In this document: in pieces, positions 1-64,000 of the stretch | How the letters are laid out: each line of letters begins with the position of its first letter | How positions within the stretch are numbered: the first letter of the stretch is position 1 | Assembly: GCA_964247055.1 (NCBI GenBank) | Contig: OZ176051.1 | Location: forward strand, 5,208,001 to 5,272,000 | DNA: 64,000 nt | Reading direction: 5' to 3' | From: Paragordius varius | Lineage: Eukaryota; Animalia; Nematomorpha | Position numbers and translations under genes: made by a program | The notes under the pieces: generated by a model | Told to the model about the DNA's origin: nothing | The model's input: the letters and a program-made list of their open reading frames with translations, nothing else | Databases searched by the model: none

Positions 1-223
1 TTGATATCCATCACACATAACAGTACAAGCAGGCGTAACTATACTTACGAAATAGCGAAAAATTGATCCGATCTTAGCTACAACGAAAACATTATTTTTC
101 CATACTTTTAGAATCAGGTCATTCTAAAAGCAAATTATTTATGATTTTTTAAAAAATTGTTATTTACATACACATATATCCTTAATTCGTTAAATATTAC
201 TGGCCTATTCTCAGCTCATTTTG

Positions 224-2595
224 ATGACGCTTTTGATATTTTGTTATGATGGCCACAACAAGAATTGGATTCATGGGTAATTAATTGATAGTTTTTTAAA
301 TTAATTTATATGAACTCTACTAGAAAATAATTACCAAATTAATTTATTTTAGGACATTCAATTCTGCATTTGTAGAATCGGAAAACTTGACTAATCAAAT
401 AGCAGCCATTCATTTTATCGAACAAAAGGATTCCGGAATCACTAATAGTACTTATTATAATGTAACAAATAATTTAAATGCTGAAAGCAAAAATAAAGGT
501 CAACAAAATGAACTGTTAAAGAGTTATAAAGCACTCTGTATAAATGGTAACATTTCCCTACCTACTGATCATCCAAAATGTACAAGGTTAAGGGAAAAAA
601 TCCGACAAGCCTTCATGTCCAAACTTGAGGAATACATGCTAAAAAATTATTACTTGACAAACAAATCACACATGGCTGTTTCTGATGGTAAAATAAAAAA
701 TGTAGGCCATGAAAAAATGCTAAAACATGCAAAAGATGTATTAAGTTTAGATGAAAAATTTATGCAAGCAGAACCAAAAATCCATTCCTTTCAAATAAAT
801 ATTAGCGATGTTGATGAAGAAGTGTTAAACAACACGTCGACATTAAATTCCGTAAGTTTGGAAAAAACAGTTAAACAAAATTACGATTCGGATACTACTA
901 TTGGGTTAGAGAAAGCCCCAGGAATAGAACAGAATATTAACAGTCAAACTACTTCAAACATCATGGATGATGATAGCATTAGACAAAATTTTAATATTAA
1001 TAATCAAAACAGTAATTACAATGTCGATAATAATTTATACGTACAAATGTTTTATCAAATGATGAAACAAAATTTGCAACAACAAAACAAATTGTTAATT
1101 TCAAATATTGCCTTAATACTGAAACGAATGGAGGCGCTATATGAAAAGGATCATGAACAAAATAAAAATATTTTACAACAAATACGCCAAGCTCTTCTTA
1201 GGTATTTTGGTCCTTCTCAAAAACCCAAATTTACTGATAAAATTATTGTAACAAAGCCGCCAAAATTATTATCTACGGATATTGTAACTCGTGAAAGCGA
1301 AATAGAAACAACAACACTTACTACTTTGTCAAAGTTAAGAAGTGAAGTCAAAGTTAAAATTAAACCCAATAAAAATACACCGCGGCCAAAGCTAGAGAAT
1401 TTAATCCTTACCCAAGATGATACATTCACTCAAAACTATGAATTATTCACTATGAAAAGTGCAACGATTGAATCCAAACCGATCCCTAGAGATTCTCTAC
1501 AATTTATGCGCTTTTCCCGAAAACTCGCAGGCAAACTTTTCGTCATGTTGAAGCAACAAAATAGGTTTAATAAAACTATATCATTTTAAAATTATGTTAA
1601 AAATATGAATATGCAATGAGAATTAATAATCAAGGGAACACAGTTTTTTTTGAGATCCAAGTATTTTAGTCTATTAATTCGAAATTTATGTTCTTATGGA
1701 ATATATGATTTCTTAGTTAATTTTTTTGTGTTTATTTCTTTAAAATACTTTAATTTCCCCCTAGTTACATAAAGGCCCTACTATCCTACATCATAAATTA
1801 TGCCCAAACCCAAAAAACAAAAGAGAGATTAATGTGGACCCTCATTAAAAGGTATCACATGTACGATTTAGCAATGACTCAAAGAATGCTAAAAAGAATA
1901 GAAACTCTCGATCAGGAAGATAATTTACGGGTAAAATTGCGGGCCCTAAAATTGAATAAACAAAATTTGATGGGTCAGTTATACCGCTTTTACGGGAGTA
2001 GGGCAAATCAGTATCCATCTAATGACTCAATCAATCATTATATTAACAAAGAGCTTGCAAAATTTTTGAAAATGTATGGAAATAAGAACGATACCTTTGT
2101 ACAAGAAGTACTTAATACGGAGTCTAATAAAAAATCAAGCAAAACTTTTGGAAAAGACGCTAAAATTATTACATTTAATCAGTTACCACCGAAAAAAGCC
2201 CCTAAATCAACTACTTATTTGACCCCAGAAACGGTTTTTATCTATTCTCATATTTTTAACCATTTTTAATATTCAAATAACCTTTAGATGATTTTTTATG
2301 ACCAATAAAAATTTAAAATTCAAAAATTTTGATTTCGTTTTGGTATAATCAGACATAATGGTTTTTCCTGTTTTCAGTTTATAAAAATAGGATAGTATAA
2401 TTAAAGCATTTCAAGAATGATTCACCATACATTTAGATATAAATACTATTAATTCTGTATAATAAATTTAGGAAACCCAAAAAACCTCTACTTTAATTAA
2501 TAAACTTAGTGATCAAATATCTCAAATCAGCTTAAAACAGACTTTGTTGGAGCCTAAAGCAAAGGCTTTAGCACAGCAAACAAAAGTCACACCAG
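224..2595 (+). CDS. Spliced gene of unknown function (N/K/Q/T-rich, at least ~619 aa); 3' end not resolved
   Basis: Phase-compatible GT-AG exons 224(or 215)-276, 353-1564, 1765-2233 and 2472-2595 join ORFs 387..1589 and 1832..2269 into one frame. No family motif recognised; the start codon and last exon are uncertain. Confidence 0.5.
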
Positions 2596-4102
2596 GTTTT
2601 ATTTAAAAATATGTAATAAACAGTTTTAGAGACTTAATCTGAGGATATTTTCCTCTTTTTAACTATTTTTCTTTTTCATTGAAAGTTGTGCTCAATCAAT
2701 GTCAAAACCCTTTTTCATCTAACCATATAAATATTTTGTATTTCCAACTTAAATTCATTTCATTTATCTTATTTTTATAACTGTCTTTTATTTTTTGAAA
2801 AATTAAGTATTTAACTATATTTTATTATTAAACTAATCTCATAATAATTTTGTTAATAAGAGTTTTTAGTAAAGATAAGTAAACTAGGTAGAACCGGAAC
2901 AGTTTTTGGTTGCAATTAAAAATCATTTTTTCTCGTCGTATCGGTTCCACTTCTATAAAAACTGTTTCGAATCAAATGTTATGGTTCCATTTTTTGTTCA
3001 AAAGGTTTATGATTTGTTTTAGAGATAGCTTAATTGTTTTAAAATGTTACTAAAAAGCCATGAATAGATAAATTTTTATCATGTAATAATTACTTTTATA
3101 TTTGATAACAAAACAATATAAAAATATATTTTATTAAATGGAAGTCAATTTTGGCTTCTGGGAGGCGAGCCTTTTAGTATGTTTCCAATATTTAACATAA
3201 TGTTGACCTGATTTTGATAATTTTGTATTTGTTTAATAAAAAGTAATTTTTTCCATAGACAAGTAGCCCAAACTGAAAATTCACCGTTTGCTCATTTATG
3301 TTGTAGGCATAAAATTTACAGTGTATGAAAATAATAAGACTATATTATATTTAATAATATATAACCGCATTGGCAAAAAAATATAGAATGAACCATAATA
3401 TTTATTTTTTTTGTTTATCGTCCAAAACACCGGCACAAATAATGTTTCCTGACCTGATCCCTGATTTTTTTCATTTTATTATTTATAAAAATTGTTGTTT
3501 TTTCGAAAAAAGTATATGTAGATGCAACTACTCTACTTTAGCTTTTTTCTATAATCAAACTTTTTGACTAATATTTGTAAATGGTAAAAGAAAACAAATG
3601 TCCAATAAACAAATGCTTTTGACTGTAAAATTAATGTTGAGTAAAAAAACATGATATTTTCAGAAGCTTCGGCGGGTATATCCAAAAAAGTAGTTGCAAA
3701 TATGCATATGATACCAGGCATGAGTTGTTTTTAACGTCTTAAAGGGAGATACAAATACTAAGGAGGTTGAGGGCTTTGGGATGTATTGCAAACGAAAATT
3801 TATTTTAGAAAAATAGTATAAAACGGATTTTTCTATATAATGTTACACACTTTTTGGCATTTAAAATAATTTTGCCCTTTTTATAGAAAAACAAATGAGG
3901 CCGACCAAAATTTATCATGTCATAAACAACGATCAATCTGGCCATATTCGAACCAAGGTTAATATTTTTACTTATATATATATATATATATATATATAGT
4001 TATATATCCTAGCCTGATAAAATTTGGGTCAAAAATGTGGTTTTGAAATAATTTTAGGTTAGAAAAATACCCTACTTAAAAACCCAATGGGGCTCAATCG
4101 CA

Positions 4103-4125
4103 TCTATAATAATAAAATGCAACAT
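4103..4125 (+). mobile_element. Possible Helitron 5' terminus (A|TCTATAATAATAAAATG)
   Basis: Resembles the 5' end of the Helitron family at 61.3 kb (TCTATCTATATTATAAAAATG). No matching hairpin+CTAG 3' end was found. Confidence 0.3.
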
Positions 4126-7100
4126 TGATATTAGCAGTTGAGCGATGTGGGAGCTGTTAACAGCTTTTTAAAAAGTGTTGAGAAATTTTTTGTGTTTTAA
4201 GGTGTATATCGCTTAACTACATATCTTAAAAAGTAGTCGTGTCCTGACACACGCCGCTGTGACTGAGTCAGATGCATTCATAAAAAAAATTGGGTTATTG
4301 TTAAAATCATCCTGCATTAAAGTATATTTATTAGGTGCAATACTTTAATATGATACCATGCAGTACAAATGAATGTTTGTTTTTAAAATTTTTTGGTCTA
4401 TGATTTCGATATTATTTCCAACCCAAATTAGTTATAACACTTTAGGTTTAAAAAAATCATTAATCACTTAATGTCTATGTTTAGATATTTAAAAATTTTC
4501 CGCTGCGATATTTGGAAAAATATCAAAGAGTCAGATTTTTGTTTTTAACCTTTTTACAAGAGGCGGACAAATTCTCAATCGTGGCCTACATCATAAATAA
4601 ACAGGGTAGAGAAATTCTTTGATCTCGTGTGCTGGAGCTCGACGAAACTACGCAATTTTCCAGCATCACTGTCAGCTCTCGTTAGGCGAGTGTTAAAAGC
4701 CTTCAGGAATCCGGATACATTTTAAATATTAAACCTTTAATAAAATAGGAAAAAAGAGACTTTAAATTGAATATTTTATCTACACTTCTAAAGCTCCATA
4801 TCAGAAAATGGTAAAATTTAGCACATTTGTTAAATATTTTTTTTGATGGAAGGTAAGTGCTTTCCAAAAAATACTATTTTTTTATATCATAAACTACATA
4901 TAAAAGGCAAACTATATTTTTATAAAATTTTATTTTTTAGATGAGGCTCCAAACCAATATTTTCGCCTCTTAAAATAAAGTGACTTTTAATTATATCCTA
5001 AATTTTAACATCAACAAAAGTTTTTTCCGATAAAATGAATATTTTGCCTTTTATTTATAGCAAAATTTCGTTGAAGCGCTGTTCTCACTATTTTGAAGCC
5101 TGATGAAAAAGGTATAAAAATACTTATAGTATAAAAATACTTTTTCTATATAATTCGATGATGCTAAACATTTCCAACACCTCAGTTTGATTAAAATATT
5201 TGTTTCTCTAATATAAATTGTGACTTTTACAAAAATATCCCAAATTTAGATATAGGATGTTGTTTGCTTTTATATGTAAAATATAATATATTCGTTAATA
5301 TCTTTTAGAGTGAAGCATTTAGCTTGCGCCAAAAAAATTTATATAACAAAATGTGCGCAAATGCCATTTTTTCATAAGGATCAGTTGCCACAAAAATGTA
5401 ATTAACTTTAACACGCGTAAGTATTAAAATCAAAAGCACCATGTTAAATCTGATACATTTTCCTATAGAATATATATATTTAACCAGAGGTATTTTTTGT
5501 ACCTCCGATTTTGGACGCAGTATATATATAAAATACATTTTTAACTAAGTTAATTGTTTTAAATATTGATGATTTTCATGAAAACTGAGCACAGTAAAAT
5601 ATAAAAAAGAATTTGAAGTTTTGTCAAAATGAATGGCTCAATACAGTTCAAGTGTTACCAACCTTAAATTATAAATTTGCGCTATTATTAATTAATTTTA
5701 TATTTTACGATATTTTTTAGTTTTGGAAAGATGGAAAAAAGAAGTCAGCAATGCAATTAAAATATCTTCATTATCCCAAATAGATTGGTGCATATCAAAC
5801 AAAATTCCATTTAATATTATGTTACCGTATACTGTGGTATACTCATTTGATATGTTGTCGCTATTTCTAAATAAAGTGGATCCCTGTTAAAAAATAAATT
5901 AACATACAACCAAGCAAAATTTATTATTTAAAAATTAAAAATGCAATCTTATTGGAAATAAACGCATTAGCAAAGTCTAAAATTGATTTATGGAAGTAGT
6001 AATATGTTTCCATATTAACCCTTCATTACCTGTGGGGGGTTGTGCACCCGAAAGCGATATTAAATTAGAGCATCTTAATAAGTATTCGAAATATTGACTT
6101 TAAAAAGATGCACACTTCATCATTTAGATGAATGATTTAATTTTTTAAAAAAATTGTAAAAACATCCAAAACTTTCTCGCCGCCATTTTTTTTTGATTTT
6201 ATTATATTGTTACTACAAGCAATATATGTGTATGATGGTTAAAAATGTAAATAATTAAATTTTTTTATTTTGGAGGCAAATTTTTAATATTTATTTTAAA
6301 ATCACCTGCATGTTTCAATCGTGTTTTGGAGCTATCCCATTTGGTACACTGGAAGTTAGAAAACTGTCAAAAACTTTTTATGTACTTCAGGGCACTTGAT
6401 TATCAAATTTCAACTAAAACATGAATAACAGCGATATTAATTCTCTGCGGTTAATACTACCCCACATGCAATAGTCTACAAAATAGAATTATTAAAATAT
6501 GTTACAATTTTACGGGGCTTTTACTAACCGTGTTTAATTTTTAAAAACATATTGAGATTGTTTGTATTTGTTGGCAAAAACCTTACATCGTATGATCCAC
6601 GATTTAATTGATGTGCTGGGTTAAATTAAAACTTGCCTTTACCAAAATTTTATTTTTTGCTATTAAACAGTAATGAATGAGGATATTAATAAAAAAATTA
6701 TTGTGTATATTTGCTTAAAATGAGATGAAATATAAAGAGAATGGTGGTTAATATTTCAGTAAAATCACATATAGGAATGGTGGCCTTACGAGTCATCTAA
6801 AAAAACATTTACTTTATATTAGTCCATATTTGAAAATCGCAAAATTAGCGCACATTATGTTAAATTTTTATTGTGGAAAGCTAGATGCCTCATTCCAAAA
6901 ATCATCATTAAAATATAGAAGAAGCTCCATTATAAAAAGGTATATATTAATATGATATGAGAAAGCCTCAAATTTTTGGACCTATCTCTAGGGTTAGTTT
7001 ATTTAAAATACGCGTAAAAAATTTAATTAGATTATGATATCAAAAAGTTATTTTTTAAAAAATGCATACCTTGTTTACAGATTTATTTTTATCAAAATTT

Positions 7101-7702
7101 TGTAAAGCGTAAATTGTATTAAAAGTATGTTAGAGTTATAGAAACATTTTAAGATATAATACCTTTTTTATATAATGATGCTGAACACTATCATATGAAT
7201 TTTTATTATTCGTTCGTTTCTAAAATTAAGTGATATATAAATTGTGTTGGCAAAGATTTCCAAAATTTTTTAACAAGCAACACAAATGTTGGTATTAAGT
7301 TTCAAAAGACAAATTTAATAATCAATAATCATTATTCTTACAATAACTCTTATACTTTGTTTATTTTATCCATCAAGAATTCATTGTTTCATCATTCTAA
7401 ATTTATTCATAAAATGCCCCAAGAATAAATCTGACCTAATAAAAATCCATTTCATTATGATTATATTTATTTCAAACGTGTACGTTTCTAAATGTGCATA
7501 ATATATTCATTAGGCATTATAGTATATGTATACAATTATGTGGTGATTACAAATTAATATGCTGAAAAATAGGTAAAAAATTTACAAATTTTATCAAACA
7601 AATGATTATTAATATAGATATGTTATATATATAAAACTAGGAGAAGGGGTTAACAAAAAATGCATATTGACACATGGGCGAACTAATACACTACCTTGAT
7701 TA

Positions 7703-7707
<5 letters not shown>

Positions 7708-7739
<32 letters not shown>
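7708..7739. repeat. (TA)n microsatellite; similar tracts near 3975, 19447, 20127, 42608, 45520, 49473 and 51124
   Basis: Directly visible dinucleotide runs. Confidence 0.9.
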
Positions 7740-7740
<1 letters not shown>

Positions 7741-8173
7741 GATAATTTTAACGTTATTTTATTTTAATTAAATAATAGGGAATACTAATATATTAAATCC
7801 GACATTTCAAAAACTATTCGTTAGTTATTAAATAAGTTTACAATAAATATTTAATACTGTGAAAAGAAAGAAAAACGAAATACTAATTTAAAATTCAATC
7901 ATTCAAAATATTGAAAATATATATATGAATCCAGAAATTTTATGTTGGCAAATTCAAAGTAAAATAAGCAATGGAAAGTAATCTAATCAAAAAAACTGTT
8001 TTTTTACAAAAATTGAGCCAATAAAAATTATTGATTGCCAGAAGATTGTAACATGTTATTGTTCTATTGCCACTTAAGACAAGTACAATAAATATCTACT
8101 TTCCGGAGAAAATTAAATTAAATTTTAACATAAAAAAATAAAGATTAATGGAACTCAGATGGCATAAAACGCG

Positions 8174-11100
8174 TTACGTAGCCGTCTTAATGGGTGAAAG
8201 AGTAGGCGCATTATTAGAGACAGATATAGATCCACTATTCGATGGGGTGGTCCTTGTCACAGAACTAACTACAACAGGATCCTTGAGTGGTATCACTTTA
8301 GTGGGTGAAGTTATGGATTTATTAACACCTATACAGTAATATGATACAATGATCAAATGTAAAACAAATTCAAGTTCAAAATAATTCCACAAAAGAAAAA
8401 TTTCTATCGATGGATAATAAGTTTACCTGCATCCGTTCCGTTCGCTACATCACTCCTTACATTTGAAGTATTTGTCGTGTTATTAATTTTTGCCGATGCT
8501 ATAAACCCATTGGGGAGAAACGAAGCAACCTTTTCCGACCCGTTTGTAGAGCCACTTGATTTTGCCGTCGGAGACGGGGTCGAATTCTTGGAAAGTGCCA
8601 TTTCAGCCCTATCGAGGGCCCGTAACATACTTTCATGATCAAAGTGAAGCAGCGAAGACTCTGCACTCTCAATTTCGGACCCTATTTCACTGTCAGTCAC
8701 GTCATTATCACTGTGTCCATTGTTATTCGGGTTAGCAGACTTGTCTGGTGCATTCAGTAAGGTATCCCCATTCCTTGCATCCTCCATATCACCTTCGGAA
8801 TCATCATTGGGGTTTTCTTCCATTTCATCGTTGGAGAGGGCCTTGCGGAATTCGCGGATATCCATGCGCTTAAGCGCTTCCCATGATGCTTGACCATTGT
8901 CACCAAAGAGTAAATTCATAATTTTGCTGTTATTACCAGCGGCCGTATTATTGGTGATTGTAGTGTCGCTTTCCAAAGAGGTTCTACTACTCTTAAAGCT
9001 CATGGTGGGAAGAGCTCGCTTCGTTGCTGGGCTCAAAGCTTTCTTAAGGTCAAAGTTCGAATCAGCATCGGTTTTTAGGGGTAATAAATGTTTCCCTATC
9101 CCGTTCAGTCCTATCTTATTAAACAGTCTAACAGCGAAGCCATCCCCACTGTTATGGTCAGAAGCAAAATCTGGATCACCAGGGCTCGTATCAGGGTCCA
9201 TTTTAGTACCAACAAAAAAGGCTACAAACAATTCCCTCAGATAATTTAACACGGCTCGTTTGGCTTCCTTCATCAACAGTATTATACCTCTCAAAGCCAC
9301 GAGCGTTTTGGCTACTAAACCCCCCTTGCACACCGCAATGTGATGCCTCAAAAGCAAAAGCTGACGTTGACTATGAATGAGAGCTGCACTCCAAGACGCT
9401 GGCAGAATGCGTATGGCAATGTGATCCATAAACAACATACCACGGATGAAGATACGTTCACACAAAAGGTAGTAACGGGAAGGAAATGTCTAAAAATCCA
9501 AAGGGAATAATTTTACAATATATAAATGTCATAGCTGTGCATGCATTTTGCATAAAAACATGGTTTGCTTAAATTTCGTGAATTTTCCTAAAAGCATAAC
9601 AAGCTATAGATAAATGTGCATCAATTTTCATATATGCATAATGTATAGCCATAATTAAAATACTTCTAATCCTATAAAACGTAAGACAATATAATTCTAG
9701 GCGTATAGTGCCTAGAGAATTTTTTAAAAATAATAATATTTAACACCATCAATGTCAACGCTATTAGAACACACTATAATATTTGATTGTTCAGATGGTA
9801 CTGGTAAAATAAATAAGGAGGAAAATAATACATACAATTGTATAGTAAACTAGTCCTGGAAATTTTTTTTCAGACGAAAACTTTGTTAATACCCAAGCAA
9901 GGTTCAGTGTTTTCTCGGGCAAACGTGAAATGGTATAACGTGTATCTCGATAAAACAATTGAATCTGTTATTTACATAAAATTACGCTAATTATAAATTG
10001 CATTAATATAATATAAACTTGATTTGTTAGTCAACAAAGGACCAAATATAGGGAAAAATTATTGAATAGTAGAAATAAATTTATTTTTTGTTTTTATTAC
10101 ATAAAAACTTGTGGTTTTTTTCAATACACTAAAAATATTATAAAATACAGATAAATAATAATAAAAAATAAAATATACTTGAACTACAAAAAACTTGGTG
10201 AGACTAACGATATGTGTTAAACGATCGAATCGGGTAACAAGCGTAATAAAAGCGAATTTAATTCTCCTAAACATGGAAAAGAAGAGGTACAACATTGATC
10301 CAATTAGGGTTGGTGTATCGCGATTCGTTTCATTAGTATCGCTTGCTTCTGTGAATGCAATAAACAAATTATAAACAGTCGCCTTTATTAGTGTATATTC
10401 TTTAAAAATACTAGTTAGGGCCTGTCAAGCGTTGCTGTGACTTAATCGACACGATTTATGAATCGGTTCAACATATTTTTCTCGAATAAACTCTGAGTAA
10501 GAAAATAATAACATTAAGATTCTATTAAACGTATTTATACAGTCATACCATATCTAACCATCCCTCACGTGTTAAAATGCAAATTTAATCATAATATGGG
10601 GGTAGGTAGTCGTCTGCCTCAAATTGTGTGTGGTGTTGATTGTACATTGAATAAATTAAAAAAAGTTAAATTAGCCTATTAAATAAAAAGCAATTATCAT
10701 GGCTGAATTGGTTCTACATATCAAAATGCTTAAAGTAGTAGACATCATTTAGATAAAGATTAGGTATAATGCAAATTCCTTAAAAAGCTTACCTTATTGA
10801 GGAGGATTTCAAAAATGTAACGCATTTTCCATTTTTTTACGACTACAGATATTTAAAATTTTTAGAATTCAAAATTTGTCTCAAAGTCATTTTTTATGTT
10901 TAGACATTTTACAGAGGGGAATTTAAAAAGACTACTCAGCTCCTACATTCGTGAGTAAAATATTTAGGACCATTTCGAATCATAGGCCTCCTTCGGTAAA
11001 ACTACTTTAAGCTATTGTCGGTAGGCTTAGGACCAGGTATTACTATCAAAAAACGATTCATCACGCTCTAGGGCCAAGTCTAGGCAATTTAAAGAAGCTC

Positions 11101-14100
11101 TTTGCAGTAGTAAATGAAATATAAATTATTAATTAATTAAAATGTTCATAACTAATATTATAAATTAATAATTTACCTATTCCCGCAGAAACAACGTTTC
11201 CGTTTCTTATAACATTTGTAAGGGATGATACAAATTTGGTAGGACTTCGAACTATACCCATAATAGTGTTGTTTGGCTTTTCTTCCGTTTTCTAATAATA
11301 TAACACCAAATTAAACACTATACAATATCCTTTAATTATACTAGCTGGCCCTGTCACGCTTCGCTAAGACGTAGTCTCACCGATAATTATTCTCAATAAT
11401 TTGCAATAACTTAGGTAATGGAGATAAAAAAATAATAAAAAACATATTTGATAAAAAAAATGTCTTTAATTATTTTTTTTACGGGTTTTTGCATAGGCTT
11501 AAATATTGTTTACTCGAAATTGACCATATTTAAACTGTCGCTTATTAAAGTTAATATACAATTATCATTGGATTTATTTTAAAATTTTCGTTTTACAAAA
11601 TCATGGTTAAATTTTTTTATTTAGAAATCGTGTTTGCAGCTGGGATCAAGGGATATAAAAAGTATGTTTATGGTCCCTTTTTAAAGGAATGAATGATATT
11701 ATACAAATTCCTAGAAATGTCTTTTACTAAACTCGTATGGCTTCTTAGGTTTTTTTGAAAATTAGCTCCAAAACCACGCCATTTTTGTATGACATCTCGG
11801 TTTTAAACCGGTAGACCCCTACTATGGAAAAGCGATCAGTTAAATTCTTTGCCTTTATGGGGCAAATATTTGGCATCATTTTTGATACCATCATCTCATG
11901 GGTTATTCGAAACAATACCTCAACACTATAAAATCGTTATAGATGGTGTATTTTTAGGGCATAAAGGCCCCAAATTAACGGCTTTTTTAACCTAGCTACG
12001 GGTAATTCACTTTTAATGAGCTCACATGGCTACATTATTTTCTGTAAATTAGCTCCAAAATAACGCAATTTCTATATAGGGGCGCAGTTTTTGGCGGGTA
12101 GCTCCTAACCCAGGGGCAGGTATAAAAAAAGCATTGGGCAAAATTTTTGCCTTTATATGGGGAACATCGATTCCATATGTTCCTATTAGACACATAGGTT
12201 TGCTGAAATTTAGCTCCAAAGGCATGCTGTATCGATATGGTGACGCACGAGGGTAGCCCCCTAACCAGCGGCTAAACAAAAAACGCTCGATTATTATTAC
12301 CTAGAAAATGCTCTCGTGGGATTTTCAAAAAATTGCCTTAAATCCAAAAAGTCATTCTATGGTGGGGAATTTTTCAGGGGAAGGGCCTAATTAGGGGTAA
12401 TTTAATAAAACCGCTCTCCTTATATTATTGCCCTTTTACGGGTAATATTTCAGGCCCTTATTCTAAAATTTGCCTCCAAAGTTATGCTGTATCGAAATGA
12501 TGGCGTAGTTGTTGGCAAGTAGCTCCCTACCCAGAGGCCAATATAAAAAAACGTTTAATAAAAAATTTTGCCTTTATGGGGGAATACCCGGAATTATTAT
12601 TCATTCCATATGTTCTAGATAGTTTTGGCTTTAAAACTAAATAACAATTCAATGATAGGAAATTTTTAGGGCGTAGAGGGCCTAATTAACCAGTAATTTT
12701 AAAGAACCGCTCGACTTAAATTTTTGCCCTTTTACGGGTAATATTTCAACCCTTATTTAACCTATATGGCCTGATAAGTTTTCTGAAAAAGAACTCCTAA
12801 ACAACGAAATTTCGATATGGTGGCTCAATTATAGGTGGTAGCTCCATACCCAGAGGCTAATTCAAAAAAGCGCTTGATTATAATTTTTGCTTTTTTACGG
12901 AGAACACCTGCTGGAATCATAATTGATTCCATATGCTCTCAATAGTTTTTGGAAAAATTGCCTCAAAACTAAAAAATCCTTCTACGGTGCAGCATTTGTC
13001 AGGGTGTGAAAAGCCTAATTAACCGCTAGTTTCAAAAAACCGTACGACCTAAATTTTTGCCTTGTGAATGATATTTTAAGCACCTATTGAACTCATATGG
13101 TCTGATAGGTCTTCTGAAATATAGCCCCAAATGCACGCTATTTTGATGTAACGGGCAGTATTTAGAGGGTATCTCCTTACCCAGATGCCAATATAAATAA
13201 AACGGGCGAATAAAATTTTTGCCTTTTAACAGGTAATATCTGAAGTCCTCATAAAATTTTTACGGTCTCATACCTTGGGTGAAAAATAAAAAACTATTTT
13301 TGTGAACTTTTGAAAAAAATGGCATTTTACGGTGGGAGCGGGTAAAAAGAGGGCTTAAATTAAAACAGCGAGCCGACTATGTACGGCGCAATAAAAAAAA
13401 AGTAAAAAAATCATATTTGTATAGGTTCCCCGGAAAATTGTCTCAAAAACACGATTTTTGTGGACTCGTTTTTCAAAAAAACCGTTTTTTAAACGGGGTG
13501 GGCCTGCACTGGGGGCCTAATTTAAAAAGGGACGAAGCTATTGTCGGGACATTAATTAATGATATTTTCGACATTTGGATTTGAATGTGTCTACTGGTTT
13601 TCCGGAAACAGATCATAAAGCCACCATTTTCCATTTTTAATATATAAACTCAAAGTTTATAGTCATAGTAAAATTTTTTAATTTCGTCATAAATGTGACA
13701 AAATAGAGGTATAAATGGAAGGAAACTTTGATCATACCTCTCTACTTGCAGATGTAGGTCTTCTAGCAGTCTCGTCAAGCTTTTTCAATCTTTGTTCTCT
13801 TAATTCGTTAAGCGTGGCCCGTAAATCCTGTACCTTTAACGCTGCCGAAGTTCCCCAAACTTTAATAAGCCTTGGATGGGACATGTGAGATGGTGGAGGG
13901 GCTAAAGATGAATTTTCAGGAACGAGATTTTCTGAATTGCTATTTTCTGGTTTTTTAGAGGAGGTTGGTGGTTCAGGCAAGTAATGATCAACAGTTTTAT
14001 ACATCCATTCCATTATGGCTATCCCAAAACGGGTACGGAAAATAATGGAATCCAAAACATAAAGCATAAAGAGAATCACATCTCCAACGACAGAACTACC

Positions 14101-15357
14101 CTGTGTCTTTACCTTAGTGACTGATGTGTCAACATATGAGCAAAGTTTATGGACCTATATATCATGTAAAACGCAAAGATTATAATTTTTTATATACAAA
14201 AATATTTTTTTTGAAAAACTTAAAAAACAAGAAACATTACCAAATTGATCCAAAACAGGAAAAATATCACAAAAGGTTTAAGTGTCATGGAATACACAGG
14301 TTTAAATCCTTCCCATACCTAATTAAAAGTGTAATATTATAGTGTGAATGAATTAGAAAGTTTTCAACTAAAAAATTTTTAAGCAATGATTTAATTTATT
14401 AAAATTATATTTAATCGTAATGTAAAATTTGCAAAATTTATCATAAAATAATAATGTAATATGGAGTAGAATACCTTTTCCGTAGGTTCAAACAGTAAGG
14501 GAATTCGGTTCTCCAACACATCGATCTGTTGCATCGCCATATCATTCAACTTTATTGCTAACATTAAGAACAAGAATATACATAAGAACTAAGCCGTTTT
14601 TTTTGTGGTGAAAAACTTAGGTAAATACAGACACCACATTTATTGATTTAAGATCAAATTACAAAAGACAACAAAAATGAGGTATATATACATATTAATT
14701 CATCTTATTCATATAGTAAAAAGGTATGTTTTTGCCTAGAGATTTTTGAAATTTACAAGATATCGTGACCACATTATTACAGTAAAAAAAGTTTTTAAAT
14801 GAGCACTATCATACGCCAATATGTATTTTTATGGGTATAATGAATATATGTATGTTCTCATGTAAGAAATTTCACTTTATTAGTGAGTTATTCGATATTG
14901 CACAATTTTCAAAAACAAAAAACAATAAAAACGATAAATGCCATTTTTAATACAGTTATAGCCTATTATAAAAACTCGTTACTCTGTAACATAATATCTT
15001 ACCAATTTTTCCAGCCACCTTGTGTTTGGACAACATATATTTGTTGTTTCCAGTAGTAGAGTTATCTTCTTCGAGAAACAAACGGCTAGCAAGGGGAACT
15101 ACAATTTTTCCAGCCATAAGCTGAGTAAGTTGTTCCACTTTATTCAGGGGGGAACCCGCTAAAATCGGATATGTCTGTTTAAGTGACACGTAATTTTTGA
15201 ATGCCATTTTCATCCCATCATGTATGATGGGTACATGAGCTAAACGATCACTTACTAAGCCATATTTCGCAACTTTGGTGTTTGCTAGTTTTTTAGGCGA
15301 TGAAGTTGACGAAGGAGGTATTGAGGATGAGATAGGGTTAGTTGAGCTCCTTAACAT
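8174..15357 (-). CDS. PLIN: Perilipin (PAT/LSD) family lipid-droplet protein, ~785 aa, 7 exons
   Basis: Exons 15357-15003, 14557-14475, 14154-13738, 11291-11177, 10348-10179, 9489-8427 and 8328-8174 are all GT-AG, phase-consistent and total 2358 nt. The N-terminus DRLAHVPIIHDGMKMAFKNYVSLKQTYP...LNDMAMQQIDVLENRIPLLFEPTEKV aligns by eye with the PAT domain (SRVASLPLVSS...YASTKESHP...[22 protein letters not shown]). The conserved VDHYLP motif is in exon 3. Confidence 0.85.
10411..10530 (-). mobile_element. Helitron 3'-end fragment in perilipin intron 4
   Basis: Plus strand reads a|CTAGttagggcctgtcaagcgttgctgtgac, similar to the terminus at 11341. On the minus strand this is a GC-rich stem followed by CTAG|T. 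The inner boundary is approximate. Confidence 0.5.
11341..13648 (-). mobile_element. Non-autonomous Helitron, apparently chimeric, filling perilipin intron 3
   Basis: 3' end: imperfect hairpin plus CTAG|T at 11341. ~11720-13648 is colinear with the 52.7-61.3 kb family and ends in ccggaaacagatcataaagccaccattttccatttttaatatata, a degenerate 5' terminus. Confidence 0.75.
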
Positions 15358-15888
15358 TTATTCCAATTTTTTTTGCAGATAATTATTTTAAAATTTGTGT
15401 AAATTAGAGCTGTATGTATATGCACACAAAATAGATTATGGTAAAGGTGTGAGAGAAGATTCAATATCCACAGCTTGCAGGACTTTGCTTATAATTTTTG
15501 TCAATTCTAATATATTATAACAAATATTATTGTTGATAAAACATGAAACTATAAAAAGTTTATAATTTTAAAATTTATGCAATATATGACATTTCACAAG
15601 CACAGTGCGGAGCCCAGCGCATCGTGATCATTTAGAGAATTTGTGATGCTTTTAAGGCCCTCTTTAGACAAGTAAATATATATTCAACATTATTGCTAAT
15701 CAGAAATTAGAATTTACTGTAATTGTTTCCTTTTGTTAAATTTAACATATCACATTTTTAAAATTTTTTTACTGTGTGTCAACCTATGGTTTATTTTGAA
15801 TAGACTATAGACCGATTCTCTCTAAGCAATTTTTCTATACACATATTATCAATTAATCATTTGCGTCTATATTTAAGAAATTAAAATA

Positions 15889-16042
15889 CAGTAGCGTATG
15901 GCATAAAACAATATAAGTCCATAAAAGAATATCCCCAAAAACAAAGGGATATTATGAATAATGTATATACAACTAGGCTTGTTTTTTAAAAAAACATTTT
16001 TTCTTTTTATGGACTATTAATGTTTTATGCCATACGCTACTG
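15889..16042. mobile_element. MITE with TA flanks and TIR CAGTAGCGTATGGCATAAAACA (Tc1/mariner-pogo type)
   Basis: Perfect 22-bp terminal inverted repeat, further subterminal inverted similarity (aagtccataaaaga/tctttttatggact), and TA on both sides. Confidence 0.85.
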
Positions 16043-16816
16043 TATTACCAAAATTTACTAAGTTTTATATTAGACATGATGGATGAATCATGAAATTAAA
16101 ATCGTAATAAATAAAAAATCAAAGGATGTAAAATTTTACATATAAAGCCAAATATGAGTAAATATATAAGTTCCTTGTGTTAAAAGAATTAATATAAGAA
16201 AATTAGCATATTAGGAAAAAGATTAATTAAGCAATGCGCAAAGGCCAAAAGAGGCGCAAAAACTACTCATAAATCAAAAAAGTTTATTTTTTAATATCTT
16301 TATCAGCATACATACATATTGAATTTTTAGTAAAGTTTTGATAAGATCAATTCAAGGGATTTTTTTTCTCAATACTACTCACCACATAAATTGTTTGCGC
16401 AAAAAAAATCATTCAATAATAAAAAAAATGTTAAATGTAGCTTTTTAGGGGGAAATTCAAACCGCGGCCCTAAAAGTGCTTTTTTATAGCCCTCTGTCTA
16501 TATTTGTTAAAATTTAATTTTGAGTTTAAATATCTACAAATGTGTCAAACAGCTATGAAATTTTTATCAATATTAGATAAGCATGGCACTTGAGACAAGA
16601 TGAAATATTTTGCGTGCCTTTGAATTTTTTAGTGAGTACCACTGATGATATTGGGGCGCCTTTTAACACCCAAAAAGGGGTTTTAGATTTTGGTTAGAAT
16701 TAAGTTTATAAAAAATTTAGACAGAATTATTTATAAAAGAGCGTATGTTATATATGGCTGCAATAGGCACATATTTCATTCATGTAGCCGCTTTTTACTG
16801 ATTAGGCAGCATTTTA

Positions 16817-16933
16817 CAGTTGCGTATGGTATAACAAAAGTTAATCCAAAATTAAATAGGAAAATTACTGCTAAAGTATGGGAGATGAAAAGTTTAATTT
16901 CAATCATTCGTTGTTTCTTACCATACGCTACTG
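16817..16933. mobile_element. MITE with TA flanks and TIR CAGT(T/A)GCGTATGGTA
   Basis: ta|cagttgcgtatggtataacaa ... ttgtttcttaccatacgctactg|ta. Confidence 0.75.
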
Positions 16934-17250
16934 TATCATAATCGCACATCTTTTTCAAGTGTTTATACTTATCAAGACAAAATTAGGCTTTGGCCTTTGA
17001 CTTTACAATATGTGTATGATGCATAAATGTTTGTGTTTTAAAAATATGGTTATACTAAGGATAAAACATATGCGGTTGAACATACACATCCCATTTTGTG
17101 TGTGTGATAAGAAAAATTGATAAGGAATTATTAAACATACGCGATTTATGAATAAAAAATTTTCTTTAGTTTTTACAAAAATAGGCATTTGATTATGTGT
17201 TGTTTAGGAGTATGATATGATATGGTATGGTTGATAAAATATGAATTATA

Positions 17251-17412
17251 CAGTAGCGTATGCAGTAAAAGATTGTTAGTGCAAAATAATCTTAATGAAC
17301 ACAAAACAGGGGGACAATTTTCATATATTAAAGTCCTATTTATAAACATATCCATAATATCCCCCTTTTAAGATTATTTTGCACTAACAATCTTTTACTG
17401 CATACGACACTG
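17251..17412. mobile_element. MITE with TA flanks and ~44-bp TIR CAGTAGCGTATGCAGTAAAAGATTGTTAGTGCAAAATAATCTTA
   Basis: Near-perfect long inverted repeats (mismatches only near the right tip) and TA on both sides. Confidence 0.85.
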
Positions 17413-18699
17413 TATATGATGCAAAAAGGTAGATGATTGCAAAATTAATTATCTGTGTATACCAGATGACGGTAATTTTGATATTAAAAAGTTCATTTTA
17501 AAAAAATATAAATTTTTCAAATTCGACAATCGAACTAAAATACATTTGAAATACGGTTTTATGTTCAATAGTTATAAGTTTATCCAAAAGTATTTTAAAA
17601 AGCCAAAAAAATTCTACAAGACGACACCACGGATGTTGCCAAATCACAAAATTTTAATATGTCCAAAATTTGCAATCCTGGTTTATTAACATTGAAAACG
17701 GAACACGAGGAATTAAATTATACACTTGTATAAAATTTAAATTTCATCTGTTTTAGTATAAATAAGTATTGGTATAGTTGTACCTTATGCAAATTTATAA
17801 AAGTTGTGTAAAGGTAAGGTGTAATTTTTTTGAACGGTAAGGTATGTCGTTCAATCATATTTGTTCAAATTATGAATCAATTGCCAAATAATAAATATTT
17901 AATAAAGAAATAAAAAAATATAATTTCCTTACTTGTGTTTATTAGTTAAAAAGAAAAGATTTTGCAATCAAAATTTTTATTGTCAAAGCTTACATAGATG
18001 AGATTAAAATGTCATAAATTTTTTATTTTCGTATTATAGAAAAAAATAATTTACCTTAAGTTTTCAATCTTGCTTAAAATAATTATTATTATCAAAAATA
18101 ATTAAATAAAAATTATACCAATTGAAGCCTGATGCAAATTGATTTAAATTTCAGGTGGAAAAATGTAGGGATGCATTTCAAATGACAATACATATGCGTT
18201 TCATTAGTTAACTTCAAAAGAGATATTATTGACTATAATTTATAAAGTTGTATGACGCTTGCTAATATTGCCATAATTTAAATCCTTAAGATCATAACAA
18301 TAAAATGAAAACCTATTTTATAGTCCCAATCCACATATGTGGGGGCAGAAAATAACCAGATAAAATTCATAATAAATTTCAGAAAATAATGCAGAATTCT
18401 TATACTGCTAATAACAAAAAGTTCAATAAATTTCACTCGAATCGAAATTAAAAAATGCCAAAAAACATTATTTTAAAGCTAAAACAACAAAAATAATATA
18501 TAATATTAATAAAGAAAATTATTAAAGTATATTGAATTTTCATATATATGAACCAAAAATTTTAATTTTTGGATCCCTCAATATTTTCAATTTACATTAA
18601 ACAAGATGCGGTAGTAATTAATATTTTAACATACATCAAAAGAAAATTTTTTGATAAATGTATACTCTAAAATTAATACGCAGTATACAAAATCGTGGG

Positions 18700-19440
18700 T
18701 CATGAAAAAATATGATGATGTTAGGAAATTGTATCAAGAACCTCATGATGATTTTAATTTTGGGGATTTCAAGTGTTTTAAAAACGTTATATACTACTTT
18801 TGTGGCAAGTGCCCCATATCAGCAAATGGCAATATTTGCGCACCTTTAAATAAATTGAAAGCTAAATTTTTGTTAAAAAACGCACATTTGGTTTAACATA
18901 ATTTTAAAGATAAACAAATGTTTTAATCGAAATTCTGAGGTGATAGAAATTTTTAGCATCATCAAATTGTATAGAAAAAGTGTTATTATAATGTCTTGAT
19001 GCGTTCTTATGCCGTTTCCACAATGCCGCAAAATAGTATATAGTACGCTTGAACAAAATATCGCGAAAATTTAGTAGATATCAAAATTTAGCATAAATTT
19101 AAAATTATCGCGCAGGCACTTTTTGCGTTTTATAAAACTAGCCCATTTTAGAAGATCCTAATTGGGACTTTCGGGGCCCACATAATTTTTTTTAATTGTT
19201 CTGCTTTTTACAGAAGTTTATGATAGGTTTTTTTGATATTTTTTGGAATGAAGCATTTAATTTTCACCAAAAAAATTTTATTTTGAAAAATGTGCTAATA
19301 TTTTTCCATCTGATATGGAACACTTACCAGAAAAGTGTGAATAATTTTCTTACTCTAGTAAACCCCAAAACCAAAGCACCATGATATTCCGGATGCATTT
19401 TTCTATATGAATATATATTTCATCATGATATTTTTGTGTG
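18700..19440. mobile_element. Degenerate foldback-type non-autonomous element (same family as 48465-49520)
   Basis: Shares aaaatttagcata(a/t)atttaaaattatcgcg...aactagcccatt and aacc(a)aaagcaccat with the 49.2-49.5 kb segment. Boundaries are approximate. Confidence 0.55.
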
Positions 19441-19443
19441 CAC

Positions 19444-19482
<39 letters not shown>

Positions 19483-19665
19483 ACCTCATTTTGATTTAAA
19501 TATTTTGCCCTTCAACATCGAGTTAAATGTAGTTTATATTATTTAATAAAATTACCCAATGAAGATTACAAATCCTTTATAATATATTGAAATGATAGAA
19601 ATAATCAGCAACAGTAGTATTTTTTACCGTTCTTGAGGTGTTTTACACCGCTACTACAATATATA

Positions 19666-19883
19666 AAGTCATGTATCCTTTATTTTATCAAAAATTTATT
19701 TTCTTTCGAATGATTATAAATATTTGGTAAAGAATGGAACAATATGGTATTAAAAATATCATATTCATCAAAAAAGTATAAGAATCACCATAAAGCTCTT
19801 GTTTTTTCCATTCTTTACCAAATATTTATATCCATTTAACGAAAAAAAAATTTTTTTTTGATAAGATAAAGGATACATGACTG
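19666..19883. mobile_element. MITE with TA flanks and TIR (C/A)AGTCATGTATCCTTTAT (pogo/Tigger-like terminus)
   Basis: Long imperfect inverted arms, including ataaatatttggtaaagaatggaa / ttccattctttaccaaatatttat. Confidence 0.8.
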
Positions 19884-21559
19884 TAATACATTTTAATTGT
19901 AAATTTTAATCAAAGTGTAAAACTAAAATATACTTTTTATGTAAATATCCAAATTATTTGAATTTATTATAGCGCAATCGGACTTTTTACCTTTAATTTG
20001 GGAAAACTAGCGTATGTGCAACTATTCAAGCCCACTAGGAACAATACTAATATTTTGGGTTGTTTTTAAATTTAGTCTCAAGTAGGTGGCTATAAACTTG
20101 ATGGCTATAAAAACTATCTTGATTATATATATATATATATATATATATAAATGTATCAGCTTCGAAAATCAATACTCTTTCTGTAGTGACTGCTCCTTAA
20201 TAAAATCGCAAATTCGCGCACATTTTGCTTATTATTTTTGGTCAAAGCTAAATCCATTCTGAAAAATGAAATTGCAGTGCGTTGAAAATCAAGGGTAATA
20301 AAAAATATCCTCATAAAATATTTATTTTCTAAGAGATAATTGTGTCAGGATTCCCAAAATGTTTTTTGTGGTGTTATTACGAGTATTAAAAAATCGCAAA
20401 ACTTGAGCACAATATGTTAATTATTTTTTTGTCGAAAAAATACTTTATTCCAAAAATTATCACTTATATCATAAACTATAAATAAAAAGCAGAACATTAT
20501 ATCAAAAATAAATTTTCAAATTGGTTTTCGAAAGTCTCTTTTCACGTCTAAAACGGAAAGTTTTAAATAGGCAAATTTCCGAAAGTGAGCTATAAGGATT
20601 TTAAATATATACTTAATTTTGAGATCAAAATGCGTAAATAATTAATTTATAAGAAGTTTTGGTTAACCATAATTTATAGTATTTTGAAGCATGGTGCAAA
20701 CGGTATAAAAACTATTTAAGATATAATAACAAACACTTTTTCTATATAAACATCTTTTATGGTGTTTGGTGATTGATATTCTCTTTACCTTAAATCTTAT
20801 TGGAATGATTGAATTGATGTTAAAGGATCAAGTTAAGTAATCCAAATGGAGAATGTATGGGACAAAAAGGCAGCCAAAACAGGCACAATCATTGTTGTGG
20901 ATTGCCAGAGTTTCGGGGGTAGTTAATGGATGTTTTATATAAATCTAGAATTAAGGTCATGAGACATATTTTTTACATTTGATGAACTTATAATTCCAGC
21001 AATTTGAATGGCCGAATTATCTAAAATTCAAAATGAGTGAGATATAAACCTTTTTATTGTTTTGAAAATGAATCATATACCGTAAATAAGATAAATTAAA
21101 TCTTGTTTAAACGATGTTTGCAAAGTTCGTTATAATACTTTATTGAAATACTAACCTAAAAAATAGATAATGTAACCATTATTTTAGTTTTATCATTAAA
21201 TGAATTCGTTAAATGGTTTATAACACCATCGAAATCCAAAAATATGTTATGCCTGATAAAATAACATCGGTATTTAATTAATCTATAATTAAATTAAATA
21301 CCCTCCCAAGAATGTATTAAATTTTAATAGTATGTTCATAATGTCTAAAAAAATCATTTAGTGGATGCAGTTACTGACATACGAATCTATAACTGCTGTA
21401 AGCCACGTTATTTTTATATAGTGGCGTATTTAGGGGGTAATGCCCTTAATAGGCACTAATATCCGCATAAATTGCTTTATTCTTAATTTTAATTAGTACC
21501 ATTGTTGAAAGATCTGATATGTTTTAAGAAAAAAGCTTGAAAGTCAATGTTTTATAGAA

Positions 21560-22600
21560 AACTTCACTTTTAGAGGTCGGGGTTGAGCAGAGGAAAAATT
21601 AGGGTGTCACCTGCAGCGCATTCATACGAATAAAATATTTATAATTTTAACTTCCCTTTTACTTGCAAATTGCCTTAAAGCCAATATTTCTGTGAAAAAA
21701 AGTCTGAAATGAGGGGCTAAGCTTTCGGTGCTACTGTGAAACAATATCAAAAAATGTAATTTAAACTGAATGTTTTCTTATTTGGAACCGTCTTTTATAG
21801 CGCAAAACTGTTTAACAAAACCATTTTCACAGGGGTGAGGCAGAACTGAGGCAACCAAATCAAAAAAGCGGTATGTCACCGTCTATACATTCATAAAACC
21901 TATAAAAAAATAACTATAGAAACGAATTAGGATCATAAGTTTTTCGAGATCATTAAACAATATTTGTTTAAAAACTCATTTTTTAGACGGGTGGGGCTGG
22001 AATGGGGGGCTAATATAATAAAAATGGCCTAATCACCCTCGCCACATTGGTAAGTAAATTAAAAATTACCACTTATAGTCCCCTCCACGTTTCCCAAAAA
22101 ATTGCTTCAACACCATATCAATGCGTCTATTTTCACACTAAATGGGTCTTAATTCAGGGTCTAATTCAAAAAAGGGCTTAGTCATCGGCTCAATAATAAG
22201 AAAAATAAATAATATCAATGAAACTGAGTGTGCCCATACGTTTTTCGTAATCGTGTTTCAAAGCCAACAATTCTTCCAAAGATCCCATATTTTCATAGTG
22301 TGAAGCTAAACTGAGGGGATGATTTTAAAAAACGGTTTAGTCACTCTCGGCTCATTTGTAAAAAATTATGAAAAAGACACAAACTGAATAAGCCCACACG
22401 TTTTCTGGGAACGTCTGTCAAACTTAAAATTTTAAGCATTTTTATTTTTTTAAAAAAAACGATTTTTACAGGGGTCGGACAAAACTGAAGGCCTAATTTA
22501 AAAAGGGCTTAGTCAATGTCGGCATATTTATGAATGTTTGAATATTTACTTTGGAATCAATATACGTTTTCCCCAAACCTTTACTCAAAACCCACGCATC
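21560..22600 (+). repeat. Degenerate tandem array, about six units spaced roughly 150-250 bp, related to the Helitron-family subrepeat
   Basis: Recurring tttt(ac)a(c)ggggt..gg..gaact(g)..ggc.taatt.aaaaaagggc motif at ~21570, 21825, 21980, 22130, 22290 and 22465. It resembles tttttacacggggtgggcccgaactgggggcctaattcaaaaaaagag at 58265. Confidence 0.6.
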
Positions 22601-24024
22601 TTATTTTCATAAATATATAGATAAGGTCAAATGTCTTTTGTCGAATGAATAGATTTTAACATTAAAAAAATTGATAAACTATTCAAAACCCAAATCAAAA
22701 TTATTTTTGGACAGATATTTATTAATGCGTTTCCACTCATCCTATACGCTTTTTATAACATCAAAAAATTTTGTTTGATAATTACTACGTCTTTTTACAC
22801 AAAGCTAAACAACAATAAAATTTTATTAATTTTTCATTGTTGTAACTGAATTTTAATATTTAATGTTAATGTTTATCTATCATTAATAAGTTTTTGGTTA
22901 GTGACAAAATATTATCATTTACAAGACCTTTTCATTCATTAAAGAAGGGATGGAGGTAAAATTATTTAAAGCGTAAAAAATTTAAATTATTTCTGTAAAT
23001 TATCAATTCGCGGAATTAGCAAACAAGTGCGTTAAATTAGGTGTGAGTCCGCCTCTTACGTGTTGAAACAGTTTCAGCAGTAGTTTTTTAAACAACCCAT
23101 CTCAAATATTTCTTAACATTAAATCTGATTCCAAGTTTTATCTACGACGGTTTCAAAACTGTTTTCTATGATCACAATCAAAATAATTTTATTTGATTCA
23201 GAAATAGGTTGTCTTTATATCTACCAATTTAAATCAAATGAATGCTATGGATTATCCTAAACTATAGCAAATGATTAAGAAAATATATAATTTTAAGTCT
23301 CTTTTTTAACTTTTAATGAATAGTAAGAACCTAAATTTAGGACCAATGAAAACTTTGACACTAGCCTGCCCAGGGTGGACAGTTATGATGGGTAAATCGC
23401 ACAGTTTCAGGTTTTCCTCTGACACACCATACACACAGTGTAAGATTCCGGTGTATTATACCATATCGCCTTCATAACAAATAAATTAACAACGAGAATA
23501 CCGATGTGGGAAATGTTATAATTTTAGCGATTATAAAGTTTTGATTTTATTAAAATATGGTTTAACCCCCTCATTATAAACACATTATACAATTTTACAT
23601 ATGTGAATGTGGCTTTTCAGCTTTGTTGTGTATATCAATAAATAAAATTATTTCGCTTTTAGTAAATGGTTCTAAATCCTAAGAAATTTAGTCTATATTT
23701 AGGATCTAGATAAACTTTAAAATTACATATACAAGAGAAACCTTTAAAGTGGGTTTATGTCAGTTCTGGTTCTTCGTATTTAAGGATGTTACATAACAAA
23801 TTTTTTAAAAATCTATGGTCAATCGCTCTAAATTTACCCATTCCGATCCCAAACTGCGGATATCTAAAATGTTAAAAACATTTAGCGCTAATAACCAATC
23901 AAGTTAAAAACTATAAAATATTCTCTGCAAATTATTTTTCAAAACTATTAGATCGAATAGTATCATTCGTTAAATTTTTTCTATTGATATAAATCTATAG
24001 TGATCCTTTGCTATTTATATATAG

Positions 24025-27000
24025 AAACGTTTAAAACATTCTGTGGCCGCAGAGGAGGAAACTGCTTACGTCAATTGGATCAATAAATTGCTAAAAGATG
24101 ATGCCGACCTCAAAACTTTACTCCCAATGGAGGTTGGCAAATTTTTTCCAAAACTTAAGGATGGAATCATACTTTGCAAATTGGTTAATAGTGTTCAACC
24201 CAACACGATTGATGAAAGAACGCTGAATAAACGTGATGATGGCAAGGAACTAAACATTTTTAAGAAAACGGAAAATTTAAACTTAGCTGTCAATTCGGCA
24301 CGGGCTATTGGTGTCAATACAACCAACATTCATACGGAAGATATCTTAAAGGAGCGACCACATCTCATACTAAGTTTTTTGAGACAGATCATCATTTTGG
24401 GTCTCTTTGCCAAATTAGATTTAAAATCTCATCCTGGATTACAGGTTACAACATTTAATTATAAAATATGCAATTTTTAAGGTTAAATAATTTATGGATA
24501 GTGTTTGTAAAGTATAATGGCCAAAAGAGAGATATAAGATAGTTTTATGATTGTATAACAAAAATAAATTGCGATTATCATAACAGGTTTTGCTTAAGCC
24601 AAACGAAGAGCTTTCCGATTTCATTAAACTACCACCCGAAAAGATTTTACTTAGATGGGTCAATTATCAACTCGGGCTGGCGAAGTTTAAAAGGAAAATG
24701 AAAAATTTTACCAAAGATGTAAAAGATAGTGAAATTTTTTGTCAACTAATTAAACGTATTGCCCCACATGATATACCAATCGATATCGATACAGTTATCA
24801 AGGAGCAAAATATGGTCAAACGGGCTGACCTTATGTTGGAACAAGCGGATAAGTTAGGGTGTCGTGATTTCATAACTAGTCGGGATGTGAGTGCAGGAAA
24901 TTACAAACTTTGCCTAGCCTTTGTGGCCAATTTGTTTAATAATCATCCAGCTTTGCCGGTTGATATCTTAGAGCCACCCGAAGAAAAGATTGAAGAAACA
25001 CGGGAGGAAAAAACTTTAAGGAATTGGGTAAATTCAATGGGTGTACAACCACGTATTAAATATTTGTATCCCGATGTGCAAGATGGTATAGTTTTGTGCC
25101 AATTGCTGGATAAAATGCAACCCAAAAGTGTCGATTGGACCAAAATCAAGAAGACGTTTAAAAAGGGGTCAGCTGCAATAGAAAAGCGCGACAATTGTAC
25201 ACAAGTTGTTGAAGTGGCAAAAAATATGGGCGTATCTCTGGTATAAATATCAATATTTTTTTGAGGCGTAGGGCTGATGCACAAGGCGTCATAGTTGAAG
25301 GGGCGCCGGATTTTAAAAAATAATTTTATATAAAAAAATAAGGTATTTAAAAGTTATTATTTTAAATTACATAAAAAATCACTATTGTTATGAGTGGTCA
25401 TGACTACGGTTTGAATTGAATTATTTTTAATGCAAGAGGTCGCATGGGGGGGGGGGGGGGGGGCGTTATCACGGATTCATGCACCGTGCGTCAGAAATGC
25501 GTGCTGCGCCTCAGATTTTGTATTATAATTCCTTTTAAAATAAATTTTAAATTAATTAATTTTACTTAAAATCTTAACCTAATTGCTAAAATAGGTTGGC
25601 GTGGGTGGTGCCGACATATATCAAATGAAAAAAAATCCGATTCTTTCACTATTGTACCAATTGTTGCATAAACAAACCATTAGTATACTGATGAAATTAA
25701 AACCGGACGGTAAAGTCCAAGATAAGGATATTATTCAATGGGCCAATGCTCGATTAAAAGCGGGTGATAAAAAACGAACGCTGAAAAATTTTCAGGATCC
25801 TATTTTATCGGATGGGATATTGCTACTGGATTTGATTGAATGTATTAGACCAGGGCGTGTCAGCTGGAGGTTAATGTTTTACTCAAAAAAATTAAAATGA
25901 GGGTAATTAAAAATATGCGAGAAATTTGTATACAAAACATAAATACAGTAAAAGGGTTTTTGTGAAAAACACAACGCCGTTTTACAAATGATCATGTTTC
26001 CGAATTACGATACATCATTAACTTTAATTTGGATTTAAACAAAAAAAAAACATCAATTTTAAGTTTAAACATTTGTTACAAGACAAAAAAATAAAAAATT
26101 TATGCATAAACTCCAATATGATATGCAAAAAACAGTAAAATGATCAAATAAGAAAAATGTTTCGTGATAACAAATGGGCTAAATCCCAATGTTTATAGTT
26201 TATTAAAATATATTTATTTGTATTACAGTTTGGTTAAAGGGTGCACAAGTGATGGAAGTTTAGATTCAAACATTACTGACGAAGATAGACTCAGCAATGT
26301 CGGGTACCTTATATCTCTTGCTAGGAAGTTAGGAGCCGTTATTATAGCTTTACCAGAAGATGTTTTAGAGGTAACTCTAAGCAATGTGTATAAATACCAC
26401 GATCTATTTTTAAACATCGTGATTTATATTTAATTATATTTTATATTGGTTCGATATAAAATTTATTAAAAAGGTTTTTTAAATAAAGTTACAAAAAGTT
26501 AGAGTATAATATATATCTTAAAAAGCATTGTATATATAAAATTTTATAGCTTAAATTAATAAAACGGTAGAATTAATTTTTTTTAGATTACATGTGCTTT
26601 TTATATAAATTAATTTAGTTGAAACCCAAAATGGTTATGACAATATTTGCTTCTCTTATGACGCTTGATGTCAGTGCTGAATCGGCTCCAGCTCCCAAAG
26701 ATGAAGACGCTGAGGCCGCTGCGCCTGCCGGTAATTTTGATTTTTTTACATTTTTAATTTTTTTTATATTTAACCTGCAAATCATGAACTATTTAAGTTT
26801 AATAATATTAATTTTTATTTTAATCATTGAAATTTTACAAATTAACACTTTAACATTCGCCTCTTTGCATAATGGTAATAATATATCTTTGGAAAATCAA
26901 ATAATTTCTTCATATGTGAACTACGGCCAACTATTTGATTATCTTAACCGAAAATATTATTTTTGTAAAACTTTGTTTCATAGAACCCGCACGAAAATCA

Positions 27001-27144
27001 GGTGCTAAGAAAACACCGGTTGGAGAAAAACCAGGCACACCCCCTCCACCACCCGAATCCCCTAGGAGTGAAAGTCCAGCCGGAGAGGAGTCTGAAGAGG
27101 AAATGGAAGTTGAATTAGAGGACGAAGAAGAGGAGGAAGAATAG
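24025..27144 (+). CDS. Fim: Plastin/fimbrin (four CH domains, ABD1+ABD2) with an acidic Pro-rich C-terminal tail; 5' exon(s) not identified
   Basis: Exons 24025-24444, 24587-25240, 25595-25869, 26229-26370, 26619-26730 and 26984-27144 are GT-AG and phase-consistent (1764 nt). Plastin motifs: HS..EEETAYVNWIN, DGIILCKLVN..QPNTIDERTLN, ENLNLAVNSARAIG, EKILLRWVN, LAFVANLFN, ETREEKTLRNWVNSMG, ALPEDVLELKPKMVMTIFASLM. Confidence 0.95.
25261..25514. mobile_element. hAT-type MITE in a plastin intron; short relative of the 30768-33259 element
   Basis: Termini ttgaggcgtagg / gctgcgcctcag. The left half matches 30768-30925 and the right half matches 33160-33259. Contains a long G run. No clear TSD. Confidence 0.65.
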
Positions 27145-27968
27145 ATAGTTTTACTTGCATTTAACCTAATGCTCCTAAATGTCGTCTCAATCCTTGATAT
27201 AAAAATATAATTAATGTTTTAAGTCAAACATATCCATCATTCTTATTTATGTGAGAAAATAAATGTTTTTAATCATCAATCTTATATTCCCAATGTGTGT
27301 CCGAACAACTCTTAAAACTATAGTTAATATATATACCCATGTATATAATCTTAAAACTCCGCGTTTGAAATGGCGAATGAATTCTAAATAAAGCCTCTTC
27401 ATGAATTGGCCAATATAACAAATTTTACATAAGTGACAAAAATGACACAAAATCATTCACATAGAGATTAAACACAAATCCATGTACAATGTTTGTGGCT
27501 AAAGTAATGAATTAGCCGAAGAATCCGTAAAGCCCATATGATACTTCAAAAAATACCCCAAAAAAAACCGAATATTCTATTTTATCTCCAAATTTTTATT
27601 GCTAAAACGGTTAAACTTTCACATTTATAAAAACATAATAACCATTGAAATAGCTCCATTAGTTTTTAGGTTTTTAATTATATAATGACATTAAAAAATG
27701 GGTTAGTTTAAAATGATAAGATTCTTGTATTTCATCTGGCACATCTTACTTATTGCGAGTTTTAATAGCAAGTGGTGAAAATTCCTACATAAATTAGCCA
27801 AACCGAAACACACTTATTAAAAAGTAGGAGGCCTTTTTTATCAAAATATAAGATTTTTTTAACTAACCCAAAAGGTCAGCACTTTGCAAATCCCACTCTT
27901 TACATTTACGCTCTCAACTACTCCTGCGCCACACTTAATTCATTTCACATTTTTAGTTTATTGGTATA

Positions 27969-28157
27969 CAGTATGAGTAAGTATACATTGCTAGAAAGTT
28001 ATATTATTGCCAAATAGCATAAACAACAAAGGCAGTATTATTGGCTTATAGTTATTTTTCACTTTTTACTATTATTCGCCAATAATAATTCTCTTTGCTG
28101 CATATGCTATTTGGCAATAAATAATAGCTTTTTAGCAATATATACTTATTCATACTG
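27969..28157. mobile_element. Foldback MITE, TA-flanked, TIR CAGTATGA(G/A)TAAGTATA
   Basis: Inverted arms of ~65 bp (attgccaaatagcata.../...tatgctatttggcaat). A second copy lies at 36386. Confidence 0.8.
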
Positions 28158-28391
28158 TAAATCGCATAAAAATAATATAAATTACATATTATAAAATAAT
28201 ATTAATGTTATTATTTCGGCAAATAAAACATATAGTCTATAACTGTTAAAGCTACTTATATATTAATAATGTATTTATTACGTATTGCTTTGAAATATGG
28301 TATGAATAAATTTTTGGAATGTTTTTTTAGCTACAATATAAATGCATGTAAAATGTAAATTATTATGCATATTTATGTACAAAAAATTAAA

Positions 28392-31300
28392 TTATCGTTT
28401 AGTGTGTGGTAAATTATAAATGTTGGCATGAACACCATAGTAGGGATTCCACTGCTTTCTGTATATTTCCATCAATTTATTTTGATGCATTCGGTTGCGC
28501 ATCAGGGCTGGTGTTAACAACTGTCTCACATTCGGTATCTTTTGATACACGTCAGAGTTATAAAAATACCAAGGTGGAGTTAGCTTTTCGGTGGGATTAA
28601 CCAAATTTCTGATGTGTTTACCATCAGTTTGGCCCTTATAATGGCTTCGTATCTTTTCTGCTCTTTCATCTTTCCTGTTGGTGAGACTATCCGTGTAAGA
28701 TTCGGTGTTAGCTACATTATGATTACTGTTTTCAATACTATTACTTTGTATTATATCATCATTTTTTTCATTAGTAGTTGTGGGGACCCTTCTCATTTTG
28801 TTGTCTTTGACATTTTTTCTCAGTGGCACCTTTACCCATTCATCATTATTCTTGACCCTAGACCTAATTATTAATTTTGGATTCTGTTCATAGCCATTCC
28901 CACCATATCCGTACCCATTAAATCCCCCTGTAACTGTTCCAGCCAGCTCAATAGTTTGTGGCATGACACTTTGATCATAAGCTATTTGTGTGTGAACTGG
29001 AACAACGTAGTTATTTCCCCCAAAAGCTGATATATCAAAATCTGTGTCAGATCCACTATCATGATTATGGTCTGAGGAGGAAGTGTAAGGAGATTCATCA
29101 CTATTTCCAAATTTCTTTTGTTCATAGTAATGATGAGACGTTTTCCCATCGCTAGGATCACTGTCTTTTTTGCTAAAGGTGTAACCTGTCCAACAATATA
29201 ATTAATGTTTTTAAATACATCAAAATTTTAAACAACCCTTTTTTAAACGGTTAGATGTGTTGACTCGTAAAGAATCAGGTGTAATTATAATTTGTCCTAC
29301 CTAAAAGTTTTGGCTAATTGAATTATTTTAAATGCAACAATAGATAAAATGTGACATTTTATTTCAAAAGCTAAAACACTGCCCCTGATACTTGAGAATA
29401 TTTTCCTTTAAACGGAAATCATAATCTATACATAGTATTTTATTTATTATGGTCAAAATAAAACTAAACCTAGTGATAATTATGCAGACAATTTTATTGA
29501 TCATAAAATATCTCAAATATTGTTGGTTAGTTTTTGGCTCTAAGTAAATAATTATACCTTGAATATTTCCATCCGGACCTAATTTAACTTTGTATTCACT
29601 GTCTGGAGTTTTGTAAACCCTTTGAGATGGTGATTGTTGAACATAATTATTGGATTGACTTCCATCAGCTTCATCAAATCTAAAAATTTGGTAAAAGTAA
29701 TAAATATTTAAAAAAAAATGCGCTATATATTGTAAGAAACAATTTTTATAAAATTAAATTCATTCATTAAAATACCCTGATTGTGGTTATTTATACTGTG
29801 TTTAAACTCAAATATTAATTTTAATAAAACTAAGTTAAATTTTTAATTTCTAATCTGGTTTATCATGTGTAAAAAACAATTAATGTAGTAATTGAATATT
29901 GCTGATACTTATTAAAAATCTATTACCTTTTAAGGAGCGATTTATTATGTGAATATCTCAATAAGTATATATGATATTAAGGTGAATTTAAAATACTTTA
30001 TTTAGTCTTTTAGGCGCATTATTAAAAATTTGTTAATATAAAAAGCTTTCAGGCCACATTGTAGCAGCAAAAACTTGATATATTTTGATTTTAATATCAG
30101 CTCTTTGTTTCAATCGTGATTTAGGGCTGTCCCAATTTTAGACTTAGGAAGTCACAAAACTGTAAAAAATATAAACTTTATATCTAATAAATGAGAATGT
30201 TTGATAATTATATTTTAACTAAAATAATTTCAAAACAGTAGTTTATATAAAGAATTTAGCTCTCGGATATTAATCTACCTTAAAAAGTAAACCAGGACAA
30301 AAAAATGAAAAGGTTAAGTGTTAAATACACCATTTACAATTCAAATTCACCCTCGAACAATTCGAATTCACCCTTAAACAATTCAATTTAACCCCAAAAA
30401 ATTAATGGTTTTCGGGATAATATAACTCATCATTAATTGAAATATATCTCTATGGCATTGTTTATTATTTTTTGAGTATTATAATTTTGGAGAATATTTC
30501 ATTTTTTTGAAATAAAAAAAAATAGGTAATTTTTAATCTTAAAAAACACAATGCATTATAGGGTCTTTGAAGGTGAACATGAATTTGGCTATATCAACTT
30601 ATATTATTAATTTGAGCTCTTTAAAGTGATGTTTGCAAAATATAAGTGAAAAATTAGTTATTTTGCATTGGTATATGAATATTTGCTAAGGCAAGATTGG
30701 GCATATGATAGAAATAATTTTTATATAAAGTGATTAACCAACATTTGTTCAATTTAGTGACTCATTACAGTGGCGTAGCTAGAGGGGGAAAAAGGAGGAT
30801 TGATGCAGGCGCCATAGTTGAAGGGACGCCGGATTTTAAATTTTAATATTTTAAAAAATAGGCATTTAAAAGTTATTATTTTAAACATACATAAAAAATC
30901 ACCCATTTTTGAGTGGCCTAACCTTCGATCTTAACCATAAAAAATATCCTTTAGAATTAATATTTAAGTGTAACCAACTGTTAAATATCCTTATTTATTA
31001 TATCTCGCAACTTCTTCAAGTGCCTACCTTTTATAACCTCAGCCTGTTTATATGGCTACCTTCAAATCTTTGCTTTAAATCACCATGGTTTCAGATATAA
31101 GGATAAGATCATTATTATTGTGCTATTTTTCTTTCAAAATATAATATCGCACAATGCCACCTTTTGTGTTAAAATTCTCTAAATTTAACACTTCGATTCA
31201 AATTGGGGTATCTAAATACCCCAGACTAAATTTGAGTTAGGATTTTTAAAAAACTACTGAAGGAAACGGTCCAAATTTAAATTTATGCTTCTATCCTAAT

Positions 31301-34300
31301 AAAAATTATATAAATATGCCAAAATATCTAAATAAAATTTTGTTTAGAAAAAAAAGCTCCATGTCAAACCACTTGGCCGCCATTTTATTTTACAAAATTT
31401 TCGCAAAATATCGTCTTCATTTAATTTTAAGGGTAAAACTAAAGCTAATTTTATATATAAATTACATCTAACATTGATATAAATAGAAAAGGCGGTTTAT
31501 TTTGTATTATTTTTCAATTTTACCATTGCACGCATGTCACATTGACTAAATTTTTTACCTATCGGTTTTAGCTTAAAATATGTAATATCAAGTATTTTTA
31601 AATAAAATTTTTTATTTATTTGGGTTTATTAATGTTATACAAGTGCAAGATTTTGCCATAGTTTCGATTCATTCCATATTTTTTAAAGAATTTAATTATA
31701 AAAAGGCCTGGGGTATTTAACTACCCCAATTTGAATCGAAAGACTAAAATGAATGTGTTGTATCCAAGTGTTAAAATGATATTATAAGAAAGAGCAAATT
31801 CCAAAAAATCATGTTTATTTTTTTCCCTAATTTAGGGCATGGTACTATGTACATACATTATACCGTGCTTTTTTTTCTTTTTTCTTTTTTTGTTACCCTT
31901 AACCATTTTTTTGCTGCTCAATTGCAGGTTTACTCTTTTCTTCTTGAATTTAATATATTTCTTATTTCATTATTCCATTATTCATTAAAGATGTATCAAA
32001 TATGATTATATTTTTTAATATATTTATTTTCAAGTATTTTTAAAAAACAATGAACCACACAGCTTATTTAACCTATGGCCATCAAATATATTTTATAAAT
32101 CAATATTGATAAGTGAATTAGAGTTGCATTATTATATTATTTTCCGATTATAACGAATTTGTTCTGTTGCCTCAGAAAAAGAAATAAGATTTTTGATCAA
32201 AATATAGTGCCGTGGAACTAAAATTTTATAAAAAATGGGACAGGAACCAAATCAGAAAAAACTGACTTGAAACCGGACCCTAAAACTGCTTCGTTTAAAA
32301 TCCTGTTTTTTAATATATTAAAGCTTTATTTTTAAGTTTTAATCGTTCGTCCTGTTATAAAATCTCGAAGGGTGGAATAGGATAATTGTCAAAATAAAAA
32401 ATAATCATTTTAATTAAATTTGTTTTATCAGGAATGCATAAACATGGCGGTTCTCAAAATAAAAAGAAAGATAATTATACCGCACAAAAATTAAGAGAAA
32501 AGTTCCAATCATATTTACAAAATGCTAATAATCATAAAACCAATTCTATTTTACTGACCAACAACAGCGGCCCACTATTTTCAGATAATTTTATCCGACA
32601 ACAACACCTTCAAAAACACCACCTCTCCCCCACAACAGGGCAATATTTTTCGACAATAGTAATTCGACAATAACAACTCTGTCTAACAACGGCGCGACAA
32701 TAGCCATACAATACAGGACCTTAATAATATGGGGAGTTCACAAACTAAAAAATGATTTATGAAATAAAATTTTACCATCTGCCATTTATTCAAGCGATGT
32801 GGCATATTTAAAGTTTAATATTAATACCCTATAATTACAATATTTGTATCTAGGGATGGAGTTTTCATGAAAATTTAAATTTAACTTTTGTGACTTGATA
32901 TTTTCAATACTTGAAAGCCACTCTTTTTCGAAGCAGGCCATTTTTCAAAAAATTTTTTAGACGGGCGCATTCGAATACAGTTTGAATACGGCACTACATT
33001 TATATTAAACTAAGTCGAAATTGCGCAGAAACTAATATATTTTTTAATTACTGATACATTTGCTCAAGCCGTCGCTTCAAAGGAATGGGGTCGAATAAGC
33101 ATGTTTTTTTCACGTGATTCTTTTCATGACGAGCTCTATTTTGTCCCACTACTGTTTGAATTTGATTATTTTTATAAAATGCAACGGGTTGCATGGAGAG
33201 GGAGGGGACGCCATCACGGATTCATGCACCGGGTGCCAGAAATGCAAGCTACGCCTCTGACTCAATATGATTCGGGCCTAAAATAGCATGTTAAAAGGCT
33301 ATGATTATTATGTCGTCCAATAATTACAAACCTCCATTTCAAACAACATACTTTGTGAAAAGAAGCGATTCGTTCAGACCTCAGGTAAAATGTATACAGG
33401 TAATTTATAATTTTTAAAGTCCTTTTATAACAGTATAAATGCTCTGTCAAAATCTTAAAAATTATAATTGGGGAGAGTTAAAGTTATTTTTAAATTTATA
33501 CTACTTTAGCCTATATACACTTTTTACACTATCCGTACATCCTAGCATATATTTTCCATTATGGGGTCGTGGTAGGATAATAATCATAAGAAATGTAAAA
33601 TTTTAACTTTTCGAAAAAATCAAAAACATTAAGATCGAAAATCGAACTCATTTACACCAGATATTTAATTTTCTTACCCTTGATCCACCGAATCTGGTCC
33701 AAAGCTTCCATAGGTCGGTTCCGCCGAATGATAATGATGCCCGGGTCCATCATGTGTATCGTGATCATCGTTATGGGCTACACTTCCCTCATCCATATCC
33801 GATCCGTATGATGAGTCATCGATGGCAGATTGGGGTGCAATGGCACCTCCCTGAGCTCCGGATCCTAAACTGTAGGGAGGCCTCCCATTCGTGAAGTAAT
33901 AACCTGAAGGTATGTTAGATTGATAATGTGGTGTTTGCTGATGTTGACTAAAGGTATTTTGTGTGTTTCGGTTGTTTACACCGTAAGTTGTTGGATTTGG
34001 ATAGGGATAAACGGTACCGCTAACATAATTACCACTACCTGTTAAGGGGACAGAAGATTGCATATTTTGAGGCGCATGATAAGGATGGTTGTACCATATA
34101 GGCTGTTCCGGGGCATTATACTGAAAACTGGTGATTATGGATGAGGCTGCTGCTTGTTCGGGACCAGCGATTCCCTCAGGAATCGAGGATATACCCGGCA
34201 TAGCGCTAGAGCCAAACCCACTTAAAGGCGGAGATCCTACATCTAAAAACTCTTCTGTTCTTTCTTCCCTGGGTGGTGAGGCCGAATCTACGGGATCCGT

Positions 34301-37300
34301 AAATACTGGAGACATAAGGATATCCGTTGGTACAACTTCCCGACCAAATCTTAATGAGGAGGGATACAGACCTGAAATATCATCTACGGCTGAAACATCT
34401 GAATATTCCTCGCCACTAGGGGAAGAAGAATATGGGGATCCCGATGTTTCATAACCTGAAAATACACATAATAAAAATTTTGTTTAGTGTTTAAAAGTTA
34501 TTTGATTAAATGATATACATAACTTAACTTAACCCACTTTGACATGGCTACTTATCTGCAACAACATTCATTTATTAGACATATTGATTAGATCGCTTAT
34601 TAATGTCATTTGTTTAAAAATAAATTAATATTTTACCTTCTGGTCCGGATGAGGGATATGGGAATCCACCTTCGCTACCTGTCTCAGAGCCCGAAGTGTC
34701 ATACCCACCATAAGGTCCTGATTGCTCCGTAGGCCCGGCGGAAGGGTAGGGTGAAGCATATGGAGAGGGAGCGGGGGGTGGTGGACCCGATTCAAATCCG
34801 GGCGCTCTTTGACTCGTGTACATTGAGGGGAGCAAAGAACCCGAACCAATCCTCACAGAACCTGGCTGGGGCCTAATTTCTTCCCGTGGAGGCGGACCAT
34901 AATACACTGTCTGAGGAGGAAAAGAAGGTGCATCTACTCTAGTGGCTAAATTTAAACAAATTTGTTTCACACCATAAGTATCAAAAATGTATTATTTAAC
35001 AGAGCTTGAAACCGGAGCCACCTATAACTATAGTTGCTTAAAATCAAGCTACAGGTTTGGTTTTACTTCCACTATTTCAAGACCCACCCTTGTATGGGCT
35101 CCAGTTTTTTGTGAAGTGTAGTTGAAATTTTTTTATAAAAAACAACCAAAACCGGTACCTTGCCTGAAACCACACCGGTTCTCTTTTATTCTGGTTCTTA
35201 GCTTAGTTTTAAATTATTTAATATGTTAGAAATTATACCAGATCCAACTGTTTCTCTTCCATAACCTTGTCGATAACGCTCCGAATCGTCTAGTTCTGAA
35301 GCTTCTCCCTCCACTCTATTAGATGGGCCTACAACAAAATAATACTCATTTAAACAATTTTAAACGGTGCTCTTTACCGATGATTATAAATGATAAATCA
35401 TGCAGACATATATGATTTTATCTAGCACAAAACGAAATTGCATTTAAACCTAAAGGTGTTTATTCATATTTTTAAATAAAATATAAGTATTGAATATATA
35501 TCTAATATCAATTAGTCTATTACCAATTAAAATTAAATATCACGGCACCTTAATAATGAACAACTACTATTAAATTAATGAATTTTTGATAAAAAATTTA
35601 GCTTTATTTGTGTTACACTCCAAATTATTAAAATTTGTTACCATCAGGTCTAGAATTAGATCCTCTAGGACCCATAAAACCGCGATACGCTGGGCGAGAT
35701 ATACCCGATGAATCTTCCAAATCCTGGGTGTCGGAAGGACCTTCCTCGCTATCTGTTTATAAGAAACACACCATTATTTGACACATATGTATAACATTTA
35801 ACATTTATTTGAGTTTATGCAATATTTTCTATGAACCACGGTTAGTTGTAATAAACAGTTTGAAGGCTTATGAAGCAATCATTTTTAAAGAATTATTATT
35901 ATCACATGTGTTGTTGTTCATTTGAACTTCAGGAGTGTCTTTTAACATTTCGAATTAATCCTTGAACAAATTAAGAACGTCCTTGAACATATTCCAAGTT
36001 AATCCTTGAACTTTTCAATTTGATCCTTTAACACTTCAAGTTGGTCCTGTTGACAATTTAAGTTGGTTCTTCAACATTATTTCTATTTCAGAACTTTTAT
36101 CAACAATCTATGTAGACATATCTTACCATCTTTTAACTAATATCATTATTTAACCTAAAAACAACGTTTATAATTCAAAAACAGTGGTTTTATTCATTTT
36201 AAAATTTACAATAATAAGCTAAATTAAAAAAGTATTAGTTTTCTGTTAGTTGAAATTTTCCGTTAAACCATAAATAAGTTTATAATTTTATTGAATTGCA
36301 TAAAATTAAGTTTGAAACGAAAAAGTTGTTTTTGATTGAAGAATGTTTTTAATAAAAATATATATAATGAATAGGTTAAATATTACAGTATGAGTAGTAT
36401 ATGCTAGAAAGTTATTAATTATTGCCAAATAGCATATGCAGCAAAGAGCTTCATTATTGGCTAATAATAGCAAAAATTAAAAATAATAACTATAAGCCAA
36501 TAATACTGCCCTTTGTTGTATATATTTGGCAATAATAATTACTTTCTAGCAATGTATACTTCATATAATAAAATAGAAAAATACATGTAAAAATTTTGGT
36601 TATCTGCTAACTTAAACAGTTTAAGAACCAACGTGAAGTGTTAAAGGACCAATCAACAAATTAATAAGGGCACTCTGAAGTGCAAATGGTATATTGAATC
36701 AAACTAAATGAAGTAAATCGCTCAAATCTTATTTAATAGCGTCACTAATATATTAATAAAAAATAATGCAAATTTGTTAAATTTCAATTCCAGAATTATT
36801 ACATGAAATATTGTATTATACCAATTTTTCCTACAAATAACATAGGCTCAAAATGTATTGACTCATTATTTTTATAAAGCTGCAGAATCACAATCCTAAA
36901 AGTCCTAATAACGTATTTACTCTTACGCCCGCAAGGACATAAAACCTGTTCAAAAGTGATCAAATTTTTTCTTTGTGTGTATCAAATTTAATGTTAACCA
37001 TGTTCTAAATGTTCTCGTTCCTCCTCACTAGCTGCATCATTAGCTGACTCTTCCGATTCTGAGTCATGATGATGATCATGTGACTCATCAAGCTTTTCTG
37101 GTTTTGTATCTGATTCTCCACTTTCCCCTCCAATCGAATCAGCTGATTCTGATTCACTCGTTTCTTCGGGTGAGGTTTCGCTTTCTGCCTCTTCTGATGT
37201 TTCGGGTATATCGGCTTCACCTTCTTGTCCTTCTAAATAACATAAATATAAATTATTATTTGACGCAATTAATGCGATTTTGTTGTCCTAAATATTTGGC

Positions 37301-40300
37301 TAGGTCATACGGTTATAGGGAAACTGAATTTTTTCTTAATATTATAATCGTGCCTATCTTATCGATTACAATGGACTTATACTTACACCTTTGTCTCTTT
37401 GATAAAAATCTTACAAATATTTTAAATTTAATTTTAACGCATGTCCCTTGTTGACCCCTACTTTTTTAAACACATCACAGCCAGTCTATCCACTTCCTAC
37501 TGCCTACTTTTCGGCACATGTTTTTTTCAAACATTATTAAGGAGTTTTTTAAAAAATGTAATATTTTGTTTGAACAAAATAAATACCATCCTCCGTTTGA
37601 GCGGCGTTGACGGGAACGCTTCTACGTTTTCTAAAATGTGAACGTAGGGCTTCTTGTTCTTCTGGTGTCAAATCACCACCAAAAACTATTTTGGGCTGAG
37701 CTTTGCCACTCTTTTTGCTGCCACTAAAATTGGGATGTATATTTGATGAGCGATACTTTGACATCAAATCAATGGTAAAATGTAAAAACTTTTTAATTCG
37801 ATTTTAGTAGTTAGATTAATAACCTGTATTGATTTATGTAACGTTTGTACTCTTGTTCTGATAATTGTTCGGTAACGTAACCATCATCACCAGACCCCCC
37901 GCTAATATATGACATGGAGTCGTCTTCGGGAACTTTTGATTCAGTAGGTGATGAACCTTCATTATTATTAACGATTTGTCGCACGATTTCATATTCTTCC
38001 CCATTGTAGGAAATTGTGTCACCCATTTTTTTACCTTTCAATAACGTACCGAGTTCACCTTTATCCTTTGAGCTTACCATAATATTTTGAGGTTTTGTTT
38101 CTTTGGCTGACAAGCGAGATGTAGTGTCTCCGGATTGCGTAAGAGTTTTGGAGGGGGTAACAACTGTTGTTTTCGCAGGGTTTACATACAAATCTTTTGT
38201 TTTGGGGGCATATGTATAGTGTTTAAGCTTTAGTCCTGAGGTTAGTGACGTTTCTAGATTCATGCTAGTATCTTGCCCATCATTCTTTTTTGTAGATTCA
38301 TTTCCGCTGTGCTTTTTGCCAAATAAATTGAGTTTAGGTCTTCGGAAAATTTTTATTTTACGCCGAACATCCATTTTTTGGTCAACTTTTGAATCCGTTA
38401 ATTTGGTTAAATCTGTGGCAGCGTTTTGGGCTTTAAGTGCTTCATTTAAAATTTGGTTAAGAAGTTGTTCATTAACATCTTGTGCTTTATTAGCAGGTTG
38501 TTTTACCATTTTATTTTGGGTATTTGTTACTAAGCCCGCTTGATTTAAAGCAAGAGTTTGAGTACCATCATGATTCACAAGTTTTTCCATATTGCCATAC
38601 CCTTCGATTGGCTTGCCAGTCTCAGCGTCAATATAACGCACTTTCTGTTTTTTCTTTCGACCTTTCCTCCTTTTCTTATCTTTCTTGCGCTTCTTTTTGC
38701 TGGCTTCAGTAGTCATTTCAGCACCCATATCCTCTGTTTCATCCTACATTAATTTAGTAGTTATAGAAAATGGATCAACTTTTATAAGTAAAATATTAAT
38801 TATAAAAAATATATATTATATATATTACATCATCGGGATCCCCCATGTTTTCAGATACATCCGAGCCTGATATTTGAGCGTTCGGGAGAGTTTGAACACC
38901 TGCACTCACTGTATTTGAACTTGTTTCACCTTGGCTTATAATCTGATTTAGGCTTTCGGGTCCTATAACCTCATCTAAAATTACCAAATACATGATAGTC
39001 TTTTTATTAACTTGAATGCGTATGTTAAATACCATAAAGTCACTTGTGTGATCAGGAATATATGATAGAATTTTTTTGAAAATCAATATGTTAAAATTTT
39101 AGGTGAATACAAACATCATACCCTATCATAGTATTTATTATTGGTTAAAACAATATTGTACCTGGACTTAAATACATTGGTTTTGTAAACTTAAATTGAG
39201 TTTGAGTGAGTTGCTGTGGTTGTGGTTGTGATAGTTGATGGAAACTAGGATTTCCCATGCCTGATTGTTGTTGGTTAAATGGTTGCTGAATATAATTGCT
39301 TTGTTGTGGAACATTATAATTAGCTGTCGGCACCAATCTTATGGGGTATGATGGTTGAAATCTATATGTCCCAACTGGGTTCATAGGATTCACAAAATTG
39401 TTATTGTTCAGAACATTGGCTCTAACCAAAGAGCCATTGGCGCTGTTTGGCACGCCAGTTAAATAAACTGCTGGCGGTAAATATGAAGGATAGTATGGTG
39501 TCCTTCGATTAAAGTATGGATGAACATGACCAAGCGGATGAAAAGCATTCGGTCTTCTAAGATTAGGCTGCATATTCGTCATCAGTCTTTGTTGTCTTAT
39601 TTGATGTGCTATATGTTGATTATGTGACCCATTTCTATTCAATAGCGGGACAAAAGCCGGGGCGGGGTAGTAAACGCCCAAAGGTAATCGAGCCATTGGA
39701 TACCCCTGAGGTACAGGACGAAATTGAAATCCAATATTGTTTGGCGCGCCTCGCATATAATTATACTGAGGAGGATTGTTACCTAATATTCTATAAGCGA
39801 TATTTCTGTAAAAAACAGTTTAAACGTCCTATTAAAGATTATTTACATCATGTGATCTGATATGGTGGATCCATTAGCTTATTTAATTATCTATATTTTT
39901 ACTTTTTAGATAAATTGAATACATATAATTGTGATATTGAATTGAGTCTCACGGGAATGCTACGGCCGTGCTATGCTCTAACAAATAGTCAAAGTTAAGT
40001 ATAAAACACCTCTAAATAATATAAATAATTTCAAATAAAAAATTATTTCAATATATTTGAAAAATCATGACTCTCATTTAAATCTTGTGAAAATTTTTCA
40101 TTATATATTCGGTTAACCTTATTTTTAGGTGATACGAATTAGTTGGTAAAAGTTGGGTGTGGTTTTATATTACTCGAAAACCCTGCTCTCGTTCGAAATA
40201 TAGAAAAGGGACCTATTCAATTAATGGTCTTTGCATAACAATGAAATGTTAACAAACCTATTGCCGTTTTGTGGATTAATAGGCATAGTGCGTTGTAGCC

Positions 40301-41868
40301 CATTGTTAGCCATACGATATAGATGTAAAGGATGTTGAGGACCATACATGGAATTAGTTAGGGGTGCTTGTCTCACAAAAGTTGGATATCGATTTGAAAT
40401 GCCCCCATTATTAGTTAATTGAACAGGTGTTTGACTATTAAAAGTTTGTTGTGCATTTTGTGGAATGAAATTTCCTGGATTGTGTTGAGCCTGCTGTTGA
40501 GGCTGTTGTTGCAGCTGCTGGGGATAGCTGTAATAATTTCCGGGTTCAACTATTGATAAAATAGAAAATTATCAGATAATATTTTTCAAAAATTATTAAT
40601 TTCATGACCTTGATATTAAAAAGTCCAAGTTCTTTTTTAATTACATGGTAAATACTTTTGCATCAAAGTCTCATGACAGCTTTAACACTCTAGCACTGGA
40701 GAGACGCAATCCGAGTTTGACACCTTAATTATTTATCCCCAATTTAAACAATATATTTTCACGCATTTCCTGTACGCAAAAATCTTACTTTCGTCTGTGG
40801 TAGGAATAGCGATTCTCCGTTTGAAAGTACGCTTCCCATCTTTATCCTCTGGGACCATGACTACTTTGCGTTCAGGTGATTCGTCTGGAACTACCATAAA
40901 GCCTTCAGGAAGACCCATAGAATCTGCCATGTGTGCCATCAAAGTACTCGTATCAGCGGAATCGCCAACAATCCCAACTCCTTCAGGTCCATACATGATG
41001 TGAGGGGTCGGACCTTCAGGCATGGTTTGTTGTTGATTCGCATTAGTTCCATCCATTTCGGGACCTATTTATTATTCAGTATTTAGTCATTTAAGATTTG
41101 ACACTTGTGAGTAAATTTTACATAATGATTATGGGATCTAAGCTTTATTTATCGAACATAACTCCCTGATGTAGTTTTCATTTTACAGAGCATACAAATT
41201 ATATAAAAGGTTACTATTATCTTTTTTTACCCAATCCTAATACCTAGGCGAAAGTGGTTTACATAAAAGTCAGAATATCGAGATGCATGAGGGGAATAGT
41301 TAATTTGTTTATAGTGATGGATTTGTGATAGATATTAAGAAATACTCTATGAACCCAATTTATATGAAATTAGCACCTTTGATAGGCTTAAATATTTTGT
41401 GCTTAACTATTAAATATATTTTTTCTCTATATATATTTCAGCCCATGAAATGGGATACGCAAGGCTGTTACGTGTTTGAAATAAAAAGTTATTAGCGGTT
41501 TTCTTAATTAAGTAAATTATATTATATTCTATAGCTAATGTACTTAAAGAAAAAATATATATACTATTTTTCCCCAAATATCATAATTCATTACCATAAT
41601 AACCACCGCTGCTCTCTTGAGCTGCTAAACCACCGTGAGTATTTTCGTCAGGATCTGGGCCTGTAGGCAAAAATATTTTGCGTGATTTTCTTTTCCGTTT
41701 TTTATCTTTTTTCCTTTTATTGCCTCGGCCTCCTGAACTATTTTCCGTCGTCGTTTCATCATCGTCTCTCCCTCGACTTAAAACGGTTGTGGTTTTGTCT
41801 GCATTAATGTAACTTAGCTGAAAGCATATTATAGTAAGGAACAGACAGATCCATAAAATAGATTTCAT
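28392..41868 (-). CDS. Large secreted low-complexity protein of unknown function, ~1708 aa, 14 exons
   Basis: Exons 41868-41595, 41064-40789, 40549-40258, 39805-39162, 38974-38829, 38743-37824, 37723-37587, 37232-36999, 35752-35642, 35328-35239, 34945-34637, 34455-33678, 29679-29558 and 29185-28392 are all GT-AG. All 13 junctions are phase-compatible; total 5127 nt with one terminal stop. Signal-peptide-like start MKSILWICLFLTIICFQLSYINA. Confidence 0.8.
30768..33259. mobile_element. Non-autonomous hAT-type DNA transposon (~2.5 kb) in intron 12 of the secreted-protein gene
   Basis: TIRs CAGTGGCGTAGCT / AGCTACGCCTCTG, flanked by an 8-bp near-duplication ACTCATTA / ACTCAATA (7 of 8 identical). 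No transposase ORF. Confidence 0.8.
31189..31770. mobile_element. TTAA-flanked MITE (piggyBac-like) nested in the hAT element
   Basis: ttaa|cactt...aagtg|ttaa, with subterminal inverted arms ttcgattcaaattggggtatctaaataccccag / ctggggtatttaactaccccaatttgaatcgaa. Confidence 0.65.
36386..36565. mobile_element. Second copy of the foldback MITE at 27969, inverted and degenerate at the right end
   Basis: ta|cagtatgagtagtatatgctagaaagtta...attgccaaatagcatatgcagcaaag; the internal segment is the reverse complement of the 27969 copy. Confidence 0.7.
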
Positions 41869-44477
41869 GGTAATCGTGTTGCGAGAGTTAATCTGCTAAT
41901 AACAAAAACATATAATTGTTTAAAATGTAACTTATAACATTAAAATCCTATGGAGCTTTCCGGTGCTGTTCACGGCAGTCACCAAGATACCCTGTGCTTA
42001 GGAGTAACGTAATTAAATCAAAAAATGAAATTCCAGGACAAAACTAAAATAAAGCAAATATTTTTTTCTAGACAACCACACCTTTTACTTTTTAAAATAT
42101 AACTGATTGTTTTAGACTGAAAAGTATAAAATAGAGTTGTAAATTGGTAACACAATCCATTTTGTATTATAAAATTGTAATTGAATGATTTTTAAAGGAT
42201 AAATTAAGGTTTAAAAAGTAAAATTGCCTATTAAAAATTTTTTATTTTTATATTTTTACGTTTTGTCCGTATAATTCCAATTTTTACTATAAAACAAAAC
42301 AGGTTTATTAAGGTAAAAATTGTTAAAAAAAAATAATTGATATCTATCTATGGGACAATAATGTAAACTTATGTCAAACAGTGTTGGCATTTTGTAGTTG
42401 ATTAGGGCTTTAGTATTTAATAACAGTTGTTAAAATCCGTAATATAACAATAAAGGATAATTAAATAAAATTAAATGAAACTACTAGAAATTATAAACGA
42501 TATACGAAACCCTTCGTCAATAGTAATCGCAGACTAGTTTCGTGCTTGTTAGCACTCATCAGTACTACACAACTATTTGACTTGGGGTTTTCACATATCG
42601 ATTTCGTATATATATATATATATAATATATATATCCAACTTTGCAATTTTGGTATAAATGCAGTTGGTTATACGAATTTAAATTAAATTTAATGGAATTT
42701 ACGAAAACTAAACTGAAAATTTGACAATAAACTGAAAATTAACTCTAGGGGTGAGCCTAGATTTAGAGTATAGCTACTTAGGGATTTCATAGAGCTTTGA
42801 AACCCATAATGATTAAGCTTATAAAAAATATGCAAACAAATAGAGCTTTTTTTAGTTGTGAAATAGATCATTTCTGAACTACACGGTTAATTAAACTTTC
42901 TATCTATCAATTAATTGCCCCCAAATTAATGAAAAGAAAATTTTAATATACATTTTCGATAAAAACAACAATGAGGACAAAAATATCATACCGCAATCCC
43001 ATGAGCCATTTATTACGAATATAAGGTTTCCAATATCTTTTATGGGTTAAAAACTAGATGAAATTTCACCAGATAGTGGGGGGGGGACACTCTTTACAAT
43101 TATTGATGCAAAAACTTATAGTTCCAACAATCAAAGTGATGCAGTTAAAATAGATATTGATGAAAATTAAAATTAATTTATGGGTGGTTGGTTGGTAGGT
43201 AGATGCAATAAATTCCGCTAAGTATAAAGTTTTTATTAATACTTGCAATTAATATACGATAGAATTAAAAAATTATATTATATATAATATATATAATCCG
43301 ACTAATCAAGAATGGGAAAGTTTTCTTTTCCCTTTTTGACAACACAATAACTTGCATATAGTATATGAGAGAAGATGAGTAGTTGTTATAAGTTAACACT
43401 CTTCATATTCTATCTATCAAATTATTTAACTAGTAATTAATTGATTAATTATAATTTCATTTTTTACGAAAAAATATTTTGTGCGAAAAAAATTATTCAG
43501 GTAAATTAATTATAACCAGGATATAAATATAACGGATAAAAAGAGACATAGATAGATTGATAATACAGATTTATGATGAATCGATGTATGTCATTTTTAT
43601 CATAGCAATAAGTTTGAGTGTTATTAGATAGATATTTATGTTTCTTCCTTAATTATTTTTCTTTTTATTTAATTTCAAACAATTTCAATTTGATTCACTA
43701 TCTTTTGTGAGTGTTTGTTGTTAATGACACAAATATATATAATGAATGTATAAACATATATTGATAGATAAACTAATCCATTATTGCTTGCTTTTTCGAT
43801 CTAAATGTCATTTTGCAATAATATTCATTTACCATAGTCTGTTTGGTACCCCAAGACCAGACCAAAATCTTACAATAAGACTGACTTCAGCTTTTATATA
43901 ATGGGAAGAAACAATTGTGGAATTTGAACGATAATATCGTAGTAGGTCTCCTAATTTCAAATCTTCAAAAAAATTTAACTTAGATGCATTCAATAGTAGT
44001 AGATAAGATAAGACAAATTAAATAAAATGTTGAATACATTCATTAGTTAGCAGTTTTTTTTTGATTCATTTTTATCAAGAAACATTGGTAGGGAAAATTT
44101 TGATTTCACAAACAAACAAATTAACTGAACCACATTTTAAGCAATCATCCCGATATTTCCTATATCCAGAGTAAAATATATAATAACTGATTTGTGCTGC
44201 ATTTTGATGTGTGTCGATTGAAAAAAGTGAAATTGTGTGAAAGTGTAAGTGAATAAATATTACACATAATATATACTAATTAATTAAACGTAAATTGACA
44301 ACCTGTTTGGTTTATTATGAATAAAAGAATCCCGGATGTTTTTATTGAAATATACAGCAAAAACATTTATTACGTCGTTTTGTGATTTTTGTGAGATTAA
44401 TGAAAAATATTTCATGCAATCAATCACATACAATATAAATCAAAAATTTAAATCCTGAATTTAATTTGTCGAAACAT

Positions 44478-44693
44478 ATGGACAAAAGCAGAGTCCAACA
44501 CAAATGGCCGCCTGAGCCGTATTTCAAAACCATAGGTAGATTAATAAATATTTTATTGGACCTTAACCATAAGACTGTCAAAAAATGGTTAAAATAACTT
44601 CTATAATTATTTCTCTAATTTTTTATAGTTTGTTGCCAATCGGAGAGACCTATACAGGAAATTTTTAAAAAATATCAATTACACTTTGAATGT
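44478..44693 (+). CDS. Possible small spliced gene (MDKSRVQHKWPPEPYFKTI/VCCQSERPIQEIFKKYQLHFEC...), unresolved
   Basis: ATG at 44478; exons 44478-44535 and 44629-44693 are joined in phase by a 93-nt GT-AG intron and followed by a strong gtgagt donor. Below the ORF-track length cutoff; no family recognised. Confidence 0.3.
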
Positions 44694-45516
44694 GTGAGTA
44701 TAATTTTCGAATTGTGGAATTCATATTCTCCATATTGTTCGCGGGCAGCATAAAATATGTCGAAAGGTCGTATGCTGGACATCTCAACAGTAGTGAGTAA
44801 ACCATCCCTGTCTAATGATACCAATTAAAGCAAAAGCGAATTAGTTATGTATGAGTTTAATTAGTCCATTATATTAAAAAAAATTGATCTGTTTATTGTT
44901 TTTGTCTCAATTTTATGGCTGAAAAATGCCCATAAAGTAGTTGATTTGTGATTTGTTTAAAAGGAGGGAGATTATTATAAGAATATATATATGTATAAAA
45001 GGCATGAGATTTTCAAGGGATTTTAAACATTCCTATCAAGAAATACAGATTACATAGCTCATATTCACAAATTTTATCCTTTAATAAATAATAAGATAAT
45101 GGGATTATTTATTTAGTTTATGTAACACCAGCTATCTCACAAGTACAATCTCTAGGTGTTGCCGTCAAAATAAAGACTATGTTTCAGAGTTAATTCGATT
45201 TAAACTTGACCTTAATTTTTTTGGTAAAAGAGAGTTTTTTGTACTATTAACCTAAATATATCAAGTACTGTTTTTCCGAGTCAAGGACAGATTAAATATA
45301 TTTACAACTAAAAATTTAATTAAACTATTTAAAAAGATCTGTTAATAGGTGAACAATATATAATAATTGGCATAGTTCTTAATCAGAATAAGCTGATATT
45401 AAAATTAATACTATACAATCATGAAAAGGCGGATTATCATACTTGTGCAAAAACGCATAAAATAAATAATTAAAGCTATTTAGAATGGGTTGCAAGAAAA
45501 TACGTTTTTAAATATG

Positions 45517-45554
<38 letters not shown>

Positions 45555-48464
45555 TAAAATAAATTTGTTAACATGCAAGGCATCCCTTTTTTAAAATATT
45601 AGAGAAACGAATTTTATAAGACATTTTTTAGGGAAATAGAGACATTTTTATAATGTGCAACTTTTAGTCTAAAGTCTTACCATCGCCTTATATTAACTTT
45701 CCCAAAAATTCGATGTTTTCCTTCAGTCTGATGTCTGGAACAATATAATATACCGATTGTCACATGATAGCTCTATAATAATTGATTTAAATTGTTTAAT
45801 AATGTGTATGTTAAAAAGCATGGAAATATCAAGAATTCGTAGCTGTAAGGTTTAGAGCAGCACCTTGTTTCCCCCCAAAAAAGCAACTAGTAAAATTGTG
45901 TAACTCTTGTTTTAAGGCGAGTATTTCGTTTCATCTACCCTAAAATGCATTCAAATTTTTAAGATTACATCAAATTTGGTGCTAGATTTTTCCAAATTTT
46001 TTTTGATTTTATTGTTAAATTGATTAAACAAGCTGCTTGCACATATTCATTGAAACGAATTTTTTAGCATTCATTAACAAAAGTAGTATGTAATAAATAT
46101 TGACCACATTAATGATAATAAATAACCTTTAACTCTTAATCCAGGAAACTTGATTTTTCTTTGTAAACTAATCTATTTTTAAAATAATTTATTTTAATCC
46201 ACAATATATTTCTCTAAGTAATGGATAATTAAAAGTTTTATCATGGCCATTTTTGAAAAGCATTGTTTTGGGATAGGGGGGAAGATAGATATAGAAACGT
46301 AGGAGTAGGACCTATGACTTTCTTTAATTTTGCCGCAAAATCCTTTTCTGATAGGTGCATTGATGAAATATAAGTATAATAAAAAGCGCTCGGCTAACTT
46401 ATAAAAAATTTATAAATTACAAATACAGATTCGCAAAATCCGATTTAGGCATCATTGCCGCTCTATTTAAAAAACATGCCTTGGCATGTCTAATTAAATG
46501 GATTTGTTTTAAGAAAATAAATTAAAAATAAAATTTTGTTATATTACTACTATTTTTTCATCTAATGAACATTAATTATAATAAAAATTATATAATTAAT
46601 TAACTTAAAGCGTAAAAAAGTTCGTCGTGCATTGAATTCCCTGACACAAACAGATTGGGAAATGTATAAAACAAATATATATTATCAAAAAACATCAAAA
46701 CAGGTATGTATGTATATTTATCATTATTTAATCTTACATCCTATTTTTTTCCTATCAAAACGCATTCATCGTAATAATTAATGTTTTGTCGTTAAAAAAA
46801 CAAATAGAGAAAGTTTTGCTTTCATCAATCTCATATCTTGTCTTCAAATCAGATCAAAAAAAGTGAAAATGTAAAATGATTAATTACAAATTTTTCATTT
46901 TTTAACAATTATTTTTAAACATTTAATCAACATACCTCACAATGGTTAAAATATAGCGGTCTAACCAATTTTAAATAAATAACTAAGAGATGTCATTTCT
47001 GTAACCACACCGTAGCCTAGTTGACAACAGCAATACCTCTTACTCGACCAAGATTTTCCTAATATTTCTCTTACAATCTGTTTAAACTTTATATTTATGG
47101 GCAGAAAATATATTTATCTTTTTATTTGAATAAAATGTTATTGATAAAATAGTTTGAAACAGAGCCAAGGAGTTTCAGTAAAAATTTGTCTGGGTCTATT
47201 TATTAGAATGGCTCTGATTTCGGTTTCAATTACAGATATTCCTAATAGTGTAATGTATGGTAAAGCCGCAAAAATATAAAGAAAAATAAAAAGGCCAAAA
47301 AATAGTTATGGCTATAAATATATCTTAAAAATTCAAACAAATTCAAATATTAACATTATATTTAAATTTAAAAAATATTTTTTTAACCAGTTTCGGAAAT
47401 TTTTGTGGTTCTCAAATTCGAAAAAAACCGGAGAATACGGTTTTGGTTATAATTCCTAGTTTATTGCGGAATTCACACATGATAGGTATAGGTATGGGTA
47501 GACATTGCAACGAAATCAACGGTTTCAACTTAACTGCAAAAATGTTTTTTTAATTTAAATTAAAATTTAACTTTAATCAATGATATTCTTATAAGAAAAA
47601 ACAAATTTTGGTCGTTCATTTTTTTACCATTTTGTTGCCATTCGATTATCAGAAATTACACAATCGAAAACCAAAATCAGAATAATTTAACCAAAAAAAG
47701 AAGAACATAACTACATATATTGGAAAAATTATTTTTGTTACCGGATTTAAAAATATATAAAAACGGATTTGCTTTTTGGTAAATAATTATGTTAGCCAGA
47801 AATAGAGACAAAAAACAAGAGGGAAACCCGAAAAGCGGTTTTTCTAATTCCTATGTATTAGGTTTATTTAGACAGAGTCATGGCATCAATACGAATTGCC
47901 GACTATAAATTTATTTTTTTATGTTTGATCAAGTCTACTGCTATCAAACAATAATCTACACAAGTAGTACTCAACAAAAAATTTTGAAGGGCCAAAAAAA
48001 TATTTTTCTTGACTCAAGGGCCGTGTACCATATAATACCGATAAATATTTTATAGCTTTTTGACACATTTGCAGGTATTACATATACTCATAATAAATAC
48101 CAAAGAATTAAATAAATATTTCAATGCCATAAAAAGGCATTTTGAGGGCCGCTCTTTGGGTATTACTGTGCTGACACATACATAAATATTAAAAAAAATT
48201 AAAAATTAAAATATAACTTTACAAGAATCGCTTAGAACCACAGTTACGATTCCAAAAACAGTTGCGCGGCTTTAATCCCTGGTAAATTTCTTGAATTCCC
48301 TTAGGTCTAAATTTTTACAATTTTAAATAAAATAAAGCAAGTAAAAGCTTAAAATCCTTCAATTTTTTACGTTATTTATAGCATATACTATTTGCTACAA
48401 TTAGCTTGTGTAATTGTAATAGTATATAATTTTAGAGGTGCCATATTACACTGCGTTCGAAATC

Positions 48465-49520
48465 GGGGCATAAAAAATACCCTGATGAAATGTGCTCTGA
48501 TAGGAAAATATATCAGGATCAATGTTGTTTGGTTCCTTTACAAGTGATCTAATAAAGTTATATAACTTTTTTGGGTAAGTAATTCATATCAGAAAATTGT
48601 AAAATTTGCATAAATATTGTCTAATGAAACTTTTTTGGCGAAAGTTAAATCCTAGATTCTAAAAAATATCACTAATTACAGATAACAAGCAAAATAATGT
48701 TTTATTAATCATAAATGCCGAGATTGCGCGATAAAGATTTTAAATATATGCTAAATTTTACCATAAAAAACCTTTTTCCTGGAAAAAAGGATATTTTGTT
48801 CAAACAATTTTGTCGAAGCTTATACTATTTTGAAGCATGCGGAAACCAAATAATATCCCTTATTCTGTTTAATTTAATGATACTAAATTTCTATCACCTC
48901 AGAGTTTTAATAAAAATTAGTTTGGCAATATATTAGGGTGAATTTTCGTAAAAAAATTAATATGTAATATAATTATAACTTAGTTGATACAAATGTTCAT
49001 CATAATTATATATTGAAAAAGTGTTTTTATGATATCCATAAACCTCTTTATACCGTTTCCCCCATGCCTCAAAATAGCATGAAGTATGCTCCAACAAAAG
49101 TTTGTTATAAATTAAATTATAAAACAAAATATCATTTTTTCGGAAAATATTATTTTATGTCAAAATTTAGCATATATTTAAAATTATCGCGAATTCTCGG
49201 CATTTTTGGGTTTATTTTAAAAGAACTAGCCCATTCACGAAGGGTAAAAAATTTGGGGCTTTAGAGCCCACATCGAAAAATTAAAATTTTATTACAATAT
49301 TGTTTTGATTTTTATCTGTAATTTATGGTCAATTTTTTGAAGTTTTTTTAATGAAATATTTAGCTCAAATATTTGCGCGAATGATATGTAGCAGTTAACA
49401 TATATGTTAATAACATTCTTGAATCCCTTATAAGGCCCAGAACCAAAAGCACCATAATAATCCTATCAGAATATATATATATATATATATATATATTTAA
49501 TCAGGTATTTTTTGTCTATG
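48465..49520. mobile_element. Foldback-type non-autonomous element with long imperfect inverted arms
   Basis: gagattgcgcgataaagattttaaatatatgctaaatttt (48720) is the inverse of aaaatttagcatatatttaaaattatcgcgaattctc (49162). Outer arms are aaaaaataccctga / tcaggtatttttt. Boundaries are approximate. Confidence 0.6.
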
Positions 49521-49869
49521 TGTTAGTAGCGCTTTTCTTTGCCAAATTTATGGTGTCTATTTATGCATTAGACTCTGAAATTTTAGCATCGTCTTTTTTT
49601 AGTTTTCTTAGCATAATTGGTTAAACTAGTTGTAATTATAATATACAGTTATAAAAATTTAAATATTCTAAATTTATGAAAATTAAATAACAATAAATGC
49701 AAATACTATTTTTAGACATAAACTTATAAGTTTATTAAAAGAGCCGTCAGCATTAAAAACGACATAGAAAGTAGGTTATTTGTTAAATATAAAATAAAGT
49801 TTATCATTTAGCCTTAAAACGTTTTATATAGGTCCATTTTAATTTTAACATATTACATTCAAATAATTT

Positions 49870-51119
49870 ATGGCATTCAATAGATCCAAATTTACTTACC
49901 TGCAGATATTAATTGTATTAAATATTATTACTATAAATGCTATCAAATGGAGAAACTGTGGTAATTATTATATTTATATAACCAATCATTCTCTAAAATT
50001 AACTTTTTTCTTATTTTGAATTAATAAACATATTCTTGATAAAATGATTTTTTCTGATTTGAATCAATAATTAATTTACTTGGTCTTCAATAATAGCAGA
50101 TGTAGTCATAAATGATTATAGGTATAGTCAGACGACAATTTTGATACAGACCCCATTCGGTTTAAAAATTAAACTTACTACAAACAATGGCCCTAAAGGT
50201 AGCGTCTATTTTTATCCTACTGTAATTTGTGGCCTAAAAAAATATTTGAGGCACGTATTATCATCATAAGAAAAATCTGTTGGCGGTTCTCCTTTTTTTA
50301 TAGAAATATATGGTAAGGCTCTATAGATTAACACATGTGAAACATGGTTTCGTAAAATCAAAAGTTGCGATTACATTGATAGAGTATCGATGCTCTGGCA
50401 GATCACACGATTGCGAAGACGCTAAGATATATGATTTATTAGATGATGCCACTGGCAGAAACATTACATGTATCCAATAAATAAATGTTTACCAGTAATG
50501 GGAAAGATGACCAATAAACTTGGTAAATGAGACCCATACAATTCGATGAACGTCAAATTAAAAATCGCAAAGCTTGGATGACGAAATCATATTTGGATTG
50601 AAATGAGAGGGGTTAGAAATGGTTTTATTTTGTAAATCCAAAGTGGAAAATCTTGGCTTTTACCTTACCAAGCCGGTCTATAACCAATCCCAAATTATTT
50701 GGCAAAAAGACCGTCATCTGCTTAGTGCTGCCAGAGTAGTGTATTAAAATTTTGTAACACGATGAAACCGTTTACGCCTAAGCCTAACACCAACAAAGGA
50801 TTAAAGCTGGCAGTAATCGAATAACACAATTTCGAATAGGGCACATTGTCGCCAGTACTTCAATAATTTTGAAGATACTAATGGTTTTCCGCAAAAGACA
50901 ATCCATTTTTTGGAATGGCTTTCATATAACACCTGAGAGATGGGTCAAATGTGTTAGAAGCCGATGTAGAATATTTTGTGAATAAAATGAATAAATGCGC
51001 TTTCAAAATTTTAGTTTTTGTACCGAATCCCGTTAAAAATTTATGATTACACTAGTAAGCCACCTATTAAACAGGGTATTCAAACAACCGTAAAGCAAGT
51101 AATACGATACACATATAAA

Positions 51120-51153
<34 letters not shown>

Positions 51154-52389
51154 CTATTATAGGATCATCAGATTCAACAGTTCTTATAGAACATTTTAAC
51201 TTCCGACCTGATCCCATCATTTTGCCGGGCGATGTTTCCGCTAGTTTAAAACTAAATCTTAAGCATGGTTTAAGCAATGATACGTATTTTGACGTTTTTA
51301 TTACACGGGAAACAATAACTTTTCAACTACCGCTACCTTGCCCATATGTCGATCCGTCAGGAAAATGGTATTTTACCATTTGATTATATTTTTAATTAAA
51401 ACAATTACTATATATTGCTTCATTTTCAATTCTATTAATGAGCCAATAGTAATGTAGTTAATAGTTTTCTATCTAGAGTTATATAAAGATAACCCAAAAT
51501 TTTGATGAAAGGTTAAAATTTTTTTAAAGAATGGTCCTCTTGTTTTTACTTTTGGTCTGCATAATTTCGTTTTATTTTTTTATATAGGGTATTATAATTT
51601 TATCCTATTTATTAAACTGTTCTATATTTATACAATCAAAATGATGCGTAAAATATCAAAAAGAAGGTATATTTTACAACTGATTCTGTTTTAGTCCACC
51701 ATGCATTTTTTATATAATAACAGTAAAATTTTGATATGTCCAATGATGGAACAATACTTTAAATTGGTGTGCGACAAATATAAAGGATTCGAAAACTTTC
51801 CCTGCACTTGTCCTCTAAAAAAGGGGATTCATGAAATTAAAGATTTTAATGCTACTATACCATTTGATATTTCGGATTATAAGGTACAGCTATTTATAAT
51901 ATTTTTATATTTTCTATATTTTACATCATAAATTTATACCATAGAATGATACAAGAATATTAACCTTTTTACCGTTTAAAAGCAATAAATCTATCAAAAC
52001 GGTTTCGAAACCGTAATTATAAATGGAACCGCGGTTGAAAAAATTTGTTTTTTATATTTCCTATTTTTTAAGTGTTTGTTGTAAGATCCACCTAATTTTA
52101 TTTTATTTAATTTTATTTGAACTATAAATTTTTTAGCAAGATATTGGCATATATTAATTAATTATATGTAAAATGCTTATTTTTGTGACATTTTGTCCAC
52201 AAAGATTATAGAATACCCTTAACCAAAATCAAAACCTTAGAATTAAAATTTTAATTCCTATACCTTTAAAAGTTATAAAAAATATTTATTATTGTTTGCA
52301 TATTATGTTAGGGAACTTACGAGATAAAATTAAAGATTTTTGACCAAGACAAAGAAATTGGATGCTTACAATTTCCCATCAAATTATAA
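49870..52389 (+). CDS. GM2A: Ganglioside GM2 activator-like ML-domain lipid-binding protein, 177 aa, 4 exons
   Basis: Exons 49870-49960, 51163-51367, 51724-51883 and 52312-52389 (534 nt, phase-consistent). Signal peptide followed by IKWRNCG, PDPIILPGDV, LPCPY..GKC, FPCTCPLKKG and GTYEIK..IGCL. Eight cysteines in the GM2A-type pattern. Confidence 0.9.
50096..51055 (+). pseudogene. Degenerate, internally deleted mariner (Mos1-like) transposon in GM2A intron 1
   Basis: Interrupted translation fragments LRHVL..KKS, TCETWF, SGRSHDCEDAKIYDLLDD, ERQIKNRK, KWFYFVNPK, FGKKT and FWNGFH..PERWVKC follow the order of Mos1 transposase. Imperfect TIRs (tgta(g/a)tcataaat) with TA flanks. Confidence 0.85.
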
Positions 52390-52661
52390 CTTAGCTATAT
52401 ATATAAACTAGAACGTTAGATTCACGCTTAATAATGAAATAAATGATTTCGATATTTCCTTTAATATATATTACTTAAATAAATATTTTAAAATGTTTTT
52501 TAAATTGGCATTATTATGATATTTATTACAATGCGAGTCATCTATTGATATATATTAAATAATTAGGATTTGTTAATAGAACTTAATCAGTTTATCAATT
52601 TCACATGGTATATTATAGGATATACAATATTGATAAATGCCTCCTTTAACTTTATGTGTAA

Positions 52662-55600
52662 CTAGCGTAAATCTCGTGCTGTTACGCAGCCCAAGGAAAT
52701 CCTTCGGACTTCTGCGGGGGGGGGGGCTTATTGAAAAATGGACAATAAAATGACCCATATATGTGGATTTTTTTAAACATTATTTAATAGCTATGATCTC
52801 ATAAGATTTTGAAACGGTGCATTCATACTAATATATTGTTTACTGGCGTAAAAACCCCAAATTGATAACGGGAAAAACCGCTAATAATTTTTACCTTTTT
52901 ATGGGTAATATTTATAGCCTTTATGGAACTCGTAAGGCATCTTAGTTTTTTAAAAATTAGCTCCAAAGCCACCCCATTTTTGTATGACGTCTCAGTTTAA
53001 ACCGGTATACCCATAGGCCTATATGGAAAAACCGCTAAGTAAAATTTTTTGCCTTTATAGGGAAAATATTTGGAACATCTTTGAGACAATCCATGGGTTA
53101 TTCGAAATAACCCCTCAACACTAAATAATCGTTATATGATGGCGTATTTATAGGGCATAAAGGCCCTAAATTAACGGCTAATAAAAAAGGCCTGACCTTA
53201 ATTTTTACCTAGTTGCGGGTAATATTTCGAATTTTAAATGAGCTCTTATGGCATAAATTTTAAATTAGCTCCAAAAGCACCCAATTTCTATATAGTGGCA
53301 CAGTTTTTGGCAGGTAGCTTCTTACTCATAGGCAGGTATAAAAAGCGTCGGGCAAAATTTTTGTCTCTATATGGAGAATATCTGGAATTATAATGTCCAT
53401 ATGTTCCTATAAGTTCTAGAAAATTTGGCTTCAAAACCAAAAAATCGTTCTATGGCGGCGAATTTTTCAGGGCGTAAAACTTTTTTTAGCGATTCATTAA
53501 AATAACCTCCTATACTAAAATATTTGTTTTTTTAGGGGCAATAAATATTTTAGGCTTTTATTGAACTCACATAGTCTCATAAGTTTTAAATTTGACTCCA
53601 AAGACATGCTGTATCGATATAGTGACGCATTTTTACCCGGGTAGCCCCCTACCCACAGCCTATTTAACCGCTAATTTAAAAAATCTGTTCGAATTAAATT
53701 TTTGCTTTTTTACGGGTAATAATACAGGCCTTCATTAAACTTTCATGGCCTGATAAGTTTTCTGAAAATTAACTCCTAAACAACGCTATTTTGATATGGT
53801 GGTGCTGTTTTAGGCGGGTAGCTCCCGACCCAGAGGCTGATACAAAAAAGCGCTTGATAAAGTTTTTTGCCTTTTTACGAATATTGCTTGGAATCATGAT
53901 TGATTCCATATGCTTTTATTAGTTTTTGGAAAAATTGCCTCAAAACCAAAAAACCATTCTATGGTGGCGCATTTTAGCAGGGCGTAAAGGGCCTATTTAA
54001 CCGCTAATTTAAAAAATCCGCTCGACTTAAATTTTTGACTTTTTACAGGTAATATTTTAAGCACGGATTTAACTTATATGGCCTAATCTTGTGCTGCTTG
54101 GCACCCGAGGAAGTCCTTAGGACTTCTTGGGGTGGGGGGCTATTTGAAAAAAAGGGTTCAATAAAATGATGCATATATGTGGATTATTTCGAAACATTAT
54201 TTAATAGCTATGATCTTATAGGATTTTAAAAACGGTGCTTCATATAAGTTTAAAAACTTTGCATTCGTACTGATATCTTGTTTACTGGTGTGAAGGCCCC
54301 AAATTGACCTCTAACGGAAAAAAACCGCTATAGTATAATTTTTACTTTTTATGGGTATTTTTTAAAGCTTTTATTGAACTCGTATTACTTCATAATTTTT
54401 TTAGCTCCAAAACACGCCATTTTTGTATGGCGTTTCAGTTTTAAACTGGTAAACCTATATGCAAAAAGCGCTAAGTTAATTATTTTGCCTTTATAGGGAA
54501 AATATTTGGAATCATCTTCGAGACCATCGTCTCATGGGTTATTCGATAAAATTCTTCAAAACTAATGAATCGTTATATGATGGCGTATTTTTAGGGCATA
54601 AAGGCCCCAAATTAACGGCTAATAAAAAAGGCCTGACCTTAATTTTCTAGCTACGGGTAATATTTTGAACTTCAAATACATATGGCTTCATAAGTTTTCT
54701 GTAAATTAGTTTCAAAACAACGCAATTTCTATATAATGGCGCAATTTCGGGCGGGTAGCTCCTTACCAAGGCAGGTATAAAAAAAGCGTTTGGCAAAATT
54801 TTTGCCTTTTATGGGGAATAAAATTATCATGGATTCCATATGTTCCTATAAGTTCTTGGAAATATTGAACTAAAAAATTGTTCTATGGCGCCGCATTTTT
54901 CAGGGCGTAAAACTTTACTTAGTGACTCATTAAAATAAATCACTATTTGTTTTTTAAGGAATAATAAATATTAAGCCCTGAACTTAAATTGTTTCATAGG
55001 TTTTCTGAAATTTAGCCCCAAAGGCACGCTATTTTGATACGACGGGGCAGTTTTTAGTGGGTATCCTTACCCAGCAGCCAATATAAAAAAACGCACGACT
55101 AAAATTTTTGCTTTTTTACGGAGAATTGGAATTATGATTGATTCCATATGCTCTCATTAGTTTTTGGAAAAATTGCCTCAAAACCAAAAAATCATTCTAT
55201 GGTGGCGCCTGTTTCAGGGCGTGAAGGGCCCGATTAACTGCTAATTTAAAAAAAACCTACGACCTAAATTTTTGCCTTGTTACGGATGATATTATAAGCA
55301 TTTATTGAACTCATATGGTCTGATAGGTTTTTTGAAATTTAGCCCCAAAGGCACGCTATTTTGAAACGACGGGGCAGTTTTTAGCGGGTATCTCCTTACC
55401 CAGCAGCCAATATAAAAAAACGCATGACTAAAATTTTCTTTTAACGGGGAATACCTGGGGCCCTCATTGAATTTTTACGGTCTCATACTTTGGGCTAAAA
55501 ATAGATTCAAAAAATTATTTTTGTGGACTTTGTTTTTTGACAAAAATGGCTATTAACGAGGGAAGCGGGTAAAAAGAGGGCCTAAATTAAAAAAGCGAGC

Positions 55601-58600
55601 CGACTATGTTCGGCGCAATCAAAAAAATGTAAAAAAATAATATTTAAAATCGAATGGTCCAACACGTTTTCAGGAAAATGGTTTCACACGATTTTTGTGG
55701 ACTTCTCTTTTCAAAAAGTTTTTTTTACACGGTGTGGACCCAAACTGGGGGCCTTATTTAAAAAAGGACCATATTTTTTTGACATTCGGATTTGAATATG
55801 TCCACCGGTTTTCCGGGAACAGATCACAAAGCCACCACTTTCCATTTTTATAAATATATAGTAAACTAGCGTAAATCTCGGACTGCTACGCAGCCCGAGG
55901 AAGCCCTTCGGACTTATTGGGGGGAGGAGGGGGGAGCGCTATTCAAAAAAAGGGTTTAACAAAATTGTAATCTATATATGAATTATTTTGAAACATTATT
56001 CAATAGTTATGATCTCATAGGATTTTCAAAACTGTGCATTCATACTGATATATTGACTGGTGTGAAGGGTCCAAACCGACGGCTAACGGAACAAACCGCT
56101 CTACTATAATTTTAACTTTTTTGGGTAAACCTTTATTGAACTCGTATGGCTTCTTAAGTATTTTAAAAATTTTGCTCTAAAACCTCGCCATTTTGTATGG
56201 CGTCTCAGTTTTAAACCGGAAGACCTCTACCCATAGACCTATCTGGAAAAGGTGCTAAATTCTTTGCCTTTATAGGGCGATTTGGAATCATCTTTGATAC
56301 CATCGCATAGGTTATTCGAAAAAATACCACAACACTAAATAATCGTTAAATGATGGCGTATCTTTAGGGCATAAAGGCCCCAAATTAACGGCTAATAAAA
56401 AACGCCTGACCTTATTTTTTACCTAGTTACGGGTAATATTTCAAGCTTTTAATGAGCTCATATGGCTTCATAAGTTTTTTGTAAAATGGCTCCAAAACAA
56501 GGCATTTTCTTTTTAGTGGTACAGTTTTTGGCGAGCTCCTTACACATGGGCAGGTATAAAAAAAGCGTTTGGCAAAATTTTTGCCTTTTATGGGGAATGA
56601 AAATATCATAGATTCTTTCTAAGAGGGCGCATTTTCAGGGTAAATCTTTACTTAGCTACTCATTAAATTAACCCCCTATACTAAAATATTTGTTTTTTAA
56701 GGGGTAATAAATATTTTAGCCCTTATTTAACTCACATAGTTTCATAGGTTTTTTGAAATTTGGCTTCAAATTCATGCTGTATCGATATGGTGACTCGGTT
56801 TACGTGGTAGCCCCCTAACCAGAAGCGTAATAAAAAAACGCTCGATTAAAATTTTTCATGTAAAACCTGAAATCACGATTGATTCCATATGCTCTCGTGG
56901 GATTTTCGAAGAATTGCCTCAAAACTAAAAGGTTATTCTATGGTGATTTTTTAGAGCAGGGGCCTATTAAGGGGGAATATAAAACTGCTTTACTTAAATT
57001 TTTGCCTTTTTACGGGTAATATTTCAAGCCTTTATTGAGCTCATATGGCCCGATAAGTTTTCTAAAATTTGCCTCCAAAGTCACGCTGTATCGATATGGT
57101 GGCGAGGTTGTTGACGGGTAGCTTTCTACTCAGAGGCTGCAAAAAAATTTGCCCTTTAACTGGAAATATCTGAAATCCTTATTGAATTATTACGGTCTCA
57201 TACTTTGGGCGAAAAATAGATTCAAAAAGTTATTTTTGTGGACTTAATATTTTGAAAAAAGTGGCATTTTACCGGAGGAGCAGGTAAAAAGAAGGCCTAA
57301 ATTCAAAAAAAGTGAGCCGACTATCTTCGGCGCAATAAAAAATAAGTAAAAAAAAATCATATTTGAAATCGAATGGTCCAACACGTTTTCGAGAAATTTT
57401 CTCAAAGACACGATTTTTGTGGACTTGTGTTTTCAGAAAAACCCGTTTTTAACACGGGGTGGGTTCGAACTGGGGACCTAATTCAAAAAAAAGGGCAAAG
57501 CTATTGTCGGGGTATTCATTAATGATTATATTTTTTCGACATTTGGATTTGAATGGGTCTATTGGTTTTCCGGAAACAAACACAATTCCGATGTGGTGGC
57601 GCAGTTTTAGGCGCGTAATTCCCTACCCAGAGGCTGATACAAAAATAGCGCTTGATTAAAATTTTTCCTTTTTACCAAAAATACCTGGAATCATAATTGA
57701 TTTCATATGCTGTCAATAGTTTTTGGAAAAATTGCCTCAAAACAAAAAAATCTTTCTATGGTGGCGCCTATTTCAGTGTGTGAAGGACCTAATTAACCGC
57801 TAATTTTTAAAAACCGCACAACCTTCATTTTTGCCTTGTTACGGCTAATTTTTAAGCGCCTGTTAATCTTATATGGCCTGATAAGCTTTCTGAAATTTAG
57901 CCCCGGAGGCATGCTATTTCGATGTGAAGCGGCAGATTTTAGCGATCTCCTTACCCAGCAGCCAATATAAAAAAACACACGACTAAAATTATTTCCTTTT
58001 AACAGGGAATACCTGGAATCCTCCATGAATTTTTTCGGACGAAAAATATATTCAAAAATTATTTTTGTGGACTCAGTTTTTTGAAAAAAATAGCATTCTA
58101 CGGGAGCGGGTAAAAAGAGGGTTTAAATTAAAAAAGCGAGCCGACTATATACGGAATTGAAAAATAGTTTAAAAAATCATATTTAAATCGAATGGTCCCA
58201 CGCTTTCCGAAAAATTAGCTCAAAGACACGATTTTTGTGGACTAATTTTCAAAAAAACCCGTTTTTTACACGGGGTGGGCCCGAACTGGGGGCCTAATTC
58301 AAAAAAAGAGCCAATGCTATTGTCGTAGCATTCATTATTGATTATATATTTTCGACATTTGGATTTGAATGGGTCTAGCGGTTTTCCGGAAACAGATCAC
58401 AAAGCCAGAATTTTCCATTTTTATACATATACTAGCGTAAATTTCGTGCTGATCCGCAGACCGAGGAAGTCCTTCGGACTTCTGGGGGGAGGGGCTTTTT
58501 GGAAAAAGGGACAATAAAATGATCCATATATGTGGATTATTTTGAAACATTTATATAGCTATGATATCATAGGATTTTCAAAACGGTGCATTCATACTAA

Positions 58601-61328
58601 TATATTGTTTACTGGTGTGAAGGCCCCAAATTGACGGCTAAGGGAAAAAACCGCTATACTATAATTTTTACCTTTTTATGGGTAATATTTAGAGCCTTTA
58701 TTGAACTCGTATGGCTTCTTAGGTTTTTTAAAAATTAGCTCCAAAGCCACGCCATTTTTGTATGGCGTCTCATTTTTAAACCGGTAGACCCCTACCCATA
58801 GCCCTATATGGAAAAACCGCTAAGTAAAATTTTTTGCCTTTATATGGAAAATATTTGGAATCATCTTCGAGACCATCGTCTCATGGGTCATTTGAATAAA
58901 TACCTCAACACTAAATAATCGTTATATGATGCGTATTTTTAGGGCATAAATGCCCCAAATTAACGGCTAATAAAAAAGGCCTGACCTTAATTTTTACCTA
59001 GATACGGGTAATATTTCGAACTTTAAATGAGCTCATATGGCATAAGTTTTAAATTAGTTCCAAAACAACGCAATTTCTATATAGTGGCACAGTTTTAGGG
59101 CGGGTAGCTTCTTACCCAGAGGCAGGTATAAAAAAGCGATGGGCAAAATTTTTGTCCTTTTATGGGGAATATCTGGAATTATAATGTACATATGTTCCTA
59201 TATGTTCTTGGAAATATTGCTTAAAAACCAAAAATTTTTTTATGGCGGCCAATTTTTCAGGGCGTAAAACTTTTTTTGGCGACTCATTGAAATAACCTCC
59301 TATGCTAAAATATTTTTTTTGAGGGGTAATAATTATTTTAGGCCCCTATTGAACTCACTTAGTCTCATAAGTTTTCTGAAATTTGGCTCTAAACACATGC
59401 TGTATCGATATGATCGCGCAGTTGTAGGTGGGTAGCCCCCTACCCAGAGACCAATATAAAAATGTTAGATAAAAAATTTTGCCTTTATACGGGAATACCT
59501 GGAATCATCATTCATTCCATATGTTCTTAATAGTTTACACTGCTCAACAAGGTTTTGCACCACCCCATTATTTTTGCATTTTCTGATACCTAATGGCATG
59601 GAAAGGCCAAAACAAAAAAGAAAATTGAGGCCACCAATAGGATTTTTCCGAAATTTAATTTTTAAATTCGTATTTAATTTAAAAATAACAATCATTCCTC
59701 GTGTACATATTAAATATTCAAACGAACAAATCGATACAAGTAATATTCCATGCATGAATAACAAAATTCTAGGCATTAAATAAGATACTAAACAAGCTAA
59801 GAGCCAAAGTATTAAAAATCTAAAAGGGGCTTATGTATAGTGTAATAGATCCGGGCGGCTGCACAAGAGCTCTGCATATCCCCCAAGCGATCCAATTATG
59901 CCAGATATGGCAAAGATAACAATAAGTTATCGTAAAGCCCGATAAGAGAGACTTGCAAGCAAAATCCAGGCAAATTGACATGCCAAATTAACCAATTCAC
60001 AGAATAAAGTTAGATAAATTCTACAATTAAATTGAATAAAAAGATTAGGTAAATACAAATGGTCCAATCCCATAATAGTAAATTCTACTAAAAGTCGCTA
60101 CACAACACCCATCTGAAATTAAAAATACAAAACAACCAATAATTTTAAAAAATAAAGTATATCCACTAGGTATAAATAAAGGATTTTTTGTAAGAGCCAA
60201 CTCAAGAAAAAAAGCCCAATAAGTACTCGAAAGAACGAAAACTAACAAAAAAATATAGCCTATCTAAAAGCCGAAGGTTTAAACCATATAATGCCTTTTT
60301 TAGTATTTTTTTAAAATTTTTTTATACGTATTAAAAATTAACTTGAAAGAAAAAGACTAAATTTTTACGTTTAAGTCCGTACTATTTTTTTCTCTCTGAT
60401 ATTTAAATGACATATTATTAAAAAGATAGAGTTTAAAAATTAAATGATATTAAGTTTATAATATAATAACATTTTATTATAAAGTTATATTTAATTTTCT
60501 CTCGATTTTCTCTTGTTTTTGAAAAATTGAAAAACCTATAATATTTTAAATTCTGATTGGCGGGATCAAAAAATTTTACACATTTACTGAAATTAGTCAT
60601 AATTTAAAAGTTTGAGTGGTGGTGCTCAAAAATGTCCAAATTTGTCGACTAGTGTATGGAAGAATGGCTTCAAAACTAAATAATAATTCAATGATACGCA
60701 TTTTTTAGGGCGTAAAGGGCCTATTTAACCGCTATTTTTAAAAATCTGCTCGACTTAAATTTTTGACCTTTTACAGGTAATATTTTAAGCAGTTATTGAA
60801 CTCTATGGCCTGATAAGTTTTCTGAAATTTAGCCAAAAAAGCACGCTCTGACGGGTCAGTTTTTAGCGGGTATCTGTTTACCCAGCAGCTATCATCAAAT
60901 AAATGCTTGACTAAAATTTTTCCCTCTTAGCAGGTAATACCTGGAATCCTTATTGAATTTTTATGGTTTCATACCTTGGGCGAAAAATAGATATATAAAA
61001 TTATTTTTTTTTGACTTAATATTTTGAAAAAAATTGCATTTTACGGAGGGAGCGGGTAGAAAGAGGGCCTAAAAATCGAAAGTTAAAAAAATCATATTTA
61101 AAATCAAATGGTCCAACACTTCCGGAAAATTGTCTCAAAGACACGATTTTTGGGGACTATTGTTTGCAATGGGCTCGAACTGGGGGCCTAATTCAAAAAA
61201 GGGCGATGCTATTGTCGGGGCATTCATTAATGATTATATATTTTCAACATTTGGATTTGAATGGGTCTAGCGGTTTTCCGGAAACAGATCAAAAGCCACC
61301 ACTTTCCATTTTTATAATATAGATAGAT
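52662..61328 (-). mobile_element. Head-to-tail tandem array of a non-autonomous Helitron (about five full or partial units)
   Basis: 3' ends a|CTAGcgtaaat...GAAGTCC-ttc-GGACTTC hairpin at 52662, ~54085 (CTAG lost), 55866 and 58432. The 5' end reads A|TCTATCTATATTATAAAAATGG on the minus strand at ~61328. Units: 52662-54083, 54085-55860, 55866-57577, 57585-58430 and 58432-61328 (interrupted). No Rep/helicase ORF. Confidence 0.85.
59538..60654. mobile_element. TA-flanked Tc1/mariner-type non-autonomous insertion nested in the last Helitron unit
   Basis: Imperfect TIRs CACTGCTCAACAA..TTTTGCACCACC / CACTAGTCGACAA...TTTTGAGCACCACC. Removing the insert plus one TA gives aatagtttatggaagaatggcttcaaaac, which matches the repeat consensus aatagtttttggaaaaattgcctcaaaac. 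Confidence 0.75.
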
Positions 61329-61726
61329 TATAAATTCTTTAAAAACAGCTGATTGATATCAGATTTTTGCGTCAACGTGGCCTCCAATTCCTGATTCTAA
61401 TGCTAATAAGTTTCCCTATATAAGATATCATAATTAAAAAACTACATTTTTGAAACAAGCTCTTGTTTTATATACTCTATTAGATCCTAATTTAAAATCC
61501 AGATTTCAATCATGGTTTTTAACTCAGCAGTTACGACAGAACACACTAACCATGTCTTAATTTATAGTATATAATTTATTGTTTTGCATGGAATAGATCC
61601 CAAAATACTTTCATTTAATGATTATCAATAAATAATTTATTTAATACAATAATCTACATACATATAAGAATGGAGTAGTGCCACTATAAAAATTATTGTG
61701 CACGTAAATTTAATGAAAATAAAAAA

Positions 61727-63031
61727 TTATTGTTTTCTGCTCGATGTTATTATATTAGACGTATTGCTGACCGTTCCAACTTGATTATGTCGCCAAAAAT
61801 AGAATTTAGCCCTAAGAGTTTGTATACTCATGAAACACAAAATTCCATTCACGGCATAAATAAGCCCTAAGCTATACGATGATATGAATGTTATAATGAG
61901 TGTCGGAGCTCGACCCGTAGGTAAGGGTACAACTGTAAATATGGCAAACATTATTGAACTAATAAAGTTTATGAGGAACATGAGGAAAGCATATTTGAGA
62001 ATGGTTGTTTCCCGTTTTTTGTAGCTTAGCGCTTTTTTATCAAATGTACTTGCTTGATTATTAGTTTTATTGTTTGAAGTGATATTATCCTTTACAGGAC
62101 TTTGCGGTGTATCATCGGGAGCAATTTTGACATGAAAAGCTTGTGTATTATGCATACCATTCTGACGGAGGGCAGAAACAGTTATCGTATTCTTTGCGTT
62201 CTTTTTACCAAAAGTTGTAGAAGAACGTTGTTTTTCAAGGTTTTTATTAACATCTACATCAATAACTTTAATAGGTGCGGGTGGTGTTGCAGAGGTAGAT
62301 TTAGTTGATCTGATATCTATTAATCGTTTCCTGTGATTTCTAAGGTAAGTACCTATAATGAGGTATATGCAAAGCATAGCTGTTATGTTACCTAACTCCC
62401 ACACAATATGTAATGTGAATACGGGTGTTTGAAATCGATGATAATTGACAAAGCATCCCAACAAGATACCCGTTAATTCAACACGTCCTACCTCGACATG
62501 AACTATACGAACGACAAAACAAAGAATCCAAAGACAAGCTATGAGGATGCAAAAAATGCGGGGAGTTAAAAGTTTTTTGATCCAACCCTTAACCCTTTGG
62601 GATTTTATAGGGTCACATACTATGTAGTATCGATCCAGTGCCAAAAGAAACAAGTGGAAAGAATGACTGATGAAAAATATTTCATTCAAATATCCAAACC
62701 CATAACAAAGCTTGGGATACGCTTTAAACAGATTCAAGTAAGGGGTGTTTGGGTTCGGAGATCTCCATAACACTGCTAACATAATGTTAAGAAGGTACAA
62801 CAGGCATCCTAAAAAATCGCAAATCGTCAAGCTAAGTATGAGTAAGTATTGAGAATTACAACGGAATTTACGATATTTCAGTATGACGACAATCAATACA
62901 AAATTTATGATGGAGCCTATGACATATGAAACCGTGAATATGGCCAATAATATGGGTGTTAGATGGGGTGTAGTTCGTATCAAATAAAATGGATCGGATG
63001 ATCCTTGAATTTTTTCCAACGTAGTATTCAT
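61727..63031 (-). CDS. Orphan rhodopsin-like (class A) GPCR, single exon, 434 aa
   Basis: Seven hydrophobic segments: TM1 GSIIN, TM2 LTICD, TM3 C...LALDRY, TM4 W, ECL2 Cys and TM5 Y. Long third intracellular loop and an N-terminal NTT sequon. Confidence 0.9.
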   Translation of the reverse strand: MNTTLEKIQGSSDPFYLIRTTPHLTPILLAIFTVSYVIGSIINFVLIVVILKYRKFRCNSQYLLILSLTICDFLGCLLYLLNIMLAVLWRSPNPNTPYLNLFKAYPKLCYGFGYLNEIFFISHSFHLFLLALDRYYIVCDPIKSQRVKGWIKKLLTPRIFCILIACLWILCFVVRIVHVEVGRVELTGILLGCFVNYHRFQTPVFTLHIVWELGNITAMLCIYLIIGTYLRNHRKRLIDIRSTKSTSATPPAPIKVIDVDVNKNLEKQRSSTTFGKKNAKNTITVSALRQNGMHNTQAFHVKIAPDDTPQSPVKDNITSNNKTNNQASTFDKKALSYKKRETTILKYAFLMFLINFISSIMFAIFTVVPLPTGRAPTLIITFISSYSLGLIYAVNGILCFMSIQTLRAKFYFWRHNQVGTVSNTSNIITSSRKQ

Positions 63032-64000
63032 AAAAATTAATAATTACGTAAATCACTAAATATATCCTTCAAAATTTTATGATGAAATTTTAAATACAAA
63101 TTAATTTAAAACGGAGCTTTGCTCCAAATTCTTTATGTAAATATAGAATCTGTAAAATGTGCCAAAATTAGGAGTGTACCCTTGGATAATATTAATTAAA
63201 AAATGATGGATTTTCAAATTTTTATTTTTAAAATAAATAAATTTTTTACATGGATCGATATGATAATTTAATTTTTGGATATTTATGTAAATGATGAATA
63301 TTTTATAAAATCTATTAAAAGGTTTTGTTACTTTACATTATTTATTTTGTACATTTATTTATTCATGTTATTTTTACAATAATTCTAGAAATTGTCAAAA
63401 TTCATATAAATATCCTAACAAAAGATAAAAATAATTGTATTACACTTTATTTACATACCATGTTACATATATTATAACATAAAAGAATTCTATCACAGTA
63501 ATTAGTTAGTTATAAGCGCCAAAAACAATTTATTTAAAATTGTTTTTTTTTTCAAAAATAAAATTATAAAACAGAAGGTAATTTTTACAATTTCAATAAC
63601 GGAGCTATTATTGGCCATTTTTGTTTTCAAATTGGCTAAAAAGTGATTTATTTTATATGACTTTCGAAAGTACGATTTCCTATTTTATTATTTACATATT
63701 CAATTCAAATTGTAGGGAACAAATATAAAATGGCACCTCTCCATAATAAATTATCATGTTGGCGATACGAATAAATGTAAAACAATAGACATGTACATTA
63801 AATCCCTTTTAGACCAATTAAAATACTAAGATGGTCAATAATAAATCTCGGTATATCTCATCATTTTTGACATAGTTGTTGTTAATTCCATAAATTTGGA
63901 AAAATTTTATCTGGATGAAATATTTTAAAAGAAAAAAAACCATTTGTATCAATTATGTTTCCTGTCCAAATTGTACATGTATATTTCATAACAGAGCGGT

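Follow-up and report, generated by a model that had tools for sequence, protein, structure and literature searches.

On the minus strand, positions 41868 to 28392 of the 64-kb window (the whole stretch of DNA that was analysed) very probably contain one intact 14-exon gene, whose sequence predicts a secreted, cysteine-free and unstructured protein with blocks of opposite charge (Table 1). The exon model was built by reading each splice junction individually in the genomic DNA. Fourteen predicted exons are joined through 13 GT-AG introns into a single stop-free frame with matched phases, and the hidden 14-exon gene with 13 phase-matched introns proposed in the first-pass annotation is thus recovered. 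The predicted acceptors read YAG at all 13 junctions, and the intron phases are, in order, 1,1,2,1,0,2,1,1,1,1,1,2,1. Phase 1 is found in nine of the 13 introns and phase 0 in a single one, and five exons (E2 and E8 to E11) are symmetric 1-1. Exon sizes span 63-920 nt, the four large exons (644-920 nt) supplying about 62% of the codons. Two longer donors, of E8 and E10, are as valid as the shorter ones; the predicted protein has 1689 residues with the short donors and 1708 with both long ones, and the earlier figure of ~1685 residues after the signal peptide matches the long form.

Table 1. Predicted features of the 14-exon gene, with positions in the 64-kb window.
Feature	Position	Strand	Remarks
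Signal peptide and start codon	41800..41868	-	23 codons; predicted cleavage after ...SYINA
E1	41595..41868	-	signal peptide, then acidic stretch, then first basic cluster NKRKKDKKRKRKSRK; end phase 1
E2	40789..41064	-	acidic Gly/Pro/Met-rich block, net -8; symmetric 1-1
E3	40258..40549	-	Q/N/P-rich block, Q+N 33%, single acidic residue
E4	39162..39805	-	P/N/Q/Y-rich, 214 aa, zero acidic residues, net +16; inside 224-codon open frame
E5	38829..38974	-	small acidic S/G-rich exon, required for the passage from phase 1 to phase 0; GC 0.44
E6	37824..38743	-	second basic cluster KKKRKKDKKRRKGRKKKQK, Lys/Thr-rich region, acidic end; inside 310-codon open frame
E7	37587..37723	-	small basic exon with RKRR then S
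E8	37029..37232	-	strongly acidic S/E/D/H block, 25/67 residues acidic, HDHHHD, four S-x-E
E8 alternative donor	36999	-	+10 aa, phase unchanged
E9	35642..35752	-	small acidic exon; symmetric 1-1; GC 0.50
E10	35266..35328	-	small acidic exon; symmetric 1-1
E10 alternative donor	35239	-	+9 aa
E11	34637..34945	-	P/S/G/Y-rich block; symmetric 1-1; GC 0.56
E12	33678..34455	-	S/P/G/Y-rich acidic block, net -24, His/Asp cluster; inside 269-codon open frame
Intron 12	29680..33677	-	3998 nt, enlarged by dispersed repeats
E13	29558..29679	-	small exon, strong acceptor TTTTTAG, no in-frame ATG upstream
E14	28392..29185	-	acidic His/Asp/Ser start, GY-rich stretch, basic Y/R/N-rich C-terminus, stop codon TAA at 28394-28392; inside 269-codon open frame

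Four open frames of the locus reach 224 to 310 codons, as compared with a maximum of 141 codons in 50 shuffles of the region. GC content ranges from 0.34 to 0.56 in the exons versus 0.13 to 0.33 in the introns; the two introns flanking the small exon E5 show values of 0.24 and 0.13. The RSCU of the model frame correlates with that of independent ORFs of the window at 0.78, against -0.18 to 0.60 for the other five frames, and the value is 0.67 for the ten small exons taken together. The contig is AT-rich (~30% GC). A search of the genome (110 Mb, 44 contigs) showed that the locus is single copy and revealed no paralogue or similar locus elsewhere in this genome.

The hydropathy profile of the model is dominated by its N-terminus. 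The Kyte-Doolittle mean over 19 residues culminates at 2.12 at residues 3-21 and does not exceed 1.04 elsewhere, the signal peptide being the sole segment above 1.6. Its second residue is Lys, its core is a run of 16 uncharged residues, and positions -3 and -1 are occupied by Ile and Ala; the frame is closed by a stop 9 codons ahead of the start codon. The scan detected no membrane segment after the signal peptide and no hydrophobic tail in E14. According to sequence rules, we infer that the protein enters the classical secretory pathway; the claim of a signal peptide stands, since the N-terminus alone is hydrophobic and residues -1 and -3 fit cleavage. The first basic cluster is encoded in E1 like the signal peptide, and the linkage of the two is therefore independent of splicing.

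Both Cys residues of the model sit in the signal peptide. None is found in the 1654 codons counted after it, whereas the two shifted frames contain 29 and 50 and about 39 are expected from base composition, which confirms the absence of Cys noticed at first pass. From E1 to E14, the net charges are +6, -8, +3, +16, -8, +13, +3, -23, -3, -3, -4, -24, -2 and +5. The N-terminal half, with its two Lys/Arg clusters and its acid-free P/Q/N/Y block, is net-basic (E3 and E4 together contain a single acidic residue in 310), and the C-terminal half, with its S/E/D/H and G/P/S/Y blocks, is net-acidic. The segregated charge blocks previously described are thus found in the net charge per exon, and the reported abundance of Tyr (87 residues), His and Ser is real. 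The region of E3 and E4 had been called prion-like: it is indeed rich in Q, N, P and Y, but its 14% of proline in the Q/N-rich part is atypical of a prion-like sequence. No tandem repeats were detected in the coding sequence.

All 14 exons fall on the disordered side of the boundary in a charge-hydropathy plot. AF2 models, run without alignments on individual exons, gave a mean pLDDT of 39 for E14 and 54 for E6 with a pTM of about 0.2, and the E6 model consists of isolated helices only (pTM 0.18), low pLDDT being expected of any orphan. These predictions suggest that the mature protein is disordered almost throughout.

Relatives were sought with single exons or stop-free stretches. At E<=0.1, Pfam-A returned no family for ten stop-free stretches, save one chance-level 13-bit match; these stretches covered E1-4, 6-8, 11, 12 and 14 together with a few flanking non-exon codons, E5, 9, 10 and 13 being too short. 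No significant match was obtained among PDB sequences for E4, E6, E12 and E14 (best E-values 0.06-0.7), and the ESM Atlas yielded nothing usable for E14 and E6. A word search with E6, the largest exon, returned nothing. It also returned nothing for a 434-aa 7TM ORF of the window that served as a control, showing that the database holds no close kin of the animal; the result for E6 therefore says little, and "orphan" may mean only that the gene is confined to a phylum of which few members have been sequenced. When E14 was searched exhaustively with HMMER, a lone match (E=7.8e-5) to a repetitive bacterial surface protein was obtained and judged spurious. In the literature on hairworm cuticle chemistry and proteomes, we found nothing bearing on this protein. 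The first-pass statement that no family is recognisable thus agrees with Pfam, PDB sequences, HMMER (E14), the word search (E6) and the ESM Atlas. Its description of an undescribed system was in contrast overstated, as the locus is a single orphan gene and a secreted disordered protein is of a known kind; lineage-specific proteins of this type are common in worms.

The weakest join of the model is that of E12 to E13, across the 4-kb intron 12. The E12 donor, GG/GTAAGA, overlaps an in-frame TAA (33677-33675). A first gene could end at this stop with a protein of ~1380 aa, E13 and E14 then forming a second gene with a short first exon within intron 12, but we consider this rather unlikely. The gap is three times as long as any other intron, but its length is inflated: intron 12 is enlarged by at least two transposon insertions. 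For one repeat of ~590 bp with inverted ends (31183-31776), 40 or more copies show 88-94% identity; for an older one (32502-33262), the identity is 66-79%. All GC islands of the intron are transposon-derived and no exon-like candidate was seen in it outside the repeats; neither Rfam nor a tRNA scan detected an RNA gene at the locus. A phase-compatible ATG exon of 15 codons with a GTAATG donor could be proposed at 30815-30769, but its GC content is not raised and its product would be a poor signal peptide. An ATTAAA lies 6 nt beyond the in-frame stop, but chance alone would yield about 2.4 occurrences of ATTAAA or AATAAA in every 500 nt of this sequence. Poly(A) signals were considered as gene-end markers and discarded as uninformative, their frequency being no different from chance. 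GG/GTAAGA is the donor of the gene closest to consensus, and its phase fits E13. E13 and E14 contain no usable start and have strong acceptors upstream, which favours one gene. Indeed, E13 has no in-frame upstream ATG and is therefore an internal exon, and the first ATG of the E14 open frame comes 79 codons in, so that an upstream exon is required. A single gene is also favoured by the motif KRKKDKKR common to E1 and E6 and by the His/Asp clusters of E8, E12 and E14, and the His/Asp and GY composition carries on into E14.

We give an even chance to the reading in which one single-copy 14-exon gene encodes a secreted disordered protein of 1689-1708 aa that serves as an extracellular scaffold. 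After cleavage of the signal peptide and routing to the secretory pathway, the protein would act outside the cell as the scaffold of a matrix, coat or condensate. Its net-basic N-terminal half and net-acidic C-terminal half would be drawn together, both inside one chain and from one chain to another, and the 87 Tyr and other aromatics borne by flexible spacers would add weak contacts, leading to condensation at high concentration. A secretory-pathway kinase could phosphorylate the acidic Ser-x-Glu stretches and sharpen the charge contrast, and tyrosine cross-links made by peroxidase, rather than disulfides, could then fix the material. Condensation, cross-linking and the structure built are proposed by analogy only, and the first-pass reading as a coacervating adhesive, an egg or cyst coat, or a cuticle or biomineral matrix is likewise no more than an analogy. 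The genome contains Fam20-type kinase exons and a dozen or more haem peroxidase loci, which makes the proposed phosphorylation and cross-linking chemistry plausible. Tyrosinase (PF00264) had no match in the genome, and the same search was also without a match in control genomes; the idea of DOPA is thus weakened, the absence of the enzyme not being proven. In the most specific version of the scaffold, a single chain would carry both polycation and polyanion of a complex coacervate as well as the sites of Tyr cross-linking. Such a protein, free of cysteine and condensing by itself, would supply the material of an extracellular structure specific to hairworms, be it the larval cyst wall, the jelly of the egg strings or the tanning cuticle of the adult, and would represent a family confined to Nematomorpha; we consider this version distinctly unlikely.

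Several features count against the single-gene scaffold reading. The coding sequence is non-repetitive, unlike that of most structural or adhesive block proteins, the protein could end at the overlapping stop of the E12 donor, and the basic clusters equally resemble processing sites or nuclear-localisation signals. Proprotein convertases of the secretory pathway might cut a polyprotein precursor at the Lys/Arg clusters and at RKRR, so that blocks of acidic, basic or P/Q/Y-rich composition are released and act separately or pair after secretion. Basic clusters do lie at block borders in E1, E2 (FKRR), E6 and E7 (RKRR then S), and phase-1 introns bound the blocks in a module-like manner, but a strict R-x-[KR]-R site occurs just once, as RKRR in E7, and clusters of 14-19 basic residues far exceed the needs of processing; such a precursor seems improbable. 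The same clusters, NLS-like, could instead lead a parasite-secreted effector into host cells or nuclei. The signal peptide, the two classic polybasic clusters and the orphan status, frequent among effectors, agree with this proposal. We nevertheless find it very unlikely, as a disordered protein of 1700 aa is unusual in that role, the genome contains no paralogue family and the context of host manipulation is conjecture. Finally, the exons could be real but E1 belong to another transcript, the remainder encoding a low-complexity protein that stays inside the cell, in the nucleus. Polybasic clusters as well as Q/N-rich sequence are characteristic of disordered proteins of the nucleus, but E2-E5 offer no other start in a usable context, the donor of E1 is in phase with the acceptor of E2, and the KRKKDKKR cluster is also present in E1, behind the signal peptide. 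Complete avoidance of Cys is moreover more typical of extracellular disordered proteins, and this last possibility appears very unlikely.

If the single-gene model holds, the protein ranks among the largest that are secreted and disordered in an animal phylum that has hardly been studied. It would be a natural example, unusually clean, of oppositely charged blocks on a single cysteine-free chain, and thereby convenient for testing how extracellular phase separation and tyrosine cross-linking operate in the matrices of ecdysozoans. The locus also illustrates how whole genes of AT-rich animal genomes go unseen in bacterial-style ORF lists. At present it amounts to an orphan gene that lacks an annotation and has a putative role, of value for annotation and of little surprise to the specialist.

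Known systems share some of these properties. In C. elegans, much of the pharyngeal cuticle is made of secreted, phase-separating disordered proteins, among which the APPG and IDPB proteins are cysteine-rich (PMC9629831). Like the hairworm protein, APPG and IDPB are ecdysozoan and lineage-restricted and have a signal peptide followed by biased disordered sequence, and formation of a matrix by phase separation has been proposed. Compared by description, they consist of Cys-rich low-complexity repeats (PMC9629831), whereas the protein described here has no Cys after the signal peptide and no repeats. It is also very long (~1700 aa) and non-repetitive, with blocks of opposite charge. Features of arthropod cuticle proteins or resilin (a Rebers-Riddiford domain, PF00379 in Pfam, or tandem G/P/Y repeats) were not found, nor was a mucin-like Pro/Thr/Ser tandem-repeat domain, E6 containing only a short Thr-rich stretch. 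The organization is not MEG-like, as most of the coding sequence lies outside symmetric exons of less than ~100 nt: five exons are symmetric, and 62% of it is carried by the four large exons.

The SCPPs and SIBLINGs of vertebrates (osteopontin, DMP1, MEPE) have a signal peptide, few or no Cys and a disordered acidic Ser/Glu/Asp sequence whose S-x-E motifs serve a Fam20C-type kinase, together with all-phase-0 introns and an RGD motif. The signal peptide, the lack of Cys, the four S-x-E motifs within the 67 residues of E8 and the Fam20-type gene of the genome constitute a likeness only, without homology. In contrast, the hairworm protein has no RGD, one of its 13 introns is in phase 0 and nine are in phase 1, and it contains large basic and P/Q/N/Y blocks. 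Tyr, Gly, His, Lys and Ser abound in mussel foot proteins, sandcastle-worm cement and the Tyr-rich eggshell precursors of flukes, which are secreted and offer opposite charges for coacervation; they are short tandem-repeat proteins, with opposite charges on separate proteins and DOPA made by tyrosinase. The predicted protein resembles them in its secretion, in its richness in the same residues and in the availability of both charges. It differs from them in that tandem repeats and a tyrosinase match are absent and both charges are borne by one chain.

Between 41895 and 28395, the minus strand carries stop-free stretches that were linked, junction by junction, into 14 exons (E1-E14) separated by 13 GT-AG introns. 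The intron phases (1,1,2,1,0,2,1,1,1,1,1,2,1 from 5' to 3' of the gene) match at all 13 junctions without a single stop in frame, which bears out the 14-exon gene proposed in the first-pass annotation. All 13 acceptors are YAG and are preceded by T-rich tracts. The product made with the short donors of E8 and E10 is 1689 aa long, while two alternative donors of the same phase extend it to 1708 aa; the ~1685 aa previously counted after the signal peptide is the value for this longer form. A good acceptor (tttgttattag/CAG) was also observed at 41869-41897 on the minus strand, 27 nt 5' of the start codon and directly past an in-frame stop. A 5'-UTR intron or a trans-splice site might explain it.

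Exons of the predicted gene, joined junction by junction, with the net charge each encodes, and animal-type genes of the window
Feature	Position	Strand	Net charge	Remark
E1	41868-41595	-	+6	
E2	41064-40789	-	-8	
E3	40549-40258	-	+3	
E4	39805-39162	-	+16	
E5	38974-38829	-	-8	
E6	38743-37824	-	+13	
E7	37723-37587	-	+3	
E8	37232-37029	-	-23	alternative donor to 36999
E9	35752-35642	-	-3	
E10	35328-35266	-	-3	alternative donor to 35239
E11	34945-34637	-	-4	
E12	34455-33678	-	-24	
E13	29679-29558	-	-2	
E14	29185-28392	-	+5	stop TAA at 28394-28392
Calponin-homology ORFs	24043-25246			
7TM ORF	61727-63031	-		intronless, 434 aa, seven-helix receptor look

The gene model exceeds chance on several independent lines. 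Four exons lie within open frames 224-310 codons long, whereas 50 shuffles of the 14-kb region yielded none above 141 codons. The GC content is 0.34-0.56 in exons versus 0.13-0.33 in introns, the window (G000:C2:5208001-5272000 by contig handle) being ~30% GC. Synonymous codon usage in the frame of the joined exons correlates with that of five independent ORFs of the window at r = 0.78, as against -0.18 to 0.60 for the other five frames. The ten small exons, when pooled, give r = 0.67 against the same ORFs and r = 0.77 against the four large exons. The locus is single copy in the 110.5 Mb, 44-contig assembly, and no paralogues of E6, E12 or E14 were found across the genome.

It is fairly probable, as predicted from the sequence, that E1-E14 form one gene. 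The rival reading places two genes here: an in-frame TAA overlaps the E12 donor, and the second gene might begin with a weak 15-codon ATG exon at 30815-30769. However, the acceptor of E13 is strong and no in-frame ATG precedes the exon, and the first ATG of the E14 open frame lies 79 codons in, past an acceptor, so that both exons depend on an exon upstream. The E12 donor (GG/GTAAGA) is moreover the gene's closest match to the consensus, and its phase 2 suits E13. The motif KRKKDKKR is common to E1 and E6, and His/Asp clusters found in E8 recur in E12 and E14, which also argues for a single gene. The 3998-nt gap between E12 and E13 (intron 12) contains two dispersed repeats, which explain its only GC-rich islands. 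The ~590-bp element at 31183-31776, with inverted ends of ~33 nt that are 94% alike, has at least 40 scored copies of 88-94% identity spread over many contigs (7660 first-look candidates) and looks like a young, abundant MITE; the older repeat of ~760 bp at 32502-33262 has at least 40 copies of 66-79% identity. Tandem repeats of 21 bp occur in intron 8 (35937-36076, 6.5 copies) and intron 12 (30336-30403, 3.3 copies). On the plus strand, convergent with the 3' end of E14 and downstream of the calponin-homology ORFs, a Pro-rich then poly-Glu ORF (26935-27144, GC up to 0.50) is probably the final exon of an adjoining gene.

Residues 3-21 form the sole hydrophobic segment of the product (19-aa Kyte-Doolittle mean of 2.12, as against a maximum of 1.04 in the remainder). 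This region has Lys at position 2 and Ile/Ala at -3/-1 and resembles a signal peptide that is cleaved after ...SYINA, and the protein is predicted to be secreted; a hydropathy scan of the product revealed no C-terminal anchor. None of the 1654 codons past the signal peptide encodes Cys, as had been claimed, while ~39 are predicted from base composition and the two shifted frames contain 29 and 50. The composition includes S (9.8%), P (8.8%), G (8.3%), N (7.1%), T (6.6%), Q (6.3%) and Y (5.2%), with 2.5% H (whole codons). Charge changes along the chain, from a net basic N-terminal half through an acidic third to a basic tail; E3 and E4 together hold one acidic residue in 310 aa, and E8 holds 25 in 67. 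Phase-1 introns border the blocks E2, E3-4, E5-7, E8, E9, E10, E11, E12-13 and E14. A charge-hydropathy plot places all 14 exons on its disordered side. AF2 without alignment gave a mean pLDDT of 39 for E14 and 54 for E6 (pTM ~0.2 for both), with only isolated helices and one hairpin in E6. Exons contain no tandem repeats besides a short CAG/CAA run, and internal similarity within the protein is confined to the basic clusters. In rival readings these clusters would be cleavage sites of a precursor, or NLS-like clusters of a host-directed effector; in a further one the protein would be nuclear and E1 wrongly joined to the rest.

Searches and folds were run exon by exon. No family was found in Pfam, no relative of E4, E6, E12 or E14 among PDB sequences, no match to E6 in a word search and no usable match to E14 or E6 in the ESM Atlas, in agreement with the first-pass annotation, which recognised no family. 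HMMER with E14 against 1.84 billion representatives returned one match, a bacterial repeat protein, rejected as spurious. In the word-indexed protein search the control 7TM ORF of the same window likewise had no match even at E<=1e-5, showing that the databases lack close kin of this animal. The orphan status thus holds only beyond the animal's own lineage, which is poorly sampled.

By analogy, self-association and condensation would be expected of a disordered polyampholyte whose charges are segregated and whose aromatics are evenly distributed. Since Cys is absent, covalent fixing, if any, would proceed via Tyr. Animal haem peroxidases occupy a dozen or more loci of the genome, which also has exons of the Fam20C secretory kinase family above the Pfam cut-off (G000:C3:4971744-4973222 and G000:C6:5414598-5414819, on two other contigs), and a search for tyrosinase gave no match; dityrosine and phosphoserine therefore appear more plausible than DOPA. 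While gene and composition were confirmed, the earlier functional reading as a bioadhesive, coat, cuticle or biomineral matrix was not. The nearest described kind comes from the pharyngeal cuticle of C. elegans, whose secreted disordered proteins phase-separate (PMC9629831); the likeness is one of kind rather than of demonstrated homology. Two families of these cuticle proteins are Cys-rich, in contrast to the E1-E14 protein, which is an orphan of a known kind, the secreted disordered proteins.
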